Origin: Nostoc punctiforme PCC 73102
GTDB lineage: Bacteria; Cyanobacteriota; Cyanobacteriia; Cyanobacteriales; Nostocaceae
Assembly (NCBI RefSeq): GCF_000020025.1
Contig: NC_010628.1
Span: 1,470,001 to 1,502,000 of the forward strand
Length of the DNA stretch: 32,000 bases
Direction of reading: 5' to 3'
Positions 1 to 32,000 of the stretch are shown one piece after another; within the stretch, counting starts at the first letter, position 1, and the number at the start of each line of letters is the position of its first letter. The notes beneath the pieces were generated by a model, which was not told where the DNA came from, searched no databases, and was given only the letters and a program-made list of their open reading frames with translations. Both the position numbers and the translations under genes were made by a program.

Positions 1-66
1 CTTCACATTCCTGTTTTACATAAGAGTGAGTCTTATATAGCAGTTCTAAATCATTCGTAAAAAATT

Positions 67-99
67 AAATCCCCGACTTCTTAAATAAGTCGGGGATTT
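67..99. terminator. Hairpin AAAT-CCCCGACTT-(cttaaat)-AAGTCGGGG-ATTT; terminator-like in both directions and typical of a dispersed Nostocales hairpin family
   Basis: Perfect 9-bp GC-rich stem at 71-79/87-95, with an A-run on the left and a T-run on the right. It lies about 250 bp upstream of the first CDS. Confidence 0.4.
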
Positions 100-135
100 A
101 GACAACGCAAATTTTCACAACTCATTTAGGATTGC

Positions 136-212
136 TATAGCGTTTCTCGGTTGAGTCCAATACAGACCTAACCCCTAGCCCAAATGCTACAAGGGTTGGG
201 GAGAGGTTCATC
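136..212. repeat. Dispersed repeat (TATAG-GYTTCTC-GTTGAGT-CAATACAGA-CTAACCCC...); a second copy lies at 24301-24348
   Basis: 136-182 aligns by eye to 24301-24348 with only a few mismatches. The right part (aacccct...agggttgggg) is an imperfect palindrome. Confidence 0.7.
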
Positions 213-345
213 AAACTCACGTTAATTCAGTTAAAACTTGGTCAAAACTTGGGGTGCGGTACTTTATTTGCGTAACACACCCTATTTTCGTTGTATGTTT
301 CTTAGGTACATCGAACTGCTCTTGTAAACTTATTGAGAATTAACT

Positions 346-750
346 ATGGAACCTATTTCTCTGATTATTGCTGCTTTAGGTGCTGGTGCGATCGCGGCTG
401 CTAAAGATACCGCCACAACAGCCGTGAAAGATACCTATCAAGGTTTGAAGGCTTTGATTAAAAAGAAGTTTGAAGGCGATGTTCTAGGAAAAGCGATGGT
501 AGATGCCAAACCCGAAGAAATTAAGCAAGCTGAAGGTTTATTAAAAGACAAAATTACCAAAGCTGGTGCCGATAAAGATGCAGCAATTATTCAAGCGGCT
601 CAAGAGTTACTTAATCAAGTCAAAGAACAGCCCGGTGGACAGCAGATTATTACCCAAAATATCAGTAATGTCAAATATGCCGCTACTTCTGGTTCTGGTA
701 ATGCAAGTATTAGTGACATCAATGAACAAGGCACATCGAAAGAGAACTGA
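346..750 (+). CDS. Small putative effector: N-terminal Gly/Ala-rich hydrophobic helix, Lys-rich helices, and a C-terminal amyloid-signalling-like motif shared with the downstream NLR (Bell/HeLo-like by architecture)
   Basis: 134-aa ORF. N-terminus is MEPISLIIAALGAGAIAAAK. The C-terminal QNISNVKYAATSGSGNASISDINEQ matches residues 9-34 of the next protein. The gene sits 31 bp upstream of that protein on the same strand. Confidence 0.75.
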   Translation: MEPISLIIAALGAGAIAAAKDTATTAVKDTYQGLKALIKKKFEGDVLGKAMVDAKPEEIKQAEGLLKDKITKAGADKDAAIIQAAQELLNQVKEQPGGQQIITQNISNVKYAATSGSGNASISDINEQGTSKEN

Positions 751-781
751 GACTGTAACTTAATTAATCAGGGTAGATGTT

Positions 782-3700
782 ATGTCTAAGCAAGGCGAGA
801 TTCAACAAAGTGTTACAGAGAGTGAATACGCTGCTACCTCAGCGACTGGTAATGCAACTATCACTGTTACCAATTACTACTATCGAGAAGAAGCAAGATT
901 AGTCGCTTCTGATTCTACCGACGCTGCTGATGAATCTCTCCCTTGTCCTTATCGCGGTTTGTTTCATTTTGGCCCCAATGATGCGGATATATTCTTTGGG
1001 CGGGAAATTTTTATCGAAGAACTTTATAGTGCAACTAAAACCCGGAATTTTATACCCGTATTGGGTGCATCGGGAAGCGGTAAATCTTCGGTGGTGTTGG
1101 CGGGGTTAGTCCCGAAGTTGCAAACAGCCGGAAATTGGCAGTTTACTCACTTTCGTCCTGGTGCTGATCCTTTTCATGCGTTGGCTGTAGCTTTAGTGCC
1201 ACTTTATACGCCTAATTTAGATGCAACTGACCAAATTGCCCAAGCCCGCAAGTTAGCTGGTTACTTGCAAGATGGCTCTATGCTGATCTCGGACGTTTTT
1301 GCTAAAATTCGGCAAAATCACCCTAATCAACGGGTGCTATTAATTGCTGACCAATTTGAAGAAATTTATACTCTCTGTCACCATCAGGAAACTCGCCATA
1401 AATTTCTTGATTGCTTATTAGCTAGTTTAGAAACTTCCTCTTCTCTATCTGCATCCGCTACGGTGTGGGTAACGACAATGCGGGCAGATTTTTTGGGAAA
1501 TGCTCTCTCCTATCGTCCCTTTGCGGATATCTTGCAAAATGCTGATGTGAAATTAGGGCCGATGAATCGGGAGGAATTAACACAAGTTATTGAAAAACCT
1601 GCCGAAAAATTAGGGGTGACATTTGCAAGCGGACTGGTAGAACGCATTTTAGAGGATGTGGAAAACCAGCCAGGAAATTTACCTCTGCTAGAGTTTGCTT
1701 TAACAGAGTTGTGGAATAAGCGCACGGGTAAACAATTAACTCACAAAATCTATGAAGAAATTGGTCAAGTAGAAGGTGCGTTAGCTCGTCATGCTGATGA
1801 AAAATATGGCAACTTGACAGAGGAGGAAAAAGAAAAAGTCCGGCGGATTTTTATTCAATTGGTGCGTCCGGGTGAGGGAACAGAAGATACTCGACGAGTG
1901 GCGATGAAGGCGGAATTGGGGGAGCAAAGCTGGGATTTGGTCAAACAATTAGCGGATGCTCGGTTGGTGGTGACAAGTCGCAATGCTACCAGTCAAGAAA
2001 CGGTAGAAGTAGTCCATGAAGCTTTGATTCGCAACTGGGGAGAACTGCGGGAATGGATGAATAAAGACCGCGTTTTTAGGGCTTGGCAAGAGCGACTGCG
2101 TTCAGCAAAAGGACAATGGGAAGCAACGCAGCGAGATGAAGGGGCATTGTTGCGGGGTGCAGCGTTGGTAGAGGGGGAAGAAAAGCTAAAACAACGGCGA
2201 GAGGATATTAGCGCAGGCGAGCAAGAGTTTATTCAAGCTAGTGTAGCATTGAGGGATAGGGAACAAAAGCAACGGGAACGCACAAAACGGCTAACTTTTT
2301 CTGGATTGGCTGGGGGTTTGGTGTTAGCTTTGGGTTTATCTGGACTAGCGGGTATAGGCTGGGGGAATGCCGAAATCAGCCAAATTAATGCCTTTGCCCA
2401 AAGTTCCGATGGGTTTTTGAGTTTAGATGGGCGAAAAGCTGTCGAATCAAGCGTCAAAGCTGCTGTCAAAATGCGAGGTAAATTCTGGGTAGATGCGAAT
2501 ACCCGCACCCAGGTAAAACTGACATTATTAAATACAGTTCATAATGTTGCCGCACCTAACACCTTGGGAGGACACGCAAAGGAGGTTCAGGGCATCAGCT
2601 TCAGTCCCGATGGCAAGATGCTAGCTTCTGCCAGTGATGACAACACGGTGAAACTGTGGGATACCACCACTGGCAAAGAAATCAAAACCCTAACTGGGCA
2701 TACAAACTCGGTTTTGGGCATCAGCTTCAGTCCCGATGGCAAGATGCTAGCTTCTGCCAGTAGTGACAACACGGTGAAACTGTGGGATACCACCACTGGC
2801 AAAGAAATCAAAACCCTAACTGGGCATACAAACTCGGTTTTGGGCATCAGCTTCAGTCCCGATGGCAAGATGCTAGCTTCTGCCAGTGCTGACAACACGG
2901 TGAAACTGTGGGATACCACCACTGGCAAAGAAATTAAAACCCTAACTGGGCATAGAAACTCGGTTTTTGGCATCAGCTTCAGTCCCGATGGCAAGATGCT
3001 AGCTTCTGCCAGTGCTGACAACACGGTGAAACTGTGGGATACCACCACTGGCAAAGAAATCAAAACCCTAACTGGGCATAGAAACTCGGTTTTTGGCATC
3101 AGCTTCAGTCCCGATGGCAAGATGCTAGCTTCTGCCAGTTTTGACAACACGGTGAAACTGTGGGATACCACCACTGGCAAAGAAATCAAAACCCTAACTG
3201 GGCATAGAAACTCGGTTAATGACATCAGCTTCAGTCCCGATGGCAAGATGCTAGCTTCTGCCAGTGATGACAACACGGTGAAACTGTGGGATACCACCAC
3301 TGGCAAAGAAATCAAAACCCTAACTGGGCATAGAAACTCGGTTAATGACATCAGCTTCAGTCCGAATGGCAAGATGCTAGCTTCTGCCAGTTTTGACAAC
3401 ACGGTGAAACTGTGGGATACCACCACTGGCAAAGAAATCAAAACCCTAACTGGGCATACAAACTCGGTTAATGACATCAGCTTCAGTCCCGATGGCAAGA
3501 TGCTAGCTTCTGCCAGTGGTGACAACACAGTGAAACTGTGGGATACCACCACTGGCAAAGAAATCAAAACCCTAACTGGGCATAGAAACTCGGTTAATGA
3601 CATCAGCTTCAGTCCCGATGGCAAGATGTTAGCTTCTGCCAGTGGTGACAACACGGTGAAACTGTGGGATACCACCACTGGCAAAGAAATCAAAACCCTA

Positions 3701-4420
3701 ACTGGGCATACAAACTCGGTTAATGGCATCAGTTTCAGTCCCGATGGCAAGATGTTAGCTTCTGCCAGTGGTGACAAGACGGTGAAACTGTGGGATACCA
3801 CCACTGGCAAAGAAATCAAAACCCTAACTGGGCATACAAACTCGGTTAATGGCATCAGTTTCAGTCCCGATGGCAAGATGTTAGCTTCTGCCAGTGGTGA
3901 CAAGACGGTGAAACTGTGGGATACCACCACTGGCAAAGAAATCAAAACCCTAACTGGGCATACAAACTCGGTTAATGGCATCAGTTTCAGTCCCGATGGC
4001 AAGATGCTAGCTTCTGCCAGTAGTGACAACACGGTGAAACTGTGGGATACTACCACCACTGGCAAAAAAATCAAAACCCTAACTGGGCATACAAACTCGG
4101 TTAATGGCATCAGCTTCAGTCCCGATGGCAAGATGCTAGCTTCTGCCAGTAGTGACAACACGGTGAAACTGTGGGATACCACCACTGGCAAAGAAATCAA
4201 AACCCTAACTGGGCATACAAACTGGGTTTATGGCATCAGCTTCAGTCCCGATGGCAAAATGCTAGCTTCTGCCAGTACTGACAACACGGTGAAACTGTGG
4301 AGGCTGGATTTTGATTATTTACTCCAGAAAGGGTGCAGTTTTATGCGCGAGTATTATAAAACTAATCCCCCTGATAATGAGAGTGACAAGCACTTGTGTG
4401 ATGGTGTTGGTAATTTGTAA
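782..4420 (+). CDS. NLR-like STAND NTPase: N-terminal short amyloid-like motif, P-loop NOD (nSTAND/NACHT-like), a hydrophobic segment, then 14 WD40 repeats
   Basis: 1212-aa ORF. It has the PYRGLFHFGPNDADIFFGRE lead-in, Walker A GASGSGKSS, Walker B-like VLLIADQFEE, the hydrophobic stretch LTFSGLAGGLVLALGLSGLAGIGWG, and 14 copies of ISFSPDGKMLASASxDNTVKLWDTTTGKEIKTLTGHxNSVxx. Confidence 0.93.
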   Translation: MSKQGEIQQSVTESEYAATSATGNATITVTNYYYREEARLVASDSTDAADESLPCPYRGLFHFGPNDADIFFGREIFIEELYSATKTRNFIPVLGASGSGKSSVVLAGLVPKLQTAGNWQFTHFRPGADPFHALAVALVPLYTPNLDATDQIAQARKLAGYLQDGSMLISDVFAKIRQNHPNQRVLLIADQFEEIYTLCHHQETRHKFLDCLLASLETSSSLSASATVWVTTMRADFLGNALSYRPFADILQNADVKLGPMNREELTQVIEKPAEKLGVTFASGLVERILEDVENQPGNLPLLEFALTELWNKRTGKQLTHKIYEEIGQVEGALARHADEKYGNLTEEEKEKVRRIFIQLVRPGEGTEDTRRVAMKAELGEQSWDLVKQLADARLVVTSRNATSQETVEVVHEALIRNWGELREWMNKDRVFRAWQERLRSAKGQWEATQRDEGALLRGAALVEGEEKLKQRREDISAGEQEFIQASVALRDREQKQRERTKRLTFSGLAGGLVLALGLSGLAGIGWGNAEISQINAFAQSSDGFLSLDGRKAVESSVKAAVKMRGKFWVDANTRTQVKLTLLNTVHNVAAPNTLGGHAKEVQGISFSPDGKMLASASDDNTVKLWDTTTGKEIKTLTGHTNSVLGISFSPDGKMLASASSDNTVKLWDTTTGKEIKTLTGHTNSVLGISFSPDGKMLASASADNTVKLWDTTTGKEIKTLTGHRNSVFGISFSPDGKMLASASADNTVKLWDTTTGKEIKTLTGHRNSVFGISFSPDGKMLASASFDNTVKLWDTTTGKEIKTLTGHRNSVNDISFSPDGKMLASASDDNTVKLWDTTTGKEIKTLTGHRNSVNDISFSPNGKMLASASFDNTVKLWDTTTGKEIKTLTGHTNSVNDISFSPDGKMLASASGDNTVKLWDTTTGKEIKTLTGHRNSVNDISFSPDGKMLASASGDNTVKLWDTTTGKEIKTLTGHTNSVNGISFSPDGKMLASASGDKTVKLWDTTTGKEIKTLTGHTNSVNGISFSPDGKMLASASGDKTVKLWDTTTGKEIKTLTGHTNSVNGISFSPDGKMLASASSDNTVKLWDTTTTGKKIKTLTGHTNSVNGISFSPDGKMLASASSDNTVKLWDTTTGKEIKTLTGHTNWVYGISFSPDGKMLASASTDNTVKLWRLDFDYLLQKGCSFMREYYKTNPPDNESDKHLCDGVGNL
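2591..4300 (+). repeat. Tandem array of 126-bp (42-codon) WD40-coding units, 14 copies, near-identical at DNA level
   Basis: Units start at 2591, 2717, 2843 and so on. Units at 3725-3850 and 3851-3976 are identical 126/126. One unit is 129 bp because of an extra Thr codon near 4045. Confidence 0.95.
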
Positions 4421-4736
4421 TACCGCTATTACCTATGCGAGAACCGTTATAAGTAATGCTTAAGCCGTAGTTAATACAACTTAAACAGTACTTATTAATG
4501 GTGAAGCTGTAGTTACAAACGCTCATTATATGATAAGTAAACTTGAAGCTATAGTTAATATAACTTCTTCTGTAGTTATCAATGCTCAAGCTGTAGTTAA
4601 CACAACTTCTTCTGTGGTTATAAATGCTCAAGCTATAGTTAACACAGCTTCTTCTGTAGTTATGAATGCTCAAGCTATAGTTAACACAGCTTCTTCTGTA
4701 GTTATGAATGCTCAAGCTGTAATTAAGATTAGATAG
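4413..4736. repeat. 42-bp tandem repeat, about 7.7 units (consensus aatgctcaagctatagttaacacagcttcttctgtagttatg)
   Basis: Units are in phase at 4413, 4455, 4497, 4539, 4581, 4623, 4665 and 4707. The 3' units are nearly perfect and the 5' units become progressively degenerate. The first unit overlaps the NLR stop codon. Confidence 0.9.
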
Positions 4737-4743
4737 ACGCTTT

Positions 4744-4939
4744 AGAGGTTGTTTGAAAAGTATTTCGCTGTGATTTTAAGCACTTAGCGATCCCCCCTAA
4801 CCCCCCTTAATAAGGGGGGAAACGGAATCAAAGTCCCCCTTAGTAAGGGGGAAACGAATCAAAGTCCCCCTTAATAAGGGGGATTTAGGGGGATCTAGAA
4901 CGTTTTGATACCGATAAGAGGACTTTTCAAACATCCTCT
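4744..4939. mobile_element. MITE-like nested palindromic element (small dispersed repeat class) with a poly-C/poly-G hairpin core
   Basis: The outer inverted arms agaggttgtttgaaaagt (4744-4761) and acttttcaaacatcctct (4922-4939) match 17/18. The core at 4789-4895 runs gatcccccc...gggggatc and holds three CCCCCTTAnTAAGGGGG hairpins. Confidence 0.65.
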
Positions 4940-5069
4940 TAGATAAATTAAGAGAATTTACCAGTATTTATCTCATAAAAAGTATAATTATTTTTGTGGA
5001 TTTTGCTGAACCAGAATGTATTTTCAGTAGGACATAGTAGCTGTATAAATGTTACGAGTAACCAAATTT

Positions 5070-5465
5070 ATGTCTTTGAGAAAACGTACATCCCGCGTTC
5101 TAGAAAATGCTGAGTTAAGATTTGCTGGACTCAAAGCAATTGATGCTAATTTGGATCTTGGAAATACTTGTAATTTAAAAGCCCTGACAGAAATAATTGA
5201 AGAATTACGCAGCAAGTTAGAAGCTCATAATACTGCTCTTAGTACAATTGACTCTTCCAAAGTAGAAATTGAAGAATTAGAACAAACCTTGGGTACTTTC
5301 TCCGAAAAAATGCTCATGGGAATCGGCTTTAAATACAGCAAAGATAGCCGCGAATATGAGATGGCTGGTGGAGTTCGCAAAAGTGAACGTATCCGTAAAA
5401 GCAGAGCGACTCGCTTAAAAACTATTTCACAAAAAGCATCTATGCAGGGCACTAAACCCTTGTAG
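5070..5465 (+). CDS. Hypothetical coiled-coil protein with a basic C-terminus; paralog of the disrupted gene at 29009-29421
   Basis: The ORF runs 5049-5465. The start at 5070 (MSLRKRTSRVLEN) aligns with the MPRQKRSSTVLEK start of the paralog. The shared block is KYxKDSREYEMxGGVRK...RIRK...TRLK. Confidence 0.6.
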   Translation: MSLRKRTSRVLENAELRFAGLKAIDANLDLGNTCNLKALTEIIEELRSKLEAHNTALSTIDSSKVEIEELEQTLGTFSEKMLMGIGFKYSKDSREYEMAGGVRKSERIRKSRATRLKTISQKASMQGTKPL

Positions 5466-5557
5466 ATGTGTAAGCAATACAGTTCGGATCAGCAGGGAAG
5501 TAAAAAAAGTTATTAACCAGTAATTCTTGCTCCCCTGCTTGCCTCAATGCCCAAATA

Positions 5558-6337
5558 CTAAAATTCGCGTTGTGAGAAGATAAAAATAGCGATCGCTAAT
5601 AACAGGGCACTATAAAGTAAACCATAGCCAGCATTTGTAATTAGTGCAGTTGTATCAGGTAGTGCTTGCAGACCATAAACGGCATCATTTTTCAAATCTA
5701 ATCGAGATAAATCTGGCAAAATGAGAAACAAACCTTGAGTTAGACCTTCTATACCAGGGTTGCGGCTCAGACGACCTAGTTGGACTAAATCTTGAGTAAT
5801 ATTTCCGATTAAATATACCGCAAAGGTTAAAACAGTAGCGAGGAGAGAAGCAGTAAAAACACCGAAGGTAATAGCCATAGCGGTGATTAATGACAACTGC
5901 AATACTAAGAAAATTGCAGCAATTAAAATACTCGCTGTTGGGTGGTGAATATTACCAAATTGCAGAAATACTAGATAAATTGCTGTCATCGTAGCGACAA
6001 GTACAGCTAATACTGCGGATAAACCTAAGTATTTGCCGACGATAATTTCGCTGCGACTGACAGGTTTCGCAATCAACACCAAAATAGTACGTTTTTCAAT
6101 TTCTTTATTAACCAGTCCCGTACCAACAAATATTGTCACAATTAACCCGATGGCATTCATCGCCGCCATCCCGAAGTCTAAAAATATTTTGTCTTCAGTC
6201 GTAGCTGCAAATTGAGGAAGGACGCGAAAGGCAGCAGCGAGTATAAGCGCATAAAAACCAATAATATATAGGATGCGATCGCGTACCACTTCCTGAAATA
6301 CATTCTTTGCCAATACAAAAATTCTGTTAATAGTCAT
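5558..6337 (-). CDS. fraE: ABC-2-type permease-like membrane protein, FraE-like (third gene of the filament-integrity operon)
   Basis: 259-aa polytopic membrane ORF. Its position and length fit Anabaena fraC-fraD-fraE as I recall them (FraE about 263 aa, ABC-2 permease-like). No adjacent ATPase gene. Confidence 0.6.
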   Translation of the reverse strand: MTINRIFVLAKNVFQEVVRDRILYIIGFYALILAAAFRVLPQFAATTEDKIFLDFGMAAMNAIGLIVTIFVGTGLVNKEIEKRTILVLIAKPVSRSEIIVGKYLGLSAVLAVLVATMTAIYLVFLQFGNIHHPTASILIAAIFLVLQLSLITAMAITFGVFTASLLATVLTFAVYLIGNITQDLVQLGRLSRNPGIEGLTQGLFLILPDLSRLDLKNDAVYGLQALPDTTALITNAGYGLLYSALLLAIAIFIFSQREF

Positions 6338-6445
6338 TTGTCATTATTTGTCATTAGTCATTTGTCATTTTCCCCCTGCCCCACTTCGGCTACGCTCAGT
6401 GACCACCTGCCCCCTGCTCCCCTTCCTCCCCTGCTTCATCTCTTC
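6338..6445. repeat. Composite repeat block in the fraD-fraE spacer: TTTGTCA-type heptamer STRR, the CACTTCGGCTACGCTCAGTGACC element, and a C-rich CCCCTGCTCCCC motif
   Basis: It contains catttgtcattatttgtcattagtcatttgtcatt, then cacttcggctacgctcagtgacc (also present at 30167-30193), then cctgccccctgctccccttcctcccctgcttc. Confidence 0.8.
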
Positions 6446-7453
6446 TCACTGCTGCGGAGGCGGCGATCCGGCAATTAATTTACTGGCGCGATCGCATTCA
6501 ATTTCTGCAACTGTAATGTTATTACCTGAATTGCTGGTTGCTGCAACTGGTTCAATTCGGCAAGATTTTTTCAAGTAATAGCCCCGTGGGTTAGAACTTG
6601 GCCCTATCCAAATACTTAATAAATCTAATATATATCCAGACTTAGTATTAGCTACACGCGGTTCAATGCGCCATAAATCCTTCTCTTCATATTTCCCCAG
6701 GCTTTTTTGAATTACTGCCCTACCCAGAGTTCCTACTCGCTGTTTTGCATCAAGCAACCATTTCTCTACTTCCGACCAAGGTGTTTGGTTTATTTGTTCT
6801 ATTACTATTGGTTGAAGTCTTTCTAGAATTACAACACCGTTTTGTGGGATTTTTACTCGTTCTTCTGTTCTGACAACAAAGGTACTACGTTTAAAAGTAT
6901 CTGCTTGCAAACTAGGATATTGTTGAAACCAATGATCCATTACAAAATAAAACTGAATCCAGCAACTTAGTAGCATACTACTAGCAACTAAAATTATGAT
7001 TCTTTGGCGGTCTTGTGGCTTAGGAATTCTAGCTTTAGCGTCAGTATCACTTCCTTCAATAAACTCTGGTATTGCTGTAATTAGTGCTGAAATTGTCGGA
7101 CAAAAAACGATTGTTCTTGGTGTAATTACATCCTGTTGATTTCCAAAAGCAAAAACACTCACTAAGAATCCAGTGATTACTGCCCCAACTGGCATAAAAG
7201 TACCAGGAACTCTCAAAGGATCTTGAGTTGTATACCAAGCTGTGCCGGCAATCAAAAATAACCAACCAAAAAAGGCAATAATATCTTTGATATAGCCTGT
7301 AGCTAAATATGACAGTGCCCAAGAAAAAACACTCAAATAAATAAATGTCTGCCAAGAATAAGCTTTGGGTGGAACTAATACTTTTCTAATTCCTGCATAA
7401 ATCCCTTCCGCAAATTTAAAAATTCCAAATACATCTTTAAGTAGCGTATTCAT
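6446..7453 (-). CDS. fraD: Membrane protein with N-terminal TM helices and a C-terminal soluble domain, FraD-like
   Basis: 335-aa ORF between the fraC-like and fraE-like genes. It has 4-5 hydrophobic helices in the first ~200 aa and then a soluble tail. Length and order fit FraD (about 343 aa as I recall). Confidence 0.55.
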   Translation of the reverse strand: MNTLLKDVFGIFKFAEGIYAGIRKVLVPPKAYSWQTFIYLSVFSWALSYLATGYIKDIIAFFGWLFLIAGTAWYTTQDPLRVPGTFMPVGAVITGFLVSVFAFGNQQDVITPRTIVFCPTISALITAIPEFIEGSDTDAKARIPKPQDRQRIIILVASSMLLSCWIQFYFVMDHWFQQYPSLQADTFKRSTFVVRTEERVKIPQNGVVILERLQPIVIEQINQTPWSEVEKWLLDAKQRVGTLGRAVIQKSLGKYEEKDLWRIEPRVANTKSGYILDLLSIWIGPSSNPRGYYLKKSCRIEPVAATSNSGNNITVAEIECDRASKLIAGSPPPQQ

Positions 7454-7509
7454 GTTCCTCCTTCCACCTAATTAACTAATCACTCGTTTTCCTTCTAAGT
7501 AAAATCTTC

Positions 7510-8055
7510 CTATTTTGCACTAAATAATAAAATAAGAGTTATAGCACTATAACTCAGGGAATTTGCTATTAGTACAGTAATTATTAAATTATTACTTTGG
7601 AATTTCAAGTTGCCAAAAGTCCGCCATCGCCGCCGTTGAGATATTGGAGCTTCCGCTTCCTCTTCTTTTTTAGCAAATTGCTCATTTAATGATAGTAACA
7701 ATACCTTTAGAATGAAAAACTTCATCAAAAAAGTAGAAAAGAAAATTATAAAAGCAGTTAATATTAGTAAGCCTTGTGTATTAGGTGATTTAAAGTTATT
7801 AAAAAACATATAGTTAATTAATTCTGTTCTCACCTGGAGCGGTAAAATTGGTTCTGATACAAAAAATATGGACCAACCAATTACACTAGAAAATAAATTG
7901 ATAGAAATAGCATAAAAAGTACTAGTTTTTTTGTCAAATTTGAGTCGATAGTGCAAAAGATAAGCTTCGATGGGAATGGCAATCAGTACAAATAAAAAGT
8001 CAAACAGAATTCCACCAATGGGAAAAATCCTCGGAAGTATCCAATTCTCAGGCAT
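7510..8055 (-). CDS. fraC: Phenylalanine-rich small membrane protein, FraC-like filament integrity protein
   Basis: 181-aa ORF, very Phe-rich, with about three TM segments and a charged [15 protein letters not shown] loop. It is the first gene of a three-gene same-strand cluster. As I recall, FraC of Anabaena is a Phe-rich protein of about 179 aa. Confidence 0.6.
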
Positions 8056-8291
8056 AAGTGGTCAAGGGTAAGGTTTAACTGTAGAGAGTATAACTGGGAT
8101 AGTGAGGGTGATGGGGGAAATTATTACATTGTTCTTGTCCTTTACTATGCTGGTGTGCCAGTATTCTCTGATTGATATTGTTAATACATCAACCTGATAC
8201 TTGTACGGGGACACTAGAGGGCTAGTTTCTCTACCTAAGATTACAAGAGGTTAGGTAAGATTAAAGACTGCCACTTATAGCTTTTCGAGAG

Positions 8292-9428
8292 ATGACAAGG
8301 AACGGTATCGGTATTCGCACGGCGCAAGTGCGTCAAGAACGGATCATTGGTCAAATTCACGTCTACGATGGCGTGGGTAAAGGTAAGTCTCAAGCGGCTT
8401 TGGGTGTGGTTTTGCGCTCTATTGGTTTAGGGATAAATACGCCTAGTGATTCTAACCGTGTTTTACTGCTGCGCTTTTTAAAAGGGCCGGAACGTGATTA
8501 TGACGAAGATGGAGCGATCGCAGCTTTGCAGCGCGGGTTTCCCCATTTAATAGACCAGGTTCGCACTGGGAGAGCCGAATTTTTTGGCCCAGAAGAAATT
8601 ACCACCTTTGACCAAAATGAGGCGATGCGGGGTTGGGATGTCGCCAAAGGTGCGATCGCTAGCGGTTTATATTCAGTTGTCGTCTTGGATGAAATTAACC
8701 CCGTTCTGGATTTGGGTTTGCTACCAGTAGATGAAGTGGTAAAGACATTAAAATCCAAACCCCAAGAATTAGAAATCATTGCTACCGGACGCGCTGCACC
8801 GCAAAAGCTGCTCGATATTGCAGATTTGCACTCAGAAATGAAACCTCATCACCATCCCACAGCCAAAGCCCTATTCTTGGAAGGGATTGAAATTTATACT
8901 GGTGCTGGTAAAGGCAAGTCTACTAGTGCTTTGGGCAAAGCCTTACAGGCCATTGGTAGGGGAATCAATCATCCAGGGTCTACCCGTGTGTTAATTATGC
9001 AGTGGCTTAAAGGTGGTAGTGGCTACACAGAAGATGCTGCGATCGCCGCTTTGCAGCAGTCATATCCAGAAGTGGTGGATCATCAGCGCTGTGGTGGAGA
9101 TGCGATTGTTTGGCGCAATTCCCGGCAAGAATTAGATTATGTAGAAGCCGAACGAGGTTGGGAAATCGCAAAAGTTGCGATCGCCTCTGGAATGTATAAA
9201 ACTATTATTCTCGATGAACTCAATCCCACCGTTGACTTAGAACTACTCCCCGTTGAACCCATTGTTCAAGCTTTGCTCCGCAAACCCCGCGACACCGAAA
9301 TCATCATCACTGGCCGCTGTCAAAATCAACCAGCGTATTTCGACCTGGCTAGCGTTCATTCAGAGGTTTATTGCCACAAACACTATGCAAATCAAGGTGT
9401 AGAACTTAAACGAGGGGTAGATTTTTAG
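8292..9428 (+). CDS. Protein with two tandem CobA/CobO/BtuR-like (ATP:corrinoid adenosyltransferase family) P-loop domains
   Basis: Two homologous halves are visible: VYDGVGKGKSQAALGVVLRSIGLG...LLRFLKG...VVLDEINPVLDLGLLP and IYTGAGKGKSTSALGKALQAIGRG...IMQWLKG...IILDELNPTVDLELLP. Confidence 0.75.
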   Translation: MTRNGIGIRTAQVRQERIIGQIHVYDGVGKGKSQAALGVVLRSIGLGINTPSDSNRVLLLRFLKGPERDYDEDGAIAALQRGFPHLIDQVRTGRAEFFGPEEITTFDQNEAMRGWDVAKGAIASGLYSVVVLDEINPVLDLGLLPVDEVVKTLKSKPQELEIIATGRAAPQKLLDIADLHSEMKPHHHPTAKALFLEGIEIYTGAGKGKSTSALGKALQAIGRGINHPGSTRVLIMQWLKGGSGYTEDAAIAALQQSYPEVVDHQRCGGDAIVWRNSRQELDYVEAERGWEIAKVAIASGMYKTIILDELNPTVDLELLPVEPIVQALLRKPRDTEIIITGRCQNQPAYFDLASVHSEVYCHKHYANQGVELKRGVDF

Positions 9429-9612
9429 GCGTTGCATCTGAATTCGTAATTCGTAATGCTCTTGGTGCGAACGCTGTACGAACAGACCTTTTTCAATTTT
9501 GAATCTTTCAATCCAAAATTGAAAATCTAAAATTTAGTCGAGGTGTAATTATGCATCATACAGAGAAAAAACCAGAGTAGGGCTAGCATTGCAATGCCGA
9601 CCCTACAAGCAA

Positions 9613-10707
9613 CTAAGGCTGTTGGCGTATTCTTTGCCAGACAGTAAAGCCCAAAAGAACGACAATACTGGTGGCGGTAGTCATCATCACAGCCAAACTC
9701 ATACCTTGTATTCTCATTGCCAGCAAGTTGAAAAATAAGGTAATTGACCAAAGCGTGAACGCAGCATGGCGCTGGGAAAGCCCCCAAGCAAGTAAGCGGT
9801 GGTGCAGATGATCTTTGCCAGGAGTGCTAAGAGGGTTATTTCCTGCTAGTAGCCGCCGTACAAATACTTGGGTGGTGTCTATTACTGGCAACAATAGAAA
9901 TAAAACCGTGGGAATCAGCGCATAAACTGTGTTTTGTTGCAGTTTGCCTAAAATACTAGTTGCTGCCAGCACATAGCCAAAAAAGTATGCTCCGGCATCA
10001 CCCATAATAATTCGTGACGGATGGAAATTATGGCGCAAAAAGCCTAATGCAGCACCTCCCAAAGCTGCGAGTACCAAGATTGCCGCCGCACGATTATTAA
10101 ATTGGGCTGCAACGCCCAATAAACTCATGGCGGTAATAAAGCTGATTCCTCCTGCCAAACCATCCATACCATCCATCAAGTTGATGGCGTTGGTAATTCC
10201 TACTACCCACAGTACCGTCAGCAACATAGACAGTAACGAGTCGATGGGAGTACCAAACAGCACTTTTACACTGATGCCATTAGCTACCAGCAACAGTGCT
10301 GTGACGATTTGCGCCCACAATCGCACAGAGGGTGGTAAGCCGAACTGATCGTCGATAAAGCCCACCAGGACTAATATCGAACCTCCTAACAGAATAGTGA
10401 GCACCTGAGCCAATACGTTTTGGAGTTCGATCGGTCGTAAAAGGCTAGCTAATACCAGCGCGGCAATGACACCCGCGTAGATAGCCAGCCCCCCTGCATT
10501 GGGTAAAGGTTCGCGATTGAGTCGCCGAGCGTTGGGTTGGTCAGCCCAACCTACCCGTAAGGCGAATTTGCGGACTGTCGGAATTAAACGCCAAGTTACT
10601 AGCCAAGCCAAGAGGAACGTAAATACTACTGCCAACCAGCCGGTGCCGCTAGGGTCGGCAATACCAAGGAACTTAAGGGAGTTGTCTAGATTCATCTCCC
10701 AATTCAA
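9613..10707 (-). CDS. Glycosyltransferase family 4 (MraY/WecA-like) polyprenyl-phosphate sugar-phosphate transferase
   Basis: 364-aa polytopic membrane ORF with NAINLMDGMDGLAGG and the DAGAYFFGY motif typical of the family. Confidence 0.85.
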   Translation of the reverse strand: MNWEMNLDNSLKFLGIADPSGTGWLAVVFTFLLAWLVTWRLIPTVRKFALRVGWADQPNARRLNREPLPNAGGLAIYAGVIAALVLASLLRPIELQNVLAQVLTILLGGSILVLVGFIDDQFGLPPSVRLWAQIVTALLLVANGISVKVLFGTPIDSLLSMLLTVLWVVGITNAINLMDGMDGLAGGISFITAMSLLGVAAQFNNRAAAILVLAALGGAALGFLRHNFHPSRIIMGDAGAYFFGYVLAATSILGKLQQNTVYALIPTVLFLLLPVIDTTQVFVRRLLAGNNPLSTPGKDHLHHRLLAWGLSQRHAAFTLWSITLFFNLLAMRIQGMSLAVMMTTATSIVVLLGFTVWQRIRQQP

Positions 10708-10793
10708 GCATTACTGCCAGTATCTATAAAGAACATCACCTGTATATTAATCAATTTTTTTATTTCCATTTGTAAATTGAGCTGATTGAGAGA

Positions 10794-10820
10794 TTAGCAC
10801 TCTTGCTCTGTGAGTGCTAA
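10794..10820 (+). promoter_or_regulatory. CIRCE operator (HrcA binding site): TTAGCACTC-N9-GAGTGCTAA
   Basis: Perfect consensus inverted repeat with a 9-nt spacer ttgctctgt, located 33 bp upstream of the groEL start. Confidence 0.92.
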
Positions 10821-10849
10821 ATTGTCTAATGGAAGCGCTGGAGAAATAA

Positions 10850-12535
<1,686 letters not shown>

Positions 12536-12564
12536 CTTCTGCTCACCCAGATAAATATTTTTTC

Positions 12565-12598
12565 AACAGTTTGTCTTGCCAAGGCAAACTGTTTTTTT
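12565..12598 (+). terminator. Rho-independent terminator of groEL
   Basis: Hairpin aacagtttgtcttgcc/aaggcaaactgtt followed by TTTTTTT, about 30 nt after the stop codon. Confidence 0.8.
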
Positions 12599-12897
12599 AT
12601 AGCATTGCTGATTCAGAGCCGATATGTTATCTCTATTGCTGGGAAGTAGCTGGGCATAAATAAAAGTCATCATCATGGTTATCAGTAATTAGTCATGAAT
12701 ACAACTAACTACTAAAAAAATGCCGATTCCTAAATTCCCAAATCTAAAGAACTGCTTAATTTAAAAATTACAGTCTTTGTATTAATTTTTGTAATATTAA
12801 TAGCAAAAGCTGAAATAAATAAAAATGCCTCATGGGTGCTGAGTAGGGAATTTTACTTCTTTACTAAGCACTGTGAAAAGAGGAACTTGTTTAATTG

Positions 12898-12931
12898 CCA
12901 ATACCCAATACCCAATGCCCAATGCCCAATG
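12898..12931. repeat. STRR heptamer array (CCAATAC/CCAATGC, about 5 copies)
   Basis: The sequence is ccaatacccaatacccaatgcccaatgcccaatg, directly upstream of corA. Reverse-complement relatives (ATTGGGA) occur at 21426-21440 and 26419-26450. Confidence 0.85.
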
Positions 12932-12944
12932 TAGGTAATATTGT

Positions 12945-14090
12945 ATGGTACGAAAACTGCGTCGTCTTCCCAAAATAGTAAATAGGCTATATAAAAAAGA
13001 TGAATTCTATCACCAACCAGGTACTATACCTGGAACAATTTTTATTCATGAAGATTCTCCGCCACCGATAATTTTCTTGATTGACTATAACCAAACCAAT
13101 TTCATCCGTGAACAAATAGCAACTCCAGAAGAATGTATCCCATATCTGGAGATGGAATCCATTTCTTGGGTAGATGTACAAGGTTTAGGTAGTCAAGATA
13201 TATTACAACGGTTGGGTCACGTTTTTGAATTACATCCTCTCGTTTTAGAAGATATAGTCAATGTACCAGAGCGTCCTAAAACAGAGGATTATGAAGACCA
13301 ATTGTTATTCATTGCCCGCATGGTAGTACCAAAGGAAATATCGTGTGGTTTTCACAGCGAGCAAGTGAGTTTAATATTAGGGAAAAACTATTTACTGACA
13401 GTCCAAGAAGAACCAGAACATGATTGTTTTGAAGCGGTGCGATCGCGAATTGAAAAAAACAAAGGTATCATCCGTAAGCAAGGAGCAGATTATTTAGCTT
13501 ACGCCGTGTTAGATGCCATTATTGATGGCTTTTTCCCGGTACTGGAGCTTTATGGGGAGCGAATCGAAGAGTTAGAGGAAGAAGTAATAGTTAAACCTAC
13601 TCCGCAAACACTACAAAATATTTATCAAATTAGGCGAGAATTACTGCAACTACGTCGTGCTATCTGGCCCCAACGAGATGCAATTAATTCTTTAATTCGA
13701 GATGCTCCCGATTTAATTAGTGAAGAAGTGCGAATCTACTTGCGAGATTGTTATGACCATACAGTGCAAGTTATGGATATGGTAGAAACTTATCGAGAGC
13801 TAGCATCTGGATTAATGGATGTGTACCTTTCGGCAGTGAGCAACAAAATGAATGAAATCATGAAAGTACTAACGGTAGTTTCAACAATTTTCATTCCACT
13901 GACTTTTGTGGCCGGAATATATGGTATGAATTTCAATACCGAAAAATCGCCATATAATATGCCTGAGTTGGATTGGTATTGGGGTTATCCACTTTGCTTG
14001 GCAGTTATGGCAGCGATCGCACTTGGGTTGCTATTCTTTTTTTGGCAACGGGGCTGGTTGCAAAACTCTGTAACAATTAAGCGTAATTAA
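12945..14090 (+). CDS. corA: CorA family magnesium/cobalt transporter
   Basis: 381 aa with the YGMNF (GMN) signature in GIYGMNF between two C-terminal TM helices, and a large acidic N-terminal domain. Confidence 0.9.
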   Translation: MVRKLRRLPKIVNRLYKKDEFYHQPGTIPGTIFIHEDSPPPIIFLIDYNQTNFIREQIATPEECIPYLEMESISWVDVQGLGSQDILQRLGHVFELHPLVLEDIVNVPERPKTEDYEDQLLFIARMVVPKEISCGFHSEQVSLILGKNYLLTVQEEPEHDCFEAVRSRIEKNKGIIRKQGADYLAYAVLDAIIDGFFPVLELYGERIEELEEEVIVKPTPQTLQNIYQIRRELLQLRRAIWPQRDAINSLIRDAPDLISEEVRIYLRDCYDHTVQVMDMVETYRELASGLMDVYLSAVSNKMNEIMKVLTVVSTIFIPLTFVAGIYGMNFNTEKSPYNMPELDWYWGYPLCLAVMAAIALGLLFFFWQRGWLQNSVTIKRN

Positions 14091-14154
14091 TAATTGCAGA
14101 TGGACGACGAATCAAATTTACATTCATTATTACCGGGAGTTAATATTTTAATTT

Positions 14155-14853
14155 ATGAGGAGTAGCGACCAGAATTTAGTAGTTTTGACAGTTTATATTA
14201 TCGGTGTTTCTTATATTTTTAACCGCATGGTTGAATCCATCGACGATCAAGTCAAGTTTGAGTTTAAAAAAGGAATAGTTGACGAGCAACTCAAAGAACA
14301 AAATCTCGATGATAAAATTGGAATTTCCTTTAAACTCAAAGCCTCATACCCAATTGACGATTTGAAAGATTTAGGAATTAGCATTGAAAATAAATCTGAT
14401 AATGTTGCCCTATACGTTGACTGGGACAACAGTTCTTTAGTAGTTGAACATAGTAAGCAATCGCGTCGCGTCATTCGGAAATCACCAGATTTAACCCGCG
14501 ACTTAGCAGTGCCCCAAAGTCCTAGCTTGATTGCTCCTAAGAAAACACTTTCTGAAACGGTGACAGCAGAAGATGTATTTGAGCGCGATCAAGTAGCTGG
14601 AACCTATTCAGCAAAAAAACCACTAATTGATATCAATGGGCTGCAAAAGGGGCAAAAAAAGCTGTACAACGACTTTATTAACAGAAGAAAGGAGTTGGAC
14701 TTTTCCTTGCAACTGGTACTCAGAGTATCTGAAGTGCGTTTAGGTCTAGCCCCAGGTCGTGATTTTCCTCCCATTAGCATTATCAATTGTCCTTTCACAG
14801 TCAGGAAACTACCTTGGACTTACGCTCTACCTTGGAATAAAAAAAAGCAATAG
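14155..14853 (+). CDS. Hypothetical protein with an N-terminal membrane anchor
   Basis: 232-aa ORF with no competing ORF of similar size and one N-terminal hydrophobic helix (LVVLTVYIIGVSYIF). I recognise no motif. Confidence 0.45.
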   Translation: MRSSDQNLVVLTVYIIGVSYIFNRMVESIDDQVKFEFKKGIVDEQLKEQNLDDKIGISFKLKASYPIDDLKDLGISIENKSDNVALYVDWDNSSLVVEHSKQSRRVIRKSPDLTRDLAVPQSPSLIAPKKTLSETVTAEDVFERDQVAGTYSAKKPLIDINGLQKGQKKLYNDFINRRKELDFSLQLVLRVSEVRLGLAPGRDFPPISIINCPFTVRKLPWTYALPWNKKKQ

Positions 14854-14896
14854 CAACCATACAGACTATGCCATCCAAGATTACACTGGATCTAAG

Positions 14897-15315
14897 GAGA
14901 GAGTAGACGCAGGCGGTTGCAGATCAGTCATAGTCACTGATTTGAGGAAAGTCCGGGCTCCCGAAAGACCAAACTTGCTGGATAACGTCCAGTGCGAGCG
15001 ATCGTGAGGATAGTGCCACAGAAAGATACCGCCAGATCAATTAAAAATTAAAAATTAAAAATCTAAAATGAGTAATTTTTAATTTTACATTTTTAATTGA
15101 TCTGGTAAGGGTGCAAAGGTGCGGTAAGAGCGCACCAGCAGTATCGAGAGGTGCTGGCTCGGTAAACCCCGGTTGGGAGCAAGGCGATAGGAACTACGGT
15201 TGGTCTTTTACCAGTTCCGCTCAATGAGAGCCGCTAGAGGCGTTTGGTAACAAGCGTCCCAGATAGATAACTGCCCTCGCAAGAGAACAGAACCCGGCTT
15301 ATGTACTGCTCTTTC
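14897..15315 (+). ncRNA. rnpB: RNase P RNA (bacterial type A); ends approximate to about 5 nt
   Basis: Universal blocks are present: GAGGAAAGTCCGGGCTCC, CCACAGAAAGATACCGCC, GGTAAGGGTGCAAAGGTGCGGTAAGAGCGCACC and ACAGAACCCGGCTTA. P1 pairs 14898-14905 (agagagta) with 15304-15312 (tactgctct, one bulge). Confidence 0.93.
15032..15105 (+). repeat. AT-rich heptamer (AATTAAA x3) hairpin forming an extended P12 helix inside rnpB
   Basis: ccagatcaattaaaaattaaaaattaaaaat pairs with atttttaattttacatttttaattgatctgg with 2 mismatches. Confidence 0.85.
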
Positions 15316-15431
15316 CCCCTTTTTTAGTGCTGAGTGCTGAGTTAGAAGAGACGCCATGAATCGCGTCTGTACAAGAGTTAGAAGTTGGTATTTTTCCCCT
15401 GCTCTCCCTTCCCCCTTCCCCCTGTCATGTA

Positions 15432-16151
15432 ATGCCCCTTGCCTACCCACGCCGTCAACGGCAACTCGAAAGTTTAGTCCAAAAATTAGGTTTGTCGCGA
15501 GAAGCACCTATCAAGTGGGAACTGCTAGATTTAGCGCTAACTCATCCCACTGTTTCTGATTCGGCGAATTATGAACAACTGGAGTTTGTTGGCGATGCAG
15601 TGGTGCGGCTGGTGTCGGCTGTTGTGTTATGGGAAAATTATCCCGATTGTCCAGTAGGGGATTTTGCAGCAATTCGTTCGGTATTAGTGAGCGATCGCAT
15701 CCTCGCCCAATTGGCCAGAATCTATGGTTTGGAATTATACTTACTAGTTGCGGGTAGTGCTACAGCTGATAAAGTTGGTCAAGAATCTCGACTGGCAGAT
15801 GCTTTTGAAGCTGTTCTGGGTGCGCTTTATTTAAGTACTCAAAATCTGGAATTGATCCGCTCTTGGCTAGATCCCCACTTCCAAGAACTAACAACAGAAA
15901 TTCGCCTCGATCCTGCCAGACTTAATTACAAAGCTGCTCTTCAAGAATGGACTCAGGCGCAATTCAAAGTTTTACCAGAATATCGAGTTGTGGAAGTCAC
16001 TCAACCACACCATAATCAAGAACGTTTCATGGCTGAAGTGTGGCTGCATGGCAAGAAACTCGGAGAAGGTAAGGGGCGATCGATTAAAACTGCTGAACAA
16101 GCCGCAGCTAAGGTAGCTTTTTTAGCAATCCCTAATCCGCAAACACCCTGA
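15432..16151 (+). CDS. rnc: Ribonuclease III
   Basis: 239 aa with the RNase III signature NYEQLEFVGDAVVRL and catalytic-region residues (DAFEAVLGALY), plus a C-terminal dsRBD-like segment (KSIKTAEQAAAKVA). Confidence 0.92.
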   Translation: MPLAYPRRQRQLESLVQKLGLSREAPIKWELLDLALTHPTVSDSANYEQLEFVGDAVVRLVSAVVLWENYPDCPVGDFAAIRSVLVSDRILAQLARIYGLELYLLVAGSATADKVGQESRLADAFEAVLGALYLSTQNLELIRSWLDPHFQELTTEIRLDPARLNYKAALQEWTQAQFKVLPEYRVVEVTQPHHNQERFMAEVWLHGKKLGEGKGRSIKTAEQAAAKVAFLAIPNPQTP

Positions 16152-16195
16152 GCTTAAAAGACTGGCAATTAGCCGATAATCATTTGGTTGTCAGT

Positions 16196-16378
16196 GGTCA
16201 TTTGTCCCTCGTCCTTTGTATACAGTTCGGTTAAGATCCCCCCGCCTGCGGCGACCCCCTTTTTAAAGGGGTAAAAGAGAGTTAAAAGCCCCCCTTAAAA
16301 AGGGGGGTTGGGGGGATCTTCAGACATATTAGAACGTTAACCGAATTGTATTACCTTGTCCTTTATATACAAATGACC
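16196..16378. mobile_element. MITE-like nested palindromic element with a poly-C/poly-G core, same class as 4744-4939
   Basis: The outer arms are ggtcatttgt...acaaatgacc. The middle arms are acagttcggttaa (16222-16234) and ttaaccgaattgt. The core at 16235-16318 runs gatcccccc...ggggggatc with CCCCCTTAAAAAGGGGGG hairpins. Confidence 0.65.
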
Positions 16379-16418
16379 AAATGACCAAATGACAAATGAC
16401 AAATAACTAATGACAAAC
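16371..16418. repeat. STRR heptamer array (AATGACC/AATGACA) running into the start codon of the next CDS
   Basis: The sequence is aaatgaccaaatgaccaaatgacaaatgacaaataactaatgacaaacc. The ATG at 16410 is part of a repeat unit. Confidence 0.85.
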
Positions 16419-17498
16419 CAAATTAAAATTGCTGTTATCGGAGTTGGGCGTTGGGGAGTGCATCTGCTACGGAATTTCTTAGCACATCCCCAAGTAGATG
16501 TAGTTGCTGTAGTAGATCCCCATCCAGAACGATTAGCGGCGATCAAACAGCAGTTTAATTTAGATGAAAATGTAGTATTGACAACCCAATGGGAAGATTT
16601 AAAGAAAGTGCCAGGGTTGACAGGGGTTGCGATCGCAACTCCGGCTACCACCCACTACGCTTTAATTAAAGACTCTCTCCAACAGGGATACCATGTTTTG
16701 GCTGAAAAACCCCTAACTCTCGACCCCGCAGAATGTCGGGAGCTTTGTCAGTTAGCAGAGCAGCATCATTTAATACTGATGGTTGACCACACTTATTTAT
16801 TTCACCCAGCAGTTGAGCAAGGGCAAACTGTAGTACAGGCGGGTAAATTAGGTGATTTACGCTACGGCTACGCCACCCGCACCCATTTAGGGCCTGTCCG
16901 CCAAGATGTTGATGCGCTCTGGGATTTAGCGATTCACGATATTGCTATCTTTAACGCTTGGCTGGGTCAGATTCCTGTGAAAGTACAAGCAACGGGTACG
17001 GTGTGGTTACAGGGAGCAGGGGAGCAGGGGAGCAGGGAAGCAGAGGGGAAGAAAGATACAAATTTTCCTCTGCCTCAAGGTTTGGCTGATTTAGTATGGC
17101 TAACACTGACATACCCAGATGGCTTTCAAGCTTATATTCACTTGTGCTGGCTGAATCCTGATAAGCAGCGACGGCTGGGGATTGTAGGTAGCCTTGGTAG
17201 TTTGATTTTTGATGAAATGTCGCGATCGTCACCTCTAACGCTGCTACATGGGGAATTTGAACAGCAGGGCAATCATTTTATTCCGGTAAATCAAAAGCAG
17301 GTGGTGCTGGAATTAGAACCAGGGGAACCATTGGGGCGAGTTTGCTCTTGTTTTGTTGACTCTATCCTCAACAATACTCCCTCAGAGGTTTCGTCTGGCT
17401 GGGTAGGCACACAGTTAGTAGAAATTCTTGCTGCACTAACAGTTTCTCTTGAGCAAGGCGGCCAACCTGTTTTTCTGAACAACTGCTCTCAAGTCTAA
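16410..17498 (+). CDS. Gfo/Idh/MocA family NAD(P)-dependent oxidoreductase
   Basis: 362 aa. It has the N-terminal Rossmann motif IKIAVIGVGRWG and the EKPL motif (VLAEKPLTL). It also carries an in-frame repeat-derived insert, QGAGEQGSREAEGKK. Confidence 0.85.
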   Translation: MTNQIKIAVIGVGRWGVHLLRNFLAHPQVDVVAVVDPHPERLAAIKQQFNLDENVVLTTQWEDLKKVPGLTGVAIATPATTHYALIKDSLQQGYHVLAEKPLTLDPAECRELCQLAEQHHLILMVDHTYLFHPAVEQGQTVVQAGKLGDLRYGYATRTHLGPVRQDVDALWDLAIHDIAIFNAWLGQIPVKVQATGTVWLQGAGEQGSREAEGKKDTNFPLPQGLADLVWLTLTYPDGFQAYIHLCWLNPDKQRRLGIVGSLGSLIFDEMSRSSPLTLLHGEFEQQGNHFIPVNQKQVVLELEPGEPLGRVCSCFVDSILNNTPSEVSSGWVGTQLVEILAALTVSLEQGGQPVFLNNCSQV

Positions 17499-17519
17499 TT
17501 TTCCCCTGAGAATAACCGC

Positions 17520-17615
17520 CCAATACTGTTCGGTTAAGGCAAGAGACGCGATAAATTGCCGTCTTTACAAGAATCAGTCCTTTGTAGAGACGGCGATTTA
17601 TCGCGTCTTTGGGAT
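17520..17615. repeat. Dispersed palindromic repeats of the AGAGACGCGAT..ATCGCGTCT type
   Basis: The sequence caatactgttcggttaagg is followed by agagacgcgataaattgccgtct and agagacggcgatttatcgcgtct. A related hairpin, agacgccatgaatcgcgtct, lies at 15342-15367. Confidence 0.7.
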
Positions 17616-17643
17616 CGTATTGAATAACAACCGCCCATTTTGC

Positions 17644-17916
17644 TTCATTAATAGAGTTCAAAGACTCATTCACGAGTATCAAAGACTCATCAACGAAGCT
17701 CCGAGGTTTATCAACGGAGTTCAAAGACTCATCAACGAAGCTCTGAGGTTCATTAACGGAGTTCAAAGGCTCATTCACGAAGCTTTGAGGTTCATCAACG
17801 GAGTTCAAAGGCTCATCAACGAAGCTCTGAGGTTCATTAACGGAGTTTAAAAACTCATTCACGAGGCTCCGAGGTTCATCAACGGAGTTCAAAGGCTCAT
17901 TCACGAAGCTCCGAGG
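17644..17916. repeat. Tandem repeat, 13 units of 21 bp alternating two subtypes (42-bp super-unit)
   Basis: The alternating units are ttcatcaacggagttcaaagg and ctcatcaacgaagctctgagg. The phase is kept from 17644 to 17916. Confidence 0.9.
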
Positions 17917-17932
17917 TTCAGGGAATGTGCTA

Positions 17933-18073
17933 AATGCTCAAGCTTACTACAATCTCGGCATTGCCTTGAGAGAGCAGAAGAAATTAGATGCAGCAGTTGC
18001 CGCCTACCAAAAAACTTTAACATTACCAGAAGATAATTCTATAATCCCAGCCAGCGCTCATAACTCTTGCTAA
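17933..18073 (+). pseudogene. Remnant of a TPR-repeat gene (one TPR unit; no start codon; further frameshifted downstream)
   Basis: It translates to NAQAYYNLGIALREQKKLDAAVAAYQKTLTLPEDNS, a canonical TPR pattern. There is no ATG between the upstream in-frame stop (17828) and the fragment. A shifted frame after 18060 reads TLANNGLG. Confidence 0.5.
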
Positions 18074-18231
18074 TAATGGCTTAGGTTCTGTTTTCTTTTG
18101 GGGCTGCTACAATTCCTAATCTTGTGTCTTGGCTATTTAGTAACACTTCTAAATCAGGGCCAAAACCATAGCCATTAGGAGTGAGGATTCCAATTTATTT
18201 TTTTGAATTTTGAATTATAGTCTAGTAAAAA

Positions 18232-20361
18232 TTACCTTTCAGAAGTCCCATTTGCATAAACTTCTGTTTTTGGAATACTTACCAAGATAGTTTGCTGCGG
18301 CGAAAAACTAATCTCGTAAGTCTCGTTCCCAAGTAACACCTGGAATTTCATCGACTTCTCTTTGTCTACCCCTACTTTTACAGATTTGCTGCTCCCCAAA
18401 GAGGGGCTTCCCACAGACTGCTGTAGGCTAGAGTATTGGCTTGCTTTTGCCCCCTTATTCTCAGAGGACAATCCCACATTCGCGACATTTTCTTTTTTGT
18501 TGTCAACAGGCAACAGCGAGACATCAATCAAGGGTAGGGTAATCTTCAGTGTCGTGCCTTGATGCAGCCCCGTACTCTCAAGAGTAATGCTGCCACCCAT
18601 AAGTTCGATTAAGTTTCGTGAAATTGCGAGTCCAAGTCCAGTCCCTTCAAACTGGCGCGTGGTTGTGCCATTCACCATCACAAAGGGGCGAAATAGTTTG
18701 TGCTGTTGATTGGGATCGATGCCTATACCTGTATCTGTAACTATTACCACTACTTGAGATTTACCATTACTAGATTGAATTTCTGTAGCAATGGTGATGC
18801 TTCCTGTGTCGGTGAACTTAGTAGCGTTGCCAATAACATTAATCAGCACCTGCTTTAGTTTTGCCGCGTCTGCCTTAATTGGTATCGGTTGAGGATCTAA
18901 CTCGCATTTCAATTGCAAGCCCTTTTGTTGAACATTAACTGATTGTAAATTAATTACCTCTAGCAATATTTGTCGGAGATCGAGAGGTGTAATAACTACA
19001 GAAAGCTTACCCGCTTCGATTTTAGAAATATCGAGTAAATCATTAATAATATTTAGCAAATGAATCGTTGTTTCATTGGCACGTTTGAGGAATTCCATTT
19101 CTTCTTCACGGCTATCACATAAGCCATCTTCGACCACGCGAATGCAGTTAATAATAGTATGTAATGGGTTTCTCAATTCATGGGAAGTCGTAGCCAAAAA
19201 CTGGCTTTTAATCTGGTTAGCGTTTTTTGCTTCTTTCCAAGCTATTTCTAGTTCTTCTGCCCCAGCTTTGAGCCTTTCTACCATTTGGTCTAATGCTTGG
19301 GCTAGTTGATTGAATTCCCGAATTTGGAAATTGTGCGGAACTGGTTGTGCGGCGTGGTGAGAGTGAATATTGAGAGCGTAGTCTCGCAATTCTTCTACAG
19401 GACGTGCCAAGTAAGGAGCTAGATATAGGGATGCTAACAAACTTGCACCAATCAAACCAACTGTCAAAACAATGAGAATTAGTTTAATTTCTTCTAAACC
19501 AAAAAGTGCATTATCGACACTAGTAACAGCTAAGACTATCCATTTTTGCTGCTGCTGTTGGGTGAGTGGATTTGCAATAGCTGTATAGCCAGCGACTAAT
19601 TCGTTTCCCTCTTTAAAAGACAGATTTATCGAATCATTTCGTCCTGCAAGGGCATTTTTAATTATGCTTTTGAGTTGGGAAGCATTGGGATGTTGATTAA
19701 TATTAGTTCCCACCCAGTCTGTGAATGGATGTGCCAAAATTGTTCCATCTTCAGCAATAACTACCATCACACCTGTAAGCGATCCCGGTGGATTTCTGGT
19801 TTGTTGGTACAATGCAGACTGAATACTTAAGCTGTAAACTAAATTTTTTCGGCTATCGGAGACTGGTGCAGATAAAACTAACTGTAATTGATTTTGTGCG
19901 TTTCTTTTTCCAGTCATTCCTGCCTTTGGCGGGAAGATGGTTTTGACATCAATTCCATCACTAGGCAAAGGGAATGTCAATTTTTCAATTGCTTGGTCTC
20001 CACAGCTACTGGCAATTATTTTCTGATTTAGGAGATCCGTTAATTGGATGCAGTCAATATTGGCTGGAAGTTGTTGCTTTAGCTGTGTGAGAATTTCTTG
20101 CTCTTGTATCGGCGAACCAGACGCAATCACCGTTGTTTTACTTACACTCAGTAAACTAGCTTTTAAGATTGCGATCGCATCGCCAATTTTCTCTCCTTTA
20201 CTAATGGCGCTTTCTGTTAAATTTTGACGCGCAGTTGCCAATATGCTAGAACGTGCCTTATTCAAGGCCACAATCTCACCTATAAGTAAAACTGGAACGA
20301 ACAGCAGCAATATTCTCGTTACTAAAATTCGGCGAAAGGAAGATTGACGGGAATTAGTCAT
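18232..20361 (-). CDS. Membrane sensor histidine kinase (extracytoplasmic Cache-like sensor, HAMP, HisKA, HATPase_c, plus a C-terminal tail of about 100 aa)
   Basis: It has the H-box TSHELRNPL, the N-box NVIGNATKFT, and G-boxes DTGIGI and GTGLGLAISRNLIELMGG, with two TM helices flanking a region of about 270 aa. I chose the start at MTNSRQSS; the ORF extends to 20391. Confidence 0.9.
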   Translation of the reverse strand: MTNSRQSSFRRILVTRILLLFVPVLLIGEIVALNKARSSILATARQNLTESAISKGEKIGDAIAILKASLLSVSKTTVIASGSPIQEQEILTQLKQQLPANIDCIQLTDLLNQKIIASSCGDQAIEKLTFPLPSDGIDVKTIFPPKAGMTGKRNAQNQLQLVLSAPVSDSRKNLVYSLSIQSALYQQTRNPPGSLTGVMVVIAEDGTILAHPFTDWVGTNINQHPNASQLKSIIKNALAGRNDSINLSFKEGNELVAGYTAIANPLTQQQQQKWIVLAVTSVDNALFGLEEIKLILIVLTVGLIGASLLASLYLAPYLARPVEELRDYALNIHSHHAAQPVPHNFQIREFNQLAQALDQMVERLKAGAEELEIAWKEAKNANQIKSQFLATTSHELRNPLHTIINCIRVVEDGLCDSREEEMEFLKRANETTIHLLNIINDLLDISKIEAGKLSVVITPLDLRQILLEVINLQSVNVQQKGLQLKCELDPQPIPIKADAAKLKQVLINVIGNATKFTDTGSITIATEIQSSNGKSQVVVIVTDTGIGIDPNQQHKLFRPFVMVNGTTTRQFEGTGLGLAISRNLIELMGGSITLESTGLHQGTTLKITLPLIDVSLLPVDNKKENVANVGLSSENKGAKASQYSSLQQSVGSPSLGSSKSVKVGVDKEKSMKFQVLLGNETYEISFSPQQTILVSIPKTEVYANGTSER

Positions 20362-20656
20362 CGAGTGTCTCACTTTGCATCTGCAAACCACAACAGCAAA
20401 GATATGTAATTAGACTGGCTAGATGAGACATTTTATTAAATTATCAGAATTTTATTTTCAATGTTTAAAAATAACAAATTGCTATCTTTCAAAAAGAAAC
20501 GTGGTATACCAAAACTCATATATGCTAAATGTAAAAGTGATTTGTGTTGCATATAAATACAGTGGTAAAATTGTAAATAAATAACTTGCAGGCATGGATT
20601 TTTTTTGAGAATCTACATACAAACAAAGAAAATATTCCAACTATCAAATCAATTTA

Positions 20657-21400
20657 ATGTTGCAACATCGTCCTCATACTACAGTTGTTTTAGCAATGAG
20701 TGCAGATGGCAAGATAGCAGATTTTAGGCGATCGCCTGCTCGCTTTGGCTCAAGGGTTGATAAAGCACATCTAGAAAAACAAATCGCTGCCTCTGATGCG
20801 GTTTTATTCGGTGCTGGTACTCTCCGGGCTTATGGAACGACACTTACTGTATCAGATCCAACTCTAGTGCGACTTCGGGCACAAGAAGGGAAGCCTCCGC
20901 AGCCAGTTCATATAGTGACTACACACTCTGGAAACCTCAATCCGGAAATTAACTTTTTTAAGCAACCAGTTAGACGCTGGCTACTCACGACAGCACTGGG
21001 AAAACTTTCATGGAAAGGACGTTGTTTACAGACGCTTCCTTCAACTCTGGGAACCGGAACACAAGAGTGTCCTCCAGAATTTGAGCAGATTCTGGTTTTT
21101 GAAACACCAACGCGAGAAATTGACATTCCCGCAGCTTTGAAGCATCTAGCCAATATAGATATAACACGGTTGGTGGTCTTGGGTGGAGGTGAATTAGTCG
21201 CTTCCCTGCTGGGTCTAGATTTAATTGATGAATTATGGCTAACTGTCTGTCCCCTGATTTTAGGTGGTAGTACTGCCCCCACACCTGTAGAAGGGAAAGG
21301 TTTTTTACCCGATTTAGCTCCCAAGTTGCAACTTTTAGAAGTTCATACTGTTGAGCAAGAAGTGTTTTTGCACTATCGCCTGCAACAACCAGCAGATTAG
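20657..21400 (+). CDS. RibD C-terminal-domain / dihydrofolate-reductase-like family reductase
   Basis: 247 aa with RPHTTVVLAMSADGKIAD...DAVLFGAGTLRAYG...VLGGGELVASLL...DELWLTVCPLILGG, which is typical of the RibD_C fold. Confidence 0.7.
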   Translation: MLQHRPHTTVVLAMSADGKIADFRRSPARFGSRVDKAHLEKQIAASDAVLFGAGTLRAYGTTLTVSDPTLVRLRAQEGKPPQPVHIVTTHSGNLNPEINFFKQPVRRWLLTTALGKLSWKGRCLQTLPSTLGTGTQECPPEFEQILVFETPTREIDIPAALKHLANIDITRLVVLGGGELVASLLGLDLIDELWLTVCPLILGGSTAPTPVEGKGFLPDLAPKLQLLEVHTVEQEVFLHYRLQQPAD

Positions 21401-21499
21401 ATTACGCTAAGTTAAGTTATTGGATATTGGGAATTGGGCATAAGTTATTTTCCTTGCCTCCCCTGCCCCCTGCCTCTTACTCATCCCTACTCCTCTAAG

Positions 21500-22681
21500 A
21501 TGGTAGAAAAACTTAAGCCTCGCTATTCTGTCGTTTGGACAAACAAAATCGCTGAAGTACCCCAAAATGCCTGGAATGCTTTAGCAATGCCACTCAAAAC
21601 GCCATTTTTAGAATGGGAGTGGCTAAATAATCTCGAAACCTCCCAAAGTGCTACGGCTAAAACTGGTTGGTTGCCAAATCATTTAACATTGTGGCGAGAT
21701 CGAACGCTGATTGCGGCTGCACCACTTTATCTCAAAGGACATAGTTCTGGTGAATTTGTATTCGATCACCAATGGGCAGAGTTAGCCGATCGCATCGGAG
21801 TTCAATATTACCCAAAATTGCTGGGAATGACACCATTTACCCCAGCTGAAGGTTATCGCTTTTTAATCGCCCCAGGAGAAGACGAAGACGAAATCACCGC
21901 GATGATGGTGCATGAAATTGACACTTTCTGTTCCAAAAATCGGATTTCTGGATGTCATTTTCTCTATGTCGATCCCCAATGGCGGCCGATGCTGGAACGG
22001 CATGGCTTTACAACTTGGCTGCACCACAGCTACGTCTGGGAAAATGCTGGCTTTAAAACTTTTGATGACTACTTGAAAGTGTTTAACGCCAATCAACGCC
22101 GCAATATCAAGCGGGAACGTAAAGCTGTAGAAAAAGCTGGTTTAAGATTGCAACCTCTGAGTGGTGATGAAATTCCCTACTCTTTATTTCCTTCGATGTA
22201 CCAGTTCTATGCTGACACCTGTGATAAATTTGGCTGGTGGGGTAGCAAGTATCTCACACAGCGGTTTTTTGAGCAGCTACACAATGATTATCGCCATCGA
22301 GTTTTGTTTGTCGCTGCATATAGCGAAGAAGATAACTCTCATCCTTTAGGAATGTCTTTTTGTTTGTTTAAAGGTGACAAACTCTATGGACGCTATTGGG
22401 GGAGTTTTCAAGAAATAGATTGCTTACATTTTGATGCTTGCTATTATGCGCCCATTGAGTGGGCGATCGCAAACGGAATCCAAATTTTTGACCCTGGTGC
22501 AGGTGGTCGCCACAAAAAACGCCGTGGTTTCCCCGCTATGCCCAATCACAGTCTGCACCGCTTTTACAACAATCGTTTAGGGCAAATTATCCGTCCCTAT
22601 ATTAAGGAAGTGAATCAACTTGAACAGCAGGAGATTGAGGCGATTAATGCAGAGTTGCCATTTAGTAACCGAGATTCTTAA
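21500..22681 (+). CDS. FemAB-like / GNAT-fold protein of the former DUF482 family
   Basis: It has PFLEWEWLNNLE...GWLPNHL...APLYLKGHSSGEFVFDHQWA...YYPKLLGMTPFTPAEGYR. I chose the start at MVEKLKP, because the ORF upstream of 21500 is made of C-rich repeat sequence. Confidence 0.7.
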   Translation: MVEKLKPRYSVVWTNKIAEVPQNAWNALAMPLKTPFLEWEWLNNLETSQSATAKTGWLPNHLTLWRDRTLIAAAPLYLKGHSSGEFVFDHQWAELADRIGVQYYPKLLGMTPFTPAEGYRFLIAPGEDEDEITAMMVHEIDTFCSKNRISGCHFLYVDPQWRPMLERHGFTTWLHHSYVWENAGFKTFDDYLKVFNANQRRNIKRERKAVEKAGLRLQPLSGDEIPYSLFPSMYQFYADTCDKFGWWGSKYLTQRFFEQLHNDYRHRVLFVAAYSEEDNSHPLGMSFCLFKGDKLYGRYWGSFQEIDCLHFDACYYAPIEWAIANGIQIFDPGAGGRHKKRRGFPAMPNHSLHRFYNNRLGQIIRPYIKEVNQLEQQEIEAINAELPFSNRDS

Positions 22682-22766
22682 AAGTTTGCCAAGGCAGAGG
22701 GTGAACGACGAATTACACTTATATATATAGTGTAAAAACCCTGAAAAAAGAAAATTCCTTTTGCTA

Positions 22767-23156
22767 ATGCTTATGGATTTAATACTTGAAGATTTAGCCG
22801 CAATTGATGATAAACTTTCCCAGCGTCATATCGATCTCGATCCCGGTGGATATTTTATTATTTACTTGGATCGAGACGCAGGGTTAATTTATGCCAAGCA
22901 TTTCACAAACGTAATTGATGAGCGTGGTTTAGCTATCGATCCCGAAACGGGGAAGGTAATTCCGGCGCGAAAAAAGGTAGAACGAACTTACACAACGGTT
23001 TTTAGTGCGAGGACGGCGAAAGAACTTTGCGTGAAGATTTTTGAAGAAACTCAGCCCCCGCCTGTAACTCAATTAAATCATGCGGCTTATTTGGGTCGAG
23101 AATTTGTTCGGGCTGAGGTAGCTTTAGTAAAAGGGCAAGAGTATGTTCAGGATTAG
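22767..23156 (+). CDS. Conserved hypothetical protein (possibly DUF4346-like)
   Basis: ORF of about 129 aa containing LDPGGYFIIYLDRDAGLIYAKHF. The family assignment is from memory only. Confidence 0.5.
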   Translation: MLMDLILEDLAAIDDKLSQRHIDLDPGGYFIIYLDRDAGLIYAKHFTNVIDERGLAIDPETGKVIPARKKVERTYTTVFSARTAKELCVKIFEETQPPPVTQLNHAAYLGREFVRAEVALVKGQEYVQD

Positions 23157-23159
23157 GCC

Positions 23160-23215
23160 AATTTTAGATTTTGAATTGAAGGAAAAATCTAAAATCTAAA
23201 ATCTAAAATTGAATG
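23160..23215. repeat. STRR heptamer array (AATCTAA x3) with an inverted partner
   Basis: The sequence is aattttagattttgaattgaaggaaaaatctaaaatctaaaatctaaaattgaatg. Related copies occur at 9495-9535. Confidence 0.8.
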
Positions 23216-23231
23216 ATTCCTGATTATCCAA

Positions 23232-23969
23232 TTACCCATCAGATGACGGCTGATTTATCTGATAAATGTAGTAAGTCGCCATTGGGATCACGGTGGCGGC
23301 AATTAACAACCCTACTACCCAAGCGGTAGCGTTACCTTGGTTGGTTTCTTCTGCTTTCTTGTAGGTGCCTTCTACCTGCACATTGTCAGTAATTTGGGGT
23401 GGCCCTGGATCGGCTTTACCAGAGAGGACGGCAACAAGGCGATCGCTAGCATCTAGAAATGCCTGATTGTATTTGTTACCATTGCGTAACGGCACACTTA
23501 CTGTTTCGGTAGCTACACTCTCGGCAATAGCGTCAGTGAGTAAAGGTTTAACTTCATCCCCAGTAATAATGGAAGTACCATTGGTAACTGTGTCAATAAC
23601 CAATAAAGTTTGATTAGCTTGAGCTTCTTTTGTCGGAAACCATTTTTCAAACAACTCTTTGGTAAAGCTTTCTGGTGTTTCGCCGTAGTCAAGGCGGCGA
23701 ACAGTTACAATTCTGACTTCCTTATTTGTTTGCTTTGCCAAATCCTCGAAAGCGCTGCTAATTTTACCTTCATTCAGACGGCTGATGACTTCACCTTGAT
23801 CCAAAACCCAGGTGTCATTGCCTGCTGTGAGGCTGGGTAATTGATACACACCTGTGGCCAAAGCAGGTGCGGCAAACAGCGAGGTTGTTAAAATAACCGT
23901 CACCAATGTTAAAACCAGTCGGATGAGGTGTTTTTGACTACTAAATATTTGTTTGAGGAGCTGTTTCAT
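23232..23969 (-). CDS. psb32: TPM-domain thylakoid-lumen protein, Psb32/TLP18.3-like
   Basis: It has a signal peptide ending AAPALA-TG, a TPM-like core (VLDQGEVISRLNEGKISSAFEDLAKQTNKEVRIVTVRRL) and a C-terminal TM helix (WVVGLLIAATVIPMATYYIY). Confidence 0.65.
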   Translation of the reverse strand: MKQLLKQIFSSQKHLIRLVLTLVTVILTTSLFAAPALATGVYQLPSLTAGNDTWVLDQGEVISRLNEGKISSAFEDLAKQTNKEVRIVTVRRLDYGETPESFTKELFEKWFPTKEAQANQTLLVIDTVTNGTSIITGDEVKPLLTDAIAESVATETVSVPLRNGNKYNQAFLDASDRLVAVLSGKADPGPPQITDNVQVEGTYKKAEETNQGNATAWVVGLLIAATVIPMATYYIYQINQPSSDG

Positions 23970-24345
23970 CGTGTGATCCCTAAGACAGACTTGCACCAAA
24001 AATACTACAGAACGACTGCAAAAATCACCTCGTTCGCGGTTTTCTCCGGGATCAAGTTTTTGCTACTGCCAGCAGATATATATTTTACGGGATTTTTTGA
24101 TTGCACAAACTTGTGATGAGCGCGGTTGCAAGCATAAAATTGACAAGAAATACCGCCCATTTTGGGAATTAACCCAAATGCTTTGGGCGGAATTTGCAAA
24201 CCATCTAGAAATGATATCGTATAATTAATCTTTTTGGCAGAAACAAGTATAAGTTTTCATATATGCAAGTTGCTGTCCTGCTGTACCCTTTTATGGGTTA
24301 TATAGTGCTTCTCAGTTGAGTGCAATACAGAACTAACCCCCAGTC

Positions 24346-24554
24346 CCCATTGGTGTCAACTTAATAAGATAAAGCCCAAATTTGTTGGGTGTAAGCGTCA
24401 ATCTCTCGATGGCGCTTACGCCTGGATTTGACTAATCCAAAGAGCTTTTGATGTTCCACAAGATAAGGAACAGCCTCACTGGCATCACCACGGAGAACAG
24501 CTTGGGAGAAATTACATCTTTTGGTTACTTTTTGCTTAAGTTGACACCAATGGG
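24346..24554. mobile_element. 209-bp element bounded by 19-bp terminal inverted repeats (CCCATTGGTGTCAACTTAA), MITE-like
   Basis: 24346-24364 is the exact reverse complement of 24536-24554. The element sits inside a copy of the dispersed repeat also seen at 136-212. Confidence 0.6.
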
Positions 24555-24577
24555 TGGGGTATTGCCCCTACAGAAAG

Positions 24578-26413
24578 TTACTCAATCTTCAAGTTGAAAG
24601 GCAAACGGGCATAAACTCCCTGTGGATCGTTCATTTTTTGCAGAATCTTTACTTCCTGTTGCAGTTTCTGAAATTCAGTAGTCAAGGGATTGGATGGTTT
24701 GAGTTGCGCCGCTTCAATTCCTAAAGCAGTCCGTGCCTCTTCAGTTGCACGCCCAAAAAAGCGTTCTCCGAAGCTGCTAGTACGAGGATATTCTTGGACT
24801 TCCCAATCTTCTCCTAGTTTCGCCTCTTTGACAGCATAAGCGATCGCACTATTCAAACCACCAATTTCATCCACTAAACCAATTTCCTTCGCCGCCACAC
24901 CAGACCAAACCCTTCCTTGGGCAATTTCTGCAACTTTTTGTTCTGGGAGTTTCCGACCTTGAGAAACTTTATTCAGAAACATATTATAAATACGGTTAAC
25001 ACTACGTTGATAAAGTGCCAACTCTTGAGGCGATTTTGGACGCGAAACTGTTTGACTATCAGCATAGGTTCCAGTTTTCACCGAATCCCAGGTGATGCCG
25101 TTATCACTCGCTAGCTTTTCACCATTGAACAGCAACCCAAATACACCTATTGAACCTGTAATGGTATTTGGTTCAGCAAAAATGCGATTAGAATCGCTAG
25201 CAATCCAATAACCCCCAGAGGCGGCTACATCACCCATTGACACTACAACCGGTTTTACCTCACGGGTTAATTTCACTTCTCGCTGCATCACTTCGGCTGC
25301 GGTAGCGCTACCACCAGGACTATTAATCCGCAATACAACAGCCTTCACATCCTTATCTTGTCGGAGTTTGTTAAAGATTTTGGCAAAGCGATCGCCTCCT
25401 ACTTGTCCACCATCACCTTTACCATCGACAATCTCACCCTCAGCATAAACAACGGCAATTTGATTTTTTGAGCTACGTTCTACACCCAAAGATTTGCCAG
25501 AAACTTCTGCGTAGTTATTTAGGTTAATTTGTCGGAATGTTTTGTCGTCTTTATCGCTATTTGTCAACTTTTTGAGGTCACTTACCACTTCATCAGGGTA
25601 TGCTACTCGATCGACTAAACCGCTAGTCTTGGCTTGTGTGGCTTCTAGTACCGCCTGACTATCTGCGATCGCTTGCAACTGGTTAGGTTCAATTTTCCGA
25701 CTTGCACCTACAGTAGTGCGCCACTCTCCCCAAACATCATCTAACAATTTCTGAGTTTGCTCGCGGTTTTCTGGACTCAATTTTTTGAGAATAAACGGTT
25801 CTACAGCACCTTTGAATTTACCCACCCGCACGACTTGCACACCAATGCCGTACTTCTGTAATGCACCCGCTAAGAACATCGGTTGTGAACTCAAACCGTT
25901 GACTTCCATCATTCCCAAAGGATTAAGTACAATGGAATCTGCCACTGAACTAAGGTAATATTCCTTTTCACTCCAATCACTGCCATAAGCCACAATCTTT
26001 TTCCCAGAAGCGCGAAACTCCTCCAGCGCTTTTCGAATTTCTTTAAGGGAGGCATAGCCGACGTTACCAGCTTGACTAGCGCTAGTTGAATCGAGGTAGA
26101 TCCCAACAATTCGCGGATCGCGTCGTGCTTTTTCCAAAGTTTCTACAACTTTGCGGAGTGCCATTCTTTCGTCATCCACACCTGATATTGTGTTTTGAAA
26201 CAGTTCGTCAGAACTAGGTTCGCTATCAGTAATTTTCATTGACAAGTCAAAAACCAACACTGACTTATCTTTGACATTTGGCCCTGTATCTTTAGACGAG
26301 CTAGCAGCGAATATTAGCAACAATAATCCAGTGGTTCCTAGACCACCAAAAATAATTAGTCCTAATAATGTGCCAACTAAACTAGCAAAAGTTTGTTTGA
26401 TAAAATTACGCAT
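24578..26413 (-). CDS. sppA: Signal peptide peptidase SppA, 67K type (protease IV)
   Basis: 611 aa with an N-terminal TM helix and two ClpP/crotonase-like halves. It has NSPGGSATAAE and GDVAASGGYWIA motifs. Confidence 0.9.
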   Translation of the reverse strand: MRNFIKQTFASLVGTLLGLIIFGGLGTTGLLLLIFAASSSKDTGPNVKDKSVLVFDLSMKITDSEPSSDELFQNTISGVDDERMALRKVVETLEKARRDPRIVGIYLDSTSASQAGNVGYASLKEIRKALEEFRASGKKIVAYGSDWSEKEYYLSSVADSIVLNPLGMMEVNGLSSQPMFLAGALQKYGIGVQVVRVGKFKGAVEPFILKKLSPENREQTQKLLDDVWGEWRTTVGASRKIEPNQLQAIADSQAVLEATQAKTSGLVDRVAYPDEVVSDLKKLTNSDKDDKTFRQINLNNYAEVSGKSLGVERSSKNQIAVVYAEGEIVDGKGDGGQVGGDRFAKIFNKLRQDKDVKAVVLRINSPGGSATAAEVMQREVKLTREVKPVVVSMGDVAASGGYWIASDSNRIFAEPNTITGSIGVFGLLFNGEKLASDNGITWDSVKTGTYADSQTVSRPKSPQELALYQRSVNRIYNMFLNKVSQGRKLPEQKVAEIAQGRVWSGVAAKEIGLVDEIGGLNSAIAYAVKEAKLGEDWEVQEYPRTSSFGERFFGRATEEARTALGIEAAQLKPSNPLTTEFQKLQQEVKILQKMNDPQGVYARLPFNLKIE

Positions 26414-26486
26414 TAGTTATTGGGAATTGGGAATTGGGCATGGGGCATTGATAAAGGACAAATGGCTAATGAATGACCTACTTAAT

Positions 26487-27536
26487 TTATTCTATGCGCT
26501 GTAAACTGCCAGAGTGCTTTAACTGATACAAGGTAGCGTTGCCAGTGCAGAATAAGACTGTGGTGATTTCGGCGATTAATACTTCAGCAAGTTCCGCAAC
26601 TGCTGTTTCTGATATTGCTGCTGCTTGCAAAAAAGGCATTGCTAAACCAGCTATATCTGCTCCCAAGGCGATAGCGGCTGCAACATCCAGTCCATGACGC
26701 AAACCTCCTGAAGCAATTAAGGGCACATCAGGAGCGATCGCTCTAATAGTTGTAATGCACTCTGCCGTCGGTAAACCCCAATCGGCAAAAGTCTTCCCTA
26801 ATCGACGTTGTAAGGGATTTTCTGCCCGTTCACTTTCTACCTTTGCCCAAGAAGTACCCCCTGCACCAGCGACATCAATTGCTGCTACTCCGGCGGCAAT
26901 GAGTTTGTTAGCGATCGCTGCTGAAATGCCGTTACCAACTTCCTTTGCAATCACTGGCACTGGCAATTTAAAACATAATGTAGAAATCTTGTCAATCAAA
27001 CCCCGGAAATTAGTATCACCTTTGGGTTGAATGCACTCTTGTAGAGGGTTAATATGTAAAATCAGGGCATCAGCCTCTAGGATATCAACTACCCGCAGAC
27101 ATTCATCTAAGCCGTATTTATAGTTAAGTTGCACAGCTCCCAGATTCGCAAATAGCAGAACATCGGGCGCATATTTGCGGACAGCAAAAGTATCAGCCAC
27201 CTGGGGTTTTTCTACCGCTACTCGCTGGGAACCAACACCCATTGCAATTTTGTAATGTTGCGCGACTTGGGCCAAACGTTGATTAAGAATTGCGGCTTGT
27301 TCTGTTCCACCAGTCATGGAAGAAATTAACAAGGGTGCGCCAAGGTGTTTCCCCAGGAAAGCTGTACTGATATCAATATCGTCATGGTTCAGTTCGGGTA
27401 AGCAAGAATGGGTGAAACGATAACGTTCCAGTCCATTCGTGATTTGATGAGACTGAACATCTTCCTCTAAACAGATCCGAATGTGATCGGCTTTGCGATT
27501 CTGAGTTTGTGCAGAGATGTTGGTAGGGGCGTTCAC
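26487..27536 (-). CDS. fni: Type 2 (FMN-dependent) isopentenyl-diphosphate delta-isomerase
   Basis: 349 aa with [28 protein letters not shown] and [16 protein letters not shown], in a TIM-barrel pattern typical of IDI-2. Confidence 0.9.
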
Positions 27537-27689
27537 TAGTGGGTATGGCTAAAAGTATTGGCTTGCGATCGCTATTGTTACATTGTCTGCAACCGTATTT
27601 TTATAACAAAAATATTTATTTTCCCTATCTTTAGGGTACGTTACGCTATTGATAACATATCCATTCCCTCATTTTATGAGTTAATTTAT

Positions 27690-28277
27690 ATGATTTTACA
27701 AACAGAAAAGCGCTACTACACCCCAGAAGAATATTTGGAATTAGAAGAGAAAGCTGAATATAAAAATGAATACAGAGATGGAGAAATTATTCCTATGACA
27801 GGGGGAACAACTAACCACAACAAAATTGCACTTAATTTTTGTCGCAAGTTTCCCTTGACAGTACAAGGACAAGATTATGAGATTTACATAGGCGATGTGA
27901 AATTATCAATACCCCGTTATCGCCTTTATACTTATCCTGATATTATAGTCATCAAAGGTAAGCCTATTTATGAGGGAACAGGTACAACAATTATTACGAA
28001 TCCCTTATTAATTGTTGAAGTCTTATCAAATTCAACTAAAAATTATGACAAAACAGATAAGTTTAAATATTATCGTTCAATTCCTGGTTTTCAAGAATAT
28101 ATTATGATTGACCAGTATAGTTTTGCTGTGGAACAATTTGCAAAGCAAGCAGAAGGTCAATGGATTTTTAAGGAATATGAAGGTGAAGATGCAGTTTTAG
28201 TCTTAGATTCTATCGATTTTCAAATTACCTTGCGTGATATTTACGAACGGGTAAATTTTGAGTTGATTGAGGAATAA
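27690..28277 (+). CDS. Uma2 family (DUF820) putative endonuclease
   Basis: It has YTPEEYLELEEKAEYKNEYRDGEIIPMTGGTTNHNKIALNF...PDIIVI...EVLSNSTKNYDKTDKFKYYRSIPGFQEYIMIDQ. I chose the start at MILQTEKRYY, because the upstream part of the ORF is AT-rich and low-complexity. Confidence 0.85.
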   Translation: MILQTEKRYYTPEEYLELEEKAEYKNEYRDGEIIPMTGGTTNHNKIALNFCRKFPLTVQGQDYEIYIGDVKLSIPRYRLYTYPDIIVIKGKPIYEGTGTTIITNPLLIVEVLSNSTKNYDKTDKFKYYRSIPGFQEYIMIDQYSFAVEQFAKQAEGQWIFKEYEGEDAVLVLDSIDFQITLRDIYERVNFELIEE

Positions 28278-28320
28278 AACCCCTTATACATCAGAAATGG
28301 GGAAAATTCAAATGATTTTA

Positions 28321-28410
28321 GGACTTACGCACAAGTTACGGAATAGCAAACCACAGAGGCACAGAGAGCACAGAGAAATCAGAGTTTGAGAGATCATTTG
28401 CGTAAGTACT
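28321..28410. repeat. Palindrome-bounded dispersed repeat with an internal CACAGAG iteration
   Basis: The arms are acttacgca (28323-28331) and tgcgtaagt (28399-28407). The interior is ccacagaggcacagagagcacagagaa. Confidence 0.6.
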
Positions 28411-28428
28411 AGATTTGTTATGCCGCGT

Positions 28429-28809
28429 TCATTCATGCACTGAAACTACTTCGCGTGACGCTAGGAAACCAAGGACAATTGCCACCAAGATCAATGCTGG
28501 AATGTCGCCAAAGAAGTGACCATGTTCCACAGGGTCAATCACTGCTTGTACCGCCATGATCAGTGCGTGAACAAAACTTGACCAGACGGTGAACCAGATT
28601 AAACTGAGATGCGCTTCTGGTTCTCGAGAAGCCCGTAGTAAAAATACACCAAGCGTCCCATAAATGCCAACGATCATCTGTTCGTATTCGTGTTGACCTG
28701 GTTGCCATGACCAGCCCGATGGCCAGATATTCATCAACGGATAAATCAGAAGAAAAGCAATTCCAACAACAACAAGGGCGATTTGCAAGTACCGATGCTG
28801 CTTATCCAT
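28429..28809 (-). CDS. Hypothetical small membrane protein (about 4 TM helices)
   Basis: 126-aa ORF with four hydrophobic segments. I recognise no motif. Confidence 0.5.
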   Translation of the reverse strand: MDKQHRYLQIALVVVGIAFLLIYPLMNIWPSGWSWQPGQHEYEQMIVGIYGTLGVFLLRASREPEAHLSLIWFTVWSSFVHALIMAVQAVIDPVEHGHFFGDIPALILVAIVLGFLASREVVSVHE

Positions 28810-28970
28810 TACTCCAACCTCACACTATTTTTTAAGGGTAGTTTCTACTAATGGAATGCCTACTTTTAATAGTATTCTCACTAGTGACACTTCAACTTGG
28901 GAGTGTTAGGAATCTTGATGTTTCTTGTGGTTTAAAGCTGATTCAACACTGAATCGTCTGCAAAACAATG

Positions 28971-28995
28971 GGCATCATTCACCCTGAATGATGCC
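28971..28995 (-). terminator. Hairpin downstream of the 29009-29421 gene
   Basis: Perfect 11-bp stem ggcatcattca/tgaatgatgcc with a ccc loop, 14 nt past the stop. On the minus strand it is followed by cattgtttt. Confidence 0.5.
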
Positions 28996-29008
28996 TACTT
29001 GTTGCTTG

Positions 29009-29421
29009 TTACGCAGTCTGTGTAGAAGCTGCTTTTGAGTCTGCGGTGGATTTTAACCGGGTGATAGTGGCTTTACGAATGCGTAGGCGTAGCCCGCCGC
29101 AGGCATCGTTTTTGCGTACTCCGCCTGTCATTTCATATTCCCGGCTGTCTTTGCCATACTTCAACACTACACCACTGACTAAGCGCTCTGAGGTTTCCCG
29201 AATGGTCTTTTCAAGGGTTTCTATTTTTTCCTTTGCTGAGTCAATGGCAGTTAGCATCATATTATACTCGTCAATCTGGTTGCGGAGTTGCCCAGTTAAC
29301 TCGGTTAAATGGTTTAAACTGATCGAATCACCAAAGTCGAGGCTGGAATTAATCGATTTAAATCCGATTACTCTCTGCTCGGTTTTTCTAGCACGGTAGA
29401 GCTTCTTTTTTGGCGTGGCAT
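29009..29421 (-). pseudogene. Frameshifted paralog of the 5070-5465 coiled-coil gene, also carrying an in-frame mini-repeat insertion
   Basis: The minus-strand ATG at 29421 gives MPRQKRSSTVLEKPSRE and then a stop. The homologous sequence continues in another frame as EQRVIGFKSINSSLDFGD...KYGKDSREYEMTGGVRK. The frame change is at the gaaaaacc run near 29385. Confidence 0.6.
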
Positions 29422-29549
29422 TAATGCAGACTTTTTACTAAACTTTATCTTTCTAGAGTGTCTCAATGGAACAGTATAGTGGTTCAGTAAAACTTGCAAA
29501 ATAAGGTGTTTTTTGTAACAAGATTGGATTGGTAGTTCAGTAATTACAC

Positions 29550-29759
29550 GACAATAGGCTTGTGTTTTGAACGAATAAGCTCGTGTTCTGAACAAATAAG
29601 CTCGTGTTCTGAACGAATAGGCTCGTGTTCTGAACGAATAGGCTCGTGTTCTGAACGAATAGGCTCGTGTTCTGAACGAATAGGCTCGTGTTCTGAACAA
29701 ATAGGCTCGTGTTCTGAACGAATAAGCTCGTGTTGTGGACGAATGGACTTGTCTGCTTG
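29550..29759. repeat. 21-bp tandem repeat, 10 units (acgaataggctcgtgttctga)
   Basis: Units are in phase at 29550, 29571, 29592 ... 29739. Central units are identical apart from a/g and c/a switches, and the end units are degenerate. Confidence 0.92.
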
Positions 29760-29848
29760 ATTACTTTTTAAACCTGAAGAAGCCCACCCCAAGAATAAGG
29801 CTACGGTGTACATAGAAGTCTGAAATAGCTGATTAACCAAGGTTTTAC

Positions 29849-29929
29849 CCCACCCTAACCCCCCTTTCCAAGGGGAGGGAACTGGATTTCTTGTTTCCCC
29901 CCTTTCCAAGGGGGGATTAAGGGGGGTAA
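29849..29929. repeat. Poly-C/poly-G hairpin mini-element (CCCCCCTTTCCAAGGGG type), same class as the cores at 4789-4895 and 16235-16318
   Basis: The sequence is ccccaccctaacccccctttccaaggggagggaactggatttcttgtttcccccctttccaaggggggattaagggggg. Confidence 0.7.
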
Positions 29930-29958
29930 TTCGACCGAGCAAAGAGGGGCTTGTGATA

Positions 29959-30243
29959 TTATTGATCCTCAGAACGGCGATGTTTGGGTAACAGGCTCTT
30001 TTTCTGTTTTTCTTGCAAACTGCTGGCTTGTTTCAGGACTGGAATACACTGGTTAATCATCCAGATTAAAACCTCGATTGGTGAGTCTCCTTGCTGAATG
30101 CGGTTTTCGGCATTTACGCCAATTAACATTGTTTGCAGAATTAACAAGAAAGCATAGGCGTAGCCCGCACTTCGGCTGCGCTCAGTGGCCCTCGTAGACA
30201 TCGCTCTTTGATTTGCACTTTGACCACGTTTTTTAGCTGACAT
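29959..30243 (-). CDS. Doubtful small ORF (94 aa) containing a repeat-derived segment
   Basis: The ORF exists, but residues STRATERSRSAGYAYA are encoded by the dispersed element ggcgtagcccgcacttcggctgcgctcagtggcc (30159-30193). I recognise no motif. Confidence 0.25.
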   Translation of the reverse strand: MSAKKRGQSANQRAMSTRATERSRSAGYAYAFLLILQTMLIGVNAENRIQQGDSPIEVLIWMINQCIPVLKQASSLQEKQKKSLLPKHRRSEDQ

Positions 30244-30393
30244 CTGAATTCACCTTGTTTTTGGGTTTACAAGGTCAATTATTTTTTTGGGTGTTTCCCC
30301 AGACACATCCCCCACGCAACGTCTATAATGCTTGTATCGTCAGGTTTTGCGGCTTGGGGAAGCTTGTTTGGGTAATTAAAAATTATTTGGCTG

Positions 30394-31002
30394 ATGTCAA
30401 GAAATATTCGTGGAGATGAATCAGCTTTAGAGAATGTACTCAGTCTCGTAGAAGCATTGCTGCAACTGTCGGTAGAGCAAGACTGTGAATCAAAACTTCC
30501 ACTTTGCGTTGTCTGGAATGCTGATAAGCTGCGAATTACCGGATATAAAAGCGAACAGACAAGAGGAAACAGAAGCAAAACAACTGAAGTTGGTACAAAA
30601 AAGGAATATTTACTCAAACTGATTAAAGATGCTGGCAAAACTTTAAAACTTCCCCAGCAAAAAGCGGAACCTAACGTTTCTCAGAAAGAAAGAGAATTAG
30701 ACGAGCTTCAAACTGCACTCGACTGGTTGAAAGAGTTGGGAGTGCGAGAAGATCAAAAATCTACAAAAAGTCAAGGTTATTGGAAATTTACCCTGACGCT
30801 AAAACATCAGACAGCGACAATAAAAGAGAATCTGGAGGTGGTTAAGCAGAATTGGAAGGAACACCCAAAGACGAATTTAAAAGAAACATCCCAGGTACAA
30901 ACAACAGATAATACTTCGATTGGCAAGAAATCTGCGGCGCTATGCTGGAAAAGCACAAGCGTCTCACCACAAATGAGTTGCTGTTTGCTGATGATGAGAT
31001 GA
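30394..31002 (+). CDS. Putative N-terminal module of the NACHT protein, currently a separate ORF; unknown domain. After about 30910 the reading frame is probably not the native one.
   Basis: 202-aa ORF containing ...LDWLKELGVREDQKSTKSQGYWKFTLTLKHQTATIKENLEVVKQNWKEH.... Its last ~30 codons overlap the start of the NACHT frame. Confidence 0.5.
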   Translation: MSRNIRGDESALENVLSLVEALLQLSVEQDCESKLPLCVVWNADKLRITGYKSEQTRGNRSKTTEVGTKKEYLLKLIKDAGKTLKLPQQKAEPNVSQKERELDELQTALDWLKELGVREDQKSTKSQGYWKFTLTLKHQTATIKENLEVVKQNWKEHPKTNLKETSQVQTTDNTSIGKKSAALCWKSTSVSPQMSCCLLMMR

Positions 31003-32000
31003 AATTTGAGCTAGAGGCAATTCATGTCCCTTTAGCATTAGTGGAGCGTAACAAACCGAAGAAGTGGAGCGAGGATATTTCCCCAGAACAAGGTTCGCAA
31101 CTTTACGAACCGAGTTATGAAGAGAAGCAGCGATTTGAACATAAGGCTTTTTTAGAGCAAATTATCGGTGATGGTGTTGGTAAAACTCAAGGACACCGCA
31201 TCGGTTTAATTGGGGAACCCGGTGCGGGAAAAACTACTCAGTTGCAAACTATAGCTTTTTGGATATTAGACAAGAATCTGGGTTTACCAATTTGGATTTC
31301 TTTGGCAGACTTGCAAGGAAAGAGTGTAGAAAATTATCTGCTACAAGATTGGCTGAAGAATGCTTTAGAAGTGGTGCGTGTAAAAGAAGAACAGGAAAAC
31401 GCTTTCGCAGATTTATTCAAGAATAATCGTGTGTGGTTGTTGTTGGATGCAGCAGATGAAATGTCTTCACCCCAACCATTAACTGAGATTTCCCAGCAGT
31501 TGACGGGATGGGTGAAAAATGCGCGGGTTGTGCTGACTTGTCGAGTGAATGTTTGGGAAGCAAACGCCAACGCTTTAGAAAATTTTGAGACGTATCGGTT
31601 ACTCAATTTTGAATATCCGCAAGACGTGAAAAAATTTATTCGGCGTTGGTTTCACAACAAGGATGCAGACAAAGGGGAAAGATTATGGCAGGAATTAGAT
31701 AAAGCTGAACGTCAGCGCATCCAAGATTTAGTGAAAAATCCTTTGCGGTTAGCGCTGTTGTGTAGCACTTGGCAAGGTTCAGATAAAGGTTTACCGGAAA
31801 CTAAAGCCGGACTTTATCAGCAGTTTGTGGAAGAGGTTTACAAGTGGAAAGAAAACCGCTTCCCTACCACCGAACAGCAGCAACAAGAATTAAACGCAGC
31901 GTTGGGACGTTTGGCAAAACGGGCAATTGATCAAGAAACGTCACGGTTTCGGCTACGACATAAGTTTGTGCGTGAGGAATTAGGTGATGCAAAACAGCAA
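30942..32000 (+). CDS. NACHT-family STAND NTPase, 3'-partial (runs off the window)
   Basis: My own translation of the frame starting at ATG 30942 is open to 32000. It has Walker A GLIGEPGAGKTT, Walker B VWLLLDAADE, and NPLRLALLCSTW. This ORF is not in the supplied track because no stop codon lies within the window. Confidence 0.85.
   Translation, partial: MLEKHKRLTTNELLFADDEMKFELEAIHVPLALVERNKPKKWSEDISPEQGSQLYEPSYEEKQRFEHKAFLEQIIGDGVGKTQGHRIGLIGEPGAGKTTQLQTIAFWILDKNLGLPIWISLADLQGKSVENYLLQDWLKNALEVVRVKEEQENAFADLFKNNRVWLLLDAADEMSSPQPLTEISQQLTGWVKNARVVLTCRVNVWEANANALENFETYRLLNFEYPQDVKKFIRRWFHNKDADKGERLWQELDKAERQRIQDLVKNPLRLALLCSTWQGSDKGLPETKAGLYQQFVEEVYKWKENRFPTTEQQQQELNAALGRLAKRAIDQETSRFRLRHKFVREELGDAKQQ

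Follow-up and report, generated by a model that had tools for sequence, protein, structure and literature searches.

Receptor-to-effector amyloid signalling is established in fungi, has been demonstrated for one anti-phage system of Escherichia coli, and is catalogued in filamentous bacteria. In HET-S/NWD2 of Podospora anserina, an effector gene lies next to the gene of a STAND receptor with WD40 repeats, and the two proteins have a short terminal motif in common. The Bell/BASS pairs of bacteria (Dyrka et al. 2020, bioRxiv 10.1101/2020.01.06.895854) follow the same plan: a Bell protein of ∼120–140 amino acids, whose N-terminal helix is hydrophobic and whose second residue is acidic, ends in a gapless motif of ∼25 residues, which recurs at the N-terminus of an adjacent, collinear STAND/repeat protein. 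One Bell domain is combined with various tail motifs, and the pairs occur in filamentous Actinobacteria and Cyanobacteria. In that screen, the NLR partners were defined by a NACHT or NB-ARC domain. Bab/Agp of E. coli ECOR25 (BASS11) is a proven amyloid-controlled abortive-infection system, in which the C-terminal motif of a small helical effector with a MEPIS-type helix 1 recurs at the N-terminus of the sensor encoded next to it; in the proposed model, helix 1 is set free once the tail converts, and then damages the membrane (bioRxiv 10.1101/2024.11.07.622273). NTPases of the nSTAND1 clade are known from conflict systems (Kaur et al. 2021, PMC8195603; DGR targets, PMC10907252). At their N-termini, they are described as bearing EADs, Death-like domains, or enzymatic effector domains, and some of them possess transmembrane segments and outward-facing sensor domains.

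Here, we describe a gene pair of the filamentous cyanobacterium Nostoc punctiforme that resembles the Bell/BASS pairs in all of these features of size, architecture, and host. It differs from them in its motif and in its partner, an nSTAND1 protein with a conserved hydrophobic segment in front of the repeats. We propose, with a probability of about 0.65, that the pair is a BASS-type Bell cell-death signalling module, in which the motif family is new and the receptor probably spans the membrane.

Two adjacent genes share a short terminal motif

The window, that is, the whole stretch of N. punctiforme PCC 73102 DNA analysed, comprises 32,000 nucleotides (NC_010628.1, positions 1,470,001–1,502,000), and all coordinates below refer to it. 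On its forward strand, ORF1 (346..750, 134 amino acids, stop codon included) is followed by ORF2 (782..4420, 1212 amino acids, stop codon included), with an intergenic spacer of 31 bp between them (GACTGTAACTTAATTAATCAGGGTAGATGTT, 751..781, forward strand). A first-pass annotation, made from the DNA letters, had noted this arrangement together with a similarity between nt 655–723 of the first and nt 806–874 of the second gene. Both observations were confirmed: the encoded segments align without gaps at 11 of 23 identical positions, and the match runs two residues further upstream. The effector-side copy ITQNISNVKYAATSGSGNASISDIN thus covers residues 102–126 of ORF1 (649..723, forward strand) and the NTPase-side copy IQQSVTESEYAATSATGNATITVTN residues 7–31 of ORF2 (800..874, forward strand), with 12/25 identical residues. 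For the core segment of 23 residues (ORF1 104–126, ORF2 9–31), we obtained a BLOSUM62 score of 58, which was reached by 0/5000 shuffles; when ORF1 and the 55 N-terminal residues of ORF2 were both shuffled, the best ungapped 23-mer match between them scored 20.3 on average (sd 4.4), with a maximum of 41. DNA identity across this segment is 45/69, and the synonymous codons reported for the shared residues (TAT/TAC, GCC/GCT, ACT/ACC, and TCT/TCA) do differ between the two copies.

Each copy comprises 25 residues, contains neither Pro nor Leu and at most one Lys, and has four to five N+Q and seven to nine S+T. This richness in N/Q/S/T/G/A/I agrees in length and composition with BASS motifs, which have ∼25 residues, are enriched in N/Q/G/V/I, and depleted of K/P/L (Dyrka et al. 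2020, bioRxiv 10.1101/2020.01.06.895854). In models of the monomers, both copies are predicted to be disordered: the first lies within the disordered tail of ORF1, and residues 1–50 of ORF2 have a pLDDT of ∼25. The tails of HET-S and Bab are likewise disordered in the monomer (bioRxiv 10.1101/2024.11.07.622273). HET-S has two pseudorepeats of its motif, whereas the ORF1 tail carries a single copy.

The motif has the consensus I-x-Q-x-[IV]-[ST]-x-x-x-Y-A-A-T-S-[GA]-[ST]-G-[ND]-A-[ST]-I-x-x-[IT]-x, which we refer to as the YAATS class. It is almost invariant in ORF1 homologues of just 52–60% overall identity, and its invariant residues are encoded by many synonymous codons. Because the sequences were picked by a search pattern, synonymous and non-synonymous counts within the 12-codon core carry a bias, from which only the flanks and those loci that were identified via the Bell domain are free. 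The flanks outside the pattern are conserved as well, with an invariant Q at –7 on both the effector and the NTPase side. Other positions differ in a fixed manner between the two sides: K (effector) versus E/Q (NTPase) at –1, G-S versus A-T at +5/+6, and S versus T at +10. At the nearest loci of the YAATS class (Nostoc, Microcystis), a constant short interval of 13 bp separates the effector stop from the opening of the next reading frame; at more distant loci of this class, the spacing is larger or the genes overlap. We infer that ORF1 and ORF2 are co-transcribed.

ORF1 encodes a Bell/HetE-N domain protein

ORF1 is 100% identical to a hypothetical protein of N. punctiforme. It gave no match in the Pfam, NCBIfam, and PADLOC libraries, and a sequence-profile search of the PDB returned only noise (E > 0.5). 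Its N-terminus, MEPISLIIAALGAGAIAAA, carries an acidic residue at position 2, followed by the Gly/Ala-rich hydrophobic helix 1 (PISLIIAALGAGAIAAA, residues 3–19, 352..402, forward strand). Both N-terminal traits of the Bell domain, a hydrophobic helix plus an acidic second or third residue (Dyrka et al. 2020, bioRxiv 10.1101/2020.01.06.895854), are therefore present in ORF1. M1-E2 and helix 1 together represent the "MEPIS" signature, a motif described for Bab and Avast2 along with the mutant G11K (lethal function) (bioRxiv 10.1101/2024.11.07.622273). Residues P3, A10, L11, G14, and A15 are invariant among 29 ORF1 homologues.

Homology to a catalogued Bell protein was found as well. BLASTP links ORF1 (E = 1e-21, 37% identity) to a protein (locus L077) that has the same tail as the Bell protein PSB32048.1 (Table S2, Dyrka et al.). 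A total of 314 homologues was retrieved, and all 120 among the matches listed carry a precomputed PF20701 (HetE-N) annotation. By hmmscan, 11/29 ORF1 relatives match PF20701 (best E = 1.4e-5), while ORF1 itself remains below detection; for the YAATS-tailed relatives P0253 and P0260, the HetE-N match lies above the Pfam cutoff. Judged by these relatives, ORF1 is a Bell/HetE-N domain protein.

An AlphaFold2 model based on 75 sequences (pLDDT 84–95 across residues 1–100) shows a helical bundle of ∼105 amino acids (residues 1–106, 346..663, forward strand), consisting of helices 3–19 (pLDDT ∼88), 25–41, 46–61, 63–73, 79–94, and 98–106, and then a disordered tail with pLDDT < 50 for residues 108–134. 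The hydrophobic helix pointed out by the first-pass annotation is hence the first helix of the model, and both the Bell-family and the structure-prediction check that it had suggested came out in its favour, the latter revealing no unrelated fold. Bab differs in possessing a shorter "Babybell" domain of ∼80 amino acids.

ORF2 encodes an nSTAND1 NTPase with a probable transmembrane helix and WD40 repeats

Residues 56–453 of ORF2 (947..2140, forward strand) match Pfam PF20703 (nSTAND1) over model positions 1–378 of 379 (E = 3.7e-123, 412 bits). This domain is modelled confidently, contains the P-loop GASGSGKSS (nt 1064–1090, forward strand), and is the sole NTPase family match of ORF2 in Pfam; nSTAND1 was also found in 9/10 of the partner NTPases tested. 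Between the motif and the NTPase domain lies a conserved junction, YYYREEARL (residues 32–40, 875..901, forward strand), which is kept behind different motif cassettes in several partner classes. The C-terminal part comprises 14 near-identical WD40 repeats (14 Pfam stretches, residues 595–1183, 2564..4330, forward strand), presumably the sensor. At the DNA level, this region consists of a 126-bp unit in 13.6 copies of 96% identity (nt 2584–4300). Differences between the repeats cluster at repeat positions 5, 9, 10, and 25, and codon differences among repeats 2–12 are non-synonymous in 224 and synonymous in 97 cases. The WD40 repeats of NWD2 are likewise very similar to each other, with few variable positions. 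Of the initial description of the partner as a WD40 NLR, the WD40 array stands, but the NTPase is of the nSTAND1 type instead of a NACHT or NB-ARC domain.

Between the NTPase domain and the repeats, ORF2 contains a hydrophobic segment preceded by basic residues (LTFSGLAGGLVLALGLSGLAGIGW, residues 504–527, 2291..2362, forward strand), which is predicted to form a single transmembrane helix; its best 19-residue Kyte-Doolittle window is 1.75. An equivalent segment is found at the same position in ∼45/48 partner NTPases, with a sequence that is itself not conserved, and in one close relative of ORF2 an SLH domain is located downstream of it. Because the segment has a low pLDDT (∼30) in the AlphaFold model of the N-terminal half, this model speaks neither for nor against a membrane helix. 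Based on hydrophobicity and positional conservation, residues 504–527 are probably a transmembrane helix and the receptor probably spans the membrane. A segment of this type in front of the WD40 array implies that the sensor may not be cytosolic, unlike that of NWD2, which is a cytosolic NACHT protein.

The motif co-varies with the partner and behaves as a cassette

The first-pass annotation had proposed that, if the similarity was functional, the two motif copies should co-vary in related pairs. In 57 related loci, tails scored 62 on average against the N-terminus encoded downstream of them and 25 against those of other motif classes, and in 53/57 loci the own neighbour outscored the best neighbour of any other class. 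The class-by-class matrix is diagonal, and the same pairing rule holds in six further motif classes. The same Bell domain carries different tail motifs at different loci, and NTPases of 80–85% identity bear different N-terminal motifs in front of one common junction. Among the 120 closest relatives of ORF2, at least 44 have the motif at the N-terminus. Bell domain, motif, nSTAND1, and WD40 repeats occur as a natural single-protein fusion (locus L039), and the effector P0260 has two tail motifs, the distal one of which matches that of its neighbour. The motif pair is real, under selection at the peptide level, and a swappable cassette that co-varies with the partner.

To see where the motif occurs, we scanned DNA for a degenerate pattern and searched 1.84 billion proteins with a motif profile. 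A homologue search with the 41-residue tail alone returned only three short fragments, too few to be informative. The DNA pattern has two matches in the window and none in shuffles. In metagenomes it gave 26 matches, all of them effector C-termini or NTPase N-termini, and both copies lie side by side on 13 of these 26 contigs; YAATS-class loci from genomes likewise keep the two copies paired. At E ≤ 1e-3, the profile detected 27 proteins, again exclusively in the context of effector C-termini or NTPase N-termini; one of these matches couples an EAD1 domain to a YAATS-type tail. Both copies are kept, with many synonymous changes, in Nostoc, Microcystis, Dolichospermum, Nodularia, Cronbergia, Trichocoleus, and picocyanobacterial MAGs, and we found no motif copies on viral contigs. 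Bab/Agp resides in prophage defence hotspots, whereas the N. punctiforme pair adjoins fraCDE and housekeeping genes, without an evident defence island or PADLOC matches in this neighbourhood; nor did ORF1 or ORF2 match any PADLOC defence-system model.

Comparison with published motif families

The strings YAAT, AATS, and GNASI are missing from the 346 published BASS pairs (preprint Table S2), a search in which the positive control worked. None of the representatives of BASS1–10 is significantly similar to the motif; the best of 52 tests gave p = 0.003, and this for one side only. A kinship to BASS9/10 appears plausible by eye (NIQVNANAYNDSTVKQ…) and was rejected, since shuffling tests give no support. 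Compared with the family representatives and Table S2, the motif can be assigned to none of the published families BASS1–10, and the earlier guess of an unassigned variant holds. The motif family also appears to differ from that of Bab/Agp. Because there is no significant similarity to the BASS1–10 representatives, amyloid propensity cannot be transferred to the motif by homology.

ORF2 falls outside the NACHT/NB-ARC definition of NLR partners applied in the 2020 screen. This definition is a screening criterion and not a mechanistic requirement, because BASS11 pairs with a non-NLR protein. Within the nSTAND1 conflict systems (Kaur et al. 2021, PMC8195603; PMC10907252), ORF2 shares the NTPase clade and the variable N-terminal coupling or effector module; what sets it apart is an N-terminus formed by a BASS-like peptide of 25 residues, the counterpart of which lies in a separate Bell protein. 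No HeLo or HeLo-like Pfam match was found in the proteins of the pair or their relatives, in contrast to the HeLo domain of HET-S, and the pair does not show the HeLo and HRAM combination of HET-S/NWD2. Judged from these comparisons with the preprint tables, the motif is a BASS-like family outside the published list, tied to nSTAND1 and not to NACHT/NB-ARC. The type of system is already known; the motif family and the type of receptor are new to the published catalogue, and no new principle is involved.

Proposed mechanism and alternative explanations

By analogy to HET-S/NWD2, BASS1/BASS3, and Bab/Agp, ORF1 would be a latent membrane-targeting effector, in which the Bell domain buries the N-terminal hydrophobic MEPIS helix. 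ORF2 would act as its receptor, composed of the motif, the NYYYREE junction, nSTAND1, the probable transmembrane helix, and 14 WD40 repeats as a diversifying sensor. Ligand-driven oligomerisation of the NTPase could gather the N-terminal motifs into a cross-β nucleus, which would template the effector tail; conversion of the tail would then free helix 1, so that the membrane is permeabilised and the cell dies. The dissimilarity to BASS1–10, the fixed differences between the two sides, and a genomic setting with no evident defence island, PADLOC matches, or copies on viral contigs count against this reading. Amyloid formation, templating, toxicity or membrane damage, the trigger, and a role in abortive infection are what we infer for this pair from the analogous systems.

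The arrangement could instead represent a non-amyloid docking tag, a short heterotypic peptide that recruits the Bell effector to its own receptor or keeps it there (e.g., by β-strand pairing) in an EAD-like coupling, without a self-propagating cross-β fold. The fixed side-specific residues, including a charge difference beside the core (effector K, NTPase E/Q), would suit such a tag, and class-specific pairing as well as the double-tailed P0260 demand specific recognition only, not templating. Moreover, identical modules linking adjacent effectors and NTPases are a general theme, and one motif match joins EAD1 to a YAATS-type tail. EADs, however, are folded and mostly α-helical domains, whereas the motif is a disordered, N/Q/S/T/G-rich stretch of 25 residues with BASS-like composition. 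It is attached to a domain family with demonstrated amyloid signalling, and every BASS motif assayed so far fibrillised, giving fibrils or prions. We consider a pure docking function unlikely.

A pore former gated by a protease, like EACC1 or gasdermin, in which the shared segment would be a recognition or cleavage site, was considered because nSTAND1 is occasionally found in EACC1 systems and proteolysis can switch on small membrane-active effectors that lie beside large sensors. This is highly improbable, given that no protease domain was found in ORF1, ORF2, or their neighbours, that the EACC1 layout is the opposite one (toxic C-terminal fragment, N-terminal autoinhibitor), and that a cleavage site needs no duplicate at the receptor's own N-terminus. 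An EACC1-caspase two-gene system in particular was rejected: neither protein has an EACC1 or peptidase match in Pfam, and EACC1 is a different, protease-gated effector. The short, S/T/A/G/N-rich segment and its DNA identity of 45/69 could also suggest a relic without present function, left by gene fission or by duplication in place, or a chance resemblance of low-complexity sequence. The shuffling result, the conservation of both copies with many synonymous changes across cyanobacterial genera, and the identical pairing rule in six other classes effectively refute this reading, as far as comparative sequence data can.

Within the proposed Bell signalling module, we tentatively suggest a specific topology, at clearly less than even odds: the motif and nSTAND1 would be cytoplasmic, followed by one transmembrane helix, and the diversifying WD40 repeats (SLH in relatives) would face the periplasm or cell wall, so that an extracytoplasmic cue is passed via an amyloid-type tag to a cytoplasmic Bell pore-former. 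Candidate cues for such a membrane-spanning receptor are phage contact, signals from neighbouring cells or septa, and envelope damage. If this reading is correct, screens based on NACHT/NB-ARC have missed a whole nSTAND1-linked set of BASS-like families, comprising YAATS, QTQTNT, GDVFGVAG, GAKGIIGQ, and nSTAND1-linked BASS3-like tails.

The locus adds a widespread and sharply defined motif family, present in Nostocales, Microcystis, Oscillatoriales, and picocyanobacterial MAGs, and ties it to nSTAND1, a STAND clade outside the scope of earlier screens. It indicates that published tallies of bacterial amyloid-signalling pairs are underestimates, and suggests membrane-anchored receptors with outward-facing, diversifying sensors. 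N. punctiforme is a genetically tractable host for experiments on the pair.

The motif pair in ORF1 and ORF2

Our analysis shows that the motif common to the small effector gene ORF1 (134 aa; 346..750, plus strand) and the adjacent NTPase gene ORF2 (1212 aa; 782..4420, plus strand) is real and selected, co-varies by class, and pairs a Bell effector with a STAND NTPase. The two genes are collinear with 31 bp between them. The gapless segment described in the first-pass annotation lies exactly where it was placed, with the 11/23 identities claimed, and it extends to 25 positions: ITQNISNVKYAATSGSGNASISDIN (ORF1 aa 102-126) matches IQQSVTESEYAATSATGNATITVTN (ORF2 aa 7-31) at 12/25 residues. For the best 23-mer between ORF1 and the first 55 residues of ORF2, we observed a score of 58, compared with a mean of 20 (sd 4.4) and a maximum of 41 in 5000 shuffles. 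The synonymous-codon differences listed earlier were correct, and DNA identity over the motif segment is 45/69. The composition resembles that of the published BASS amyloid signalling motifs, being free of P and L, containing at most one K and rich in N/Q/S/T/G/A/I. Both copies lie in termini predicted to be disordered.

ORF1 is a Bell domain protein

The ORF1 protein is 100% identical to a Nostoc punctiforme hypothetical protein, and curated libraries assign no family name directly to it. Among the homologues listed, of 314 found, all carry a precomputed match to Pfam PF20701 (HetE-N), and in a separate scan 11/29 relatives reached this family (best E = 1.4e-5). ORF1 also matches a protein from Stenomitos/Leptolyngbya frigida ULC18 (E = 1e-21, 37% identity), whose tail is identical to the one given for the Bell protein PSB32048.1 (Dyrka et al., Table S2). 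The N-terminus of ORF1 reads M-E-P-I-S, and “MEPIS” is the Saupe laboratory's name for the conserved N-terminal signature of Bell, Hell, Bab and Avast2. Abortive infection by Bab requires a glycine midway along the MEPIS helix; in ORF1, G14 is invariant among the homologues. Structure prediction returned a confident helical domain followed by a low-confidence tail: the AlphaFold2 model (75 sequences) is all-helical with pLDDT 84-95 (helices 3-19, 25-41, 46-61, 63-73, 79-94 and 98-106), and from residue 108 onwards pLDDT falls below 50. We conclude that ORF1 encodes a member of the Bell domain family.

ORF2 is an nSTAND1 protein with a WD40 array

The description of ORF2 as a WD40 NLR holds for a STAND NTPase with WD40 repeats but not for a classical NLR: Pfam detects an nSTAND1 domain (aa 56-453, E = 3.7e-123) and 14 WD40 repeats, and no NACHT or NB-ARC match. 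Disorder is predicted for the first 50 residues, in which the motif lies (pLDDT ~25). Between nSTAND1 and WD40 lies a hydrophobic segment of ~24 residues preceded by basic residues (aa 504-527; 2291-2362, plus strand). About 45 of 48 partner NTPases, of any motif class, have an equivalent segment at this position, although its sequence is not conserved, and a close relative, P0230, carries a genuine SLH domain, a cell-wall-binding, extracytoplasmic module, downstream of it. The conserved position and the SLH domain suggest a membrane-spanning receptor, in which the segment would be a single transmembrane helix and the sensor would lie outside the cytoplasm; because AlphaFold is not confident at the segment, we infer this topology only.

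In the WD40 array (2584-4300), a 126-bp unit is repeated 13.6 times at 96% identity. Most amino-acid differences fall at repeat positions 5, 9, 10 and 25, and a crude count over repeats 2-12 gave 224 non-synonymous versus 97 synonymous differences. Near-identical units with such focused non-synonymous differences point to an array that evolves in concert while a binding surface diversifies. Focused variation of this kind among near-identical repeats has been described for fungal sensors of the HET-E/NWD type.

Effector tails and neighbouring NTPases are coupled by class

We retrieved 80 genome loci with genes for relatives of the ORF1 protein. Their N-terminal domains are conserved, and their tails split into at least six unrelated classes. 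At the 57 loci having a long downstream ORF, we compared local alignment scores between each tail and the N-termini of neighbours: the mean was 62 for the own neighbour versus 25 for other-class neighbours, the own neighbour exceeded the best other-class neighbour in 53/57 loci, and the class-by-class matrix was cleanly diagonal. The co-variation suggested for examination earlier is thus present at the level of motif class. YAATS pairs, the class of ORF1 and ORF2, recur in Nostoc, Microcystis, Dolichospermum, Cronbergia and Nodularia. Complete pairs also occur in MAGs or metagenome contigs of Cyanobium, Synechococcus UW140 and other picocyanobacteria-like lineages (loci L030, L032, L037, L081, L082, L085, L099 and L103); Bell domains have been reported absent from Cyanobiaceae.

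NTPases 80-85% identical to ORF2 bear other N-terminal cassettes before the same NY[YF]YREE junction. The motif acts as an address label that is coupled to its partner and can be swapped. Its invariant residues use many synonymous codons, and flanking positions outside the constraints of the search pattern are conserved as well. Numbered around the motif core, position -1 is K, +5/+6 is G-S and +10 is S on the effector side; the NTPase side carries E/Q, A-T and T at the corresponding positions. These fixed differences show the two sides evolving as separate lineages with a common core.

A degenerate DNA pattern for the motif gave two matches in this window and none in 100 shuffles, none in viral contigs, and 26 in metagenome contigs. 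In all 26 metagenome matches the motif lies in one of two places: ~24 residues before the C-terminus in a Bell-like protein, or 10-20 residues into a P-loop NTPase that has the NYYYRE…LPCPY junction. A motif-only profile run against 1.84 billion representative proteins yielded 27 matches at E <= 1e-3, and these too lie in one or other of the two places, except for single cases such as P0247 and P0264. The motif thus occurs almost nowhere outside effector C-termini and NTPase N-termini.

Relation to published BASS systems

Bell domains and ten BASS families have been described in Actinobacteria and Cyanobacteria, with fibril and prion formation demonstrated for BASS1 and BASS3 (Dyrka et al., bioRxiv 10.1101/2020.01.06.895854), and Bab/Agp (BASS11) has been proven to act in abortive infection under amyloid control (bioRxiv 10.1101/2024.11.07.622273). 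The ORF1/ORF2 system is therefore of a known kind, the principle having already been published for Cyanobacteria, and the first-pass reading of the architecture is supported. Three things are new: the motif family, the clade of its nSTAND1 partners, and a receptor that probably spans the membrane.

The guess that the motif is a new variant agrees with our searches. YAAT, AATS and GNASI had no match among the 346 published pairs in the preprint tables (positive control, 29), representatives of BASS1-10 showed no significant similarity to the effector-side or the NTPase-side motif, and the motif string was not found in such a context in the literature searched. The published screen required NACHT or NB-ARC neighbours (Dyrka et al., bioRxiv 10.1101/2020.01.06.895854), and in the ORF1-protein subfamily 9/10 partners are nSTAND1, which likely explains why YAATS is missing from the list. 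Other nSTAND1-linked tail classes (QTQTN, FGVAG, GAKGIIG) are also absent from the pair table, which does include GGTVQGL, the only class partnered with NACHT. The nSTAND1-linked motifs absent from the table include INQTQTNT…GGNVNFAPVQ, GDVFGVAGTNxGTVN, GAKGIIGQxVTGATI and the Nostoc BASS3-like FQGEVKGAQVGDRNTQ.

Proposed mechanism and alternatives

By analogy to the known systems, ligand sensing would lead to oligomerization of the NTPase, whose N-terminal motifs would nucleate a cross-beta fold; this nucleus would template the effector tail, and conversion of the tail would release helix 1 for membrane attack. We give this amyloid templating of the Bell effector a probability of about 65%. 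Its main rival, a specific docking contact between the motif copies in which no amyloid forms, would account just as well for the pairing and for the side-specific residues, but fits less well with the motif composition and with the precedent of the Bell domain family, and we consider it unlikely. We regard both EACC1-type protease gating and a remnant that lacks function as very unlikely. By analogy alone, a role in abortive infection or in some other kind of regulated cell death can reasonably be guessed.

Relatives with unusual architecture

In Nostoc sp. CMAA1605 (L039, 6001-9852), a single 1284-aa protein contains Bell, a hybrid BASS3-like motif, nSTAND1 (150-547) and WD40, looking as if the two motif copies had recombined; this natural fusion supports a direct functional link between Bell effector and NTPase. 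In Nostoc sp. CHAB 5715 (L038, 5974-8589), Bell and motif are joined to WD40 repeats and the NTPase is deleted. The 158-aa HetE-N effector P0260 (L107, 493-1252) has tandem tail motifs, of YAATS and then QTQTNT type, the distal one matching the N-terminus of the adjacent gene on a short contig; such an effector may be addressed by two receptors. A single metagenomic protein of 157 aa, P0247, combines a marginal EAD1 (24.3 bits, cutoff 24.2), only the last Bell helix and a YAATS tail, and either bridges the EAD-type and motif-type modes of coupling or results from a chimeric gene call. P0264, in which a URO-D fragment carries a YAATS-type tail, is most likely a chimera produced by gene calling or assembly. 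In Microcystis aeruginosa W13-11 (L007/L090), the effector is intact and the partner gene appears truncated or disrupted, because its frame ends 28 residues past the motif (…NYYYREEARITGP*).

Genomic neighbourhood

On the minus strand, the pair is followed by an ABC-2 permease gene at the fraE position (5558-6337), a DUF5357 protein gene at the fraD position (6446-7453) and the filament integrity gene fraC (7510-8055); other neighbours include a corrinoid adenosyltransferase and further housekeeping genes. PADLOC found no match for the pair. These neighbours place the pair beside multicellularity genes and not in a recognizable defence island. A strong terminator-like hairpin (66-100, minus strand) precedes the effector gene. 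Just downstream of the NTPase stop lie a 42-bp tandem repeat (4454-4726; 6.5 copies, 78% matches) and 31-bp repeats with CCCCCTTAnTAAGGGGG hairpins (4802-4883) that are terminator-like on the minus strand. Farther along, on the plus strand, are the RNase P RNA (14900-15316; Rfam RF00010, 256 bits), a Uma2-family putative endonuclease (27558-28277) and an EAD4 (Effector-associated domain 4) ORF (30394-31002, E = 9e-18). Directly after the EAD4 ORF, in another frame and with a few bases of overlap, comes an ORF with a P-loop (GEPGAGKTT) and a Walker-B-like LLLDAADE that runs off the window end (32000, plus strand); it is probably a second conflict gene of the STAND type, or the two form one frameshifted gene.

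Follow-up and report, generated by a model that had tools for sequence, protein, structure and literature searches.

A near-identical WD40 array with hypervariable positions in Nostoc punctiforme is probably the sensor of a two-gene, NLR-like module

What purpose is served by a bacterial gene with fourteen WD40 blades that are almost copies of one another, and whose differences fall in a few codons? The array is part of a 1212-aa protein of Nostoc punctiforme PCC 73102 (ACC79946.1 / WP_012407967.1 / B2IXC4), encoded in the stretch of 32,000 nucleotides that we analysed as a whole (the window). We consider it likely, with a probability of about 75%, that the array is the sensor of a two-gene, NLR-like module for cell death or non-self recognition. 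Systems of this kind are already known from the 2YMU structure, from highly repetitive WD40s and from Bell/BASS pairs. The features of the two genes are collected in Table 1.

Table 1. Features of the putative effector and receptor genes (positions in the window)
Feature	Coordinates	Strand	Basis or remark
Upstream gene, predicted effector	346..750	+	ORF, 134 aa; ACC79945.1 / WP_012407966.1
N-terminal hydrophobic helix MEPISLIIAALGAGAIAAA, 'MEPIS' region of Bell/Hell/Bab domains	346..402	+	hydropathy, model
Candidate effector-side signalling motif ITQNISNVKYAATSGSGNASISDIN (aa 102-126)	649..723	+	local alignment; disordered in model
NLR-like receptor gene	782..4420	+	ORF, 1212 aa; start 31 bp 3' of effector gene
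Candidate receptor-side signalling motif IQQSVTESEYAATSATGNATITVTN (aa 7-31)	800..874	+	alignment to effector motif
nSTAND1 STAND NTPase (aa 56-453)	947..2140	+	PF20703
Walker A GASGSGKSS	1064-1090	+	within NTPase domain
Walker B VLLIADQFEE	1334-1363	+	within NTPase domain
Predicted single transmembrane helix LTFSGLAGGLVLALGLSGLAGIGW (aa 504-527)	2291..2362	+	hydropathy and charge bias
Array, 14 WD40 blades	2564..4300	+	repeat finding, Pfam WD40, 2YMU match, AlphaFold model
Diverged lead-in LGGHAKEVQ	2564-2590	+	part of array
13 full WD40 units	2591-4231	+	unit 12 = 129 bp
Partial WD40 unit 14	4232-4300	+	72 nt match, tail divergence from 4301
Conserved C-terminal tail RLDFDYLLQKGCSFMREYYKTNPPDNESDKHLCDGVGNL	4301..4417	+	ortholog conservation; helical in model

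The array is in frame with the receptor ORF. Tandem Repeats Finder returned a single array at 2584-4300 (period 126, 13.6 copies, 96% matches, no indels), the mean pairwise identity among the units is 95.7%, and 14 WD40 stretches were detected in the receptor with the Pfam WD40 model. A preliminary description of this DNA had counted 14 tandem units of 126 bp. Thirteen units are full, but unit 12 (3977-4105) measures 129 bp, since its C-D loop contains one Thr codon more, so that the units after it are offset by 3 bp, and unit 14 is partial. On re-derivation, neighbouring units differed by 0-6 nt and units 3725-3850 and 3851-3976 were identical, as had been described. The caution about short-read assembly that accompanied these claims is fair, because the longest exact repeated stretch reaches 228 nt. 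Hence, the repeat identity or the copy number could be an assembly artefact, with 126-bp units collapsed or expanded; many MAG homologs stop at contig edges inside the array, and the 10 and 15 units counted in other assemblies could be errors. Such an artefact is nevertheless very improbable, with the exact count of 14 taken as provisional. The same protein has been recorded for PCC 73102 on a contig of chromosome size (8.23 Mb), the independent assemblies of relatives show 14 units that begin alike and end in the same tail, and a paralogous 14-repeat array from the same species has been expressed and crystallised as 2YMU. Furthermore, the units are not all identical, but form an ordered series.

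The variation among the units was then examined codon by codon. The residues that follow SAS read D,S,A,A,F,D,F,G,G,G,G,S,S,T, in full agreement with the original list, and the variable N/K, T/R, S/W, L/F/N/Y and G/D residues were all recovered, as were the synonymous changes common to adjacent units (AGC/AGT in units 10-12 and CTA/TTA in units 9-11). The statement that almost all differences are non-synonymous was somewhat overstated, since 5 of the 16 variable nucleotide columns are synonymous and the pairwise sums over units amount to 332 non-synonymous and 96 synonymous differences; the concentration in few codons is real, with 308 of the 332 non-synonymous differences within 6 of the 42 codons. 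The per-codon variability and dN/dS analysis that had been proposed as a check gave, with repeats taken as independent sequences (an assumption that conversion-related repeats break), a dN of 0.35 and a dS of 0 for the six most variable codons and an omega of 0.07 for the 36 framework codons; on the same terms, the array of the syntenic ortholog L001 had an omega of 3.2 in the variable codons and of 0.22 in the framework. Could this pattern be the work of a diversity-generating retroelement, or of another targeted mutator, rather than of recombination and selection? The sensors of nSTAND1 and NACHT proteins are diversified by such elements in multicellular bacteria (PMC10907252), but the targets described there are C-type lectin/FGE-type domains and not WD40 repeats. 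No reverse transcriptase was detected among the window ORFs scanned against Pfam, and no template repeat was seen. Codon 16 (GAT, AGT, GCT, TTT, GGT or ACT) changes at its first two positions and through all four bases, and not at adenine-templated sites, and neighbouring units share variants in blocks, as expected of recombination. We regard the chance of a targeted mutator as practically negligible.

The D-A and B-C loops make up the top face of WD40 propellers. In the AlphaFold model of the array (mean pLDDT 81, four strands per unit), the B-C turn holds codons 16 and 18, and codons 38, 40, 42 and 1 map to the D-A loop and to the beginning of strand A, so that the variation lies on top-face loops of the propeller, as had been anticipated. 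Over 53 repeats from four orthologs, entropy peaks at positions 42, 16, 40 and 18. These form two pairs 18 residues apart, each flanking an invariant residue: one pair (positions 40 and 42, D-A loop end and strand A start) flanks a Val, and the other flanks an Asp in the B-C turn. The positively selected codons of the fungal HET-E/HET-D repeats are 7, 9, 25 and 27 (PMC1805685), and the four variable positions found here have the same geometry, with 40, 42, 16 and 18 as the counterparts of the fungal codons. The likeness to fungal NLR repeats that had been pointed out earlier extends to the same paired positions. The closest solved structure is 2YMU (E 1e-203 by sequence; top Foldseek match, 56% identity), in which 14 repeats of a protein from this species form a double propeller; this agrees with the two 7-bladed propellers proposed for the array.

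To learn how the array evolves, it was compared with its orthologs. Over the N-terminal 1809 nt, L001 and the window gene align without gaps at 97.2% identity. In the framework codons, the distance between units is 1.5/105 nt inside the window array and 10.8/105 nt when the two arrays are compared, and pairing units of the same ordinal position does not reduce it (10.85). All 13 window units have AGT as codon 5 and all 13 L001 units have AGC, and codon 26 is ACC in the window versus AGC in L001. The nearest neighbour lies in the same genome for every window unit and for 12/13 L001 units, and for unit L13 one L001 unit and one window unit tie. Repeats that are near-identical within a genome and different between genomes denote concerted evolution, and we conclude that the array evolves in concert, via unequal recombination or gene conversion. 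Unit counts in the compared arrays are 14, 14, 15 and 10, with 14-15 in long contigs and 10 in one short-read MAG; several of these arrays are from short-read MAGs, in which repeats may be collapsed. The variable residues differ as well, so that the comparison of related strains, which the preliminary description had also put forward, revealed polymorphism of both variable residues and unit number (14, 14, 15) among internally homogenised arrays, with synonymous differences fixed between the genomes. In L047 the NTPase core is only 67-81% identical and the array framework consensus is 108/108 identical, and in P0243 the N-terminal motif is a different one and the rest of the protein is similar. 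These discordant histories indicate module shuffling among array, NTPase and N-terminal motif.

An array that is merely young, i.e., the outcome of recent amplification of a single blade followed by neutral drift, would need no special recognition function. This origin has been proposed for many prokaryotic propellers, the highly repetitive (HR) WD40s frequent among cyanobacteria have been interpreted as products of recent duplication (PMC5587647), and the sharing of variants by adjacent units is what local recent duplication predicts. However, arrays of ~14 units are also present in orthologs whose N-terminal regions are 70-97% identical, hence the array is old. Neither homogeneity within each genome with fixed differences between genomes, nor the confinement of non-synonymous differences to six codons with a dS of 0 above a constrained framework, nor the variability of the same positions in every ortholog fits neutral drift. 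We therefore find a merely young array unlikely, and favour a sensor under selection at its variable positions.

From N- to C-terminus, the receptor has 55 aa ahead of an nSTAND1 STAND NTPase, then a predicted transmembrane helix, the 14 WD40 blades and a tail with a Cys pair. The match to PF20703 scored 412-415 bits (cutoff 27.1). An assignment of the NTPase to NACHT was rejected (15.6 bits, under the cutoff of 26.7), so that the receptor gene is an analogue of HET-E/NWD and stands outside that family. The predicted helix has a KD value of 1.75 in a 19-aa window, and a hydrophobic window of >=1.6 occurs at the same place in 115/118 homologs despite their differing sequences. Seven K/R residues are found in the 15 aa before the helix and none in the 15 aa after it; this charge bias predicts that the N-terminus of the receptor is inside and its C-terminus outside, and the array would then sit outside the cytoplasm. 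The tail residues C1185 and C1206 are the only Cys in the C-terminal 1000 aa, the next upstream being C211. Neither this helix nor the upstream partner gene had been mentioned in the preliminary description.

The upstream gene is predicted to encode a Bell-type, all-helical, membrane-targeting effector. Its AlphaFold model has seven helices (pLDDT 83-94 for aa 1-100 and <50 for aa 107-134). The N-terminal helix (residues 3-19 in the model) is the top KD hydropathy window of the protein (2.06), and the acidic residue at position 2 fits the description of Dyrka 2020; the MEPIS motif was named, and assigned its role in cell death, in 10.1101/2024.11.07.622273. No match to the effector was found in the local Pfam, PADLOC and NCBIfam scans, and a precomputed match to PF20701.5 exists in a large protein collection. 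Since Foldseek gave no significant match to the model among solved structures, it is the MEPIS N-terminus, the gene context and the helical fold that support the Bell assignment; the effector family is conserved upstream of nSTAND1 genes. The C-terminal 25 aa of the effector match the receptor N-terminus with a local alignment score of 61, which none of 2000 shuffles reached (mean 22.6, maximum 44), and a conserved NYYYREE directly follows the receptor-side motif. Effector and receptor carried the same motif type at 32/32 typed loci (A/A 11, B/B 18, C/C 3), with no discordant pairing among them, and in L009 both proteins are fused in a single ORF. The motif type of the window was not found in the published BASS table of motif pairs. 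With an array fused to a STAND NTPase and paired, through the shared motif, with a predicted Bell-type effector, the earlier notion of an immune-type sensor is strengthened, and by analogy we infer an immune or cell-death function for the gene pair.

It could also be that the receptor is a membrane-anchored scaffold or signalling protein of the envelope or periplasm, with a role in, e.g., environmental sensing or the biology of filaments or septa, with repeats homogenised for stability and no part in cell death or immunity. Such a protein is favoured by the predicted transmembrane helix, with which the array would be extracytoplasmic, and an association of highly repetitive WD40s with greater stability has been described. 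The gene pair adjoins the fraC / DUF5357 / ABC-2 filament-integrity operon amid housekeeping genes, no defence island was seen around it, and no PADLOC model fits either protein. Stability, however, leaves unexplained why diversification affects exactly the positions that would contact a ligand. A scaffold also accounts neither for the STAND NTPase nor for the co-varying motif shared with a MEPIS/Bell-type protein, which has so far been seen only in cell-death signalling pairs. We judge a scaffold to be improbable, and prefer the NLR-like module.

Such a module might work as follows. A ligand would bind the variable top face of the propellers, and binding would lead to NTPase-driven oligomerisation of the receptor. 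The N-terminal motifs gathered in this way could form an amyloid-like template that converts the matching motif of the effector, and this conversion would release the N-terminal hydrophobic helix of the effector for an attack on the membrane, in the manner of HET-S/NWD2 and E. coli Bab/Agp. If the hydrophobic helix of the receptor spans the membrane, the ligand would be sensed in the periplasm or thylakoid lumen, with the signal passed on in the cytoplasm.

By analogy, the receptor and its partner closely parallel the fungal self/non-self receptors. The HET-E/HET-D/NWD (HNWD) genes of Podospora anserina likewise have near-identical 42-aa WD40 units within a gene, fused to a STAND NTPase, and undergo concerted evolution with variable repeat number and repeat shuffling. 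NWD2 signals to the HeLo pore-former HET-S via a shared amyloid motif, and a motif-sharing partner is present here too. In contrast, the host is a bacterium, the NTPase is nSTAND1 rather than NACHT, there is no HET domain, a transmembrane helix is predicted between NTPase and array, and repeat-induced point mutation (RIP) is not operating.

On the signalling side, the Bell/BASS pairs (Dyrka et al. 2020) and E. coli Bab/Agp (Ibarlosa et al. 2024), the latter an antiphage amyloid signalling system (10.1101/2024.11.07.622273), also have a collinear effector directly upstream, helical and of ~130 aa, whose N-terminus is hydrophobic (MEPIS) and whose position 2 is acidic, and a G/N/S/T-rich motif of ~25 aa at the effector C-terminus and the receptor N-terminus. 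'All-in-one' fusions occur in both settings (here in L009), and relatives of the window pair carry a BASS3/RHIM-like motif (..KGAQVGDRNTQTNTF). The published Bell/BASS screen demanded a NACHT or NB-ARC partner, a filter that an nSTAND1 receptor would fail, and the window motif ..YAATSxxGNAxI.., a putative amyloid motif, was not found in its table. The predicted transmembrane helix of the receptor is a further difference from both systems.

The nSTAND1 conflict systems (Kaur et al. 2021) and the Avs / bNACHT STANDs share the PF20703 NTPase family and the same three-part layout, in which an N-terminal effector or adaptor is followed by the NTPase and by a repeat sensor at the C-terminus, and nSTAND1-centred systems are likewise enriched in multicellular bacteria. 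The known antiphage STANDs have mostly TPR-like sensors and fused enzymatic effectors, whereas the predicted output here is a short motif and a separate pore-type protein, and the receptor lacks a PADLOC match. As for the array itself, the WD40 domain of Npun_R6612 (PDB 2YMU, 'highly repetitive propeller structure') also has 14 near-identical 42-aa repeats in two propellers, which in our alignment vary for the most part at the residue that opens strand A, but it belongs to a paralog with a different repeat consensus and was studied as a repeat domain only, as a model of protein evolution and design and the source of the WRAP-T designs. The window array falls within the definition of high internal identity of HR WD40 proteins (Hu et al. 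2017), which include many 14-repeat bacterial members, are enriched in cyanobacteria and stay diverse at predicted interaction hotspot sites, a variability matched by that of positions 16, 18, 40 and 42 here. That work read the pattern as young duplication with higher stability; it reported neither dN/dS nor any concerted evolution among orthologs, and described no NTPase fusion or partner genes.

The repeats of the receptor gene were recovered by Tandem Repeats Finder as a single array with a period of 126, 13.6 copies, 96% matches and 0 indels, in frame within an ORF whose 1212-aa product has the same sequence as ACC79946.1 / WP_012407967.1 from Nostoc punctiforme PCC 73102. When the sequence was cut in the same register as in the preliminary description, we reproduced the differences of 0-6 nt between neighbouring units, the identity of units 3725-3850 and 3851-3976, the residue series after SAS (D,S,A,A,F,D,F,G,G,G,G,S,S,T) together with the remaining variable residues, and the synonymous AGC/AGT and CTA/TTA variants common to neighbouring units. 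The count of 14 units of 126 bp holds for the array and its period, but unit 12 carries one more Thr codon and so measures 129 bp, and unit 14 is partial (72 nt) and leads into the C-terminal tail. The claim that almost all differences are non-synonymous was overstated: 16 nucleotide columns vary, 5 of them synonymously, and the differences summed over unit pairs are 332 non-synonymous versus 96 synonymous. With a mean pairwise nucleotide identity of 95.7%, these units are more alike than those of any other array among the 11 measured. It is unlikely that the array owes its existence to misassembly; the exact unit count is less secure, since the longest exact repeat within the array is 228 nt. 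Arrays of this kind break short-read assemblies, and many homologs are annotated as 'partial' and end at contig edges inside the WD40 array, so that copy number and diversity are under-recorded in the databases.

Features of the window and of the receptor
Feature	Location	Strand	Basis or remarks
Effector gene (ACC79945.1, 134 aa)	346-750	+	ends 31 bp before the receptor gene
Receptor gene	782-4420	+	
Leader	receptor N-terminus, 55 aa		sequence
nSTAND1 STAND NTPase (PF20703)	aa 56-453		412-415 bits vs cutoff 27.1; 378/379 profile positions
Walker A GASGSGKSS and Walker B VLLIADQFEE	within nSTAND1 domain		sequence
Charged linker	between nSTAND1 and hydrophobic segment		sequence
Hydrophobic segment	aa 504-527		hydropathy
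WD40	14 stretches after hydrophobic segment		Pfam
Repeat array	2584-4300	+	Tandem Repeats Finder
C-terminal tail	39 aa, two Cys		sequence
Intergenic tandem repeat, 42-bp unit, ~6.5 copies	4454-4726		just past receptor gene
Intergenic tandem repeat, 31-bp unit	4802-4883		past receptor gene; CCCCCTTAATAAGGGGG hairpin in every copy
FraC (PF24301), DUF5357 protein, ABC-2 permease-like protein	5558-8055	-	directly downstream of receptor gene, opposite strand
Tandem array, 42-bp unit (multiple of 21), 6 copies	17654-17920		in ORF 17368-17904 (-), which has no Pfam match
Tandem array, 21-bp unit, 9 copies	29553-29744		93% identity
Effector-Associated Domain 4 (PF19959)	ORF 30394-31002	+	E 9e-18
NACHT NTPase (PF05729), GEPGAGKT / LLLDAADE	30912-32000	+	E 7e-13; runs off window end

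The NTPase of the receptor belongs to the nSTAND1 clade, known from predicted conflict systems of multicellular bacteria (PMC8195603; PMC10907252). Against the Pfam profiles, NACHT reached 15.6 bits in the receptor, under its cutoff of 26.7, and no HET domain was found. Neither the receptor nor the product of the upstream gene, termed the effector, matched a PADLOC-DB 2.0 family at E ≤ 0.01. Some homologs carry the NCBI names 'S-layer homology domain-containing', 'peptidase C14' or 'eIF2A-related'; Pfam scans did not support these names, and the first two were rejected as clues to topology or mechanism.

A protein search with the array, aimed at paralogs with its repeat framework, was dominated by generic WD40 proteins at 30-60% identity. 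Among solved structures 2YMU comes closest; this 14-repeat WD40 domain of the N. punctiforme protein Npun_R6612 aligned across the entire array (E 1e-203) and was also the top Foldseek match of the array model (56% identity). 2YMU has been described as two WD40 domains (PMC5587647). In Foldseek, the halves of the array model superposed on the 7-bladed WRAP-T designs, which derive from 2YMU, with a TM of 0.88-0.89. Since 2YMU matches the array and the model halves match these designs, the arrangement as two 7-bladed propellers put forward earlier is supported by the model, in line with the 14 Pfam WD40 stretches and the four modelled strands per unit.

To locate the variation, Nei-Gojobori counts were taken over all unit pairs, with codons numbered 1-42 within one unit. 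As proposed from inspection of the sequence, change was concentrated in a few codons: six of them (1, 16, 18, 38, 40 and 42) had a dN of 0.35 and a dS of 0, and the remaining 36 framework codons had a dN of 0.0037 and a dS of 0.051 (omega 0.07). Four close orthologs supplied 53 full repeats, across which entropy was highest at position 42 (2.67 bits), followed by 16 (2.31), 40 (2.01) and 18 (1.05), all others being below 1 bit. These positions form two pairs 18 residues apart, 40/42 around the invariant V41 and 16/18 around the invariant D17. In the AlphaFold model, which covers aa 575-1212 with a mean pLDDT of 81, each unit has four strands (A, 41-42 and 1-4; B, 10-15; C, 20-24; D, 30-34), and these limits place positions 16-19 in the B-C turn and 35-40 in the D-A loop. 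In the WD40 topology the D-A and B-C loops make up the top face of the propeller. It follows from this established topology that the variable positions of the modelled array would lie on the top face, 16/18 in the B-C turn and 40/42 at the D-A loop and the start of strand A, which agrees with the surface location that had been suggested. Positions 40, 42 and 16 presumably correspond to WDR5 residues lining the central arginine-binding (WIN) site, e.g., A47, S49 and A65. Paoletti et al. (PMC1805685) described the same geometry of two pairs for HET-E/HET-D, where the D-A loop holds codons 7 and 9, the B-C turn holds codons 25 and 27, and the codons of each pair stand on either side of a conserved residue of the interaction surface. 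Similarly, predicted interaction hotspots remain diverse in highly repetitive WD40s (Hu et al., PMC5587647). Diversification by a DGR is excluded: no reverse transcriptase match was obtained among the window ORFs scanned with Pfam, and the variation of the array is not adenine-specific.

A genome scan for relatives gave 48 cyanobacterial loci. One of them, L001, belongs to a MAG of Nostoc sp. and shows synteny with window 1-8760. The N-terminal 1809 nt of its receptor gene share 97.2% identity with those of the window, with 0 gaps, and its array likewise counts 14 units and ends in the same tail. The framework codons differed by 1.5 per 105 nt within the window array, 5.2 within that of L001 and 10.8 between the two, and units of the same ordinal were no closer (10.85/105 nt). 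Several synonymous differences are fixed in 13 of 13 units of each array, e.g., codon 5 is AGT in the window and AGC in L001. The nearest neighbour was found in the own genome for all window units and for 12 of the 13 L001 units, whereas for L13 one L001 unit and one window unit were equally close. The arrays thus differ as whole blocks, similar within a genome and with fixed differences between genomes, which in these sequences is the signature of concerted evolution. This comparison, the age that the orthologs imply for the array and the confinement of change to specific sites all contradict a neutral, young amplification.

Two database homologs in the 90% cluster of the receptor, P0242 with 15 units and P0243 (from Nostoc sp. 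TCL240-02) with 14, differ from the window in the residues at the variable positions. The polymorphism among relatives that the preliminary description had anticipated was therefore seen both in these residues and in the unit numbers (14, 14, 15 and 10), some of the assemblies being short-read MAGs. Different parts of the gene also gave different distances. Between the window and L001, dS was 0.36 in the array framework and 0.0675 in the adjoining N-terminal region. When L047 (Nostoc sp. isolate P8256 bin 3) was compared with window 232-4420, the identity profile was a mosaic, with nucleotide identities of 96-97% in the motif region, 67-81% in the NTPase core and 92-95% in the linker and array. 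The array consensus of L047 equals that of the window at 108 of 108 framework positions, and its units differ from those of the window by 2.6/108, as near as units inside one array; only 10 units are present in this locus, whose source is a short-read MAG. P0243 (QKQ75365.1) carries a RHIM/BASS3-like N-terminal motif (MNHTEFQAEVKGAQIGDHNIIYNYFYY) in place of the YAATS type of the window, the rest of the protein being similar; since both belong to the same 90%-identity cluster, the motif module has been swapped between close relatives. From the dS contrast, the L047 mosaic and the P0243 motif, it can be deduced that the histories of motif, NTPase and array are discordant, and that these modules have therefore been recombined among lineages, the donors being either alleles or paralogs.

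The effector gene had been overlooked in the preliminary description. The effector and receptor genes are adjacent and collinear, an arrangement kept in 30+ loci and the same as that of Bell-domain/BASS gene pairs in filamentous bacteria (10.1101/2020.01.06.895854). The effector, with the N-terminus MEPISLIIAALGAGAIAAA, was modelled as an all-helical domain (pLDDT 83-94 to residue 100) followed by a disordered segment (aa 107-134). Its residues 102-126 (ITQNISNVKYAATSGSGNASISDIN) aligned with receptor residues 7-31 (IQQSVTESEYAATSATGNATITVTN) with a score of 61, versus a mean of 22.6 and a maximum of 44 in 2000 shuffles. The motif is rich in G/N/S/T, with alternating hydrophobic residues, and is disordered in the monomer model. 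When the motifs were sorted into types, effector and receptor agreed in 11 A/A, 18 B/B and 3 C/C loci, and 0 were discordant. In L009 (Nostoc sp. CMAA1605, 5623-9495), a putative Bell-type domain and nSTAND1-WD40 lie in one 1291-aa ORF with one motif copy, possibly an 'all-in-one' form of the two-gene module or a sequencing frameshift.

The local Pfam scan, relaxed to E ≤ 10, gave no match to the effector, nor did NCBIfam or PADLOC, and its model had no significant Foldseek match in the PDB. All of its homologs in a large protein collection (100+) carry the precomputed Pfam label PF20701.5, which the local Pfam-A scan did not return at E ≤ 10. In Bab, Bell and Hell domains, the 'MEPIS' N-terminal region is the conserved part needed for function, and a Bell-type protein is activated by amyloid templating in antiphage defence (10.1101/2024.11.07.622273). 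Bell domains measure about 100 aa and form a helical bundle, with a hydrophobic 'MEPIS' helix at the N-terminus and an acidic residue at position 2-3; we treat the effector as putatively Bell-type. The strings YAATS, AATSG and GNASIS are missing from the motif-pair table of the 2020 preprint, and the type-B motif of relatives resembles its BASS3 entries (10.1101/2020.01.06.895854). That screen took NACHT or NB-ARC partners only (10.1101/2020.01.06.895854), and the receptor would fail this filter because its NACHT score lies below the cutoff.

The hydrophobic segment is the hydropathy maximum of the receptor (1.75 over 19 aa), with 7 K/R in the 15 residues before it and 0 in the 15 after it. 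A hydropathy window of ≥1.6 occurs at the matching place in 115 of 118 homologs, the sequences being of several unrelated types. Judged by hydropathy, the segment may span the membrane, with the array extracytoplasmic; if so, the positive-inside rule would put the motif and NTPase in the cytoplasm and the array in the periplasm or thylakoid lumen. The only Cys past position 211 are a conserved tail pair, which would fit an oxidising compartment. The periplasm is continuous along the Nostoc filament. As a precedent, STAND proteins with predicted periplasmic sensor domains have been reported (PMC10907252).

The architecture, the concerted evolution, the site-restricted diversification, the polymorphism, the mosaicism and the co-varying motif pair are shown by the sequences; the mechanism that we propose for the pair is an inference. 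A ligand would be bound by the variable top face, and oligomerisation of the NTPase would be next; the clustered N-terminal motifs would then provide a template that converts the effector motif, and the MEPIS helix of the effector would be freed to attack the membrane. More tentatively, with a probability of about one in four, the receptor would be a membrane-spanning NLR, the hypervariable double propeller of which would survey extracytoplasmic non-self from the periplasm or thylakoid lumen and relay to a Bell-type pore-former. Candidates for the non-self would be phage parts at the envelope and molecules of foreign filaments. The signal would pass through a motif family outside the described BASS classes. 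If true, bacteria would have in this module a counterpart to fungal allorecognition, and its receptor would differ in topology from all NLRs characterised so far. A non-immune role at the envelope would suit the fraC, fraD-like and fraE-like neighbours and the absence of a defence island around the module in the window; we regard it as improbable, and it leaves the motif pair and the diversification unexplained.

Several other features were observed in the window. Together, the genes for FraC, the DUF5357 protein and the ABC-2 permease-like protein look like the fraC-fraD-fraE operon for filament integrity that heterocystous cyanobacteria have. The region with the hairpin repeats (4747-4938) lies between two blastn blocks shared with L001 and appears to be missing there. 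At the window end stands a second, unrelated NLR-like gene, in which the EAD4 ORF overlaps the NACHT open frame in a different frame, so that two separate genes may be present, or a frameshift interrupts a single one.

Highly repetitive N. punctiforme WD40 arrays (2YMU), their variable hotspots, Bell/BASS pairs and nSTAND1 are already published. As far as the searched literature shows, new are: i) a putative Bell-type effector with an nSTAND1 receptor, ii) a motif type missing from the published table, iii) a conserved predicted transmembrane helix, iv) the agreement, position by position, with the sites under selection in fungi, together with direct evidence of between-ortholog concerted evolution, and v) module mosaicism. 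The pair would extend amyloid-type signalling to the nSTAND1 clade, left out of published screens by design, and suggests that part of this clade senses extracytoplasmically. In a strain with a finished chromosome, the locus offers a compact, testable case for the role of bacterial Bell/NLR pairs. The four hypervariable positions and the homogenise-and-diversify dynamics shared with fungal allorecognition receptors suggest that the rules by which rapidly evolving recognition surfaces are built are convergent or else very old.

Compared with known systems, the pair has no match among the catalogued anti-phage systems (PADLOC-DB 2.0). DGR targets have a nearby reverse transcriptase and template repeat, with adenine-specific variation; the window ORFs scanned gave no reverse transcriptase, and the variation of the array is not adenine-specific. 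The array shares with 2YMU-type double propellers its 14 WD40 repeats and two predicted 7-bladed propellers. Like Bell/BASS pairs, the window pair consists of adjacent collinear genes with a co-varying shared motif; the Bell/BASS motif, of about 20-25 aa, forms amyloid and templates its partner, for which the window motif offers indirect signs in its modelled disorder and its composition. The window motif lies outside the published BASS1-10 as given in the 2020 motif-pair table. Fungal HET-E/NWD WD40 NLRs have 42-aa units of very high within-gene identity, as does the window array (95.7%, two units identical), and both show concerted evolution with unit-number polymorphism; in HET-E/HET-D, as in the window, diversification falls in two residue pairs, one at the D-A loop and one in the B-C turn, with a conserved residue inside each pair. 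The fungal proteins, however, have a NACHT NTPase, with a HET domain in HET-E/D, whereas the receptor has nSTAND1 (415 bits) and neither of these. The fungal parallel drawn in the preliminary description therefore stands for repeat identity, site pattern and concerted evolution but not for domain content, and the receptor is an analogue, rather than a member, of the HET-E/NWD type.
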